DNA of 64,000 nt. Source: Methanocaldococcus indicus (GTDB lineage: Archaea; AGJL01; Methanococci; Methanococcales; Methanocaldococcaceae). Where the stretch lies: NCBI RefSeq assembly GCF_049554935.1, contig NZ_CP186926.1, positions 96,001 to 160,000 of the forward strand. The letters run 5' to 3'. The notes below the pieces were generated by a model. The model worked only from the letters and a program-made list of their open reading frames with translations. It did no database searches and was not told the DNA's origin. A program made the translations under genes and the position numbers. Of the stretch, positions 1-64,000 are shown piece after piece (the first letter of the stretch is position 1; each line of letters opens with the position of its first letter).

Positions 1-751
1 AACCAGTACAGACATTTTCATCTACATATCTTGGCTTTTTCTCAATAGTTACCTCAAAGTTTCCAATGTATCCACTAACTTCTTTTAATTCAGCATAGGT
101 TATTAATTCAACATTGGGGTGGTTCGCAACGCTAACCATCTTTGGGGCGAGAATTCACAGCGCACAGTCATCAGTTGGGAATGTCTTAGCAAGTTGAGCC
201 ATCCTTCCTCCAATAGATGGCTCTTTTTCTAATAAATAAACTTTAAATCCTTGGTCTCCCAAATCAAGAGCTGCTTGAATTCCTGCTATACCTCCTCCAA
301 TAATTAAACAGGATTTATCAACATCAACAATCTTTTGAGGAACATCTTCTAATCTTTTAGCTCTTTCAACTGCTGCAGCTACTAATTCCATTGCCTTTTT
401 TGTAGCTGCTTCTTTATCTTGCATATGAACAAAAGAATCATGCTCTCTAATATTCACAAACTCTAAATAGTATGGAGATAGTCCTGCTTCTTGGATACAG
501 TTTCTAAAAGTAGGTTCATGTATCTTTGGAGTACATGCTGCAACTACAATTCTATTTAAATTATATTTCTTTATATCTTCTTTAATCAAGTTTTGTCCTG
601 GGTCTGCACACATAAAAGGATATTCTCTTGCTACTACTACACCATCTAACTTCTCAGCAAAATCTCTAACTTTTGAACAATCTACAACTGCTTTAATGTT
701 CAATCCACAATGACATACATATACTCCAATTCTTGGAGTTTCATTTTCCAT
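1..751 (-). CDS. hdrA: Heterodisulfide reductase subunit A, selenocysteine-containing; 5' part only, runs off the window start
   Basis: N-terminal [12 protein letters not shown] and GGGIAG motifs. The TGA at 155-157 lies in [15 protein letters not shown] and the frame stays open to the window edge (…[11 protein letters not shown]). Confidence 0.95.
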
Positions 752-870
752 AGTTACACCTCAAAAATAATAGCAACTCTATTTTAATGTATAATTAAAG
801 GTTATATATAAAAAAGTATATTCTCAAACTATTTAATAAGAGCTATTAAAAAATAAAATAAAAGAGGTAG

Positions 871-1908
871 TTATTTTCTAAAATATTTTAGCATAGGTTT
901 TGTTATAATAGGTTTTTCTGGAATTAAACCAGATGGTTTGTAATAAAGAATTAGAAGCATTATTACTCCAAATAACATATATGATAACCATGTGGGCTCA
1001 AAAGGTATTCCTAAGGTGTATTTTATTTGATATTTATAGATATCCAACAATACCTTAACTACTACATAAGCTAAAACTCCAACTAACACTCCATTGTTAT
1101 TTCCTTTTCCTCCCAATAGAACCATTAAAAATGGAAAGAATGTCCATTCAGCCCTTGTAAATGCATTAGCCACTATATTTCCTGTGTAGAGGGAATATAA
1201 TACTCCTGCTATTGCTCCAATGGCAGTACCAATAGCTACTGTTTTTATTCTTAGAAGCATTATATTTCTACCAAAAGCCTTAACAGTATTTTCATTTTCT
1301 CTCATAGCTCTTAAAACTCTACCATAAGGTGTATTTAATAATCTTTGCATAAATAAATATACTAAAAATGCTATTACTAATACAATTCCTGTAAATATAA
1401 TTCCTCTATACTCTCCTGAGGCAAATGCTAATATATCAGGAACAGATATTCCATAATATCCACCAATAATATTTAAGTTATATAAACAAACTAAAAACAC
1501 TGTTTCAGAGATAGCCAATAATGTTACCCCTAAATAGTCCTCTTTTAATTTGGCACTTGGTAGAATAAATATAGCTCCAACAATTAAACCTAATATAACA
1601 GCTAATACAATTGAACTAATTAAAATTAAAAATCCCATAAGTGGATTAATTGCTATCAATTGAGTCATCTTAGAAGCTGCAACAGTTGAAGCATTAATAA
1701 AATCTCCACTAATTCCAAAATACCATATTAATAACCTATCTAATATGGCTCCAACAGCTATGGCCCCTACTAAAACAGATAAAGCTTTTCCAAAGTTTGG
1801 AATTCCTGCATATCCAAATTCTATATTTAAAGAGAGAGAAACAATAGCATATATTCCAAACCATAATAAAATTAGAGAGATAACATCCAATATTAGCATT
1901 ATTTTCAC
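871..1908 (-). CDS. livM: Branched-chain amino acid ABC transporter permease (LivM-type)
   Basis: Polytopic membrane protein with GRVLRAMRENE and LLGGKG motifs; last gene of the liv cluster. Confidence 0.88.
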   Translation of the reverse strand: MKIMLILDVISLILLWFGIYAIVSLSLNIEFGYAGIPNFGKALSVLVGAIAVGAILDRLLIWYFGISGDFINASTVAASKMTQLIAINPLMGFLILISSIVLAVILGLIVGAIFILPSAKLKEDYLGVTLLAISETVFLVCLYNLNIIGGYYGISVPDILAFASGEYRGIIFTGIVLVIAFLVYLFMQRLLNTPYGRVLRAMRENENTVKAFGRNIMLLRIKTVAIGTAIGAIAGVLYSLYTGNIVANAFTRAEWTFFPFLMVLLGGKGNNNGVLVGVLAYVVVKVLLDIYKYQIKYTLGIPFEPTWLSYMLFGVIMLLILYYKPSGLIPEKPIITKPMLKYFRK

Positions 1909-1916
1909 CTCTTATC

Positions 1917-2834
1917 CTAAATATTTAATCTTTTTTTAATCTTTTTCCAATCTAATCCAGTTAATCCTTCTGGAGCTACTAATAAAGTTACAATCATAAT
2001 TATTAAAGAGATAACTTTACCATAAACTAAGAATCCAGCTCCAAATATGGTAGAGAGTTCATAAGTTAATAAACTCTCAGACATCCCTATTATATATCCT
2101 CCAATTAATGCCCCAGAAATGTGTCTTAAACCTCCTACTATACTTGCAGCAAATATAGATATAATTAAGAAATCACCTGTTAATGGAACTACTTCCTGAA
2201 TGAATGGTAATAATCCTCCTGCTATTCCAGCTAATCCTCCTGATAATATCCATGAGAACATTCTTGTTTGCTCAACATCAATTCCCATAGTTTGAGCTAA
2301 ATCAGGATTCTCCATAGATGCTCTCAAAGCAATTCCAAACTTAGTTTTATATAACAGAATATATAAACAAATTAATAACAATATAATAACTCCAGTAGAT
2401 ACAAACAAGATTCCTTTAAATCCAAATAAATAAAAATCAATATTTGAAAAAACAAATTTTGCCATTGTTGAGCCAACAACTCCACTCAATACTTCTGAAT
2501 AAGCCCCAATAAATCCAACTAAGAATAAATCAATTGCCAAGGTAGCTATCATTAAGATTTCTACTGATGCCTTTCTTTTAATGAGAGGTTTTAGGGATAT
2601 ATAGGTAATTAATCCTACAATTGCTCCTACAACAAAAACTACTGGAAGAGTTAGATATGGAGATAAGCCATATAATTTTAATAAAGTTAAAGCAACATAA
2701 CTACCAACAATAGCAAAACTACCCTGTGCAAAGTTAGGAACATTGGTTGTTATATATGTTAAAGTTAAACCTAATGCTAAAAGAACCAATATATTTGAGT
2801 ATATTATAGCCCCTTCTAAAATCATAATTTTCAC
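1917..2834 (-). CDS. livH: Branched-chain amino acid ABC transporter permease (LivH-type)
   Basis: PNFAQG, FGIALRASMENPDLA, IVGG motifs. Confidence 0.88.
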   Translation of the reverse strand: MKIMILEGAIIYSNILVLLALGLTLTYITTNVPNFAQGSFAIVGSYVALTLLKLYGLSPYLTLPVVFVVGAIVGLITYISLKPLIKRKASVEILMIATLAIDLFLVGFIGAYSEVLSGVVGSTMAKFVFSNIDFYLFGFKGILFVSTGVIILLLICLYILLYKTKFGIALRASMENPDLAQTMGIDVEQTRMFSWILSGGLAGIAGGLLPFIQEVVPLTGDFLIISIFAASIVGGLRHISGALIGGYIIGMSESLLTYELSTIFGAGFLVYGKVISLIIMIVTLLVAPEGLTGLDWKKIKKRLNI

Positions 2835-2835
2835 C

Positions 2836-3553
2836 TTAAACAGATGTTATTCCCAATGAGTACTCTTTAAATTTCTCATGGTTTAAGAGTTCTTCTGCTG
2901 TCCCTTCAAAAGCTACTCTTCCACTAACAAACATATATCCAAAATCACTAATCTCCAAAGCTCTTTTTGCATTTTGCTCAACCAATAAAATAGTTAGTCC
3001 ATAATCATCTCTCAACTCAACAATCTTACTGAAAATAACTTCTGCCAATTTTGGAGAGAGTTGAGCTGTTGGTTCATCCAACATCAACACTTCAGCATCT
3101 CTCACTAATGCCATAGCCATAGCTAAAAATTGTCTTTGTCCTCCACTTAAAGTTCCTGCTTTTCTTTTTAAGATATTATTCAACTCTGGGAAAACTTCCA
3201 AAGCTAAGTTAATCCTCTCTTTAAGTTTTTCTATTATCTAATATGTATCCAGCTATCTTTAAATTTTCTTCAACAGTTAAATTTACAAATACATTGTTTG
3301 TTTGTGGTAAATAGGCTATTCTCATTCTTGCCTTTTTATATGGAGGTATATAAGTTATATCATTACCTTTAAAATTTATTTCTCCTGAGTAGATTGTAGT
3401 TAATCCAAACAATGTCTTTAAAAATGTTGATTTTCCAGAACCATTGGGTCCAACAACTGTGGTTATTTTATTTTCTTCTACTTTTGCATTTACATCAAAC
3501 AATATTTGTAATTTACCATATCCAGCATTTAAATTACTTACTTTAATTATCAT
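2836..3553 (-). pseudogene. livF: LivF ABC ATPase split by a frameshift near 3225 (pseudogene or sequencing error)
   Basis: ORF 3221-3553 carries Walker A (GPNGSGKS). ORF 2836-3201 carries LSGGQ, Walker B DEPT and EQN. The second frame is open from about 3232 ([17 protein letters not shown]). Confidence 0.85.
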
Positions 3554-4314
3554 TCTCCCCCTCCAATATAAATCTCTACAACTTTTGGGTCTTTTAGGAC
3601 ATTCTCAATCTCTTTGCCTTTACCTTCTGCTATTATTTTTCCATTGAACATTACATAAAGATGGTCAATATATTTAAGAACAATATCTAACCTATGCTCA
3701 ACAATAAGAAAAGTAATTCCTTTTTCTTTTAGTTCTAAAACATGATTAAAGATGTCATGAGCTAATCCTGGAGCTACTCCTGCAATTGGCTCATCCATAA
3801 CAATCATTTTAGGATTTGACATCAAAGCTCTTCCTATTTCAACTAACTTCATCTGTCCTCCACTTAATTCCCCTGCTTTTCTATCATATAGATGAGAAAG
3901 TTTTAAAAACTCTAAAATTTTAAAAGCTTTTTCTACCATCTCTTCCTCAAATGGCATCCATTTATTATAAAATAGAGCATTTATTGGCTCCTCTCCTGGA
4001 TGTATCTGCCCAATTAATAGATTTTCTAAAACTGTCATCTCTTTCAATGGTTGAGGAGTTTGAAAAGTTCTAACTATCCCATGATGATAAATCTCTTCTG
4101 GCTCTTTGTTTGTTATATCTTTATTTTCAAAAATAACCTTCCCATCATCTGCTTTTAAAAATCCTGTAATTACATTTATTAAAGTTGATTTTCCAGAACC
4201 ATTTGGCCCAATAACTAAACATACTGTTTGCTTCTCCACAGAAATAGATACATTATCCAAAGCTTTGAAATCACCAAAGTATTTCACTATATTTTCAGTC
4301 CTTAGTATATCCAT
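3550..4314 (-). CDS. livG: Branched-chain amino acid ABC ATPase (LivG-type)
   Basis: [24 protein letters not shown] motifs. Confidence 0.92.
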
Positions 4315-4431
4315 ATTATCTCACCAATAGGAAAATAGTTTCCTTAATATATAAATATTACTTCTAGGATTTAAAAATAAAAAATACAACAAACAACTAA
4401 ATAATAAATTACCTTAAAAATATTTATAAAT

Positions 4432-5604
4432 TTACCTTAAAAATAGCAAAATTGTTGGAAAAACCAAAACATTCATCATATTTGAAAGGTTAGAATTACT
4501 TTTATTGGCTAAGATTCCAATAAATATAGCTGTTAAATAAACAATAAAGTTGTAAATTGGATATTTACTTACAACAAGAACAAGTAATGTGCAAAAAATT
4601 ATTAAAAATATTGATAGTAATCTAAAATTTATTTTTGGTAGTATTTTAAGCAAAAATTTGGATATATAAGATAACAAAATAAATGATATTGCAGAAGAAA
4701 CTATAATGTAAAAAATCATATCATTTAATGAAAACTTTAAATTAAGTAATCTTATTGTCTCTGCTACACCACTTCTACCCTTTCCTATAAAAATTAAAGC
4801 TAATAAGGAGAGTACTTCATTTGATAATATAATTGCTCCCTGAGAAACTAAAAAGCTTCTTAAATTACTTTCTTTTATTATCTTACTTAGTAAAAAATTA
4901 AGTTGAGCACCACTTACAGCAGGTAGAAAAATCCTAAAAAAACCTGTTACTGTTGCAAATAATGATGTGTAAATATATATCAACTCAAATTTTGGGAATG
5001 TTATATTTTGTTTTGGAAATTTTGAATTTAAGCTATTTAATAAAATTGGAACTCCAAACATCCCTGTAAATATTGCTGTTAATGTTGATAATTCAGAGTA
5101 GTTTAAATATAAAACAACAATTCCAAAAATTCCTGATAAGAATATAATAGCTATCTCCCAAATATGCTTAGCAGTTATAATTTGATAGATAACAAACAAA
5201 ATTAGAATAAAAGGAATAGCTGGTTTTATAAAAAGATATAAAGTGTTAATATCTATTTTCATCAATAAGACAATTAAAACAAACACTAATGAAATAGCTA
5301 CTCCTAAAAAAGCGCCTAATCCTGATAAAATTACACCTTCATATCCATATCCTTTTAATGTTAATTTATGTAATGGGAGAACTGAAACTGATGTCTCATC
5401 ATCAGGAACTCCTAAAAAGGCAGCTGGAATAAAGTTTATAAAGTAGTGGGAAATAACCAATCCTATTAAAAAAGGAACAAAGTTTTCTCCAAAGTATGGA
5501 AGTAGAAAGATAGATAAAACAGCTATATTATTTGGATGTATTCCAGGAAATAGACATGTAAAAATTCCAGTCAAAACTCCAAAAAATAAATAAAGTATAT
5601 TCAT
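4432..5604 (-). CDS. Tripartite tricarboxylate transporter TctA-like (DUF112) membrane protein
   Basis: PGIHPN and FLGVPD motifs, many TM helices. Confidence 0.75.
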   Translation of the reverse strand: MNILYLFFGVLTGIFTCLFPGIHPNNIAVLSIFLLPYFGENFVPFLIGLVISHYFINFIPAAFLGVPDDETSVSVLPLHKLTLKGYGYEGVILSGLGAFLGVAISLVFVLIVLLMKIDINTLYLFIKPAIPFILILFVIYQIITAKHIWEIAIIFLSGIFGIVVLYLNYSELSTLTAIFTGMFGVPILLNSLNSKFPKQNITFPKFELIYIYTSLFATVTGFFRIFLPAVSGAQLNFLLSKIIKESNLRSFLVSQGAIILSNEVLSLLALIFIGKGRSGVAETIRLLNLKFSLNDMIFYIIVSSAISFILLSYISKFLLKILPKINFRLLSIFLIIFCTLLVLVVSKYPIYNFIVYLTAIFIGILANKSNSNLSNMMNVLVFPTILLFLR

Positions 5605-5607
5605 AAT

Positions 5608-6600
5608 TTAGTCCTTTTCTAAACCACACATTTTTCTTAACTCTTTACCTACTTTTTCAATTAAATGCTCTTTTTCTAATCTTCTTAAAGCATTTAAATG
5701 TGGTTTTCCTGCTATATTTTCTAATCTCCATTCTTTTGCAAATCTTCCATCTTGAATCTCTTTTAATATTTCTTTCATTGCTTTTCTTGATTCTTCATTT
5801 ATAACTCTACTTCTTCTTGTTAATCCTCCATATTCAGCAGTATTTGAAACATTCTCCCACATACCTTGGAGACCTTTTTGATAGATTAAATCAACTATCA
5901 ACTTTAATTCATGACATGTCTCAAAATAAGCCATCTCAGGAGAGTATCCTGCTTCAACCAATGTCTCAAAAGCAGCTTTTATTAGTTCTGTTACTCCACC
6001 ACATAGAACAACTTGCTCTCCAAATAAATCTGTTTCTGTCTCTTCTTTAAAAGTAGTTTCTATTACTCCAACTCTTGTTAATCCAATACCTTTAGCCATT
6101 CCTAAGGCAATTTGCAAAGCATCTCCTGTATAATCTTGTTCAACAGCAACTAATCCAGGAACTCCAAAACCCTCCTCATAAGTTTTTCTGACCATAGCTC
6201 CTGGAGATTTTGGAGCAACCATTGTAACATTTACATTCTTTGGAGGAACAATTAAACCATAATGAATATTGTAACCATGAGAAAAGCTTAAAGTTTTTCC
6301 TTCTGTTAAATATGGCTCAATTTGTTTTTTATAAACAGTTGGCTGAACTTCATCAGGAATTAAAATATGGATTATATCTGCTTCTTTTGCAGCTTCTTCA
6401 ATTGTTAATACTTTATGCCCATCTTTAACAGCCTTTTCCCAAGATTGTCCATTAGGTCTTAAACCTACTACAACATTTAATCCACTATCTTTCATATTCA
6501 AAGATTGAGCTCTTCCCTGACTTCCATATCCTATAACAGCTATAACTTTATCTTTGACAGCATCATAAGATACATCCTTATCATAGTATATCTTAACCAT
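5608..6600 (-). CDS. ilvC: Ketol-acid reductoisomerase
   Basis: [26 protein letters not shown] motifs. Confidence 0.97.
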
Positions 6601-6772
6601 AACTACACCTCAACAGCTTTTTAGATTTTAATGATTCTATTCTTTATACTTAAATTTTATGAAATTACTTTGTAATATATCTGAATTCATGGTATTAGAA
6701 AATCTTATCATTATCTTTAAATTCTTATATTATCTTAATATTTATTTATGAGACTATTTTATTGGTGATTTT

Positions 6773-7786
6773 ATGAGAAAATATGTTATATTTATGAGTT
6801 TAATTATACTCACAGGAATTGTTATTAGTGGATGTGTAAATAATGAAAAAAAAGAAGAGAATGTATTGACTGTTTATGCAGCATATGGAGGAATGGATAA
6901 AATAGCAAAAGCATTTGAAAAAGATACTGGTATAAAAATAAAATATATATCTATGTCTTCTGGAGAAGTATTGGCCCGTTTAGAGGCTGAAAGAAACAAT
7001 CCATCATGTGATGTCTGGTTTGGTGGAGGGATTGATGCTTTTATTAAAGCTAAGGAAGAAGGACTACTAATGCAGTATAATTCCCCTAATACAAAGTATA
7101 TTGATAAAAGATTTGTAGATAAAGATCATTATTGGACAGGAGTATCAATAGTTACTGTAGGTTTATTAGTAAATGAAAAAAGATTAAAAGAAAAAGGACT
7201 TCCTGAACCAAAAACTTGGGATGATTTAATTAAACCTATCTATAAAGGAGAAATTATTGCTTCAAATCCTACCACATCAGGGACAGCATATTTTACAGTT
7301 TGTGGAATCTTGCAGATGAAAGGAGAAAAAGATGGATGGGCATATTTGGACAAATTATATGAAAATACACCATTTCTAACAAAAAGAGGCTCAACTCCTG
7401 GAAGATTAGTAATGTCTGGAGAATTTGCTATAGGAATTTGTCCAGACCCTCATATAGCAGTAATGAAAAATAAAGACCTGCCTATTAAGGCCATATATTT
7501 GGATAAAGTTATATGGTGGCCATCTCCAGTAGCAATTGTAAAAAACTGTAAACATCCAGAAGCGGCAAAAAAATTTGTTGATTGGGTTTTATCAAAAAGA
7601 GGTCAAGAAGTTTTAATGGAAGCTGATCCGAGAGTTCCTGTAAGAAGTGATATAAAACCAGTTGAAGGCGTGCCAAATCCAAAAGAATTAGATTTTATTA
7701 ATATGGATTTTATATATTGGAGTAAAAAAAGAGATGAAATATTAAAAGAATGGGAGGAAAGATATCAAAATATCATAACAAAATAA
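6773..7786 (+). CDS. ABC transporter substrate-binding lipoprotein (AfuA/FbpA-like; Fe3+/thiamine/polyamine class)
   Basis: Signal peptide with SGC lipobox; DVWFGG, PKTWDDL, NPTTSGT motifs; SD GGTGA. Confidence 0.85.
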   Translation: MRKYVIFMSLIILTGIVISGCVNNEKKEENVLTVYAAYGGMDKIAKAFEKDTGIKIKYISMSSGEVLARLEAERNNPSCDVWFGGGIDAFIKAKEEGLLMQYNSPNTKYIDKRFVDKDHYWTGVSIVTVGLLVNEKRLKEKGLPEPKTWDDLIKPIYKGEIIASNPTTSGTAYFTVCGILQMKGEKDGWAYLDKLYENTPFLTKRGSTPGRLVMSGEFAIGICPDPHIAVMKNKDLPIKAIYLDKVIWWPSPVAIVKNCKHPEAAKKFVDWVLSKRGQEVLMEADPRVPVRSDIKPVEGVPNPKELDFINMDFIYWSKKRDEILKEWEERYQNIITK

Positions 7787-7802
7787 ATAAGTTCTTGTTC
7801 TT

Positions 7803-9407
7803 ATGGTGAAGTTTTTGAAGGTTAAAATGTTGTTATATGTTGTACTATTTCTCTTTTTACTTATTTTTTTAGTATATCCTATTTCTATGGTTTTTATTAA
7901 ATCATTTTATAGTAATGGAATTTTTACATTAAAATATTATTATGTATTTTGTAAAGACCATTATTACATTGACCTTCTAAAAAATAGTCTAATGGTTGCT
8001 ATTTTATCAACAACAATTTCTTTATTTTTTGGTTTATTATTTTCAATACTTATATTTAAAACAGATATTAAAGGAAAATTATTTTTTAAAATTGCTGTTC
8101 TTTTACCAATAATTACTCCAGGATATATAACTTCCTTAGCATATATTTATCTATTTGGGAGAAATGGGATTATTACTAATAGCTTGTTGGGATTGGATAT
8201 TAACATATACTCTTGGAAGAGTGTCGTAATTTTACAATCTATTGATTATACTACATTAGCATTTTTTGTTATATCAGCTGTTTTATTAAGTATAGATAGT
8301 AACTTAGAAGATGCTGCAAGAACATTAGGAGCTAAGGAATTTAGAATATTTACTGATATAACACTTCCATTGCTCTTACCTGGACTTTTAAGTGCTGGGA
8401 TTTTAATATTTATGGAGTCATTAGCAGACTTTGGGACTCCTATTATAGTAGGAGGTAATTTTAATACACTTGCAACTGCTGCTTATTTTGAAGTAATTGG
8501 TAATTATAATTTAGAAATGGCCTCAGTATTGTGTATTATCCTTCTAATTCCATCTATAATTATATTTGCAATATATAGCAAGATTAATAAAGGATATTCC
8601 CAAAGATATCCAAAAATAAAAACCTATAATTTAAAAGAGTTAGATAAATTTTTAATATCAATCCCAGCAATAATATTCTCTCTTTTTGTTTATTTATTAT
8701 TTTTTTCTGTTTTTTTGGCAGGATTTACAAAAGGTTTTGGTTATAACTATACCTTTACATTAGAATACTTTATAGAAGCTTTAAATCATGGAAAATATGC
8801 AATATTTAATACTATTTTATATTCAATATCAACCAGTATATTGGCTGGATTATTAGGATCAATTTATGCTTATTTAGTTGTCAGAGATAAGTTTGTTGGT
8901 AGAAAAGCCTTAGATTTTTTAGCAGTTATGCCTTTTGCAATACCTGGGACATTTATGGGAATTGGATATTTAATTGCATTTAGCAATCCTCCATTATTAT
9001 TAGTAGGGACTTCTTTAATTATTATATTAAATTGTGTAATAAGGAAATTACCATTTTCCTTTAAAACATGCTGTGCTACCTTATTACAAATAGATAAGTC
9101 TTTTGAAGATGTTTCTTTAACATTAGGAGCTGATAGAATAAGGACATTTCTAAAAGTTGTTTTTCCTTTATTAAAGCCAGCTGTAATTTTTAGTATGATA
9201 TATGTATTCATCTCAACAGTTAAAACTCTCGGTTCAATTATATTTCTTATAACACCTGATACTATGGTGTTATCGGCATTAGTTTTTGAAAGTACTATAA
9301 ACTATAATTTTGGAGTTGCTGCATGCTATGCAATAATAATGATTATACTATCAGTGTTAGGGACTATTCTTCTATTGAAATTTAAAGGTGATAAATCTTG
9401 GTTTTAG
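7803..9407 (+). CDS. ABC transporter permease with two TM domains (AfuB/FbpB/ThiP-like)
   Basis: Two EAA-type loops (LEDAARTLGA, FEDVSLTLGA); ADFGTP motif. Confidence 0.85.
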   Translation: MVKFLKVKMLLYVVLFLFLLIFLVYPISMVFIKSFYSNGIFTLKYYYVFCKDHYYIDLLKNSLMVAILSTTISLFFGLLFSILIFKTDIKGKLFFKIAVLLPIITPGYITSLAYIYLFGRNGIITNSLLGLDINIYSWKSVVILQSIDYTTLAFFVISAVLLSIDSNLEDAARTLGAKEFRIFTDITLPLLLPGLLSAGILIFMESLADFGTPIIVGGNFNTLATAAYFEVIGNYNLEMASVLCIILLIPSIIIFAIYSKINKGYSQRYPKIKTYNLKELDKFLISIPAIIFSLFVYLLFFSVFLAGFTKGFGYNYTFTLEYFIEALNHGKYAIFNTILYSISTSILAGLLGSIYAYLVVRDKFVGRKALDFLAVMPFAIPGTFMGIGYLIAFSNPPLLLVGTSLIIILNCVIRKLPFSFKTCCATLLQIDKSFEDVSLTLGADRIRTFLKVVFPLLKPAVIFSMIYVFISTVKTLGSIIFLITPDTMVLSALVFESTINYNFGVAACYAIIMIILSVLGTILLLKFKGDKSWF

Positions 9408-10378
9408 AACTTGTTAATATTTCAAAATCATATAATAACAAAGAGGTATTGAAAAATATTAATTTAAAATGTGATAATGAACTAATATCTATTTTAGGCC
9501 CATCTGGCTGTGGAAAAACTACATGTTTAAAAATTATTGCAGGATTAGAGCAACCAAGTAGTGGAAAAATTGTACTTAATGGAAAAGATATAACTAAGTT
9601 ACCACCATATAAGAGAAACATTGGATATGTTCCTCAAAATTATGCTCTTTTTCCACATTTAACAGTTTTTGAGAATGTTGCCTATGGTTTAAAAATTAGA
9701 AAATTAAAAAAAGATAAAATAGATGAAAAAGTAAAAAATGTTTTAGATTTAGTGAATTTAAGTGGATATGAAAATTATAAAGTTACTGAACTCAGCGGAG
9801 GAGAACAGCAAAGAGTAGCTTTAGCTAGAGCCTTAGTTATAGAGCCAAAAATCTTATTATTAGATGAACCTTTAAGTAACTTAGATGCCAAATTAAGAGT
9901 AAAAATGAGAAGAAATATAAAAAAGATACAAAAGAATATAGGGATAACAACAATATATGTTACTCATGACCAAGAAGAAGCTTTATCTATATCTGATAGA
10001 ATAGCTGTTATGAATAATGGTATATTTGAGCAGGTAGATACACCAGATAAAATATATAAAAATCCTAAAACATTATTTGTATCCAAATTTATTGGAAATA
10101 TTAATATTTTACCAAGGTTTATAGTTGAAACATTAGGAATTGATTACAATGAAAATTACTATTATTTGGTCAGACCAGAGCATATTATGTTAGGAAAAGG
10201 CAAATTTTGTGGAAAAATTGATGATATTGAATACCTTGGAAATCTTGTGAGATATACAATAAAAGTTATGGATTCAGAACTTATTTGTGAAGTTCATAGT
10301 TGTAATTATCTATACCAAGAGGGAGATAGCATAGTTTTTGATATATTAAAGGATAAGGTTATATATATAAAAACATAA
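9398..10378 (+). CDS. ABC transporter ATPase (AfuC/PotA-like, TOBE tail)
   Basis: GPSGCGKT, LSGGEQQR, LLDEP, VTHDQEEA motifs; TTG start behind AGGTGA. Confidence 0.9.
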   Translation: MVLELVNISKSYNNKEVLKNINLKCDNELISILGPSGCGKTTCLKIIAGLEQPSSGKIVLNGKDITKLPPYKRNIGYVPQNYALFPHLTVFENVAYGLKIRKLKKDKIDEKVKNVLDLVNLSGYENYKVTELSGGEQQRVALARALVIEPKILLLDEPLSNLDAKLRVKMRRNIKKIQKNIGITTIYVTHDQEEALSISDRIAVMNNGIFEQVDTPDKIYKNPKTLFVSKFIGNINILPRFIVETLGIDYNENYYYLVRPEHIMLGKGKFCGKIDDIEYLGNLVRYTIKVMDSELICEVHSCNYLYQEGDSIVFDILKDKVIYIKT

Positions 10379-10384
10379 CTCTAT

Positions 10385-11086
10385 GACACTGTCAAGTTAA
10401 CGACTTCAACCAATTGTAGAACATCATGAAACTTTTAATCCAGCTAACAACTGTATCGAATTTGCTGTTATTAGGAAACCTATTATAAAATGCTTTAGTT
10501 CTTCGTTTGAGTAGTGAGAAAAAGCTTTCTACACAATTTCTCAGTCCGAATCGGACTCTTTCAAATTCTAAACCCAATCTTTGCAATGCCCACGGATACC
10601 ATCTTCCACCATCGACCAAAATCTTCGGCTTATTAGAGCAAAATTTTAATATGCTCTTAACGAATAATATAGTATCGAGGTAGTTTCTTGTTTCAGAAAT
10701 ATAAACTCCCAAGCACTCTTTCGATTCAACATCAATAGCAGACCATACGTAAATAACTTCATTTCCAATCTTTAGTTTGGTCTCATCGATTGCAATTGCG
10801 TATCTTTCCTTTCTTTCAGGTTCGTTTAAAACATCTTTAATCTTGTGATAATAAGTCCTAACCGACTCATGGCTTATACTTTCGAATTGGGAACGAAACA
10901 AACTTACCTTCCTCAACGATAGTCCAAGATAATACAAAATCCCAGCTAAGATTTTAACTTCTATCGACTTCTTATTCCTTTTAAAAATCTTCTCCTCTTC
11001 GATTCTCTCCTTTAAGACTTCTATCGTGAGCTTCATATTTTATTATTTTTTATCAATTATTAATAAAAGCTTAACTTGACACTCTC
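10385..11086 (-). mobile_element. IS6-family insertion sequence, 702 bp, with 16-bp imperfect terminal IRs and a 7-bp flanking direct repeat
   Basis: Left end GACACTGTCAAGTTAA (10385-10400) vs reverse complement of right end GAGAGTGTCAAGTTAA (11071-11086), 14/16 match. ACTCTAT at 10378-10384 and 11087-11093. Confidence 0.92.
10392..11036 (-). CDS. IS6-family DDE transposase
   Basis: IAIDETK…WSAID…LVDGGRWY…NCVESFF DDE signature; intact 214-aa ORF whose stop lies inside the IR. Confidence 0.92.
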
Positions 11087-11276
11087 ACTCTATCAAGATA
11101 AAATTTTTATTATCAAATTTTTAATTAAATTATTTTTGCTTTTGAATTTTTTAAGGAGTTATTATGATACTATGTATGTAATAAAGTAAAAAGAAAAAGC
11201 TAAGCTATATATAAATTTAATAAACTAAAACTAATAATTTTAAATAACCAACAATAAATAATAAAAAATAATAAAA

Positions 11277-12107
11277 GTGGTGGTAATGATAGATATTGTT
11301 AGCTTAATGTGGTGGCTGTTTTTCTTCTATTTAATTATGGCTCCCCATATTCAATATAGACAATTACAATTAGCAAGATTAAAACTATTAAAAGAAATTT
11401 CAGAGAAAAGAAATTCAACAGTAATTACACTAATCCATAGACAGGAAAGTATTGGATTGTTTGGAGTACCTATTTACAAATTTATAACAATTGAAGATAG
11501 TGAAGAAATTTTAAGAGCAATTAGAGAAGCTCCAAAAGATAAGCCAATTGATTTAATTATCCATACTCCTGGAGGTTTAGTTTTAGCTGCTACTCAAATA
11601 GCAAGGGCATTAAAGAATCATCCTGCTGAGACAAGGGTTATAGTTCCACATTATGCAATGAGTGGGGGAACTTTAATATCTCTTGCAGCAGATAAAATTA
11701 TATTGGATGAAAATGCAGTTCTTGGGCCAGTTGACCCTCAACTTGGACAGTATCCAGCTCCTTCAATAGTTAAGGCAGTTGAAGAAAAAGGGAAAGATAA
11801 GGTAGATGACCAAACTTTAATTTTAGCTGATGTTGGTAAAAAAGCTATAAGACAAGTTCAAAATTTTGTTTATTATCTATTAAAAGATAAATTAGGAGAA
11901 GAAAAAGCAAAAGAGTTAGCAAGAATTTTAACAGAAGGAAGATGGACTCATGACTATCCTATAACTTATGATGAAGCAAAAAGCTTAGGTCTTCCTGTAT
12001 CTACTGATGTTCCAGAAGAGGTTTATAGATTAATGGAGTTATATAAACAACCTATTGTAAAAAGAGGAACAGTTGAATATATGCCTTATACAAATGCAAA
12101 AGAGTAA
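11277..12107 (+). CDS. ClpP-class serine protease (SDH_sah family), membrane-anchored
   Basis: HTPGG, AMSGGT, LGPVDPQ, WTHDYP motifs. Confidence 0.85.
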   Translation: MVVMIDIVSLMWWLFFFYLIMAPHIQYRQLQLARLKLLKEISEKRNSTVITLIHRQESIGLFGVPIYKFITIEDSEEILRAIREAPKDKPIDLIIHTPGGLVLAATQIARALKNHPAETRVIVPHYAMSGGTLISLAADKIILDENAVLGPVDPQLGQYPAPSIVKAVEEKGKDKVDDQTLILADVGKKAIRQVQNFVYYLLKDKLGEEKAKELARILTEGRWTHDYPITYDEAKSLGLPVSTDVPEEVYRLMELYKQPIVKRGTVEYMPYTNAKE

Positions 12108-12510
12108 AATAATGATTTTTATGGATATAGCTTCATTTATTTATAATTTTTGTAAAGAGAACAAAATAAAAAATATATGTGAGTTAGGAATTGGTTACTA
12201 TTTTGATGTGGCTTTATTCCTTAATAAAGAATTTAATCTTTTAGTAGTAGATAGAAATGAAGATTGTATAAAAAAAGCTTTATCTCATGGATTGAATGGG
12301 AAGATAGATGATATATTTTCTCCAAATTTAAATATATATGAAGATGTTGAATTATTTTATTCTATTAGAATGCCTTATGACTTGCAAATATATGCATTGG
12401 AATTGGCAAAAAAGTTAAGTGTCCCATTTATTTTAAAGCCATTATCCAATGAAGCACCACATAAAAGTTTTAAATTAATAAAAAATAATATTTACTTATT
12501 TATGCCTTAA
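12073..12510 (+). CDS. UPF0146 family protein (start probably nearer 12112-12121)
   Basis: ELGIG, DDIFSP, YSIR motifs. Confidence 0.75.
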
Positions 12511-12655
12511 TTCTTTGTCTTCTCCAATGTCTCATTTTTGGATTTGCTCTTACTCTACCTCTTGTTTTAACCATAACAAATAAAGGGACTCTTCTATTTT
12601 GTCTTTTAGCTTTTGCTAATCTTATTTTTTTACCAAATGGTTTTATACTTCCCAT
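12500..12655 (-). CDS. rpl39e: 50S ribosomal protein L39e (51 aa; absent from the ORF track)
   Basis: Manual translation [51 protein letters not shown]; canonical position in the rps19e operon. Confidence 0.95.
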
Positions 12656-13239
12656 TTTTTCACCCCTATTATCCTTGTTTGTTTATGCTCTGGGAAATAT
12701 TTTTCTGGTTTTTCTCCTCTTTCTTTTAATATAGCTCTAATCTCAGCTTCATAATCAGAAGTAATTTTAGTTCCACTTTTAATCTCTTCAATTATAAAAA
12801 GCTTATTTGTTAAATCTCTTAAAGTTTTATATCCAAAGCCCAATAAAGGAGATATATATTGAACATTTTTCCTCATTTCTAAACTTTGAATTTCTGAATA
12901 AGAAAGTTTAGGAACTTTATCATCTCTTCTAATACCATCAGCTAAAATCTTATATTTATTTGATAATATCTCTAAAACTTGTTTATGAATATAATTAATC
13001 CCATCTCTTGGAAATCCTTTTTCAACAATTAAATCAACGGCTTTCTCCAAGATTTCTTTATCTAATTTTTCAACTTTAAAATCAAACCCTAATATTTTAG
13101 CTGTTTCTTCAGCTAATTTATAACTATCTAAAACACCAAAATTAACATTTATTAAAATTGGAGTATAACCAAGATTTTTTAATATTAAGGAAGAGAGGGA
13201 ACTATCTTTTCCCCCACTAAATAATACATATACTTTCAT
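12643..13239 (-). CDS. PP-loop/HUP superfamily protein of the rps19e operon (COG2117-like)
   Basis: [25 protein letters not shown] motifs. Confidence 0.8.
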
Positions 13240-13243
13240 AAAC

Positions 13244-13585
13244 TCACTTTCTTATTATTCTTGGCTCTCTCTTTTTTTTCATTGTAGATATTTGCTCCAA
13301 TAAAGCTTTAAACTTTTTGTCATCTAATGGAATAGGTATTCTTCCTAACTGAGCTAATTGAATAAGTTGAACTTCAATAGCTTCAGCAAAATCTGGACGA
13401 GCCAATCTAATTCTTTCTAATCTTTCTCTTGCATCTGCTGTTAATATCTTTTTTAATAATGCTCTTTTTTGTAGTTCAGCCTGTAATAATGCTTGTTCAT
13501 CTACTTGTTGCTGTTCTTGTTCTAATTTTTGTTGTAGAGCTAACAACTTTCTTCTTTTAATTTCTTCTGGGTCCATATTAACCAC
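13244..13585 (-). CDS. PDCD5-like DNA-binding protein
   Basis: ILTADARERLERIRLARPDFAEAIEVQLIQLAQ; conserved position after rps19e. Confidence 0.9.
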   Translation of the reverse strand: MVNMDPEEIKRRKLLALQQKLEQEQQQVDEQALLQAELQKRALLKKILTADARERLERIRLARPDFAEAIEVQLIQLAQLGRIPIPLDDKKFKALLEQISTMKKKREPRIIRK

Positions 13586-14047
13586 TTAATATTTAGCAAG
13601 CTCAGGAATCTCATTTATTATTTCATCTCTAACTTCTTTTGCTATATTGTCTAAAAAGCTTTGACCTTTTGGAGTAATAACTCTACCTTTTGGTGTTCTT
13701 TTAACAAATCCTAATTTTTCTAATTCTTGTAGAGCAGTTCTTATTATATTTCCACTACCTTTAAAGAACTTCTCTGGTTCATGACCTCTGTTTTTTCTTC
13801 CACCATAGGCAGTTCTTAATCTCTCTACACCAACAGGACCATTAATGTAGATTTTTCTTAATATAGAGGCACATCTTATATACCACCAATCATCTTGTTC
13901 TGGTCTTCTTTCTCTACTTCTTCCTGTCTTAACAAATTTTGTCCATTCTGGCTCATAAATCCCTAATTCCTTTAACTTCTCAGCTGTTTTTTGAATTAAC
14001 TTTTCTGGTGGAACATCATAAACTGTAACCATACTATTATCACCCAT
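13586..14047 (-). CDS. rps19e: 30S ribosomal protein S19e (start likely 14032)
   Basis: [32 protein letters not shown] motifs. Confidence 0.96.
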
Positions 14048-14223
14048 GTTAAACAGTTTTGTTTTAATTCTATTTGTTAATTTTGTTAATTTAAAAATAG
14101 TTAAAGAGAGACTATAAATATCTAAGTTATTCTTAGCTTAATAATTGGACATCTCATATATATAACTTATGTTAATTTAAATTTTGACGTACTCTAAAGT
14201 TAGATAATTTTGGTGAAAATTAT

Positions 14224-14886
14224 ATGAAAAAAGAAATAAAAAGAAAAAGAAAAGGAATTATAGAAATCACCTATGAAGAAGAAAGGGAGATTTTAAAATT
14301 GCCTCAAAAACCCGAATTACCAAAGTATTCTTCTCAGCTTATAAATCTTGCAAATTTATTTGCACAGGGAACTCGTCCAAAAGTTGTTGGTCAGATGAGT
14401 GAGTTGATTAAAGAATTTAGAAAAAGTGGTGGTAGAAGTTATGAAGATTGGAAAAAGTGGTATTTACAAAAATACCCTAATGCGATTGATGAAGCTACAC
14501 AGAAGATATGGGATATGCTTAATAATTTTAAAGAAACCCTAGAACAGTTGGAAAGAGATGATGTAAGAAAGTGGGTTGAGGATTTGGTTCTTACAAAAAC
14601 CTATGAAGGTCTTATGTTGCAGGATGCTATTTTGAAAAAAATTGCAGAAGAGTTTGGTGGAAATTATCGCCCCGCCACTGTAGAAGAAGAATCTAAGGGT
14701 ATTGACGGGATAATTATTATTGATGATAAAGAAATTCCCGTTTCAATTAAATCTAAAACTTACGTCAATCAGGAAAAACATCTTCCTGAAGAACTTAAAG
14801 GGAATTTAATTATTTATGAAAAGAAGAAAAATAAAATTATTGTTGATTACTCTGATTTATTGGATTTGATTGAAAATACAAAATAA
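14224..14886 (+). CDS. Type II restriction endonuclease, MjaI family
   Basis: AQGTRPKVVGQMSELI motif and EESKGIDG…PVSIK PD-(D/E)xK-like core; convergent with a methylase. Confidence 0.82.
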   Translation: MKKEIKRKRKGIIEITYEEEREILKLPQKPELPKYSSQLINLANLFAQGTRPKVVGQMSELIKEFRKSGGRSYEDWKKWYLQKYPNAIDEATQKIWDMLNNFKETLEQLERDDVRKWVEDLVLTKTYEGLMLQDAILKKIAEEFGGNYRPATVEEESKGIDGIIIIDDKEIPVSIKSKTYVNQEKHLPEELKGNLIIYEKKKNKIIVDYSDLLDLIENTK

Positions 14887-14944
14887 TTATTATTATAGAA
14901 CTTTCGCAGTTTATATATTTGCCTATAAAAATTTTATTCTGCTA

Positions 14945-15853
14945 TCAATCACGATTGATAAATTCTACATTGAAGTCCATTCCAATTCTTTTTTGATTAA
15001 TTCCAATTTTTTCTTCAATTATTGGCTTTAGGGATTTATCAATCTCATATCCAATAGAGTTTCTTTTTAATTCAATTGCCGCTTTTACTGTTGTTCCAGT
15101 CCCTAAAAATGGGTCTAAAACAGTATCTCCAATAATAGAAAACATTCTAATTAATCTCCTAGAGATTTCTTCTGGAAATGATGCAGTTCTTCTATTAAGC
15201 TTATTATGTGTTTGCCTATCTCCAACAATCTCCCAAATTTGAGAAAACCACTTATCTCTTTCTTCTTTAGTATATTTGCTTGCATATCTTAATGGATCTC
15301 TTGGTTTAAACTTTCTTGGTTTTCCTTTCCTAAATATTAATATATACTCGACATCTAATGTAACATAAGCATTTGGTGGAAGAAATCCAGAGCCTAAAAA
15401 AGCATTAGGTTTGTTAGACGGCTTTTTCCATAATATGTATGGGAGAGTAACGAATCCAATCTTTTCAAATTTTTCAATAATCTTAGAATGATTGGGAAAT
15501 AATCTAAAAACTCCATTAATTTTTCTTGTAGCATCTCCTATGTTGATACATGCAATTCCTCCAGGAACTAAAACTCTATAAATCTCCTCCCAAACTGGAT
15601 ATAATGTTTGATGCATTAAATTATATATTTCCATGATTAATTTTTCTTTTTTCTCTTCATTTTCTTCATTTTCCATTTTTGTCCAAAGCTCGTTTATTTT
15701 TGGATTTAAAATTTTAAACAAATTATCCCACATTCCTATCATCGGGTATGGTGGAGAGGTAACAACCAAATGAACACTTTCGTCATCAATTTCAGCCATT
15801 TTTCTTGAATCTCCAAAAATTATTTTGTGATTAGTTTTTATATCAATATTCAT
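14945..15853 (-). CDS. Beta-class N4-cytosine/N6-adenine DNA methyltransferase (M.MjaI-like)
   Basis: TSPPY catalytic motif N-terminal, VLDPFLGTGTT SAM motif C-terminal. Confidence 0.92.
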   Translation of the reverse strand: MNIDIKTNHKIIFGDSRKMAEIDDESVHLVVTSPPYPMIGMWDNLFKILNPKINELWTKMENEENEEKKEKLIMEIYNLMHQTLYPVWEEIYRVLVPGGIACINIGDATRKINGVFRLFPNHSKIIEKFEKIGFVTLPYILWKKPSNKPNAFLGSGFLPPNAYVTLDVEYILIFRKGKPRKFKPRDPLRYASKYTKEERDKWFSQIWEIVGDRQTHNKLNRRTASFPEEISRRLIRMFSIIGDTVLDPFLGTGTTVKAAIELKRNSIGYEIDKSLKPIIEEKIGINQKRIGMDFNVEFINRD

Positions 15854-16047
15854 TATTTATCCCCCATTTCTTTCTTTATGGTAGTTGATATAATTGATTT
15901 TTCACATAGCCAAGATAAAACAATAGTCCTTACAATTTCAGCATCTGTTTGTCCTAAAATTCCTCTAAAATTTTCAATTAACTCCCATTGGTTCTTAGTA
16001 AATGTAACTTGAACTCTTTTTATATTATCTTTTTCTTTTTGTGTCAT
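15853..16047 (-). CDS. Small ribbon-helix-helix (CopG-like) protein, putative R-M regulator
   Basis: KRVQVTFT strand then two helices with a G-x-T turn; SD AGGTGA; TAATG overlap with the methylase start. Confidence 0.7.
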   Translation of the reverse strand: MTQKEKDNIKRVQVTFTKNQWELIENFRGILGQTDAEIVRTIVLSWLCEKSIISTTIKKEMGDK

Positions 16048-16193
16048 AACTTACTCACCTAAAATACATATATGATACAAATTATATATACTATAAGTTA
16101 TTATAAGGTTTATTGCGTGATAAAATTTTAAACAAAAATTTACATCCAAGTTTTAATCATATTCTTATATTATTTCAATAAAATTGTACTATC

Positions 16194-17186
16194 TTGGGAT
16201 GCAATATGGAACTTTTAGAATTCTTAAAGAGGGATGAGATTTTATTTTTATGCCATCATAATGCAGACCCTGATGCAGTAGGTAGTTGTATAGCCTTAAA
16301 GTATTTAGCTAAATATCTAAATCCAAAATCTAATGTTAGAGTAGTTGCTGACTCAATAAATAAAGTATCAAAAAACATACTTAGAGAGATTAGTGATAAT
16401 ATTGATATTGAGGTATATCCAAAACTACCAAGTACTGTTTTTGTTGTTGATACAGCATCAACTTCTCAATTAAAGGTTAATGTGGATGAGCTAAAAAAAA
16501 GAGATGTTGTTTTAATTGACCACCATAAACCATCTGATTTGTATGATATAGCTAAGTTAAAGATTGTTGATGAAAACTCACCATCCACTTCTGAAATAGT
16601 TGCTAAAATCTTCAAAGATTTGAATATATATCCTCCTAAGAATGTAAGGTTAGCATTATTATGTGGGATAGTTTATGATACAAAACATCTAAAATTAGCT
16701 AAACCAGAGACATTCAGTATAATAAGTTATTTAGTAAAAGATATCAGTTTTAATAAAGTTATTTATCTCTTAACGAATGAAGGAGATGAAGGTAAAAAAA
16801 TAGCTAATTTAAAAGCTTGTAAAAGAATGATTTTAAAAGAGTATAAAGATATAGTTATAGCTCTCTCACATGTGTCAAGTTATGAAGCATCAGCAGCAAA
16901 AACTTTGGTTAGTATTGGAGCTGATGTTGCTTTTGTTGTTGCTGTAAGAAAAAAAGAAAAAGAGATAAGGGTTAGTGCAAGATGTCGAAAATCAATATCC
17001 AAAAAGGTGCATTTAGGAAGATTAATGGAAAAGATAGCCAAAGAACTAAATGGTTCAGGTAGTGGGCATAGTGAAGCTGCTGGTTTAAATGCACCTCTAC
17101 CAGAAGGAAAAGATAAAAATAAGATTATTAAGGAAGTATTAAACCTATGTTATAAAAAATTCATTGAGGAGTTAGAGAATGGATAA
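16194..17186 (+). CDS. DHH/DHHA1 family phosphoesterase (start likely 16206)
   Basis: [24 protein letters not shown] motifs. Confidence 0.88.
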
Positions 17187-17994
17187 TTTTGAAAAATTAG
17201 TTAAGAAAAGTATTGATAAATTCAAAATGCTAAATAAGGATGAAAAAATTTTAGTTTCAGTATCTGGGGGAAAAGATAGCCATGCAGCTGCTTATGTATT
17301 GAATAAGTTAGGATACAATATTGAGCTTTTTCACATAAATTTAGGAATAAAAAACTTCTCAGATATTTCCTTAGAAAAGGTTAAAGAACTCTCAAATATT
17401 TTAGAGGTTCCTCTTCATATAGTTAATTTAAAAGATATAACTGGTAAGACAATAGAAGATTTAAAAAGAAAGCACTGCTCTATTTGTGGAATAACTAAAA
17501 GATATCTAATGAACAAATTTGGATATGAGAATAATTTTGATGTTATAGTTACTGGGCATAACTTAGATGATGAAGTCTCTTTCTTATTGAATAATCTACT
17601 AAATTGGAGTGTAAGATATTTAGCTAAACATTTTCCAGTCCTTCCAGCACATGATAAATTCTTAAAAAAAGTTAAGATATTCTATGAGATTGAAGAGGAT
17701 TTAATTTTAAAATATGCAGTTAAGAATAACATTCCTTTTACAACTGCTAAATGTAAATTTGCTAAGGATGCCATAACTTTAAAGCATAGAGCTTATTTAA
17801 ATGAGCTTGAAAAGGAGAGAAAGAATATAAAGAAACAGTTTCTATATGGCTATTTAAAATATAGACATTTATTTGATATTGAGGAAGATTTTCAGTTTAG
17901 AGAGTGTGAAATATGTGGAATGACATCAGCAGGAAAAATCTGTTCTTTTTGTAGAGTTTGGAAATTATATAAAAAATCAAAATATAAGAATTAA
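17179..17994 (+). CDS. TtuA/TtcA-family tRNA thiolation PP-loop protein
   Basis: SGGKDS, CSIC, TGHNLDD, C-terminal CEIC…CSFC. Confidence 0.82.
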
Positions 17995-18004
17995 TAAACA
18001 ATAA

Positions 18005-18013
18005 ATTATATAA
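18005..18013 (+). promoter_or_regulatory. Putative TATA box driving the structured rps6e leader
   Basis: ATTATATAA with A-rich upstream flank, about 30 nt before the GC-richer segment. Confidence 0.45.
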
Positions 18014-18043
18014 ACTATATCTTTATATTCTTAGGTTGTGCTA

Positions 18044-18158
18044 TTGTCCTGAGCTTAAAAGCTTGGGACTGGTTGATGAGCTAAATGGAGCTAATCTATC
18101 CCTTGCCCCTTTGGGGATGGATTAGCTATGAAGTTTAGTGAAACTGAAAAGGGAGACA
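18044..18158 (+). ncRNA. Putative structured RNA (5' leader of rps6e or independent sRNA)
   Basis: GC-richer island in an AT-rich spacer; 10-bp hairpin 18046-18069; 14-bp stem 18089-18102/18114-18127; TGATGA at 18074-18079 and CTGA at 18144-18147. Confidence 0.7.
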
Positions 18159-18190
18159 AAAAATAAAAAAATCTATTTTTGGTGATTTAA

Positions 18191-18586
18191 ATGCCAACAG
18201 CAAAATTTGTAGTAGCAGACCCAAAAACTGGAAGATGTTATCAAATAGAAGCAGATAATACTCCATTAGTAGGAAAAAGAATTGGAGAAGAATTTGATGG
18301 GAAAATATTAGGATTAGAAGGTTATAAGTTAGTTATAACTGGAGGAACTGATGACAGTGGATTTCCAATGAGACCAGATATCCATGGAAGTAGAAAAGTT
18401 AGAGTTTTATTAAGTGCTCCACCAGGATTCCATCCAAGAAGAAAAGGAGAAAGAAGAAGAAAAACAGTAAGAGGAAATACAATTGCTCCAGATATTGTTC
18501 AAATAAACTGTAAAGTTGTAGAATATGGAGAAAAATCAATTCCAGAATTGTTAGGTTTAGAAGAAAAAACTGAAAATAGTGAATAA
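18191..18586 (+). CDS. rps6e: 30S ribosomal protein S6e
   Basis: [23 protein letters not shown] motifs. Confidence 0.96.
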
Positions 18587-18588
18587 AC

Positions 18589-20100
18589 TTAAAATCTTGA
18601 TATTCTTTTTAATAACATCCCTTCAACCTTTATAGGATAAATAACCCTTGCTAACTTTGCTGCTGCTCTTAATCTTTCTTCTGAACTTGAATATATTGTA
18701 AAAAGTAAATCTCCTTTTTCTACTTTATTACCAACTTTTACATTTAGATAGATTCCTGCTTTTTTATCATTAGGACATCCTGCCTCTTTGGCTATCTTAG
18801 TAATTTTGTGGTTCGATATTCTTGTCACATATCCATCTATTGGAGAATGTATATCCACTTTATATTTACCTAATTCAATATCATCTGATTCTATCTCTTT
18901 TCCTCCCTGAGCAACAACTATCTCCAAAAACTTCTCATGAGCTTTACCACTTGCCAATATATCTTCTGCTAAATCTTTTCCTTCTCCATAGGGAGCTACT
19001 CCTCCCATCTCCAACAATATTCCTGCTAAACTTAAAGATTTCTCTATTAAACTTGAAGGAGCTTCTTTATAATTTTCTAAAGCTTTTAATGCTTCTCTTG
19101 CTTCCAATGCAGGACCTATAGCTCTTCCAATTGGTTGGTTTCCATAAGTTATAGCACATTCTAACTGTATATTTAACCTATCTCCTAAACTTATGAAATC
19201 TCTTGCTAATGCAGATGCTTCCTTAATATTCTTAACCTTTGCCTCATAACCAGTAGGAATGTCAATAACTAATTTATTTACACTCATAGCCAATTTTTTA
19301 GCTAAAACACTTGATAACAAAAGTGGTTTTGGGTCTATATTTAGAGGTCTTTCAACTTGAATAGTTATGTCATCTGCTGGAGCTAAATCAATAGCTCCTC
19401 CCCAAACTAAGCATCCATTTGTTTCACTAACAACTTTTTTTATTTCATCTGATGTTAAATCTACTCTTGTTAAAACTTCCATTACATCTGCTGTTCCTGC
19501 AGCTGAGGTTATAGCTCTTGATGATGTCTTAGGAATCTTTAAACCAGCTGATGCAACAATTGGAACAGTTAAAAGAGCATATTTATTTCCAGGAATGCCA
19601 CCAATAGAATGAACATCAAAAATAGTAGATTCCCAGTTAATTGTCTCTCCGGTTTCTGCCATTCTTATTGCTAAACTCTCTATCTCATCCATATCCATTC
19701 CATTGATATAGATAGATGTAACAAAAGCAGAAATTTCAATATATCCTAAATTTCCATTGACCATTTCATCAACAATTAAGTAAATTTCTTCTTTCTTTAA
19801 TTTATCTCCATTCATCTTTTTTCTAATGAATGGTAAGGACTTTGGTCTTTCAGCATGCTCTATATAAACTATATCTCCATTATTCACTTTTAATTCCTTA
19901 GCTAAGTTTTTTGGCAGTCCAACTTCTCCTTTATTGACTAATGTTCTTGTTGAGTATATAACTCCAAAAATCTCCCTATCTTGATGTTTTATAACAACTC
20001 TATCCTCCTGAAAATATTGAGAAGCTTTTAAATCATCTTCATGTAACAATATAAATCTTTCTAAATCAAAATCAAAAATTTTAACTCTTAGAGTTAGCAT
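18589..20100 (-). CDS. AMP phosphorylase (thymidine phosphorylase family)
   Basis: DVHSIGGIPGNK, PKTSSRAITSAAGTAD, IGPALEA motifs. Confidence 0.92.
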   Translation of the reverse strand: MLTLRVKIFDFDLERFILLHEDDLKASQYFQEDRVVIKHQDREIFGVIYSTRTLVNKGEVGLPKNLAKELKVNNGDIVYIEHAERPKSLPFIRKKMNGDKLKKEEIYLIVDEMVNGNLGYIEISAFVTSIYINGMDMDEIESLAIRMAETGETINWESTIFDVHSIGGIPGNKYALLTVPIVASAGLKIPKTSSRAITSAAGTADVMEVLTRVDLTSDEIKKVVSETNGCLVWGGAIDLAPADDITIQVERPLNIDPKPLLLSSVLAKKLAMSVNKLVIDIPTGYEAKVKNIKEASALARDFISLGDRLNIQLECAITYGNQPIGRAIGPALEAREALKALENYKEAPSSLIEKSLSLAGILLEMGGVAPYGEGKDLAEDILASGKAHEKFLEIVVAQGGKEIESDDIELGKYKVDIHSPIDGYVTRISNHKITKIAKEAGCPNDKKAGIYLNVKVGNKVEKGDLLFTIYSSSEERLRAAAKLARVIYPIKVEGMLLKRISRF

Positions 20101-21109
20101 TATTTTCCCTCTTCAATCTATTTTTTAATTTGTAGCATAAGTAATCCAAAGGATGATAACATTTCTTACATAATTCATCTGGCTTACAGTATATGTTTAA
20201 ATCTTTATTTTTCCAATTTTTACAGTACTCACAGTGAGTAAATCTTTGATGTCCTACTTTATAGCCAATATTATGCATTATATAGTATCTTGTCTTTTTT
20301 TCATCAAAATCCTCAACATTTTTAAATAGTTCAACAACTTCATCAATAAACTTCTCTATCTCTTCCTCATTATTTACAATATCTAAAGCAGACAATTCAA
20401 CTAATTTTCCTCCCTCTTTTGGTCTTAATGTAGGTTTAAACTTAGCAGCAAATAGATAAACTACTAAACTTCTTCTTGCAGAATGAGGAGGAGAACCACC
20501 TGAAAGAATATCATTTAATATCCCTCTAATACATGGAGGATGCCAATCAAAGGGAATCTCTCCTTTATAGGAAATATCTCCAAAATTTATACTTCTGTAT
20601 TTAAACTTAATTTTGTTTTTTAAATATTCTAAAATGTCATTGTAGAATTTTTTTATAGTATCATCATCAGGTAGTTCTTTTTTCTTAGCTTTTTCACATA
20701 GCTCTAAAACTTTAACTCTAACTAACTCTTTTTTGTATATTTCTTTAATCTCTCTAATATCTACATATCCATTAACTAAATCTAACCTCTCTAAATGCAA
20801 GTCATTGTTTTTTGACTTACTTCCAATTTTTATAAATTCAAAGATATTAATTTTATTATTTACATCTATCTCCTCTGATTTTATTTCAGCATATCTTTTA
20901 ACAAACTCATTGTAGTATGGTGTATGAGAAATAAATACAATTAAAAGTTTATCAACAATATCATCAAGATTCTTTTTATCAACTCCTAAAATTAGAGAGT
21001 AGTTTATCAAATCAGATTTATAATCATTATATTCCCCAAAAATATACTTTAATTTAGATAATGCTAAGTTACCAATATTTTTTACTAATTTATTTAATTC
21101 CAACTCCAT
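20081..21109 (-). CDS. priL: DNA primase large subunit
   Basis: HPPCI…H-SAR…[12 protein letters not shown]…CEYC Fe-S domain pattern. Confidence 0.8.
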
Positions 21110-22074
21110 TTTTTATCCTCAACAATTTTTAAATGAGGATAAGCTAACTCAACATCACTCTCTTTTTTAACTTTTTCTAATACTTTCCTTTGTATCTCAC
21201 TTCTAACTCTTGCTCTATCATTAATATGAGTTAGATAAAAAACTTTAATATAAAAGGATGTTCTTGTTATTCCTACTCTTGTATATGGCTTATCTACAAG
21301 CTTTCTTCTTGTTAGATACTTCCTTTTGCTCCATATTGAATAGAGTTCTTTCATTAATTTACCAACAACTTCATTAGCAGATGAAAAGACAATATTCTCA
21401 GCTTTTTTAATATTACTGTTAAATGTGAAATTTATAACTAAGTTATCCCAAATATATGGAGTTCCTTTTGTTAGGTTTTCTATTGTATTAGTAAAAATAA
21501 GTGAATTTGGAACTATTAAAACTCTTCCTGTAGGTTCAAAGTTTTCAGTGAGCTCACTTAAATATATGTGTTGTGTATCAATATCAAAAACATCTCCTAT
21601 TCCTGCATTTTTTACAATTATTCTATCTCCTATCTTTATAGTTCTTGTATATAACATAACTAACCATCCAGCAACATTCAAAATAGGTCTTTGCAGAGCA
21701 TAAGTAACAGCTGCCCCTATTAATCCAATTGAAACTACTAAGGATGATAAATTTTGATAAAACACACCAAAAATTGATAAAATAATAATTAAGTATATTG
21801 TATATTTAGAAATATAGCTCATAGAAATATATTTTTCAGCATTTTTCTCATCTTTTTCAGCTTGCTTCTTAAGAATATCAGTTATTACATCTACAACAAT
21901 TAAACCTGATAAAACAATAGCCACAATTGTTAAGATTTGTGTTTTATATTTTAATAGGTATGATATTATAAATATATGGATATTGAATAATGTTTTAGAC
22001 ATTAAAGATAAAATAACTAATAATAATGCTATCTTTACAGCTAATTTTAATTTTTCTTTTTCCATATTAATCAA
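21094..22074 (-). CDS. Small-conductance mechanosensitive channel (MscS family)
   Basis: [28 protein letters not shown] motifs. Confidence 0.88.
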
Positions 22075-22122
22075 TATAAGATTAGTATATATAAATATTA
22101 TAAAACAATACTAAAATATATT

Positions 22123-22416
22123 TTAATGTCTATCTTGAGGTGTTTTTACTTCCTCTATTATTCTTTTTCCAGCAACTACTTCATCAATACTATGAATAGT
22201 TCCTCCTAACTCTTCAACAATTTCCTGAATTTTATCAAAATCTAAGTTGTTTCCTTCTATTGTAACTTTAACATTTTCTGTCTCTTTGTCTATCTCATAT
22301 ACAGTTATATTTACTCCATCAACATTTTTTAGAGCTGTAAATCTTAAAGCCATTTCTGTTATTTTTGGTTCATGTGGTTTTAGAATATCTAAAACCATTC
22401 TTCTAATCCCTGTCAT
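22123..22416 (-). CDS. DUF211 family protein
   Basis: RRMVLDILKPHEP…GGTIHSIDEVVAG. Confidence 0.85.
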   Translation of the reverse strand: MTGIRRMVLDILKPHEPKITEMALRFTALKNVDGVNITVYEIDKETENVKVTIEGNNLDFDKIQEIVEELGGTIHSIDEVVAGKRIIEEVKTPQDRH

Positions 22417-23513
22417 GGTTTCACTTCCTTTAAAACTTCTATAAATTTATCTATATGCTCTTTCTCAATATGAGGCATTATAACTAATCTTAGAGCATTT
22501 GCATTCTTACATACTGATACAAAATAATTTTTTTCTTTTAATTTTTCACATGTTTCTAAATAGTTTTCATCTTCTATATTAACAATATTTAAAGTAGGTT
22601 TCATTAATGGTTTATATCCATTTTCTTTCAACTTCTTATATAGATAGATACTATTTTTTAAGCATTTTTTAACATTTTTTTCAATTTCATCAAAAAAGTA
22701 TTTTAATATTGTATATAAACATGCAGCTCCATAACCTGGTCTTGTGCCTAATATTGTTGTTTGTTTTTTCTCTATTAAATAAAAAGCATCAGTTTCTAAA
22801 AATTTGCTATATTCTTCTGATTTAAATAAGATTCCCCCACATGGAATAGGAGTTAAAGCCATCTTATGCCCATCTATTGTAATAGAATCTATATTTAAAG
22901 AAAAATCAAATTCTATCTTTTTATCCAAGAATGGAATTACAAAACCTCCAAAAGCAGCATCTACATGAATATATATGTTATTATCTTTTGCTATTTTTGT
23001 TAGTTCTTTAATATTATCAATAGTTCCAAACTCAGTTGTTCCAGCAATTCCAATTATTGCATCTACTTTATTATCTTCTACATACTCCTTAACATATTTA
23101 GTATCAACAGTATAATCTCTATTTAATGAAGCATAAATCAAATTTAAGTCCATCATCTCTTTACCTTTTTCAAAAGAAAAATGTGCAGTTTTAGGGAGTA
23201 TTATGTTCCTACCTTTCATCTTCTTTATAACTCTTAAAGCTGTTAAATTTGCTTCTGTTCCACCACTTACTATATTCCCAAAAGCTTCTCTATTATTTAA
23301 AAATTCCCCTAAAAGTTTTATTGTCTCTTTTTCCAATTGTGCAGTCCCTTTAAATAAACCTGAGTCTCCCAAGTTTGTTTCTAAAAAAAGATTTACAATT
23401 TTTTTAGTTATTGGAAGTGGTTTTGAACACATAGAACAAAATATATTCCCATCTTCATATTTTGCATCTAACTCTCTAAATCTATTTAAATCTTTAAAGA
23501 TTTCCTCATACAT
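22413..23513 (-). CDS. mfnA: L-tyrosine/L-aspartate decarboxylase (PLP)
   Basis: SGGTEAN, HVDAAFGG, HKM, GTRPG motifs. Confidence 0.88.
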   Translation of the reverse strand: MYEEIFKDLNRFRELDAKYEDGNIFCSMCSKPLPITKKIVNLFLETNLGDSGLFKGTAQLEKETIKLLGEFLNNREAFGNIVSGGTEANLTALRVIKKMKGRNIILPKTAHFSFEKGKEMMDLNLIYASLNRDYTVDTKYVKEYVEDNKVDAIIGIAGTTEFGTIDNIKELTKIAKDNNIYIHVDAAFGGFVIPFLDKKIEFDFSLNIDSITIDGHKMALTPIPCGGILFKSEEYSKFLETDAFYLIEKKQTTILGTRPGYGAACLYTILKYFFDEIEKNVKKCLKNSIYLYKKLKENGYKPLMKPTLNIVNIEDENYLETCEKLKEKNYFVSVCKNANALRLVIMPHIEKEHIDKFIEVLKEVKP

Positions 23514-24691
23514 TATTTCTTACCTTTTTTCTTCTTATCTTTCTTTTTTTTCTTAAATTTCTTTTTAATCTTTTTACTTTCTTTTTTCTTTTTCTTTTTT
23601 GGTGGTTTAGGATACTTTCTTTTAATCTCCTCTACTCTTTTCATTAGTTTTTCATACAACTCATCAGCAATATAGTCCTTATCAAAATCTGCTCTTGCTG
23701 CAATAGCCAACTTACATGCTAATGCTCTTGCAATCTTTCCTCTTTGCCATTTTGGAGAGTTGTAAATTAAAGGATGATTGTAGATAACTCCATGCTTTGG
23801 TGAAGGTGTTCCTTTCCTAAGATGTGCAAATAATGCCTTCTCTGCCCCTAAAACTTGTATTGTTGATGCTGGCATCTTTGAAAGCTTTTCTAATCCTCCA
23901 GCTAAACAAATTAGTTTTGCCCCTAATGTTGTTCCAGCCAATTTTTTTAAGTTAGGTGCTTCTTCACTCATTAATTTATCTAAATAGTTGTATAGTTCTT
24001 TTCTTATTTGATAGAGATGTGCTATATCTTTTGAAAAGTTGGAGACAACGTCTAAATCATAACTTTCAAATTCAGCTCCCATTGATTCCTTAGCAGATTT
24101 TTCTACTTTCTTAGCCAACTTTTCTGGAATATAGTTCTTTAATATTTCTTTATCAAAGTTCTTCCTTTCTTTAAGTTCTGAAACAAGTTTAACATATACA
24201 TCATGGTTCTCTACTAAATCATCCAACTCAGGGAAATATAAGGAATACCACTCTCTCAATCTTTCAGATAAGAGATTTAAAACTTTATCTAAATCAGATA
24301 TTGCCTCAGAAACTTGAATAATTATTTTGTCTCTTCTTTCAGAATATATTTTTATTAACTTCTTAGTTAGTTCTAAGTTCCAATTGTGCATTTTACTTTT
24401 AAAGTCATCATAATCTTTGAAATATCCTAACTCCTTTCCAATATTAAAGAGATTATCTCTTAAAAATATCCCTATATTAAATGGCTCACTACTCAAAATT
24501 TCTAATTTAACATCTCCCCACTCATTTCTTAATTCTTCTAAAATTTTTAATGGATTTGTTCTTATTTTTAGTAAATAATCAACTATCTCATCTTTTTTAA
24601 TTAACTTTTTAAATTTTATATCTTCAAAATTTTTTATTTTGTCATCTTCAACTCCAAATATTCCAAAAGGTGCAAAAGCTACATAAATCAT
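23513..24691 (-). CDS. nop5: Box C/D sRNP protein Nop5 (Nop56/58)
   Basis: REWYSLYFPEL, PASTIQVLGAEKALF, PKHG motifs; Lys-rich tail. Confidence 0.95.
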   Translation of the reverse strand: MIYVAFAPFGIFGVEDDKIKNFEDIKFKKLIKKDEIVDYLLKIRTNPLKILEELRNEWGDVKLEILSSEPFNIGIFLRDNLFNIGKELGYFKDYDDFKSKMHNWNLELTKKLIKIYSERRDKIIIQVSEAISDLDKVLNLLSERLREWYSLYFPELDDLVENHDVYVKLVSELKERKNFDKEILKNYIPEKLAKKVEKSAKESMGAEFESYDLDVVSNFSKDIAHLYQIRKELYNYLDKLMSEEAPNLKKLAGTTLGAKLICLAGGLEKLSKMPASTIQVLGAEKALFAHLRKGTPSPKHGVIYNHPLIYNSPKWQRGKIARALACKLAIAARADFDKDYIADELYEKLMKRVEEIKRKYPKPPKKKKKKESKKIKKKFKKKKKDKKKKGKK

Positions 24692-24724
24692 AATTAAACA
24701 CCAAAAAAAGTTTTTATAAAAAAA

Positions 24725-26059
24725 TTATCCCCTTAATTTCTTCATTGTTTCAATTCTTTTCTTAATTAACTCTAACTTACCTATATCTCTCCTATGATAA
24801 ACCTCTCCATTAATAAACTTAGTAGCTTCTTCAGCTATTCTTTCAGCTTCTTCTATACTATCTGCTACACCTACAACTGCAACTGCTCTTGAACCTGTCA
24901 TTATTAATTTTCCATTCTCTTCATTGACAGCAGCATAATGAAGAATAGCTCCAACTTCTTTTATTTTCTCTTCATCTACATAAATCTCTCTTCCTCTCAC
25001 TGGATTTGTAGGATATCCTCTTGGGACTACATACTTACATACAGTAGCTTTATGTTCAAATTCAACATCTACATTATTAAGGTTTTTATTTACTATTCCC
25101 TTACAAACATCTAAAAAGTTTGTTTTTAGAATAGCTAAGATGTTCATTGCTTCAGGGTCTCCAAATCTTGCATTGTACTCTATAATTTTTGGTCCTTCTT
25201 TTGTTAGCATAAACTGTCCATATAAAATTCCTTTATATCCACCAACTTCTTTTTTAAGAGCTTTTACTGTTTCTTCCATAATTTCCATGGCTTCTTTAAC
25301 ATCATTCTCATTTAGGAATGGTAATGAATGATTTGGACAAGAGTATGAGCCCATTCCCCCAGTAATCTCTCCTTTATCTCCTTCATAAGCATGTGGATGG
25401 TCTTGCACAAATGGAGTAAATTTTATATGTTCCTTATCTACAAATCCATGTAAAGTAAATTCTACTCCCACTAACTTTTCTTCAATTAAAACTTTTCCTC
25501 CACCTAAACCTGTCTCAAAAATTTCCTTTGCATATTTTTTAGCTTCTTCATTATCTTTTAGTTGTTCTCCAACAACTTTAACTCCTTTTCCCCCAGTTAA
25601 TCCAACAGGTTTAACAACAACATCAATACCTTTCTCAGTTAGCTCATCTATAAAACTCTCTAACTCTTCTGAATATTCATCAAAGAACTTATATCTTAAA
25701 GAACCTTTTATATTATACTTTTCAAATAAATTCCTCATAAAGAATTTATCTGTCTCAATTTTAGCAGCTTCTTTGCTTGGTCCAACAGTTGGAATTCCTA
25801 AACTTTCTAATAAATCTACAACTCCTTTCTCTAATGGAGCCTCTGGTCCTACAACAGCCAAGTCAGGATTTACTTTTTTAGCAAACTCTTCCACTTTTTC
25901 TAAATCTGTCTCATTAGCTAAACATATATCCTCTGATAATTTAGCAATTCCAGGATTTTTGTTTTTCATTAAGGTATATAACTTTACATCTTCACTCTTT
26001 TTTAAAGCATGAGCTATTGCACTTTCTCTTCCTCCTCCACCAATTAACAATATTTTCAT
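24725..26059 (-). CDS. purD: Phosphoribosylamine-glycine ligase
   Basis: [28 protein letters not shown] motifs. Confidence 0.96.
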
Positions 26060-26574
26060 TCTTCTTCACCTAATCTATATTCTTTATACTCTTTACTTTT
26101 TGTATCTAAAATACCTATAGTAGCTTCTCCAGTAAGATAACCACAACATTCTCCTGGATTTATAACTAATGTATTATTTATACTTTCAAAAACCTTTTTA
26201 TGTGTGTGCCCATAAACAACAATATCATATAAACCAGAGTTTATAGCTGTATCTAAAACAGTGTTATAATGTCCATGTGTTATAAAAAACTTTAAATCAT
26301 CTATCTCAACAGCTAAAAATTCATCTATTTCATTATCTTTATTTATGTCCTTTAACCACTCTCTAAGTTTTGCTTTTTCTCCATCATTATTTCCATAAAC
26401 AGCTAATATAGGACATCCTAATTCTTTAAATTCTTTAACAACAAAGAGAGAAACAAAATCCCCACAATGAATAACTAACTCAACATCCTCAGAGTTAAAA
26501 ATATTTATTGCTTCTCTAATCAATGGAAGATTATCATGTGTATCTGAAAATATTCCTATTTTCATAGCTCTCAC
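26056..26574 (-). CDS. YfcE/MJ0936-type metallophosphoesterase
   Basis: SDTHDN, HCGD, GNND, THG, GHTH, NPG motifs. Confidence 0.9.
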
Positions 26575-26639
26575 CTCCTAAAATATAATATTAATAATTT
26601 TTATTTATAGACTTTCTTCATAATTAAGTTTTTAAAATA

Positions 26640-27038
26640 ATTATTTATAGTTCTATATATTTGGATGATAATTACACGCTAAAAATCTTTATTTTTTAAT
26701 TTTATTAAGTTTTATTTGTTTATTTTTAATTTAGAGGATTTTTAGGAAAATTCAAAGGGGTCTATATTTTTGAATATTTTATATATTTTGATTATATAAT
26801 TTATTGAGATTTTTTAGTGTTTTATGTTATTTCTTTTAATATTTGAAAAATCCTTGATAAATTGGTCTAATTTTTAGATATAAAAAATTTTTAATTGAAA
26901 AATATGGAATAGAAAGATTTTTACAAAAGTTCAAAGGTATATAAATAAATAGGGAAACCTACCCTTCGAAAATTTTTATGTAGAAAAGCTTATATATGAG
27001 AAGGTCGTTAATGTTATTATGTCTAAAATGTGCCTCCT
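26640..27038 (+). promoter_or_regulatory. AT-rich CRISPR leader with BRE/TATA-like element; 5' boundary approximate
   Basis: About 400 bp with no ORF directly before repeat 1; GAAAAGCTTATATAT at 26983-26997. Confidence 0.7.
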
Positions 27039-27135
27039 GTTAAAATCGAGCCTCTTGGAGGATGGAAGTAGGAAAGTTGATTGTGAGCAAGTATTGAAAA
27101 AGTTGTTAAAATCGAGCCTCTTGGAGGATGGAAAT
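27039..27135 (+). CRISPR. Orphan CRISPR mini-array: two 31-nt repeats, one 35-nt spacer
   Basis: GTTAAAATCGAGCCTCTTGGAGGATGGAA(G/A)T at 27039-27069 and 27105-27135; CCTC-TTG-GAGG hairpin plus 8-nt 3' handle; resembles the Methanocaldococcus repeat family. Confidence 0.88.
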
Positions 27136-27204
27136 AAATAAAAATATTTTTAACGTAATATTACTATATGCAAATAAATAAATATAAAAAACTAAAAAAA
27201 TTAA

Positions 27205-28377
27205 TTATTTGACTCTTCTAAATAAAACATCTTGTAATCCAAAGTACTTAACTATCCCAGCTAATTCTTGTTGATTTATTTCCTTATCATCAAAAGAAAC
27301 CATTTCCTGCCTATACAATGAATATGGACTATCTCTTGCAATTACTCTTAAACTACCACCAAATAATTTTAACATAACTGTTCCAGTAACTCTTTCTTGT
27401 GTCTTATCTATAAAAGCATCTAAATCCTCTTTTAAAGCTCCAAACCACAAACCTTTATATATCAAATCTGCATAAACCTCCTCTACTATTTGCTTAAACA
27501 TTAGTTCATCCTTTGTTAGGACTAACTGTTCCAAAGCTTTATGTGCCTCTATCAATAAAATAGCTCCTGGACATTCATAGTTTTCTCTTGATTTTAGCCC
27601 AATAATTCTATCTTCTATAATATCTATTCTACCTATTCCATGTTTTCCAGCTATCTCATTTGCTCTCTTTATTAATTCAACATAATCTAACTCTTCTCCA
27701 TTTATTTTTATAGGAATCCCTTCTTTAAATTCTATCTCTACTATTTCCTCCTCTTTATCCTCAGTTGGATTTTTTGTCCATGCATATATCTCTTCTGGAG
27801 GAATATAGTTAGGATTCTCTAACTCTCCTCCTTCTATACTTCTACCCCATAAGTTCTCATCAATACTATACTTCTTACTCTCTGTTGGAATTGGAATTCC
27901 TTTCTTTTTTGCATACTCTATTTCTTCCTGTCTTGTTAAGTTTAATTCTCTAATTGGTGCAATAATTTTTACATTTGGATGAAGCATTCTTATGGTTGTT
28001 TCAAATCTAAACTGGTCATTTCCTTTTCCAGTACATCCATGAGCAATTGCCTCAGCTCCTTCTTTTTTAGCTATTTCAACAACCTTCTTAGCTATTAATG
28101 GCCTTGCCAATGCTGTTGAGAGTGGATAACCTTCATATAGGGCATTTGCTTTTATAGCCCTAAATATATAATCCTTAACAAACTCTTCCTTTGCATCTAT
28201 TGTATAGTGTTTAAGAACTCCTAAATTCTTAGCTTTCTCTTCAACCTCTTTTAACTCTTCCTCAGGTAATCCTACATCTACACAGACAGATATAACTTTA
28301 TAGCCCATGTCCTCTAACAATTTTAAACAGCAACTTGTATCTAACCCTCCTGAATATGCCAATACTGCTTTTTTCAT
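27205..28377 (-). CDS. argG: Argininosuccinate synthase
   Basis: [29 protein letters not shown] motifs. Confidence 0.97.
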
Positions 28378-29957
28378 TTAATATCCCTCCAAAAATCATT
28401 GTAAAATAAATCAAAGTCCTGTTTATACATCTTACCTATCTTTAATGCAATCTCAGCCTTTCCTAACTCCCTCCCTAAATATGCTGAATGTTCTAAACTC
28501 TCAACTAATTTTAATCTTATTATTGTGTCATATATTTCTTTGGCTTTCTTTCCTCTAATAATTAATTTTGGCTTTCTTCTTTCAAAATATATAGCCACAA
28601 TTTCTTTATTTTCTCTATCTATCTCAATCTTAAAACTACCTCTATCTAACTTTAAAGATTTGTTTTCCTCTGCTCTTATAGTAGGAAGATGATAACTTTT
28701 AAATGAACATTCTTCTATAAACCTTTTGTCCTTATATAAAATTAAGTTGTATCCAATATCTTTTGGTAGTGATTTCCTTTTCTTTGCTAAAAACATCATC
28801 TTAGAGGCCGTCTTTAACTCTCTTATTGAATATTTACACTTTGATGATGCCTCAGGAGTAAATAATATATTTGCATTAATCTCCATTGCTATTGCAGTTA
28901 ATAAACCATTAACTCCATGGCTATCTGCATCAAACAACTCACTTACATTCCCAACTCCAAAAAATGTAGGTATGTTGTTTCTCTCTTTGAATAACTTGTA
29001 TGCTATCACACTATCAATAAATTTAAATTCATTGTTTATAGGTTCTAAAATTAAATCAGCTATAACTTTATCAACATCATTGTATAGAAGATAATTTATA
29101 AATTCTTCCATTTTTGAAACTCTTTCCTCTACTGTATTTGGAACATAATTAATATTATAATTTGTTGGCAAAGCCACAACAGCTGTATCAGAATCTTTCA
29201 AATCATTTAATAAATAATCAATATTTCCCATATCAACACTTAATATTAAATCTGCTTCACCAATAGCTTCTTTTAGTTCATATTTATTTAATGTATCTAT
29301 ACTTATTGGTAAGTCAGTTATATCTCTTGCAAATTTTATAAGTTCTTTAACTTTATCTTTATTGTTTTCTCCACTAACCATTCCTAAATCAATCATATCA
29401 GCTCCTGACTCTTCATAATATATAATCTTTTTCTCTAAATCTTTTTTTGGTAAATATATAGAGTGTGCTATCTCACCTAAAACTCTCATAGGAAACTTAT
29501 CTCCAATCTTAATCTTACCTATTTTAAATTGTTCTTTTTCTTTCTCCACCTCCAACAACTCTTTTTCTAATTTCTCTAAAATTAGTCTATTTAGTTTTAT
29601 ATCAGCTGGCTCTATTGGTGAAAGTTCAATATTCTTTATATTTTCTAATAAAAGAGGTAAATCAGCTACATCTCTTGTAGATTTATAACATCTTATACCA
29701 GTCTCATTATAAACTTTATCTAAATTTCCCCTAACTAACCCAGTAACTAAAATAAAATCATAAATTTCATTTAATTTTTTATTTTTCTTTCTTTCTAACT
29801 CTTTTATTTCTTTAATAATTAAATTTGGTGTTAAAAAAGCAGCTACTGATATATCTGCTATATGAACATCTACAAAATTAAACTTTTTAGCAACTTCACT
29901 AACTCTTTTCCCTGCTAATTTACCAGTTATTATCAATATTTTCATATCAAACCTCAA
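28374..29957 (-). CDS. Dihydropteroate synthase-related protein with C-terminal DUF4346-like domain
   Basis: [34 protein letters not shown] motifs. Confidence 0.82.
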
Positions 29958-29976
29958 AAAATTTATAAATAAAAAT

Positions 29977-31263
29977 TTATAATAAATGAGGAGGAATTAA
30001 ATCCTTAGATATTAAATCTGCATAAGTTTCTCTCTCTCTGATAATATAAACTCCTTTTTTAGATGTTAATATCATTCTTGGTCTTCCTCTTGCATTGTAG
30101 TTGTTTGCCATACTTATTCCATAAGCTCCAACATCAAAAATAATTATTGTATCTCCTACTTCCACTTTATCTAACTCTCTATCTTTTCCAAATATATCAC
30201 TACTCTCACATAACCCTCCTGCTACACTTACAACCTCTTTCTCTCCTTTAACTTTTGCATTTATTATATGATGATATGCTTCATACATTGCTGGCCTTAA
30301 CATATCATTCATTCCTGCATCAACCATAACCCACTTACATGATGTCTCTTTAATATGATGAACCTTAGTTATTAAATAGCCAGCAGTTGCTACTATACTT
30401 CTACCTGGCTCTAAAATTAGGTTAGGAATCTCAACTTTATCTTCAAACTCATATATTGTATTAATAATGGCTTTTGCATAATCTTCAACAGTAGGAATTT
30501 CCTTATCTTTGTAGTATGGAACTCCTAAACCTCCTCCTAAATTTAAATCTCTAACTTCAATTCCTTCATTTTTTAACTCAACAATAAACTCCATCATCTT
30601 TCTTGTTTCTTCAATAAATGGTGATACATCAGTTATTTGGGAGCCAATATGACAGTGTATGCCAACAAAATTAACATTCTCCATTTCCAAAGCCATTTTT
30701 ATAGCTTTCTTAGCTAAATCTAATGGGAGTCCAAATTTACTCTTTTTTAAACCAGTTGAAATCTTAGGATGTGTTTTAGGATTTATATCAGGATTTACTC
30801 TAAAAGCTACATTAGCAACTTTTCCTAACTCCTTAGCAGTTTCATTAATCATAATCAATTCTGAAATAGAATCTACATTAAAAGCCCTTATCTCACTCTC
30901 TACTCCCATAACTATTTCTTCTTTTGTCTTACAATTTCCATTAAAAACTATCTTATCATTATCTACTTTTGATAACTTAGCAATATACAACTCTCCACCA
31001 CTAACAACATCTGCTCCACAACCTAACTTAGTTAATAACCTTGTTATTGCTAAATTAGAATTTGCTTTATATGCATAAGCTAAAATGAAATCCTTTTTAT
31101 AATCTTTAAAAGCTTTGAAATATCTTTCAGCATTTATTTTTATTTGTTCCTCTGACATAACATAAAGAGGAGTTCCAAACTTTTCAGCCAATTCTATAAC
31201 ATTGTAACCATCTATATGAACTACTTTATCTTTAATCTCTAATGTATCATTTCCTAAAAACAT
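29977..31263 (-). CDS. lysA: Diaminopimelate decarboxylase
   Basis: YAYKAN, HIGSQ, EPGR, CESSD motifs. Confidence 0.96.
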   Translation of the reverse strand: MFLGNDTLEIKDKVVHIDGYNVIELAEKFGTPLYVMSEEQIKINAERYFKAFKDYKKDFILAYAYKANSNLAITRLLTKLGCGADVVSGGELYIAKLSKVDNDKIVFNGNCKTKEEIVMGVESEIRAFNVDSISELIMINETAKELGKVANVAFRVNPDINPKTHPKISTGLKKSKFGLPLDLAKKAIKMALEMENVNFVGIHCHIGSQITDVSPFIEETRKMMEFIVELKNEGIEVRDLNLGGGLGVPYYKDKEIPTVEDYAKAIINTIYEFEDKVEIPNLILEPGRSIVATAGYLITKVHHIKETSCKWVMVDAGMNDMLRPAMYEAYHHIINAKVKGEKEVVSVAGGLCESSDIFGKDRELDKVEVGDTIIIFDVGAYGISMANNYNARGRPRMILTSKKGVYIIRERETYADLISKDLIPPHLL

Positions 31264-31278
31264 AATTTCACCTCATAC

Positions 31279-32970
31279 TCAGTTTAAAAATATATTTTTT
31301 AATTTTTCATAAAAATTCTTACCTTTAACAAAGTATGTATATTCATCAGATTTTTTAAACATTACTATATCATCCTTTTTTATTTCCTCTTCAACTATAC
31401 CATCAACTGCTATTAAAGCTGGTTTATTGCTTTTTAGCCTAACTTTTATAATATTTCTACATGATAAAACAAGAGGTCTGAAATTTAATTTAAATGGACA
31501 TATTGGTGTTATTATAAAGTTGTTATTTGTTGGTTCAACTATTGGACCTCCTGCACTTAAAGAATAAGCAGTTGAACCAGTTGGAGTAGAAATAATTAAT
31601 CCATCAGCTCTTAAATCATCTACCAAAGTGTCATTTACATATATCTCAAAATGCAAAATCTTAGCAGGATTCTTTGTTATTATAACTACTTCATTTAAAG
31701 CAGAAGGTAATTTCTTACTATTAATTATTGTATCTAACTTTATTCTTCTTTCTATTTCATAATCTCCTTTTATCACTTTATTAATTGCTTCCTTTGCATT
31801 CTCTTTATCAAATTCAGCTAAAAATCCAAGTTTTCCCATATTTATTGAAATTATTGGGATAGGTTCTCCATTTGCTATTCTTGCAGCTCTTAAAATAGTC
31901 CCATCTCCTCCAATTGCAACAATATGAGATATTTTTTTAATATTTATCTTTTCCTCATTAATTAGATTTTTTATATTCTCTTTAACATAACAAGGGATAT
32001 TTTTGGACTTTAAATAATTTATCAAATCCTTTGCTAAATTTATTGCCTCTTTGCTATCTTCTCTAACAACAAAACCAAAAGACAATGGCTTTATAGCCCA
32101 CTTATTACTAAATATTGGTAAAAGTTTTTTGTGCAATTCTTCATTAGCTATTATTAGAGAGGTTTTTGAACTAATAGATATAGGTAAATTTAGCTCTTTA
32201 CCATTTTTATCTGTTATTTTTGCATTACTTTCTTTACAAATTATATAACTCCCAGCAATATCAAACAATCTTGCAGATTCATTTAAATTTATATATGCAT
32301 CTAATGCTTTATTAGCTACAAAACACATCTCCAAAGATATAGAACCAAATAACCTAATTCTCCTAAATAATCTATCTTTTAACATATCTAATAGTTCATT
32401 TGATAATCCATATACAAATAGTCCAACAGATGCCTTTTTTAATTCATTAACTTTACTTACACTTAATTTTATTTTTTCATCACCTTTAATTAGATAAGCC
32501 CCTTTATTCTTAATAGCATAGAACACTTCTTTATCCTTAGTAGCTAAACTTTTTACAACTCCTAAATACACATCATTAATTGAATAGTTCTTATATAGAT
32601 ATTTCTCAATAAATTTTATGTCCTTATTTTTTAAGATTTTTTTGTCTTCTTCTTTAATTTTTATAATTCCAACAGATGTAGAATAGACAGGAATGTTTTT
32701 TAGTGCATTATATGTTCCATCTATTGGGTCTAATATATAGATATAGTTTATTTCATCACCTAAAACTTTTAATCCAATCTCTTCACTCAATAAAATTCCA
32801 CCATACTTCTCTAAAACATTTATTGCTATATTTTCAGCTATAATATCAATCATTTTTGTTGGAGTACCATCAGCTCCAATCTTGACAGTTTTTCCAGCAT
32901 TTTCCCATCCAATAATGGGCTGTATTCTCTTATCAATTTCATTTACCAATTTAAGAGCAACATCTAACAT
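31279..32970 (-). CDS. Bifunctional NADP phosphatase (IMPase fold) / NAD kinase
   Basis: N-terminal SEE…DPIDGT; C-terminal GGDGT, NE, STPTGSTAYSLSAGG. Confidence 0.92.
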   Translation of the reverse strand: MLDVALKLVNEIDKRIQPIIGWENAGKTVKIGADGTPTKMIDIIAENIAINVLEKYGGILLSEEIGLKVLGDEINYIYILDPIDGTYNALKNIPVYSTSVGIIKIKEEDKKILKNKDIKFIEKYLYKNYSINDVYLGVVKSLATKDKEVFYAIKNKGAYLIKGDEKIKLSVSKVNELKKASVGLFVYGLSNELLDMLKDRLFRRIRLFGSISLEMCFVANKALDAYINLNESARLFDIAGSYIICKESNAKITDKNGKELNLPISISSKTSLIIANEELHKKLLPIFSNKWAIKPLSFGFVVREDSKEAINLAKDLINYLKSKNIPCYVKENIKNLINEEKINIKKISHIVAIGGDGTILRAARIANGEPIPIISINMGKLGFLAEFDKENAKEAINKVIKGDYEIERRIKLDTIINSKKLPSALNEVVIITKNPAKILHFEIYVNDTLVDDLRADGLIISTPTGSTAYSLSAGGPIVEPTNNNFIITPICPFKLNFRPLVLSCRNIIKVRLKSNKPALIAVDGIVEEEIKKDDIVMFKKSDEYTYFVKGKNFYEKLKNIFLN

Positions 32971-33122
32971 CTTTTCCCTCAGAGAGTAATAAATTATTAA
33001 ACAATGAATTTGTCATTATCTTTCATTAAAAATATTTATCATGATTTTTCATTATCAAATAACTATATATACTACTTTTTTTAAAAAATAAACACTGAAA
33101 AATAGGTAATTGGGGGAGAGGT

Positions 33123-33242
33123 ATGGAAGAGACTAATATCAAAAAAGATATATTAAGGGCATATAGATGTAATATATCTAAGGTATTAGGTTATATATTA
33201 GCTTTGTTATTAATTTTAGTCTTAGTATCTATAATAGTTTAA
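33123..33242 (+). CDS. Putative 39-aa single-pass membrane protein upstream of trkA (not in the ORF track)
   Basis: GGAGAGGT SD-like tract just before ATG; MEETNIKKDILRAYRCNISKVLGYILALLLILVLVSIIV; stop 11 nt before trkA. Confidence 0.55.
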   Translation: MEETNIKKDILRAYRCNISKVLGYILALLLILVLVSIIV

Positions 33243-33253
33243 AGGATTAAATT

Positions 33254-33904
33254 ATGTATATCATAATTGCTGGATTGGGAAGAGTAGGATTTACCTTAGC
33301 AAAATCCTTAGAAAAGAGAGGCCATGATTTAGTATTGATAGATATTGATAAAGAGAGATGTAAATTAGCTTCTATGGAGATTGATTGTATTGTTATAAAT
33401 GGAGATTGTAGAAAATCAAAAGTTTTAGAAGATGCAGGAATTGAGGAAGCTGATATATACATTGCTGTAACTGGTAGAGAAGAAATAAATATTTTAAGTG
33501 CATTGTTGGCTAAAAACTATGGAGTTAATAAAATACTTGCAAGAATCTCTGAGATTGAGCATAAAGATATACTTGAGAAACTCAATATATTAACAATTTC
33601 CCCTGAATTAGTTGCTGCAAGTTATATAGAGAAAATGATTGAAAGACCTGGTGTTTTAGAATTGTTTGTTATTGGTAAGGGAGAGGCAGAAATATTAGAA
33701 TTTGTAATTCCAGAAAGTTGTAAAGTAGCTAATAAAAAAATTAAAGAGCTTAATCCAGAAGATTATTTAATTATTGCAATATATGAAAATGGTAATTTGG
33801 AGATACCAAAAGGAGACACAGTCCTAAAAGTAGGACAAAAAGTTTTAGTTTTAGCTAAAAAGGAAAGTATTAATAAAGTAAAAGAGCTATTTTCATTAGA
33901 CTGA
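33254..33904 (+). CDS. trkA: Trk potassium uptake RCK subunit
   Basis: GLGRVG Rossmann motif plus TrkA_C domain (IPKGDTVLKVG). Confidence 0.9.
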   Translation: MYIIIAGLGRVGFTLAKSLEKRGHDLVLIDIDKERCKLASMEIDCIVINGDCRKSKVLEDAGIEEADIYIAVTGREEINILSALLAKNYGVNKILARISEIEHKDILEKLNILTISPELVAASYIEKMIERPGVLELFVIGKGEAEILEFVIPESCKVANKKIKELNPEDYLIIAIYENGNLEIPKGDTVLKVGQKVLVLAKKESINKVKELFSLD

Positions 33905-34804
33905 GAAAATTTTTATTACTTTTTCTCTTAACTTGTCTATTAATATATCTTTTTTATCTTCATCTACTAAAACAATTACACAACCTCCTCCTCCAGCTCC
34001 AGTAAGTTTAGCTCCATAACTATATTTATTAGCTATTTCAACAACTTTATTTATTTTTGGAGTTGAGATATTTAACTTATCTAAAAGTATATGATTTCTA
34101 TATAAAAGATTACCAAATTCTTCAAAATCATTAGTTCTATATGCAATATCTACTAAATTATCTATTTCTTTAAAAATTTCCTCTTTATTTTCTTTTTTAG
34201 CAACTTCAGTAACTAATTCAGCTGTTCTTTTTTTTCTTTCTTCAACATACAAGATTAAAAATTTACATTTCTTTAAAAAATTATTAAATCTTTTAGGAAC
34301 TTCTTTTATATTATTATTTTTAATTTCTAATGCTTTCCTTAATGCTATTGTTGCAGTATCTGTCCTGCTTGCTTTTCCTTGAACTTCTTTCTCAACCAAA
34401 TATGATAAATATGCTACTTCCTCATTAGAAAGATTAACATTAAAGAATTTAGATAATGCCTTTATTGTACCAACTGTTATGGATGCTGAACTACCCAATC
34501 CACAACTTATAGGAATCTCTGAATATATATCCAAAACAAATCCTTTATCTAACCTATCCAAATAATTTTCTGAAAATAGTTCAATTGCCTTTATAACATA
34601 ACTAAAATCTTTATCATTAAATGTTAAATTATAATCTAATTTAATTGATTTATTTAAATTATTTAAATTAATTTTTATAGTATTTTCATTATTCTCATAT
34701 ATGTTAATTTTTGAATAAATGTTTATAGGGATAGATATTGCTCTATATCCATAAACAACAGCATGCTCTCCAAATAATATACATTTAGAAGGTGTTATTA
34801 TCAT
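33896..34804 (-). CDS. mvk: Mevalonate kinase
   Basis: KCILFGEHAVVYG, GLGSSA, KLTGAGGGG motifs. Confidence 0.95.
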   Translation of the reverse strand: MIITPSKCILFGEHAVVYGYRAISIPINIYSKINIYENNENTIKINLNNLNKSIKLDYNLTFNDKDFSYVIKAIELFSENYLDRLDKGFVLDIYSEIPISCGLGSSASITVGTIKALSKFFNVNLSNEEVAYLSYLVEKEVQGKASRTDTATIALRKALEIKNNNIKEVPKRFNNFLKKCKFLILYVEERKKRTAELVTEVAKKENKEEIFKEIDNLVDIAYRTNDFEEFGNLLYRNHILLDKLNISTPKINKVVEIANKYSYGAKLTGAGGGGCVIVLVDEDKKDILIDKLREKVIKIFSV

Positions 34805-36240
34805 TTTATCATCATATTCCTTAAAATTTTTAATCTTTTTATAGAAATATTGTTGTATATGTCTTTCAATATTTTTGTGTCTATATTTGCCTCTGAATTT
34901 ATTATTTCCAGTTCAATAAAGTTTTCAAATTTATCATTTAGTTCAATATTTGATATAATAATAGTGTTCAATCTATTTATTAACATTAACAAAATATTCT
35001 TTATATTATCTTTATTTTCCAATTTTACAGTACTAAAAATTCCTTCTTGTTTTATTTCTTTATTTGAAATTATTGAGATATATTCAAATCCAATATCTTT
35101 TATAGCCCTAATAATATCCTCTAAATTTGTAGGTTTTTGATGACAATATAAACCAATTAAAACAAGAATATTTTTTGGATTTGTAGTATATTTCTTTAAA
35201 AATATTTTTTTGTCTTCTATGTATTCACCAAAAAATTTTATAACTAATGAATTTTTTAAGAAATTTTCTAAATCATCAATATTTATAAATTTTGTAGAAT
35301 ACCAGAAAGGTTTAGTAATATTTGAAAAGACATGGTTATTTATCTTTTTCTTTAATCTTAGTAAATTCCTTTTTTCAAGTAATTTATTGTATAAATCATC
35401 TAAAGAAATTTCTTTATTGAAATCTAAATCTAAAAGAATATTTATTAAATATCCTTCTTCAAAAGTCTCCAACTTAAAAAGAGCACATAGTATTGATAAT
35501 TTTTTATATTCTTCATATTCTTTTACTGTATGTATTCCTAAATCCAAAGCATTGTAGTAATCTTTTGCTGTTTGGAATCCTAAGGAAATAGCTGTATAAT
35601 ACTCTACAGCATCTGTAAATCCTCTTTTTATGGCATCAAAGTATTCATTATAATTACCAAATCCTATTTTTAAAGCTTCTAAAAAAGTATTAAAATTGTT
35701 GAAATAGTTGTTAGTTGCAAATTTATATATATCATAATCATTAGAAACAGCTACACTTTCTTTAAATCCATTTTTTAAGTAGTATATAAGATAAACATCA
35801 TCAAAATATTTCTCTACTAAATTATGTTCCTTTAAAATTTCTAAACATCCAATATATCCCAATTCCTTAGCTCTTAAATATTCTTTAACATCTTTAAATC
35901 CAGAAGTTTTGAACCTATTATATTCTTCTAATGAACCTAATGTTTTAAATATATAATATTCTTCTGCAGTAAATCCTAAAATTTTAGCTTCTATGTAGTC
36001 ATATAAATTTTCAAACCCATAGGCATCAATGTAATAAATTATATTTTTATTTTCATCTACAATATAAAATATATCTATTATGTTATCTTTATATTTAAAA
36101 ATTGTGTTTATTTTTAGTTTATCAACATATTCTAAAAATTTCTCTATATCATCAAGTTTTATTTTTTCATATCTGTCAAAATCTCCAAAATTTATAATTT
36201 CAATACCTATAGTCTTTATTTTCAATAGTTTGTAGTCCAT
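34801..36240 (-). CDS. Hypothetical protein with 14-aa tandem repeats (A-x3-GF-x4-EY)
   Basis: 479-aa ORF; repeats ALKIGFGNYNEYFD / AIKRGFTDAVEYYT / AISLGFQTAKDYYN / ALDLGIHTVKEYEE. Confidence 0.75.
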   Translation of the reverse strand: MDYKLLKIKTIGIEIINFGDFDRYEKIKLDDIEKFLEYVDKLKINTIFKYKDNIIDIFYIVDENKNIIYYIDAYGFENLYDYIEAKILGFTAEEYYIFKTLGSLEEYNRFKTSGFKDVKEYLRAKELGYIGCLEILKEHNLVEKYFDDVYLIYYLKNGFKESVAVSNDYDIYKFATNNYFNNFNTFLEALKIGFGNYNEYFDAIKRGFTDAVEYYTAISLGFQTAKDYYNALDLGIHTVKEYEEYKKLSILCALFKLETFEEGYLINILLDLDFNKEISLDDLYNKLLEKRNLLRLKKKINNHVFSNITKPFWYSTKFINIDDLENFLKNSLVIKFFGEYIEDKKIFLKKYTTNPKNILVLIGLYCHQKPTNLEDIIRAIKDIGFEYISIISNKEIKQEGIFSTVKLENKDNIKNILLMLINRLNTIIISNIELNDKFENFIELEIINSEANIDTKILKDIYNNISIKRLKILRNMMIK

Positions 36241-36258
36241 TTGTGACCCAAATATTCT

Positions 36259-36447
36259 CTATTTTACTCCTAATTTTTTCAATATTGGACAGTTAGGAAC
36301 TTCTACATTCTCAGTGTTGTATTCTTCCTTTAACATATTTATAAGTCCTTTTATGTTCTTTCCTCTACATGCCTCACATCTTACAACTATAATATTGTCA
36401 TCTTCTTCAAAATCATTATCATTTTTACATACTATTTTTATTTTCAT
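36259..36447 (-). CDS. Small Cys-containing hypothetical protein
   Basis: 62 aa, C…CEAC…CP; start overlaps the stop of the upstream glutaminase gene (TAATG). Confidence 0.6.
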   Translation of the reverse strand: MKIKIVCKNDNDFEEDDNIIVVRCEACRGKNIKGLINMLKEEYNTENVEVPNCPILKKLGVK

Positions 36448-37010
36448 TATTCACCCTCTTTAAATATTCCACACACTATACAGAAGTTCTTTAAAATATC
36501 TGAACCATATTCAGTATGAGCTACCTCAGGATGAAATTGTACTCCATAAATCTCTTTTTCTTTATGTTTCATAGCTTCAATTTTACATATATCAGAATGA
36601 GCCAAAATCTCAAAATTTTTTGGGAGTGTTTTAACTTCATCTTTATGAGATGCCCAAGCATTAAACTCTTTTGGAATATTTTTAAATAAATCATCCTCAT
36701 TATCTACATAAATCTTTGTTAATGCATACTCTTCTTTATTAGCTTTCCCTACTTCTCCCCCATAAGCTAATGCTATTAATTGATGTCCTAAACATATCCC
36801 TAATATAGGAACTTCAGCATTTAAAGCAATATCTATACAGCCCTTAGCTTTCTCAATATCTGGACCACCACTTAATATAATCCCTTTATAGTCTTTCAAC
36901 TCTTCCAATGTTACTGTATTAGGCAAAATTTTTGATTTCACTCCTAAATACTTCAAACTTCTAAAAATTCTATGCACATATTGCCCTCCATTGTTTATTA
37001 TTGCTATCAT
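36447..37010 (-). CDS. guaAA: GMP synthase glutamine amidotransferase subunit
   Basis: [20 protein letters not shown] motifs. Confidence 0.93.
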
Positions 37011-37015
37011 CTATC

Positions 37016-37378
37016 TCACTCCATCTCAACAACTTCAACAGGCTCTAAAGGAATATTTTTTAAAACTTTTCCAATAGTGGATTTTGCTATCCTTATAGCA
37101 TGTTCTTGGTTCTCTGCATTGAACACTTTCATAGATAAAAGAACTCCAACTAATCCTGTTCTTGCAACTACTAAGACACAATCTATTAGCTCTCCACATT
37201 TAGGACATATTGTTAAACCAACATCAATATCCACATAATTTAATCCAGCTTTATTTAGCATCTTCCCTATCTGAGAGATAGCCACATTAATAGCGTCTTC
37301 TATATCATCAACATTTCTCACAATATAGGCAGCTTGTAAAGTTACATGATAATTAGGCATAGTTCTCACCTTCAACAA
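37016..37378 (-). CDS. UPF0212 (DUF555) protein (start likely 37360)
   Basis: [20 protein letters not shown]…HAIRIAK. Confidence 0.82.
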
Positions 37379-38151
37379 TAAACAAATTCTTTAACTTTCT
37401 CTTCTATATTTTCACTTTCCATTATAGATGAGCCAATTAAAGCAGCATCAGTAAATTTTAAAATATACTTTAAATCTTCCTTAGTATATATACCACTTTC
37501 TCCAATTTTTATTTTATTTTTTGGGATTAGTTGAGAAAGTTTTTCAGTTGTTGATAAATCTATCTTTAATGTAGATAAATCTCTATTGTTTATTCCAATT
37601 ATTTTAGCTCCAAAATCTAAGGCTAAATCTATCTCATCCTCACTATGTGTCTCAACTAAACACTCCAATCCTAAATCATCAGCATAATCTAAAAACTTTC
37701 CTAATTCATCTTTTAAAACTCTAACAATTAATAATACTGCATTAGCTCCAATTGTATGGGCAATATCTAACTGATATTTATCAATAATAAAATCTTTCAT
37801 TAAAATAGGAATAGAAACAGCCTTTCTTGCTAATATTAAATTTTCATAACTACCATTAAAATAGTCTTTCTCTGTTAATACTGACAATCCTATAGCCCCT
37901 CCTCTTTCTATCTCTCTTGCAATCTCACCAACATCATTAATATTCCTAATATTTCCCTTTGAAGGTGAAGCTGGTTTTATTTCAGCTATTATTGGATTAT
38001 ATTTGCAGTATTTAATAAATTTTGATAATCTTAGTTTTCTCTTTTTTTCAATGTTTTCATCAACTAAATCTATTAATTTTTTTAAAATATTTTCTTTTTT
38101 TTCATTCTCTAATGACAACTTTCTCTTTAATACTATCTCTCTCAGTATCAT
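37372..38151 (-). CDS. trpC: Indole-3-glycerol phosphate synthase
   Basis: [31 protein letters not shown] motifs. Confidence 0.95.
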
Positions 38152-38557
38152 AAGTATCCTCAGATTCCTTAATTTTCTCTATACATACATCCTTTGGAGC
38201 TAAAAGAATATGCTCATTTCCTAAGAGTATAGCACTTCCTCCCATTTTGGCAATTTCATTTTTTAATTTTGATAGTAAATCTATAAATTCATCATCAGCC
38301 TCTCTCTCAATATCTGGAATTTTACCAATAACTAAATCCCCTTTTTCAACTAATATAATAGCATTTAGAGCATCTTGCTCATTAGATATTTTACAAACTT
38401 TAATAACTATCTTATACTCTGGCTCAGGCTCAACATGTAACTCTTCTATCTCATCAATATAGTTCTCTAAATTTTCCTTTTTTTCTGGTTTAATCTTTTC
38501 ATTTTTTTCTTTTTTTATACCAAATATTGCTTTTAAAAGTTCTAACACTACATTCAC
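38102..38557 (-). CDS. SepF-like (DUF552) cell division protein
   Basis: Acidic linker plus C-terminal beta-alpha core ending in HILLAP, typical of archaeal SepF homologues. Confidence 0.55.
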   Translation of the reverse strand: MNVVLELLKAIFGIKKEKNEKIKPEKKENLENYIDEIEELHVEPEPEYKIVIKVCKISNEQDALNAIILVEKGDLVIGKIPDIEREADDEFIDLLSKLKNEIAKMGGSAILLGNEHILLAPKDVCIEKIKESEDTYDTERDSIKEKVVIRE

Positions 38558-39108
38558 CTTTTTAGATATTTATATATATTGTTTATTAAGATTTCTAATC
38601 CTTCTCCAGTTTTAGCAGACACAAGAATAGGCGTATTCTTTAATCTATATTCAACATAATTTTTAACTTTTTCTATTTCCTCATAATTTAATAAATCACA
38701 CTTATTAATTACAACTATTATGGGTTTTTGATATCTAAATTTTAAAAGATGATGTAATCTTTCAAAATCCCTTAATAAACCAACAGTTCCATCTACAATA
38801 TGAATAATTAAGTTAGAATTATCTATTTCTTTATAACTTTTTTCCAATATTGAAGATGTTAAAGCTACTTTACCTCCTTTTTGAGTATATAATCCACCTA
38901 AATCTACAAATACAATATCTGCAAATTCTGGATTTTTCTTAGATTTCCCTATTTTAATTTTTCCCCAATACTTTTTAATAGGATTTTTTGTAGTTCCTGG
39001 AATTTCTGAGGTTAGAGATATATATCTCCCAAATAATGCATTCATTAAAGAAGATTTTCCAGCATTTTCAGGCCCAATAATTGCTATTTTAAACTCCAAC
39101 TTTACCAC
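38554..39108 (-). CDS. Small Era/EngA-like GTP-binding protein
   Basis: GPENAGKS, PGTT, DLGG, NKCD, SAK G-motifs. Confidence 0.88.
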   Translation of the reverse strand: MVKLEFKIAIIGPENAGKSSLMNALFGRYISLTSEIPGTTKNPIKKYWGKIKIGKSKKNPEFADIVFVDLGGLYTQKGGKVALTSSILEKSYKEIDNSNLIIHIVDGTVGLLRDFERLHHLLKFRYQKPIIVVINKCDLLNYEEIEKVKNYVEYRLKNTPILVSAKTGEGLEILINNIYKYLKR

Positions 39109-40014
39109 TTATTTATTTTTTTCAATGTCTTCATAAAGTTTAGCTGCTAACTTATGACATTCTGCTAAACCTAATGCAGCAACAGCACCAACTAAACCCT
39201 CTTCTCCCTTTATTGGAATTAATTTAATATTATTTCTTAAAGCTATCTGTTTAGCTTCTTCTAAACTGACAATTTCTCTTTTAGCTTTTAATGTAAAAAG
39301 TTTCATACTCTTAGATGCAAACAATCCATTATATACTGCTATTGCTGTCTTATCAGAATAACTCTCCTTTTTTAGTATATCAACTACTTTATCAATAATC
39401 TTATCTTTGTTCTCTGGTAGTGTGGCAAAGCTCAATGCTATTGATACACAATTTTGAGTTTTATTTGGAGTTCCAGGATAGAGTTGTATTATGGTATGGT
39501 CTAAATAATATCCTAATTTTAATCTCTCTATTTCTAACCCAATTTTATGTGCTAAAACCCAAGTGGCTCCTTTCTCTTTATTGTCAGTATCATCTATACC
39601 AATAACTAACTTTTCCATTTTTGGTGTTATAACCTGACTTCTTCCTAATTTTGAGCCACCACCTTTATTTAATATTTTTATATCAACAACGTTCTCAGCT
39701 GTCTTTCTTAACTCAGCTCCAACTCCTGCCCCAGCTAAGCCAGCATAAGTAATATAAATATAGTTATTATCAACTTTAACCTCTTCAATTCCAGCAGCTG
39801 ATAATGAGGGAACTAACTTTAAATTTTCTTTTCCAACTTTACAAACAAAATGATGCTTATTACCTTCTCTCCATGCAGCTAAAATTAAGGGAGATGTCTT
39901 TTTATATTGATAAACTAACCACTCAGAACCATTTGGGCAAGGATGTTCTTCAACAATCTCTACAATATTTTTCTCATAGTTATTTTCTATCATTGCAATT
40001 ACTCTCTTATACAT
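39109..40014 (-). CDS. Methanogenesis marker protein 11 (TiaS N-terminal-like domain)
   Basis: YAGLAGAGVG, IGIDDTD…GATW, KTQNC, GLVGAVAALG. Confidence 0.78.
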   Translation of the reverse strand: MYKRVIAMIENNYEKNIVEIVEEHPCPNGSEWLVYQYKKTSPLILAAWREGNKHHFVCKVGKENLKLVPSLSAAGIEEVKVDNNYIYITYAGLAGAGVGAELRKTAENVVDIKILNKGGGSKLGRSQVITPKMEKLVIGIDDTDNKEKGATWVLAHKIGLEIERLKLGYYLDHTIIQLYPGTPNKTQNCVSIALSFATLPENKDKIIDKVVDILKKESYSDKTAIAVYNGLFASKSMKLFTLKAKREIVSLEEAKQIALRNNIKLIPIKGEEGLVGAVAALGLAECHKLAAKLYEDIEKNK

Positions 40015-40016
40015 AA

Positions 40017-40478
40017 CTATTCTACCCTAAATTTTTTAGATATTGCTCTTATTATGTCCCCATCTGAAATAATACCAACCAATTTATTATTTTTATCTAA
40101 AACAGGAAGTTGATTTATAATTTCTTTTTTATTAGGTATGTCCATCTTCATTATTGCATCTTTTATAGTTTCATCTTCATAAATAGTTATTACATCCTTT
40201 GTCATAACATCCTCAACAGTTGTCTCCAAAGAATACTTATCTTTTATTAGATTATATCCTATATCTGTTGTAGTTATTATTCCTATAACTTTTCCATTCT
40301 CTACAACTGGAAGAGAACTTATTTTATGTTTAAGCATCTTCTCAAATGCTTTAACAACTGTCTCGTCCTTACTAATTGTTATAACATCCTTTGTCATTAT
40401 CTCCTTAACTTTTATATTTAAAATATCCATTGCTATCCCTTCATTATTTCCTAAACATATGTTTAAAGTCCTTATCAT
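40017..40478 (-). CDS. CBS-pair protein (start likely 40430)
   Basis: Two CBS domains (LPVV…GIIT, LPVL…GIIS). Confidence 0.88.
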
Positions 40479-41208
40479 ATAATTTAGAATAACTATAATG
40501 CTTAGGATTTAAAACATCTCCTACAATAATTAAAGCTGTTCTATTTATTCCTGACTCTTTTACTTTATTAGCAATATCTTTCAAAGTTCCAGTTATGATT
40601 TTTTCATCTGGCCATGATGCTTTATAAACAACTGCAACAGGAGTATTTTCATCATAATGTTTCTTTAAGCTTTCAACAACTTTATCAATTAATGATACTC
40701 CTAAATATATAGCCATTGTTGATTTATGCTTAGCAAGTTCTTCCAACTTTTCTCTTTCAGGAACTTTTGTTCTACCTTCTGGTCTTGTTATAATAACTGT
40801 CTGAGAAACATCTGGGAGAGTTAGCTCTATTTTTAAACTTGCTGCTGCTGCAAATAAAGAAGTAACTCCTGGAATAATTTCAACATCAATATTATGCTTT
40901 CTTAACTCATCTATTTGCTCTTTTATAGCCCCATATATTGAAGGGTCTCCCGTATGGAGCCTAACAACTTTTTTCCCTTCTTTAACACCCTTAACCATAA
41001 CATTTACTATTTCATCTAAACTCATCTTTGAGCTATCATAAATTTTAGCATTCTTTTTGTTGTAGTTTAAAAGTTCTCTATTAACTAATGAGCCAGCATA
41101 GATAATAATATCTGCTTCCTCTATAGCTTTCTTACCTTTTATAGTAATAAGTTCTTTATCCCCTGGACCTGCTCCAACAATCACAACTTTATTCATAATT
41201 CCTACCAC
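40444..41208 (-). CDS. cbiF: Cobalt-precorrin-4 C11-methyltransferase
   Basis: [30 protein letters not shown] motifs. Confidence 0.92.
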
Positions 41209-41291
41209 ATCTAAATTGGAATAACAATAAAATTTACTAAGTAATATTTAATATAATAATGTTGATTTTTTAAATAACAAATATTATTAAT

Positions 41292-42404
41292 ATGCAAAAA
41301 TATGAATATGGTGGTAATGTGCTAACTCCTTGGGAAACACCTGAAACTATAAACTATAAAAGGACTATGGAACAGTTTGGTATTAAAGAGTTTAACTTTG
41401 ATTTAGACCATCACTTTTTTAGGAGAAAAATTATTTTAGGGCATAGAGATTTTGATAGGATATATAACTGTATAAAAGAGAATAAAGAGTTTGCAGTTGT
41501 TAGTGGAATGATGCCATCTGGAAAAATGCATTTTGGACATAAGATGGTTGTAGATTTAATTAAATTCTATCAAAACTATACTGATAAAATATATATCCCA
41601 ATAGCTGATTTAGAGGCTTATTGGGCAAGAAATATAGATTTTGAAAAAACTAAAAATTTAGCTATAGAGGAATATATTATTAATTATGTTGCATTAGGTT
41701 TAGATATTGATAAAGCTTTTATCTATCTTCAATCAAAATATAGTAAAGTTAAGGATTTATCTTTTAGATTTGCTAAAAAAACTAATTGGAGTGAGCTTAA
41801 AGCTATATATGGTTTTGGAGGAGATACTAATATTGGACATGTATTTGCACCTCTTATACAAGTAGCTGATATTTTACATCCTGAATTTGATGAAGATTTA
41901 AATAAAAATCCTATCCCTGTTGTTGTTCCAGTTGGGTTAGACCAAGACCCTCATATAAGATTAACAAGAGATATAGCTAAAAGAGTAAAGATTATTGAGC
42001 CATCATCTACATACCATAGATTTATGAGAGGTTTATTAGGAGGAAAAATGAGTTCATCTAAGCCAGAAACAGCTATTTTCTTAACTGATGAGGAAAAAGA
42101 AGTTAAGAAGAAAATATTCTCAGCTAAAACAGGAGGAGGAAAAACATTAGAAGAGCATAAAAAGTATGGTGGAAATCCAGAGGAATGTGTTATATATGAA
42201 CTATTCCTATATCACCTAATTTTAGATGATAAGGAACTTCTTAATATTTATGAAAGTTGTAAAAAAGGAGAATTAACCTGTGGAAAATGTAAAAAATTGG
42301 CTTATAATTTAGTTATTGAATTCCTAAAAAATTTAAAAGAAAAAAGAGAACAAGCAAAAGAAATTGTTAATGAGAAAATTAAAGAAGGAAAAATTTTAGT
42401 GTAG
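41292..42404 (+). CDS. trpS: Tryptophan--tRNA ligase
   Basis: PSGKMHFGH, GLDQDPH, KMSSS motifs. Confidence 0.95.
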   Translation: MQKYEYGGNVLTPWETPETINYKRTMEQFGIKEFNFDLDHHFFRRKIILGHRDFDRIYNCIKENKEFAVVSGMMPSGKMHFGHKMVVDLIKFYQNYTDKIYIPIADLEAYWARNIDFEKTKNLAIEEYIINYVALGLDIDKAFIYLQSKYSKVKDLSFRFAKKTNWSELKAIYGFGGDTNIGHVFAPLIQVADILHPEFDEDLNKNPIPVVVPVGLDQDPHIRLTRDIAKRVKIIEPSSTYHRFMRGLLGGKMSSSKPETAIFLTDEEKEVKKKIFSAKTGGGKTLEEHKKYGGNPEECVIYELFLYHLILDDKELLNIYESCKKGELTCGKCKKLAYNLVIEFLKNLKEKREQAKEIVNEKIKEGKILV

Positions 42405-43478
42405 GTGATAATAACTATGAAATTTATAGTAAAAACTGGAAGGGGTTTTGAGAATATTGTGATAAATCATTTAAAAAATTTAGTTAAAGAAGATTTTAAA
42501 GCTATTCCTTCACCAGATGGATTTCATGGTGTTGTTATTGTTGAGTGTGAAAAAGATATTAGAGATAAAATTTTAGAGATTCCTGAGGTAGAGAGAGTTT
42601 TAAAAGTAGATTTTGAAGTTCCAGCAGATTTCAATTCTATTGTTAATACTGCTGAAAAAATAAAAGAATTTATAAATGAAAATGATAAATATGCCGTTGA
42701 AACAATAAAAAGAGGAGAAAAAGATTATAATTCAATAGATATAAATAAGGTTTTAGGTGCTAAAATAAAGGATTTAACAAATGCAAAGGTTGATTTAGAA
42801 AATCCTAATAAAGTTGTTTATGTTGAGATATTTAAAGATAAGGCATATATATGTATAGAAGGAAAAGATGAACTTAAAAATAGAAAATACTCAAAAGATA
42901 AATTAAATGCAAGGAAATTATTTAAAAAGGTTGTTGTTGTTCAAATGCCATATTTGGGTGAAAAGAAGGTATGTAGAAAATTTGGAGAGGCTATTGGAAG
43001 AGCAGCTCAGGCATTTGAAATTAGAGAGCTCATTATTGCTCCAAAAGAGAAGGTAGATGCTTATGAACTAATGGAATTTTTAAAAGGTGTGAAAGTAGGA
43101 CAAGAATCAAGGTATGATATACAAAAAAGAGCTTATCCTTTTGACATAAAGAAAGTTAAAGTTTCTGTCCAAGATTTATATCAGGTTGTTAGAGATAAAA
43201 GAAGGAAAAATAGATTAATTATTATTACTGACCCAAAAGGAGATGAGATATATAAAGTGAAAAATAAACTTTTAAAAGATTTAGAAAGAAAAAGAGAAAT
43301 ATTAGTTTTATGTGGTTCAAGAGAAGGGATTCCAAGAGGTTTGTTTAGATTTGCTGATTATGTCTTAGATTTAGCTCCAAAAATGACCTTTGCTACTGAA
43401 CATACTATTCCAACAGCTTTAACTGCTTTATTCACAATATATAGTGAGAAGTTTGAGAATAATGATAACAAAAAATAA
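42405..43478 (+). CDS. THUMP-domain SPOUT-family RNA methyltransferase
   Basis: N-terminal THUMP (VDLENP); C-terminal TDPKG…GSREGIP…DLAP…FATE knot. Confidence 0.8.
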   Translation: MIITMKFIVKTGRGFENIVINHLKNLVKEDFKAIPSPDGFHGVVIVECEKDIRDKILEIPEVERVLKVDFEVPADFNSIVNTAEKIKEFINENDKYAVETIKRGEKDYNSIDINKVLGAKIKDLTNAKVDLENPNKVVYVEIFKDKAYICIEGKDELKNRKYSKDKLNARKLFKKVVVVQMPYLGEKKVCRKFGEAIGRAAQAFEIRELIIAPKEKVDAYELMEFLKGVKVGQESRYDIQKRAYPFDIKKVKVSVQDLYQVVRDKRRKNRLIIITDPKGDEIYKVKNKLLKDLERKREILVLCGSREGIPRGLFRFADYVLDLAPKMTFATEHTIPTALTALFTIYSEKFENNDNKK

Positions 43479-44082
43479 GTTAGATACTATACTGAAAATA
43501 TTGGATATTGTATTTACAGTAGAAATTATTGTATCATTTATCCTTTCAACATACAATTTTGAATATAGCAACATACTAATATTTTTTGATTATATCTCAA
43601 TATCTTATTTTACATTTATGTTCTTCTATAACTTAGTTAGAGAAAAAAATAAAATTAATTTTTTTAGGAATATATATAATATAATTGATGGTATTGTTGT
43701 TTTTGCATTTGTTTTATACACTCTACAAATATTTTCATCAAAGGCATTTATTGGTTTGAGAGTTATTAATTTACTTAGGATATTAGTTATCCTTAGAGTA
43801 ATTAAGCTTAGAAATATACAGTATCCAGAGATTATGAACTTTATTACAATACTTATAATATGTTTTATAAGCTCATGTTTTATCTGGATATCAGAAAGTG
43901 GCAAAAATCCTAAAATTCATAATTTTTTTGATGCATTCTATTTTACAACTATATCTATAACAACAGTGGGATATGGAGATATAACTCCTGTAACTACTGA
44001 GGGAAAATTAATAATTATATTCTCAGTTTTAATATTCATATCTGGGCTATTAACAACATTACAAAAAGCTCTACAAAAGTAA
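43444..44082 (+). CDS. Voltage-gated potassium channel (MVP-like)
   Basis: S4 LRVINLLRILVILRVIKLR; TTVGYGD selectivity filter. Confidence 0.9.
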   Translation: MRSLRIMITKNKLDTILKILDIVFTVEIIVSFILSTYNFEYSNILIFFDYISISYFTFMFFYNLVREKNKINFFRNIYNIIDGIVVFAFVLYTLQIFSSKAFIGLRVINLLRILVILRVIKLRNIQYPEIMNFITILIICFISSCFIWISESGKNPKIHNFFDAFYFTTISITTVGYGDITPVTTEGKLIIIFSVLIFISGLLTTLQKALQK

Positions 44083-44091
44083 ATAATAATT

Positions 44092-45642
44092 TTATGGCCA
44101 AGTTATTAGTTTAGGAACTTCTGGGAGTTTTTTAATTTTTTTCTTTATTATTGGATGCCAATCATCAAAGTTAAATCCATATTGAGAGAGATAACCAACA
44201 ACCCATCTTGTTAATCCATATCCTGTACATCCTGTCCAAACTTTTCTATTCTTATAATCTTTAATTTTAAATCCTTCCACAAAGTGAGTTCCATGGACAT
44301 TGGCAGATGTTACTGCCACGCCTTTTTTTTCATTGTATTTCTTTATATAGTAAGGTAAAGCTAACCTCATCTCATACTTTGGGACATCTGGAAACTCTAT
44401 ATCTCTTTCCTCTTTTTTTCTACCTTCTAAATAAAATGGGTCATCTCCCACCTCTACCCAATACTCTAAATCTAATTCCTCAGCTAACTCTTCTCCTACT
44501 TTTAAAGTTTTGTCTCTTATTTCTTCAACTACTTCTGGTTTTCCAATCCAAATACACTCTACTCTTAAAAATTCATTTACTCTATCTAATCCTCTTGCTC
44601 CACCACCTTCCCATCTATATGTCCATCCACTTCTATCAAAAAACATTATTGGTTTATCAACATCTATAACCTCTTTCTCAAACAACTGATAGAATGGCTC
44701 ACATTGTGCAGGAGCTAAAACATAACTTGGGTCTCTTAATAAATTTTTTAATTTTTGTATTGGTATCTCTTTTTTAATTATCATCTCATTAACAAAGTCT
44801 TCAAAAAGTTCAGGCTCTCTTTTTGGAGGTGAAACATAGTACATTCCTTCTGGTAAGCCCTCCAAATACCTCATCTTATACATAACTTCTAATGGTATTA
44901 GCTTAGGTAGTAGAACTTCTACAAAACCTATCTTTTTAATTTTTTCAACTAATAACTCTTCAAAAGCTCTTAATAAGGATGTTATTGGTGGAAGATATAT
45001 CCACTGTCCTCTTCCAGGAAACTTTTTAACCCATCCAAGTTTTTCAGCTACATCAGTTGGGTCTTCAAAGAACTTAAACTCTCTACTTGGTTTATATTCT
45101 TTAACAACTGTTCCAGGAGGAATCTTACAAACCTTTGATGTTAAATCCTCTTTCTCTAATTCTTCTCTAACAAATTTTATAGCTCTATCTATAATGTTTC
45201 TTTTTAAATCTCCCTCTTCTAAATTTTCAAAAATTAATATTATCTTGTTATCTAATATCTCACTTTTACATTCTGGGACATTTAATTTTTTGAGATTTTT
45301 TATTTTATTATCTTCAATCTCAATAATATATTTATCTACAACAACCTTCCTAACTCCAATTTTAAAATCTTTTCCTAATTTTTGAGCTAATGCTTTTTTT
45401 AATCTTATTATAGCATCATGTGCCCTACTATATCTCCCAGAGACAATATTTAAAAATAGTTCTTTTCCACAAATATTATAATCAACTATTTTAGATGCTT
45501 CTTCCTCTTTACCTTTTGGAACACCTTTTAAAAATAACTCAGATGAATTTTTTAAAATCTCCTCAATTGCTGCTTTTACTTCTTCATTATCAATATCTTT
45601 ACTAAAAATTATTTTTCCATTTAAATTAAATTTCATCTCCAT
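44092..45642 (-). CDS. serS: Serine--tRNA ligase, methanogen (type 2) form
   Basis: [14 protein letters not shown]…[17 protein letters not shown]-terminal TWP. Confidence 0.93.
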
Positions 45643-45840
45643 ATTTAACCCATATCTTAGTTTTTGTCTAAGGATAAAATAAATTTAACAAATATATACC
45701 TTTTTATTATAAATTTGTATATTTAAATATATAAATATAAAAAATAATATTATCAATGTAATATATAACAATTATTATTAAACAAACTAAAAATAGCCAT
45801 ATTCTTTATTATTTTATTTTTTAGCTAACCGTTCATTTTG

Positions 45841-45879
45841 GGCCGGACATAAGCCCTTAGCGCCCTTTCAGTGTCTGGA

Positions 45880-45893
<14 letters not shown>
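45841..45893 (-). other. 3' strand of the 23S pre-rRNA processing stem (BHB); partner at 48849-48901
   Basis: Long inverted repeat with GGTG/CACT 4-bp helix flanked by AAA and GAA 3-nt bulges. Confidence 0.88.
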
Positions 45894-48865
<2,972 letters not shown>

Positions 48866-48966
48866 AGATTTCACCAGGGCGCTAAGGGCTTATGCCCGGC
48901 CCTCATCTTTTATCGGGCCCTTCACCCACAACTTTTTAAAGTTGTGGGCTGCATTTATTTTTTTAG

Positions 48967-49039
48967 TGGACCCGGTGGGATTTGAACCCACGGCCTCCGG
49001 CTTGCAAGGCCGGCGCTCTCCCAGCTGAGCTACGGGCCC
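48967..49039 (-). tRNA. tRNA-Ala (TGC) in the 16S-23S spacer; CCA not encoded
   Basis: GGGCCCGTAGCTCAG…TTGCAA…GGTTCAAATCC…GGGTCCA cloverleaf. Confidence 0.96.
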
Positions 49040-49112
49040 ACTAATCCTATGAGGCAAGCCCCTCGCTTGGGTTTTCGGTGTCCCTACTGTAAGCCAGCCC
49101 AAATTTTTTCTC

Positions 49113-50590
<1,478 letters not shown>

Positions 50591-50633
50591 TAAGTGGAGT
50601 ACGGCCGCAAGAAAGGAAAGACCTTTCTTGCGG

Positions 50634-50684
50634 GGGCTGGCTTACAGTAGGGATTTCACCAGCCCAAGCGAGGGGCTTGCCTCA
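50634..50684 (-). other. 5' strand of the 16S pre-rRNA processing stem (BHB); partner at 49050-49100
   Basis: Inverted repeat with GGTG/CACC helix and AAA/GAA bulges. Confidence 0.88.
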
Positions 50685-50821
50685 GCCCCAACCCTTTTGG
50701 ATTGGGGACGCATTTCAATTGCATCCAATAGCACAAACCTGATTTTTGTAATGTTTTTAGGATTAAAACAATGTGGGTTATATTTAACATAGTAGTTATA
50801 ACATAACACTTACAAAAACTA

Positions 50822-53575
50822 ATGACACAAAAAAATAAGATAGTGAAATATATGATTTTAATAATAGCTGAAAAGCCAAGTGTTGCAAAAAAAATTGCTA
50901 ATGCATTAGGAAAAGCTAAAAAAAAGATAATGAATAATGTTCCATATTATGAAGTAGAAAGAGATGGAAAAAAGATTTGTGTAGCAAGTGCAGTAGGACA
51001 TCTATTTACATTAATAGAAAAAAACAAGGAATTTGGAAAGTATCCTGTTTTTGATATTAAATGGGCTCCTGCTTATATAGAGAAGGGAAAAGAGTATGTA
51101 AAAAATTATATTGATACATTAAAGGAGCTTTCAAAAGATGCTGAAGAGATATATATTGCAACAGATTATGATTTAGAGGGAGAGCTTATAGGATATCATG
51201 CATTAAAATACTGTTGTGGGAGAGATAAAGCTAAGAGAATGATTTTTTCATCATTAACTAAGAAAGAACTAATAAAAGCTTTTGAGAATCCTAAGAGTAT
51301 AGATTATGGACTAGTTGATGCAGGAGAGTGTAGGCATATAGTAGATTGGTATTTTGGAATTAATTTATCAAGAGCTTTAATGAACTCATTGAGGGCTGTA
51401 AATAGATGGAAAGTTTTAAGTGTTGGGAGAGTCCAGGCCCCAGCTTTATCCTTCTTAACTGAAAGAGAAAAAGAAATAAAAAACTTTAAGCCAAAACCAT
51501 ATTGGATTTTATATCTCCTATTACAATCATTAAAAGCTTTACATAAAAAGGAAAAATTTTGGAATGAAGAAGAAGCTAAAAAGATATATAACAAAATTAA
51601 AGATGAAAAATATGCTGTTGTAAAAGATGTAAAGAAAACTAAAAAAGAGATAAAGCCTCCTGTTCCTTATGATTTAGGAACTTTACAAAGAGAAGCTTAC
51701 AGTTATTTTAAAATCTCACCTAAAGAGACACAAGATATAGCACAAAAGCTTTATGAGAAAGGACTATGCATACATCCAGAGACACTAATACTATTACCTA
51801 ATGGAACTAAGAAAATTAAGGAGTTAGATGATGAAGGAGAAATATTATGTTTAAATAACAGCTTAAAACTAACAAAATCCAAATATAAACTTTTAAAAAG
51901 AACTGTGAAAGAAAAACTTATAAAAATAACTTTAACTGATGGAACTGAACTTATTACTACAAAAGAACATCCAATTTTGGTTTATAGAAACAAGTTAATA
52001 TTTATCCCAGCTGAAAAACTAAAAGAAAATGATAAAGTAGTAAAATTAAAATTATCAAATAATAAAGGATTAAATTTGGATAGATTTTCATCTAATTATA
52101 TGGATAATAATTTAAAGAGGATAGTAGATGGAGATGTTTATATTCAAAAAGTTAAAAAAATTGAAGAGATTGATTATGAAGGAGAAGTTTATGATTTAGT
52201 AGTTGAGAAATATCATAACTTTATAGCAAACAATATAGTTGTGCATAACTGTTCTTATCCAAGGACATCAAGTCAAAAACTACCTAAGGATAATGAATAC
52301 TTAAAATCTATCTTAAAAATTTTAGAAAAAAAACCTGAATATAGCTTATTTGCCAAGGAAATCTTAAAGAACAATTTAAAACCTGTTGAAGGTAAAAAGG
52401 ATGATGCACATCCTGCTATACATGTTGTAGATATTCCAAAAGAAGAACTTTCAGAAAAAGAAAAGAAAATTTATGATTTAATAGCAAGAAGAACCTTAGC
52501 ATCTTTCTATTACCCAATGATTAGAGAATATATAAAAGCAATTTTAGATGTAAAAGGAGAAGAGTTTATACTTTCAGGTGCTAAAACCATAGAAAAAGGT
52601 TGGTATGAAATTTTTCACTTTCCAAGATATGATGAGATAAATCTCAACCTTAAAAAAGGTGAAAAGGTAAAGATTGACAAAGTTGTTTTAGAAAAGAAAG
52701 AGACACAACCTCCTAAAAGATATACATTATCATCTATAATTAAAGAGCTTGAAAAAAGACAGTTAGGGACAAAATCCACAAGAGCAGAGATTATTGATAA
52801 ATTAATAAAAAGAGGATATGTAAAAGAGGAGAATGGAAGTCTTTATGTTACTGAATTGGGAGAGAGTGTAGTAGAAACTCTAAAAAAGTTTTGTCCTGAA
52901 ATAGTTGATGAGAAATTAACAAGAGACTTAGAGGAAAAATTGGAGAATATACAATATCAAAAAGTTAAAAAAGATAATGTTTTAAAAGAAACTGAGCAAA
53001 ATCTTAGAAAAATTTTGGAAGAGTTTAAAAACAAAGAGAAAGATGTTGGAAAATTCTTGTCTGAGAAAGTAGATAAAGATGTTAAAGTTGTTGGACAGTG
53101 TGAATGTGGTGGTGATTTAATTTTAATTAGGCATAAAAAAGGAAGGTTTATTTCATGCTCAGAAAAATGTGGAAAAACATACTCTCTACCAAAAAAAGGA
53201 AAAATAGAAATTACTAAAAAGAAGTGTGAAGAGTGTGGCTCACCAATATTAAAAATAGAAAATAAGGAAGTTTGCATAAATCCAGAATGTCCATCCAAAT
53301 CTAACATAAAGGAAAATAAAGAAAATATAGAAGAAAAAGATGAAAAAGTTTGCCCAAAGTGTGGCTCAAAATTGATTATAAAGAAAGGGATATATGGAGA
53401 GTTTTATGCCTGTCCAAACTATCCAAAGTGTAAATACACAGAGAGTATAAAAGAAGTTGTTGGTAAATGTCCAAAGTGTGGCTCAAACCTAATTATAAAA
53501 GTGGGAAAATATGGAAAATTTATTGGATGTGAGAACTATCCAAAATGTAAATATACTGAAAAAATTAAGAAATAA
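50822..53575 (+). CDS. topA: DNA topoisomerase I (type IA) with intein and C-terminal Zn ribbons (start likely 50852)
   Basis: IAEKPS, ATDYDLEGE, SVGRVQ, SYPRT (catalytic Tyr), LGTKSTRA motifs. Confidence 0.96.
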   Translation: MTQKNKIVKYMILIIAEKPSVAKKIANALGKAKKKIMNNVPYYEVERDGKKICVASAVGHLFTLIEKNKEFGKYPVFDIKWAPAYIEKGKEYVKNYIDTLKELSKDAEEIYIATDYDLEGELIGYHALKYCCGRDKAKRMIFSSLTKKELIKAFENPKSIDYGLVDAGECRHIVDWYFGINLSRALMNSLRAVNRWKVLSVGRVQAPALSFLTEREKEIKNFKPKPYWILYLLLQSLKALHKKEKFWNEEEAKKIYNKIKDEKYAVVKDVKKTKKEIKPPVPYDLGTLQREAYSYFKISPKETQDIAQKLYEKGLCIHPETLILLPNGTKKIKELDDEGEILCLNNSLKLTKSKYKLLKRTVKEKLIKITLTDGTELITTKEHPILVYRNKLIFIPAEKLKENDKVVKLKLSNNKGLNLDRFSSNYMDNNLKRIVDGDVYIQKVKKIEEIDYEGEVYDLVVEKYHNFIANNIVVHNCSYPRTSSQKLPKDNEYLKSILKILEKKPEYSLFAKEILKNNLKPVEGKKDDAHPAIHVVDIPKEELSEKEKKIYDLIARRTLASFYYPMIREYIKAILDVKGEEFILSGAKTIEKGWYEIFHFPRYDEINLNLKKGEKVKIDKVVLEKKETQPPKRYTLSSIIKELEKRQLGTKSTRAEIIDKLIKRGYVKEENGSLYVTELGESVVETLKKFCPEIVDEKLTRDLEEKLENIQYQKVKKDNVLKETEQNLRKILEEFKNKEKDVGKFLSEKVDKDVKVVGQCECGGDLILIRHKKGRFISCSEKCGKTYSLPKKGKIEITKKKCEECGSPILKIENKEVCINPECPSKSNIKENKENIEEKDEKVCPKCGSKLIIKKGIYGEFYACPNYPKCKYTESIKEVVGKCPKCGSNLIIKVGKYGKFIGCENYPKCKYTEKIKK
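51767..52249 (+). mobile_element. Mini-intein (161 aa) in TopA, no homing endonuclease
   Basis: Starts CIHPETLILLPNG; block B TTKEHP; ends VYDLVV…HNFIANNIVVHN with Cys at +1; removal restores EKGL-CSYPRT. Confidence 0.93.
53351..53560 (+). repeat. Tandem duplicated Zn-ribbon coding unit in topA (117-nt period)
   Basis: TG(C/T)CCAAAGTGTGGCTCAAA at 53351 and 53468; both units CPKCGS…G-YG-F…C-NYPKCKYTE. Confidence 0.8.
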
Positions 53576-53578
53576 AAT

Positions 53579-54061
53579 TCATTTTTTCTTTATAAAGTGA
53601 CCAATAGTGAAATATTCTTCATCTCCTCCTGAGGTGTAGTAATCATAATCCTCTTTATCAGCTGTTAATTTTATTTTTAAAAACTTCTCTAATATTTTTA
53701 TCTCCTTATCATTTGGTTCTAATTCATATCTTTCAAATTTTCTTAGTACAGTTTCTTTCATTTTCAATTTTTTAGCCAATTCTTCAATTGATAGTCCCAT
53801 TTTTTCTCTTGCCTCTCTTATTACATCTCCATAATCCTCTCTTAAATCTGGAAGAGTATCAAATAAATCTCTATATGGTTTTTTTCTTTTTTGGTAAGTT
53901 GTTGATGATGTTATTAATTTTTTCTTTTTACCAATTCTTGAATAAGTTTTAGGAGTTTTACCAAACTTAGCACAATCTTTACATACTTGCATTTCAACTC
54001 CTTCAATACTTACTTTATAGAGTTTATCAACTAATTTCCCACACAATTCACAAGTCTTCAT
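53579..54061 (-). CDS. Archaeal multiprotein bridging factor 1 (Zn ribbon plus HTH)
   Basis: CELCG…VCKDC; [19 protein letters not shown]. Confidence 0.9.
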
Positions 54062-54142
54062 AACTTTTACCTAAAATAATTGTTTTGTAAAACTTTATAT
54101 AGTATATCGTATATATAATTTTAACAAAACAAAATATTTATA

Positions 54143-54466
54143 GTGATAGTCATGACAGAAGAAAAAAAAGAAATAAAAATAGAGGTTCCTACTGATTTAG
54201 TTGAGAAAATAGAAAAGCTATCTGATTTTTTAAATAAAATTAAAAAGAAAGAAGTAATTAGCAAAGATAAAGTTGAGGAAATGTTAAAGATTTTGGATGA
54301 AATTAAACAAAGATTACCAAAGTTAGAGGTAGATTTAGAAAAAATTATGAAAGCATTAGAAGGAACTGGTAGTGAAGTAAAATTAACATTTAATGAGTTA
54401 AAATTAGATGGAGAAATTAGCTTAAAGATAATACCATTAGTTAAAGAAAAGAAAAAAGAGGAATAA
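54143..54466 (+). CDS. Hypothetical protein
   Basis: 107-aa ORF with host-like codon usage, first gene of a co-oriented run. Confidence 0.7.
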   Translation: MIVMTEEKKEIKIEVPTDLVEKIEKLSDFLNKIKKKEVISKDKVEEMLKILDEIKQRLPKLEVDLEKIMKALEGTGSEVKLTFNELKLDGEISLKIIPLVKEKKKEE

Positions 54467-54468
54467 TA

Positions 54469-54888
54469 TTGAAGTTTGAAGATTACTTAAATTATATTTT
54501 TTTATTTCAAGATGTAATAAAAGAAGGAAATTTAAAATTTGAGATTAAAAATCTCTTTTGTATTGTTGTTGATAACAAAACTATTTTAATAAATATATTG
54601 GATATTAAAAATTTAAAAAAGATAGTTAATCTTTTATCTATTTTACAAGAAGAGAGAAACAAAAAAAAAGATATTGATATTGTTGAGAAGTTAAAAGAGT
54701 TTAGAGAATTATTAAAATATTTGAACAATATAGGAAAAAAATTTAAAGACAACAAAAAGAAATTAATATTTTTATATAAAAATAGAGAGTTGTTCATCTT
54801 AGGAGAAGGTGGAGGAATATTTATAAAATACGCAAAAATTAATAAATTTGCTCTACTATCATTTATAAAAGAATTTTTAGAGAAATAG
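54469..54888 (+). CDS. Hypothetical protein
   Basis: 139-aa ORF, TTG start 2 nt after the previous stop, GAGG upstream. Confidence 0.6.
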
Positions 54889-54904
54889 AATAAAGAGGGA
54901 ATAT

Positions 54905-55819
54905 ATGTTAGAGCAAATAAAAAGAAATACTGTTGAGATTGTTAGTGAAGAAGAACTTAAAAAAATTTTAGAAAAAGATGAAAAAAAGGCATATATTGGT
55001 TTTGAGCCAAGTGGAAAGATACATTTAGGACATTATCTCCAAATAAAAAAAATGATGGATTTAGAGAAGGCAGGATTTGATATAATAATTTTATTAGCTG
55101 ACTTACATGCATATCTAAATCAGAAAGGAACATTAGAAGAAATTAGAAAGATAGGAGAATACAACAAAAAAGTTTTTGAAGCTATGGGATTAAAAGCAAA
55201 ATATGTATATGGAAGTGAATTCCAATTAAACAAAGATTATACATTAGATGTCTATAAGTTGGCTTTAAAAACAACTTTAAAAAGGGCAAGAAGAAGTATG
55301 GAGTTAATAGCAAGGGAAGATGAAAATCCTAAGGTAGCAGAAGTTATTTACCCTATAATGCAAGTTAATGACATAAAACATTTAGATGTTGATGTAGCAG
55401 TTGGAGGAATGGAGCAAAGAAAAATCCACATGTTAGCAAGAGAACTTTTAGATAAAAAAGTTGTTTGTATCCATAACCCTGTCTTAACTGGATTAGATGG
55501 AAAAGGTAAGATGAGCTCATCTAAGGGAAATTTCATAGCTGTTGATGACTCACCTGAAGAAATTAAAAGTAAGATAAAGAAAGCTTATTGTCCAATTGGA
55601 GTAATAGAAAATAATCCAATATTGGAGATAGCAAAATACTTTTTAGAGTATCCTTTAACAATAAAAAGACCTGAGAAGTTTGGGGGAGATTTAGAAATAG
55701 AGAGTTATGAAAAGTTAGAGGAATTATACAAAAATAAGGAGATACATCCATTAGATTTAAAAAATACTGTTGCAGAAGAATTAATAAAAATTTTAAAACC
55801 AATTAGGGAGAAATTATGA
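54905..55819 (+). CDS. tyrS: Tyrosine--tRNA ligase
   Basis: [32 protein letters not shown] motifs. Confidence 0.97.
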
Positions 55820-57144
55820 AAGTTGTTATTATTGGTGGAGGAGCAGCTGGATTAACAACAGCATCAACAATAAGAAAATACAACAAAGATATTGAAATAT
55901 ATGTAATAACTAAGGAGAAGGATATAGCTTATTCTCCATGTGCAATTCCTTATGTTATTGAAGGGAAAATAAAGAGTTTTGATGATATTATAATGCACAC
56001 TCCTAAATATTACAAAGAAAAGAAAAATATTAACATATTAACTGAAACAGAGGCAGTAGATATAGACAGTAAAGAGCAAAAAGTTAAATGTGTAAAAGAT
56101 GGGGAAGAGATTATTTTAGATTATGATTATTTAGTATTGGCTACTGGCTCCACTCCATTTATTCCTCCAATTGATGGAGTTAATTTAGAAGGAGTATTTA
56201 CTGTAAAGAATATAGAAGATGGTAGGAAAATTTTAGAGTATATGAAAAAATGCAAGAGAGTTGCTGTTATTGGTGCTGGGGCTATTGGTTTAGAAATGGC
56301 CTATGCCTTTAAAAAAAGAGGATTAGATGTCTTAGTTGTTGAAATGGCTCCACAAATTTTACCAAGATTCTTAGACCCGGATATGGCAGAGATTGTTCAG
56401 AAGTATTTAGAGGATGAAGGAATTAAATTTATATTATCTAAGCCATTGGAGAAGATAATTGGTAAGGAAAGAGTAGAAGGGATATGTGTAGATAAAGTTG
56501 TTTATGATGTAGATATGGTTATTCTTTCTACTGGTGTAAGACCAAATATTGAATTAGCTAAAAAAGCAGGAGTAAATATTGGGAAGTATGCAATAAAAGT
56601 AAATGAAAAGATGCAAACATCTATAAATAATATATATGCTGTTGGAGATTGTGTTGAAGTTATTGATTTTATAACAAAAGAAAAAACTTTATCACCTTTT
56701 GGTTCAACTGCTGTTAGGCAGGGAAAAGTTGCAGGATTAAATATAGTGGGGAGAGAAGCTAAATTTACCCCTGTATTGAATTCAGCTGTTAGTAAGATAG
56801 GTAAGTTGGAAATAGCAGGGACTGGATTAACTGCTTTCTCAGCAAATTTAAAAAGAATTCCTGTTGTAGTTGGAAAAATAAAAGCTCTCAGTAGAGCAAG
56901 ATACTATCCTGGTGGAAAAGATTTATATATAAAATTAATATTTGGAGACAACAGAAAAATATTAGGTGGGCAAATAGTTGGATATGAAAGAGTTTCTGAG
57001 AGAATTGATTTAATAAGTTTAGCTATTAGAAATGGTTTAACTGTTGAGGACTTATACTTAGGGGAATACTGTTACTGTCCTGCAACAAAGATGGTTAATG
57101 AGCCAATATCATTAGCTGCTGAGGATGCTCTAACTAAATTTTAA
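55816..57144 (+). CDS. NADH oxidase / CoA-disulfide reductase family flavoprotein
   Basis: GGGAAG, YSPCAIP redox Cys, [13 protein letters not shown] motifs. Confidence 0.88.
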
Positions 57145-57155
57145 AAACTTTTTTT

Positions 57156-57941
57156 GTGTTCATTATGATTATAACTGTTGCCTCTGGAAAGGGAGGAGTT
57201 GGAAAGACAACTACATCTGCAAGTTTGGCTGTTGCATTGGCTAAGTTAGATAAGAAGGTTTTAGTTATTGATGGAGATATTTCTATGGCTAATTTAGGGA
57301 TACTCTTTAATTTAGATAAGAAAAAACCTTCTTTACATGAAGTATTATGTGAAGAGTGTGATGTTAGAGAAGCAATTTATAAGCATAAAACAGGAGTTTA
57401 TGTATTACCAACAAGCTTATCATTAGAAGGTTATAAAAAGGCAGATATTGATTTATTTCCAGATGTTGTCAATGAGATAGCAGATGATTATGATTATGTC
57501 ATTATTGATGCACCTGCTGGATTAAATAGAGAGATGGCTACACATCTTGCAGTTGCTGATAAACTTCTTTTAGTTGTGACTCCTGAGATGTTCTCTATTG
57601 TAGATGCAGTAAGATTAAAAGAATCTGCTGAAATGGCTGGAACTCCTCTTTTAGGGATAGTTTTAAATAGAGTTGGAAGAGATTTTGGTGAGATGAGGAA
57701 GGATGAAATAGAGTTTTTAATAAAAGGGAAGGTTTTAGTAGAAATTCCAGAGGATGAAAATATAAGAAATGCAGCTTTAAAAAAGATGACAGTTCTTGAA
57801 TATAAAAAGAATTCTCCAGCTTCATTAGCATATTTAAGATTAGCTTCCATAATAGCAGGAGTACCATTGGATATAGAAATTCCAATTGTTAGAAAAAAAG
57901 AGAGTTTAATTGATAAAATAAAAAAACTAATTTTTAGATAG
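57156..57941 (+). CDS. minD: MinD-family ATPase
   Basis: SGKGGVGKTT, DGDISMANL, IDAPAG motifs. Confidence 0.85.
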   Translation: MFIMIITVASGKGGVGKTTTSASLAVALAKLDKKVLVIDGDISMANLGILFNLDKKKPSLHEVLCEECDVREAIYKHKTGVYVLPTSLSLEGYKKADIDLFPDVVNEIADDYDYVIIDAPAGLNREMATHLAVADKLLLVVTPEMFSIVDAVRLKESAEMAGTPLLGIVLNRVGRDFGEMRKDEIEFLIKGKVLVEIPEDENIRNAALKKMTVLEYKKNSPASLAYLRLASIIAGVPLDIEIPIVRKKESLIDKIKKLIFR

Positions 57942-57943
57942 TT

Positions 57944-58438
57944 ATGATTTATAAAAAAATAGCCAATCTAAATAAAGAATTTAAACTATTAAATGAAGAG
58001 AAGATATTATTAGGAACTGATGGAAGTGTAACAAATATATTGGAGATTTTATTTGAAGATGAGTGCAAGGTTAAAACAATAAATCAGTATATTAAAGATA
58101 ATATAAATTATAGAGAAGTTATACTTAAAGTTAGAGATGTTCCATTAGTTTATGCTATTTCAAAGACACCATTTGAAAATATAGAAGATGATTTAAGAGA
58201 TGAGATAAAGAGGGATTTATTATCAGCAGATATACCAATTGGGAAAATTATAAAAAAGTATAATTTAGAGACAAGAAGAGAGATTAAAGAAGTAGGGATA
58301 AAAAAATTAGATAATTATCTAAAAAATTTACTAAAAACTAACTATGACTATCTCCCAAAAAGAACTTATAATATAATTTATAAAAATAAGATTTTAATGG
58401 AAATTTGTGAAATTTTTGCAATTAGAGGGAGATTATGA
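57944..58438 (+). CDS. Chorismate lyase-like (DUF98) protein
   Basis: LLGTDGSVT, IPIG, LETRRE motifs. Confidence 0.8.
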   Translation: MIYKKIANLNKEFKLLNEEKILLGTDGSVTNILEILFEDECKVKTINQYIKDNINYREVILKVRDVPLVYAISKTPFENIEDDLRDEIKRDLLSADIPIGKIIKKYNLETRREIKEVGIKKLDNYLKNLLKTNYDYLPKRTYNIIYKNKILMEICEIFAIRGRL

Positions 58439-59433
58439 AAGAAGCTATGTTTTATGAAAAATTAAATGGAAATGTTAGATGTTTATTATGTCCAAGATAC
58501 TGTATAATTCCAGAGGGAAAAGTTGGTTTTTGTAGGAACAGACAAAACATAAATGGCAAGTTATATGCTATTGGATATGGAAAAGTGTGTTCATTAGCCA
58601 TAGACCCAATAGAGAAGAAGCCACTTTATCATTTTTATCCAGGGACTAATGTTTTATCATTAGCGATAGCGGGATGCAATTTTAGATGTATGCATTGTCA
58701 AAATTGGCAAGTTTCTCAAGTTTCTCCTTTGGATGTTCCATATAAGGAGATGTCTCCAGAGGATGTTATTAATCTTGCTAAATATTACAATTCTCCAGGA
58801 GTTTGTTATACTTATACAGAGCCAACAGTATATTATGAGTTTATGTATGACACATCTAAATTGGCTCATGAACATAATTTATTCAATGTTATGGTTACAA
58901 ATGGATATATAAATGAGGAACCTCTCAAAATTCTGCCAATGGATGCTATGAATATAGATATAAAAGGTAATGAGAGATTTTATAATGAGATATGTAAAGC
59001 TGAATTAGAGCCTGTTTTAAAAACTTGTAAGTTGGCTAAAAAATTAGGTATTTGGATTGAGATAACTAACCTTATAGTTCCTGGCTATAATGATAATTTA
59101 GAAGATATAATGTTTATTATTGAATTTGTTAGAGATGAGTTAGGGAGAGAGGTTCCTCTTCACTTTACAAGATTTCATCCAGATTATAAACTGTTAGATG
59201 TTCCACCAACACCAATAGAAACATTAGAAAAAGCAAGAGAATTAGCTTTAAAAGCTGGTTTAAAGTATGTTTATATAGGAAACGTTCCAGGACATGAAGG
59301 AGAACATACTTATTGTCCAGAATGTGGAGCCTTGTTAATTAAAAGAGATATATTTAATATAGAGTTTGTTAATTTAGATGTAGAAAATAAAGAATGTATA
59401 GTTTGTGGAGAGAAAATAGATATTATATTATAA
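58435..59433 (+). CDS. AmmeMemoRadiSam-type radical SAM protein (PFL-activating enzyme-like)
   Basis: DPIEKKPLYHF, CNFRCMHCQN, YTYTEP, RFHP motifs. Confidence 0.88.
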   Translation: MKEAMFYEKLNGNVRCLLCPRYCIIPEGKVGFCRNRQNINGKLYAIGYGKVCSLAIDPIEKKPLYHFYPGTNVLSLAIAGCNFRCMHCQNWQVSQVSPLDVPYKEMSPEDVINLAKYYNSPGVCYTYTEPTVYYEFMYDTSKLAHEHNLFNVMVTNGYINEEPLKILPMDAMNIDIKGNERFYNEICKAELEPVLKTCKLAKKLGIWIEITNLIVPGYNDNLEDIMFIIEFVRDELGREVPLHFTRFHPDYKLLDVPPTPIETLEKARELALKAGLKYVYIGNVPGHEGEHTYCPECGALLIKRDIFNIEFVNLDVENKECIVCGEKIDIIL

Positions 59434-60603
59434 CCATTTATCCAAAGTTATTTTTTCTTTATAGTAGTTTATTTTTTGTGGATAGAAAGAAATTTCTCCA
59501 TATTTTCCACCACCACCAGGAACAATATATATTTTATTTTCTCTGAATAGTTTTATTGTATTTGCTACTCTATCATTTATATTTTTTAATTCTTCTATAT
59601 CAACATTTATCAAAACATTTATCTCATTTTTGTATTTTTCTATAAATTTTTCCCAAATTGTTTGGACAGTTTTTGTTAGAACACCTCTATTGTAAGTTAA
59701 ACTTATAATTTCTGCCAATGGGATGATATGGATATACTTTGCTCTAAAAGTTGGATGTTCTACTTTTCCATCACTTAGTTCAAGGACTCTATCATAAACA
59801 CCCTTTTTTACTCTTCCACCACATTCAGGACATTTCCAATTAAATTTTTTAGCATCATCTAATTTAAACTTAATATAACATTTAGAGCAAGCAGTTAAAT
59901 GATACTTTCCCAACTCTGGGAATAGGCCAACATTACTAACAACTTTTTTATGTTTAATAGCCTTTTTTATCCCCTCAAAATTTTCCTCAATATTTCCAAT
60001 ACTATCAACTTTTAAAATGTTGAACTCTCTTCCTAATCTATGTGGATGATATGAATGTGCATCAGAGTTTGACAAAAAAACAAACTCTCTCAATTCTTTA
60101 ATCATATCAGCCATTTTAGTATCAGCAGATAAACCCAACTCAATAAAATCAGGTTTTTTTTCATAACATTGATAAATTGAATCAAAAGTTTTATAGATAG
60201 ATGTCCAAGGAGTAAAAGCATGAGCAGGCCCTATTAATCCATCAACATCTCTTACAAAATCTAAAATTTCTCTTCCAGACAAATAGACTTTTGGCCTTCC
60301 TTCTGTATCTAAATCTTTTGAGTATCTTTTAAATTTCTCTCTTAGTTCTTCCACTTTCTCTATAGAAGGTAAAATTATAAGATGATGAACTCTATCCTTA
60401 TCCTCAACCTCAGTAGTTAATATAATTTCTCTATCTTTAAATTTTTTAATTTCTTCTAAGTATTTTGGATTTAAGCAGTCTCCTGTTCCTACTATATCTA
60501 AACCCTTAATTTTACTGTATTTTAGTATATTCTCTATATTCATATCTTTTGAAGTTCCACCAGAATATTTAGAATGAATATGAAAATCTACATTTACAAG
60601 CAT
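59428..60603 (-). CDS. TIGR00375 PHP-domain protein with Zn ribbon (EndoQ-like family)
   Basis: DFHIHSKYS, PAHAFTPW, ELGLSAD, SNSDAHS, PGGGGKYG motifs. Confidence 0.85.
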   Translation of the reverse strand: MLVNVDFHIHSKYSGGTSKDMNIENILKYSKIKGLDIVGTGDCLNPKYLEEIKKFKDREIILTTEVEDKDRVHHLIILPSIEKVEELREKFKRYSKDLDTEGRPKVYLSGREILDFVRDVDGLIGPAHAFTPWTSIYKTFDSIYQCYEKKPDFIELGLSADTKMADMIKELREFVFLSNSDAHSYHPHRLGREFNILKVDSIGNIEENFEGIKKAIKHKKVVSNVGLFPELGKYHLTACSKCYIKFKLDDAKKFNWKCPECGGRVKKGVYDRVLELSDGKVEHPTFRAKYIHIIPLAEIISLTYNRGVLTKTVQTIWEKFIEKYKNEINVLINVDIEELKNINDRVANTIKLFRENKIYIVPGGGGKYGEISFYPQKINYYKEKITLDKWL

Positions 60604-62226
60604 TTACATCCTCTCAGGACATTCTATTCCCAATAAATTTAATCCAGTTTCAATAGTATTTTTAGTTTTTTCAACAAGATATAATCTAAATTTCTTTAAA
60701 TCTTCATTACTTTCTTTTAAAATAGGACATTTTTCATAGAATTTATTGAATATTTTAGCTAATTCTATTAAATAGTTGGCTAATAAAGAAGGCTTTTTAT
60801 TTTTAACAACTTCCTCAACAGCATATCTAAATTCATATATTTGCTTTATTAGTTCTTTCTCTTCTTTACATAAATCTACTTTTTTAAGTTCTCCTTTGTC
60901 TTTCTCTAATAATCTTATACATCTAACATATGCATACTGTATAAATGGACTTCCAGATTTTTCAAAATCTAATGCATCCTCCCATTTAAATATAAAAGAT
61001 TTTTCAGGAGAAACTTTAACAATATTGAATCTAACAGCACCAACTGCTATTTTTTTTGCAATATCCTCTGATATATTTCTTTTTTTACATTCCTCTAATG
61101 CTCTTTTATATGCCTCCTCCAAAAATTCATCTGTTGAAATAAATCTACCTCTTCTTGTGCTCATAGAGCCCTCTGGAAGAGAGATAAATTCATAAAACAC
61201 TATCTCAGGAACATCTGAATTTAACAACTTTAAAGCACATTTTAACATTTCAGCAGTTAGTTTATGGTCTGCTCCAAGAACATCAATACACTTTCCTTTT
61301 TTTATTTTATCAAAGTGATAAGCTATATCTCTTGTAGTGTAGAGAGTAGTTCCATCTTCTCTTGTTAATACTAATCTTTTTTCAATGCCAAAATCTTCTA
61401 AATTTAATTTTAACACATTTCCTTCTTCCTCAACTTTTCCAGTTTCTTTTAACATCTCTAAAATCTCATAAACTAACCCATTTTTTATATAGTTACTTTC
61501 CCAAACAAATACATCATGTTCTATATTTAGGTTATTTAGAGTTTCTTTAATTCCATCTAAACAGTATTCAACAGCAAACTTATACTTTTTAGTTATTTCA
61601 TTTTCTATATTATTTTTTAATGAGTTCTCATACTCTACCATTAATTTTTTAATTTCATCCTCTAAATCTTTATTTTCTTCCAATAACTTATTAATTTTTA
61701 TATATATCTCTGCTATGGCATGGTCTTTCTTTTTTTCTTTGTCCAAAGTAAATTTTTCTAATCCCAAAACTACAAGAGCCATCTGTCTGCCCATATCATT
61801 GACATAGTAGTGAGTTTCAACATCATAGCCATAAAATTTAAATATTCTCTTTAAACTATCTCCAATTATTGCATTTCTTAAATGTCCTATATGAAGAGGA
61901 CCATTAGGATTTGCTGATGTGTGCTCTAAAATTATTTTTTTATTCTTTTTTTCAAATTTTGTATCTAAATATTTAGCTATCTCAAAATAATCTAAATAGA
62001 AGTTTATATATCCTCCAAAAACCTTTATATCTTCTACTCCTAAAATGTTCTTTTCTTTTAGTTTTTTAGCAATCTCTTCAGCAATTTCCTTAGGATTTTT
62101 TTTCAATTCTTTTGCTAATTTAAATACATTTATACAATAATCTCCCATATCAATATTTGGTGTTTTATCTACTTTTGCATCTAAAAATTCCTTAACATTT
62201 TTTTCAATCTCTCTTTTTATATCCAT
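60604..62226 (-). CDS. argS: Arginine--tRNA ligase
   Basis: EHTSANPNGPLHIGH, MSTRRG, QYA, PERM C-terminus. Confidence 0.96.
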   Translation of the reverse strand: MDIKREIEKNVKEFLDAKVDKTPNIDMGDYCINVFKLAKELKKNPKEIAEEIAKKLKEKNILGVEDIKVFGGYINFYLDYFEIAKYLDTKFEKKNKKIILEHTSANPNGPLHIGHLRNAIIGDSLKRIFKFYGYDVETHYYVNDMGRQMALVVLGLEKFTLDKEKKKDHAIAEIYIKINKLLEENKDLEDEIKKLMVEYENSLKNNIENEITKKYKFAVEYCLDGIKETLNNLNIEHDVFVWESNYIKNGLVYEILEMLKETGKVEEEGNVLKLNLEDFGIEKRLVLTREDGTTLYTTRDIAYHFDKIKKGKCIDVLGADHKLTAEMLKCALKLLNSDVPEIVFYEFISLPEGSMSTRRGRFISTDEFLEEAYKRALEECKKRNISEDIAKKIAVGAVRFNIVKVSPEKSFIFKWEDALDFEKSGSPFIQYAYVRCIRLLEKDKGELKKVDLCKEEKELIKQIYEFRYAVEEVVKNKKPSLLANYLIELAKIFNKFYEKCPILKESNEDLKKFRLYLVEKTKNTIETGLNLLGIECPERM

Positions 62227-62235
62227 AAATCTCCC

Positions 62236-63876
62236 TCATTTTATTGTTATTTTTGCATTTAAGAATACTGGACCTCTAACATCAATAACTTTATTTTCTC
62301 CCATAATTTGCTTTAAAGCAAGTTCGTCAATTTTTAGATTTATATCACTTAAACTTCTAACAATTGGAACTCTAAAACTAAATTCATCAATATTAGATAA
62401 AAGAGCCTCCTCAATTTTAGCTGTTAATTTTAGAATAACACTTTCAATATACTTAATATTTAAGCAAACTCCTTCTTCTTTAGCTTTTTTTAGTATCTTT
62501 TTATACTCTTCTTTAATTCCTTCCAAACTTTCAGGAATTCCATATATATTTCCATCATAGATATAGATATCATTTAAAACAGCAGGACCAAGAAGTTTTT
62601 TACCTTCTTCTTTTTCATAGATATTGACAATAATCTCTCTTTTTTCAGAGTTGAACATTAGTTCTTTAACTATATCTATGGAGCAGGGAGCCTCTAAATC
62701 TTTATTTTCAATACATTTATTTATTATTTCATAAGAAAACTGGTAGAGTTCATCTAATATTGGATATTTATCAACTTTAATTAATTCAGCTATTTCTTTA
62801 TCATCTAATCTGTAATCATAGAATTGAGGATACACCATCTTTCTAACGTCATCGTAGTTGTATAGAATCATTGCCAATCTTTCTACACCTAAACCTAAGT
62901 TCATAACTGGGACATCTATATTGTAGTTGGATAAAGCTATTGGACAATAAACTCCAAAAGTTGCAACTTCTAACCAACCTATTTTAGGATGATATGCATA
63001 AACCTCTGTCTGTGTTTCAGGGACATAGTATTTACTTCTTTTTTCATCTAATTTAAATTTAAATCTTTCAAATCCAAACTGTCCTAATAAAGCTTCTGCA
63101 ACAGCCTTACCATCATCTACATTTACATCTTCTCCAACAATAACACATGAAGCAGAATGATAACTCATAAGGTGACTCCTATCTTCTCTCTGTTCTCTTC
63201 TAAAACATCTATCAATTGAGAATAATTTTAAAGGTAATTTTCTTTTTTTAATTAATGAGCTTATAGTAATAAACCATCCAGAGGTCATATGGCTTCTTAA
63301 TGTTAAATCTGTTGGAAGAGGTTTTAATTCTTTAAACTCAGGAAAAGCCTTTTCTAAAATTTTCAATGAAAGTTCATCTGATATATTTAGAGATTTAGCA
63401 ATCTCTAAAACTAAATCATCTCCATCAATTGCTCCTTTTTTATATAGATGAAGTGTCTCTCTTAACTTTTCTTTTTTCTCATCATCTAATTTAACTCCTA
63501 AACTTTCAATAATCTCAATTTTTTCATTACTTATACCTACATCAGGTCTTGGTAAGCCTGCTAAATAAAAACATCTATCTAAGACAGCCAAAGCTTCTGG
63601 ACCAAATTGATTATAAATATCTCTTTCAGATACTATAATTGGATTTATAACTTCTTCAAATCCCATTCTTAAATAAGCTTGTCTTAATCTTTCAATAGTT
63701 TCCATAACAGGATGAACTTTTCCAAATTCTATTTTTATTCTTGGATATCTTTGGTTTATATGTTTCTCTTTTATTAGTTCCTTACTTTTTAACCAAGCTT
63801 TTTCAAAATCTTTTTTAGCAAGATTTTTAATTTCTTCAAACATTTTAAACCCCTCTAAGTGAAAGGTTATTAGCAA
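62236..63876 (-). CDS. sepS: O-phosphoseryl-tRNA(Cys) synthetase (start likely 63843)
   Basis: LRSHMTSGWF, CFRREQ, SYHSASC, NLGLGVERLAM, IDVRGPVF motifs. Confidence 0.95.
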   Translation of the reverse strand: MLITFHLEGFKMFEEIKNLAKKDFEKAWLKSKELIKEKHINQRYPRIKIEFGKVHPVMETIERLRQAYLRMGFEEVINPIIVSERDIYNQFGPEALAVLDRCFYLAGLPRPDVGISNEKIEIIESLGVKLDDEKKEKLRETLHLYKKGAIDGDDLVLEIAKSLNISDELSLKILEKAFPEFKELKPLPTDLTLRSHMTSGWFITISSLIKKRKLPLKLFSIDRCFRREQREDRSHLMSYHSASCVIVGEDVNVDDGKAVAEALLGQFGFERFKFKLDEKRSKYYVPETQTEVYAYHPKIGWLEVATFGVYCPIALSNYNIDVPVMNLGLGVERLAMILYNYDDVRKMVYPQFYDYRLDDKEIAELIKVDKYPILDELYQFSYEIINKCIENKDLEAPCSIDIVKELMFNSEKREIIVNIYEKEEGKKLLGPAVLNDIYIYDGNIYGIPESLEGIKEEYKKILKKAKEEGVCLNIKYIESVILKLTAKIEEALLSNIDEFSFRVPIVRSLSDINLKIDELALKQIMGENKVIDVRGPVFLNAKITIK

Positions 63877-64000
63877 AAAAATTATATATTTATCAAATAG
63901 ATATAATCTTTTTAAAAATAATTTATCTGATATAAAAAAATTTTATAAGGGGATACAATTTGCTACCAAAAGATACATTGAAAAAGGATATGTTTGCAGA

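Follow-up and report, generated by a model that had tools for sequence, protein, structure and literature searches.

What is the island of higher GC that lies in front of the gene for ribosomal protein S6e in Methanocaldococcus indicus? The window analysed here is a stretch of 64,000 nucleotides from this archaeon (contig NZ_CP186926.1, positions 96,001 to 160,000 of the forward strand; genome G000 in what follows). Within it, the next gene after the island is rps6e (18191-18586, + strand, 131 aa; Pfam Ribosomal_S6e, 156.9 bits), and the ORF list of the window holds no + strand ORF of at least 40 aa at the island itself. A first-pass annotation, made from the letters alone, had proposed a structured + strand RNA in front of rps6e, either a ribosomal leader or an atypical C/D-box RNA. 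That such an RNA is present is borne out by its folding and by covarying helices in relatives. The GC content is 0.43-0.48 across 18040-18159 and 0.14-0.30 in the flanks, which agrees with the island in an AT-rich spacer that had been described. For the + strand of 18030-18165 the folding energy is -45.9 kcal/mol (z -4.62), a value equalled by none of 200 dinucleotide shuffles; the z-score for the - strand of the element region is -2.66. Furthermore, conserved G.U pairs agree with the + strand, as the annotation had argued: at one pair of hairpin 1, U.G occurs in all 19 sequences compared. The element is a conserved folded RNA of about 115 nt on the + strand, ahead of rps6e.

A multicopy, MITE-like spread and membership of a known Rfam family had both been named in advance as outcomes that would speak against the proposal; neither was found. 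The locus itself is the sole match in the 1.44-Mb genome, by BLAST as well as by covariance model at E ≤ 0.01, and the element is not a MITE because it is single-copy. Rfam 15, run over the whole window at the gathering threshold, matches rRNA and one tRNA only and nothing at the element. When the region around the element is searched at E ≤ 10, only chance-level matches appear, the best being a CRISPR repeat model (E 0.62). Likewise, the 18 orthologous loci, among 32 rps6e-region loci scanned, are without an Rfam family match at the element. The scan is able to detect C/D RNAs, since it picked up sR2 elsewhere in locus L046. A literature search, to whose coverage the older M. jannaschii GC-content screens do not belong, returned no description of this RNA.

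The Methanococcales set comprises 40 genomes: 17 of Methanocaldococcus, two of a genus termed g5 and 21 in genera g2, g3 and g4. BLAST with the element returns one orthologue only (genome G008), so that the other relatives had to be located through synteny and a covariance model. All 17 Methanocaldococcus genomes contain rps6e, and in each the element lies upstream of it on the same strand. The covariance model R1, built on these 17 sequences, scores them at 67-142 bits and recovers the element in both g5 genomes (63 and 73 bits), where it also precedes rps6e on the same strand. The E-values of R1 and of a further model, R2, are rough; read as such, they give one match per element-bearing genome at E ≤ 0.01, and weak covariance matches only (E 6.5e-4 to 0.65) in the 21 other Methanococcales genomes. 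Five of these weak matches were inspected and rejected: they lie in what looks like coding sequence or in upstream regions that do not resemble the element. In the 19 of 21 g2-g4 genomes in which the gene was found, the 420 nt upstream of rps6e contain a long leader and no such element. In a wider comparison, 80 archaeal rps6e loci were scored with R2: three Methanocaldococcus loci match and the other 77 do not. A metagenome pattern scan proved too loose, yielding at least 117 stretches; 80 loci were scored with R2 and none exceeded 22 bits. The alignment of Methanococcales rps6e-upstream regions with a covariation test, which the annotation had suggested as a check, thus finds the structure kept in 19 genomes of two genera.

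As a separate observation, the rps6e leaders of g2-g4 (L087-L105) begin at a promoter, GAAAAAGTATAAAAAT, homologous to the g5 promoter. A motif conserved in their 5′ part, AAGAYGGG...GGAAAC, is similar to the tail after the g5 element. It may represent a remnant, or else a further site of regulation.

The fold was evaluated on two alignments. A1 is a structure-blind MAFFT alignment of 17 sequences. A3 is a model-fitted alignment of 19 sequences; it leans towards the model and all of its genomes are kin, and with this bias it supports five helices, in which 21 of 31 pairs show compensatory changes and none of 500 shuffles reaches the observed values. Standard pairs occupy 92.8% of 583 cells in A3; shifting the partners by 1-3 columns lowers this share to 37-55%. 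For the same structure, 87.9% of cells are paired in A1 and 15 of the 31 pairs are compensatory. RNAalifold predicts the same helices when run on the model-fitted A3.

Helix 1, the stem of hairpin 1, has 11 pairs in A3 (99% of cells paired, five compensatory, four invariant). Its lower stem is conserved in sequence (GUCCUGA/UUGGGAC), including the tandem U.G/G.U, and its upper stem covaries. Compensatory changes are found in 16 of the 20 pairs of the remaining helices: three of five in helix 2 (87% paired), five of six in helix 3 (94% paired) and eight of nine in helices 4 and 5 together, all counted on A3. Hairpin 2 is also found by folding. The covarying helix 3 upholds the earlier remark that the would-be guide regions are base-paired. 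In addition, the positions given by the annotation all match the sequence (hairpin 1 at 18046-18069, TGATGA at 18074-18079, a helix of 18080-86 with 18133-39, a long stem of 18089-18102 with 18114-18127, CTGA at 18144-47, and TTGTC/GACAA at 18044/18155). The features as now defined are collected in Table 1.

Table 1. Positions of the element and of the signals around it, numbered as in the window; NC, non-canonical.
Feature	Position	Strand	Remarks
Promoter-like AT-rich region with two TATA-like boxes, AAATTATATAAAC and CTTTATATT	18003..18029	+	Read in the sequence
Conserved 5′ single-stranded lead GCUAUU	18040..18045	+	In A1, T11, T13 and T14 invariant, A12 nearly so
Hairpin 1, GUCCUGAGCU-UAAA-AGCUUGGGAC	18046..18069	+	Helix 1
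K-turn 1 C-stem, 5′ strand UGGUU	18070..18074	+	Pairs with 18142-18146
K-turn 1 bulged strand	18075..18079	+	Loop G-A-U 18075-77; G1b-A2b 18078-79
Shared NC helix, 5′ strand GCUAAAU	18080..18086	+	Pairs with 18133-18139
K-turn 2 non-bulged strand	18087..18089	+	3n G18087, G2n 18088, A1n 18089
Hairpin 2 (K-turn 2 C-stem)	18090..18126	+	13 bp, 18090-18102 with 18114-18126; apical loop UUGCCCCUUUG 18103-18113
K-turn 2 bulged strand	18127..18133	+	Loop U-A-U 18127-29; G1b-A2b 18130-31; 3b A18132, 4b G18133
Shared NC helix, 3′ strand UUUAGU	18134..18139	+	Helix 3
K-turn 1 non-bulged strand	18140..18141	+	G2n-A1n, directly abuts the basal stem
K-turn 1 C-stem, 3′ strand AACUG	18142..18146	+	Helix 2; holds most of CTGA
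G-rich 3′ tail AAAGGG	18148..18153	+	Complementary to loop 18107-18112 CCCUUU
Conserved U-tract motif TCTATTTTT	18172..18180	+	Candidate partial terminator or processing site
Shine-Dalgarno GGTGA	18181-85	+	Abutted by the U-tract in the window

Judged by sequence signature, the core of the element is a pair of standard kink-turns (K-turns) which are mirror images and face each other across one shared NC helix. Both show a 3-nt bulge and tandem GA on both strands, and both lie between a Watson-Crick C stem and an NC stem which covary. In K-turn 1, the bulged-strand GA is present in 19/19 sequences after a 3-nt loop that reads GAU in 15, AAU in three and UAU in one. On its non-bulged strand, 1n is A in 19/19 and 2n is G in 17/19; the exceptions are an A in G013 and the mis-aligned G003 row, tabulated as U, where reading by hand gives an A with one extra nucleotide. 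K-turn 2 has the bulged-strand GA in 19/19 and a GAU loop in 18/19, the window reading UAU. As tabulated, its 1n is A in 18/19 and its 2n is G in 17/19 (one A, one mis-gapped GG). When the mis-aligned rows of G003 and G008 are parsed by hand, 1n is A in 19/19 and 2n is G in 17/19, with A instead in G015 and, by that parsing, in G003. Counted by eye, the two GA tandems are 7-8 steps apart, and the direction of one kink relative to the other is thereby set. GAUGA varies at its first G (AAUGA and UAUGA also occur), so that the sheared pairs use the second GA.

These results sharpen the atypical C/D-box RNA of the first-pass annotation. The topology stands, and its UGAUGA-type box does form a K-turn signature. 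A second K-turn, made by GA at 18088-89 with AUGA at 18128-31, had been overlooked, so there are two rather than one. The D box assigned to CTGA at 18144-47 has to be given up: it is unconserved in orthologues, which read GGCAU, GGCGU, GGCUA, AGCCU or AACCA at 18142-18146, and its bases lie within the 3′ strand of the covarying basal stem. The partner of the first box is instead G18140-A18141. The expected binder of both K-turns is L7Ae; the genome encodes L7Ae and a second gene of the Ribosomal_L7Ae family (PF01248).

A further contact may complete the fold. A duplex of 4-6 bp between the apical loop of hairpin 2 and the 3′ tail is possible in 19/19 sequences, and both sides change between lineages: the pairs are CCCUUU/AAAGGG in the window and ACCC/GGGU, CCCC/GGGG or CUCCC/GGGAG elsewhere, and four-pair duplexes form in the loops and tails CCUCC/AGGAG, UCCCAC/GUGGAG and ACCCA/UGGGG. 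In 15/19 genomes the duplex beats all but at most 8% of shuffled tails; in the other four it is no better than 15-60% of shuffles. The alignment gives no consistent column register for this pairing. As it could not enter the column test, we grade the loop-tail pseudoknot as tentative. With one helical turn between the two kinks, the loop of hairpin 2 and the tail would come to lie together. The annotation had also pointed to a competing pairing, TTGTC/GACAA, which would join the tail to the 5′ side of hairpin 1. By eye, this alternative has counterparts in 7/19 sequences and is missing from 12/19, including the whole main clade.

The surroundings of the element bear on how it is expressed; promoter and terminator calls were made by eye. 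Thirteen genomes of the genus share a box, AACCAAAAA(T/C)TATTTAA, at 28-40 nt before the TTGTCC anchor; the g5 genomes read GAAAAAATATAAAAAT. From the archaeal rule of TATA-to-start spacing, transcription would begin near 18037-18040. With the box 28-40 nt ahead of it, the element is expected to start only a few bases from the transcript 5′ end. Downstream, 18/19 genomes carry the putative terminator or processing motif C(T/G)(A/G)TTTT, G015 being the exception. Between element and ATG there are 27 nt in G015, 44 nt in both G000 and G008, and 45 nt in G003; these four genomes must co-transcribe the element and rps6e because the spacer leaves no room for a promoter. In the other 15 (13 of the genus and the two g5 genomes), a TATA-like box (TTAATTTAAAAAT or AAATTAAATTTAA) was seen by eye after the U-tract, about 55 nt before the ATG, in spacers of 99-167 nt in 14 genomes and 405 nt in G038. 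In most genomes, then, rps6e may have its own promoter at this box, and the element would be a separate gene. The 405-nt spacer of G038 (L073) contains extra GC-rich hairpins (e.g. CCACTGCAACCTTCGGTTGCAGGG) that its sister genome does not have, and is possibly the product of an insertion.

Across the 19 genomes, the closest ORF on the upstream side belongs to one of six unrelated groups, from which it follows that the pairing of element and rps6e has survived rearrangements. In g5 the upstream gene is glnA, common to g2 and g4, which are without the element. In the PMC10450193 supplement, MMP1207 (S6e) is listed beside glnA with no start site given. On the other side of the gene, the Rfam family sR2, a box C/D sRNA, is found in G003 directly downstream of rps6e on the same strand (L046:1425-1479, - strand; 55.1 bits, gathering score 42). 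The rps6e gene of this genome therefore has K-turn RNAs on both sides, sR2 directly 3′ and the element 5′.

Which known RNA does this architecture resemble? The archaeal box C/D sRNA shares its box order, strand arrangement, facing NC stems, terminal stem and internal stem-loop. In both, the outer K-turn has its bulged GAUGA strand 5′ and its GA strand 3′, and the inner K-turn is reversed. An ordinary methylation-guide sRNA would account for the box order C, D′, C′, D and for the two K-turns. However, archaeal guides need about 12 nt of single strand between the boxes, whereas the spacers here measure 5-6 nt and are paired to one another in a covarying helix, so that the module cannot guide methylation. 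NGAUGA is present, but NNGA stands in place of CUGA, the D and D′ positions reading GGGA, GUGA or UAGA, and no Rfam C/D family matches even at E ≤ 10. Spacer length and pairing thus refute a guide function, and we give this reading hardly any credence. The element further differs from box C/D sRNAs in that its sheared pairs use the second GA of NGAUGA, in having an extra conserved 5′ hairpin and a 3′ tail, and in its fixed place upstream of rps6e.

The nearest architectural analogue of the module is the 3′ domain of U3 snoRNA. According to PMC5499572, the C′/D and B/C K-turns of this domain are separated by helix 5. U3, as described there, likewise has two Snu13/L7Ae-type K-turns joined via their helix II sides by a short helix, is without methylation-guide function and carries a separate 5′ domain in front. 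The element is far smaller and without counterpart of the U3-specific boxes or of Rrp9, and the pre-rRNA complementarity of the U3 5′ domain was not found for it in the window genome; the likeness is architectural, and homology is not claimed. Two further systems offer partial parallels. As reported in PMC5539422, L7Ae represses its own mRNA via a 5′-UTR K-turn with the same GAU bulge. That l7ae leader resembles the element in its simple K-turn, GAU bulge, tandem G.A and position in the 5′ part of a ribosomal protein transcript. In contrast, it has a single K-turn which abuts the Shine-Dalgarno sequence and controls l7ae, whereas the element has two, lies 27-405 nt from the ATG and precedes rps6e. 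In G000 itself, l7ae follows an Sm-like gene, and its leader (L107:1846-1920, - strand) holds a GC hairpin, GGGCAATCC-CTCC-GGATTGCCC, and then AATGAAGGAGG before the start. In euryarchaeal RNase P RNA, P12 contains two interconnected K-turns that each bind one L7Ae, as described in PMC5499556. There, the NC helix of KT2 is the C helix of KT3 and the tandem runs in one direction, whereas the element places its K-turns head-to-head on one NC helix, with a G.A tandem at either end of it and a separate C stem for each. Lastly, no internal-loop pocket of the H/ACA type was found between covarying helices. Only in G000 and G008 is the element followed by the trinucleotide ACA; elsewhere the sequence there is GUGAA, GAUAA or GCGAU.

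Comparison with ribosomal RNA in the window gave no partner for the element. The strands of hairpin 1 reach at best -18.8 to -23.7 kcal/mol against sense pre-rRNA (window 45600-51100), and the means of the shuffled best values are -18.9 to -21.2. Antisense and mimic matches of the element to the rRNA operon are at chance level only. The best sense match to 16S rRNA is a 9-mer (E 1.8) in a region not familiar to us as an S6e site. The apex of hairpin 2 (18101-18120) is complementary at 18/20 positions to 23S rRNA 47438-47457 (blastn-short E 0.03); this is probably chance, and the orthologue apex differs. The leader of the rRNA operon (50640-50735, - strand) holds GGTTTGTGCTATTGG, very like GGTTGTGCTATTGT of the element, together with a conserved hairpin, GUCCCCAAUCC/GGGUUGGGGC, similar to hairpin 1. 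Elsewhere in the genus this leader reads CACTATAGGATGC, sharing only CUAU with the element; the stretch may be an initiator region. A repeat near window position 10740 (G000:C1:106740, - strand) occurs at no fewer than eight other places in G000 in an identical 60-nt context, and is probably a multi-copy IS element.

How might the element act? The reading that we favour, tentatively and at a little under an even chance, is that the rps6e transcription unit starts with an L7Ae-bound RNP domain, which acts in cis in concert with the U-tract. Positions 18040-18155 would then be a 5′-proximal protein-binding domain of this unit, in which a sequence-conserved hairpin is followed by a guide-less box C/D-like module. 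Each K-turn would bind one L7Ae. The two kinks would fold hairpin 2 back onto the basal stem, where the C-rich loop could meet the G-rich tail. The RNP and the U-tract, 25-45 nt downstream, would set the amount of transcription or translation that reaches rps6e; were the transcript terminated or processed at the U-tract, a stable small RNA protected by the RNP would remain. Feedback by S6e or by L7Ae through the element, as raised by the annotation, is conjecture. We know of no reason for L7Ae to control S6e, which counts against a role in cis. Also against it are the TATA-like box between U-tract and rps6e in 15/19 genomes, and K-turns that lie 27-405 nt from the start codon and not over the Shine-Dalgarno sequence as in the l7ae leader. 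In addition, A replaces G at 2n in 2/19 sequences at each K-turn, the loop-tail duplex is indistinct from many shuffles in the four genomes mentioned, and the helices rest on 19 kindred genomes in a model-fitted alignment.

The same box gives weight to an opposite reading, in which the element is a stand-alone, trans-acting small RNP with its own promoter and a U-tract terminator, binding L7Ae and perhaps Nop5-fibrillarin. Such a particle might serve as a non-guide, U3-like chaperone in small-subunit assembly, its adjacency to rps6e reflecting co-expression. L7Ae-bound archaeal RNAs are typically stable sRNAs, and the lower stem of hairpin 1, with its four invariant pairs, is conserved beyond what pairing needs. 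The U3 3′ domain, preceded by a 5′ domain in PMC5499572, matches the topology. This reading stays in play because a second promoter is probable in most genomes, where a U-tract is followed by a TATA-like box. However, four genomes leave no room for such a promoter, the element adjoins rps6e in 19/19 genomes despite six different upstream neighbours, and in the window the complementarity of the hairpin-1 strands to pre-rRNA is not above shuffled controls. A trans-acting particle is accordingly possible but rather unlikely in our view, and action in cis is preferred over it because the linkage has outlasted rearrangements and, in four genomes, element and gene are bound to be transcribed together. 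A bolder form, an archaeal architectural counterpart of the U3 snoRNP, would be a guide-less particle, its RNA encoded alongside rps6e, with two L7Ae and possibly Nop5-fibrillarin on the head-to-head K-turns, whose opening 5′ hairpin chaperones small-subunit rRNA folding or S6e incorporation. The yeast S6e protein does belong to the U3-containing small-subunit processome; even so, we consider this form quite improbable.

The strict linkage would also suit an autoregulatory leader, in which S6e binds hairpin 1 or the core as a mimic of its 16S site and the K-turns are architectural. Archaeal ribosomal protein feedback via rRNA mimics is known for L1, and the related genera that are without the element keep long rps6e leaders with a conserved 5′ motif. 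The mimicry itself was not found in the rRNA comparison, where the 9-mer is the best 16S sense match, and the probable second promoter before rps6e weighs against this reading as well; we hold it to be improbable. Less credible still is a ligand-sensing riboswitch or another tertiary-folded sensor, in which the K-turns enable the loop-tail pseudoknot as the K-turn of bacterial SAM-I riboswitches enables theirs. The K-turns with a candidate pseudoknot, and the alternative pairing of tail and hairpin 1 in 7/19 sequences, are of the kind expected for such a sensor. Yet the conserved unpaired nucleotides are almost all explained by the K-turn signatures, a ribosomal protein gene offers no obvious ligand logic, and 12/19 sequences do not have the alternative pairing, so that we find a sensor very hard to uphold.

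The phylogenetic range seen here is narrow, comprising two genera. To our knowledge, archaeal K-turn RNAs comprise C/D and H/ACA guides, RNase P RNA, rRNA, SRP RNA and single K-turns in a few mRNA leaders. A guide-less conserved RNA that keeps the full two-K-turn scaffold of box C/D RNAs would be a different case; the scaffold would then be used beyond methylation in archaea, as it is with U3 in eukaryotes. Furthermore, its fixed place before rps6e would offer a system in which to test, in hyperthermophiles, whether L7Ae controls the synthesis of ribosomal proteins or transcription termination.
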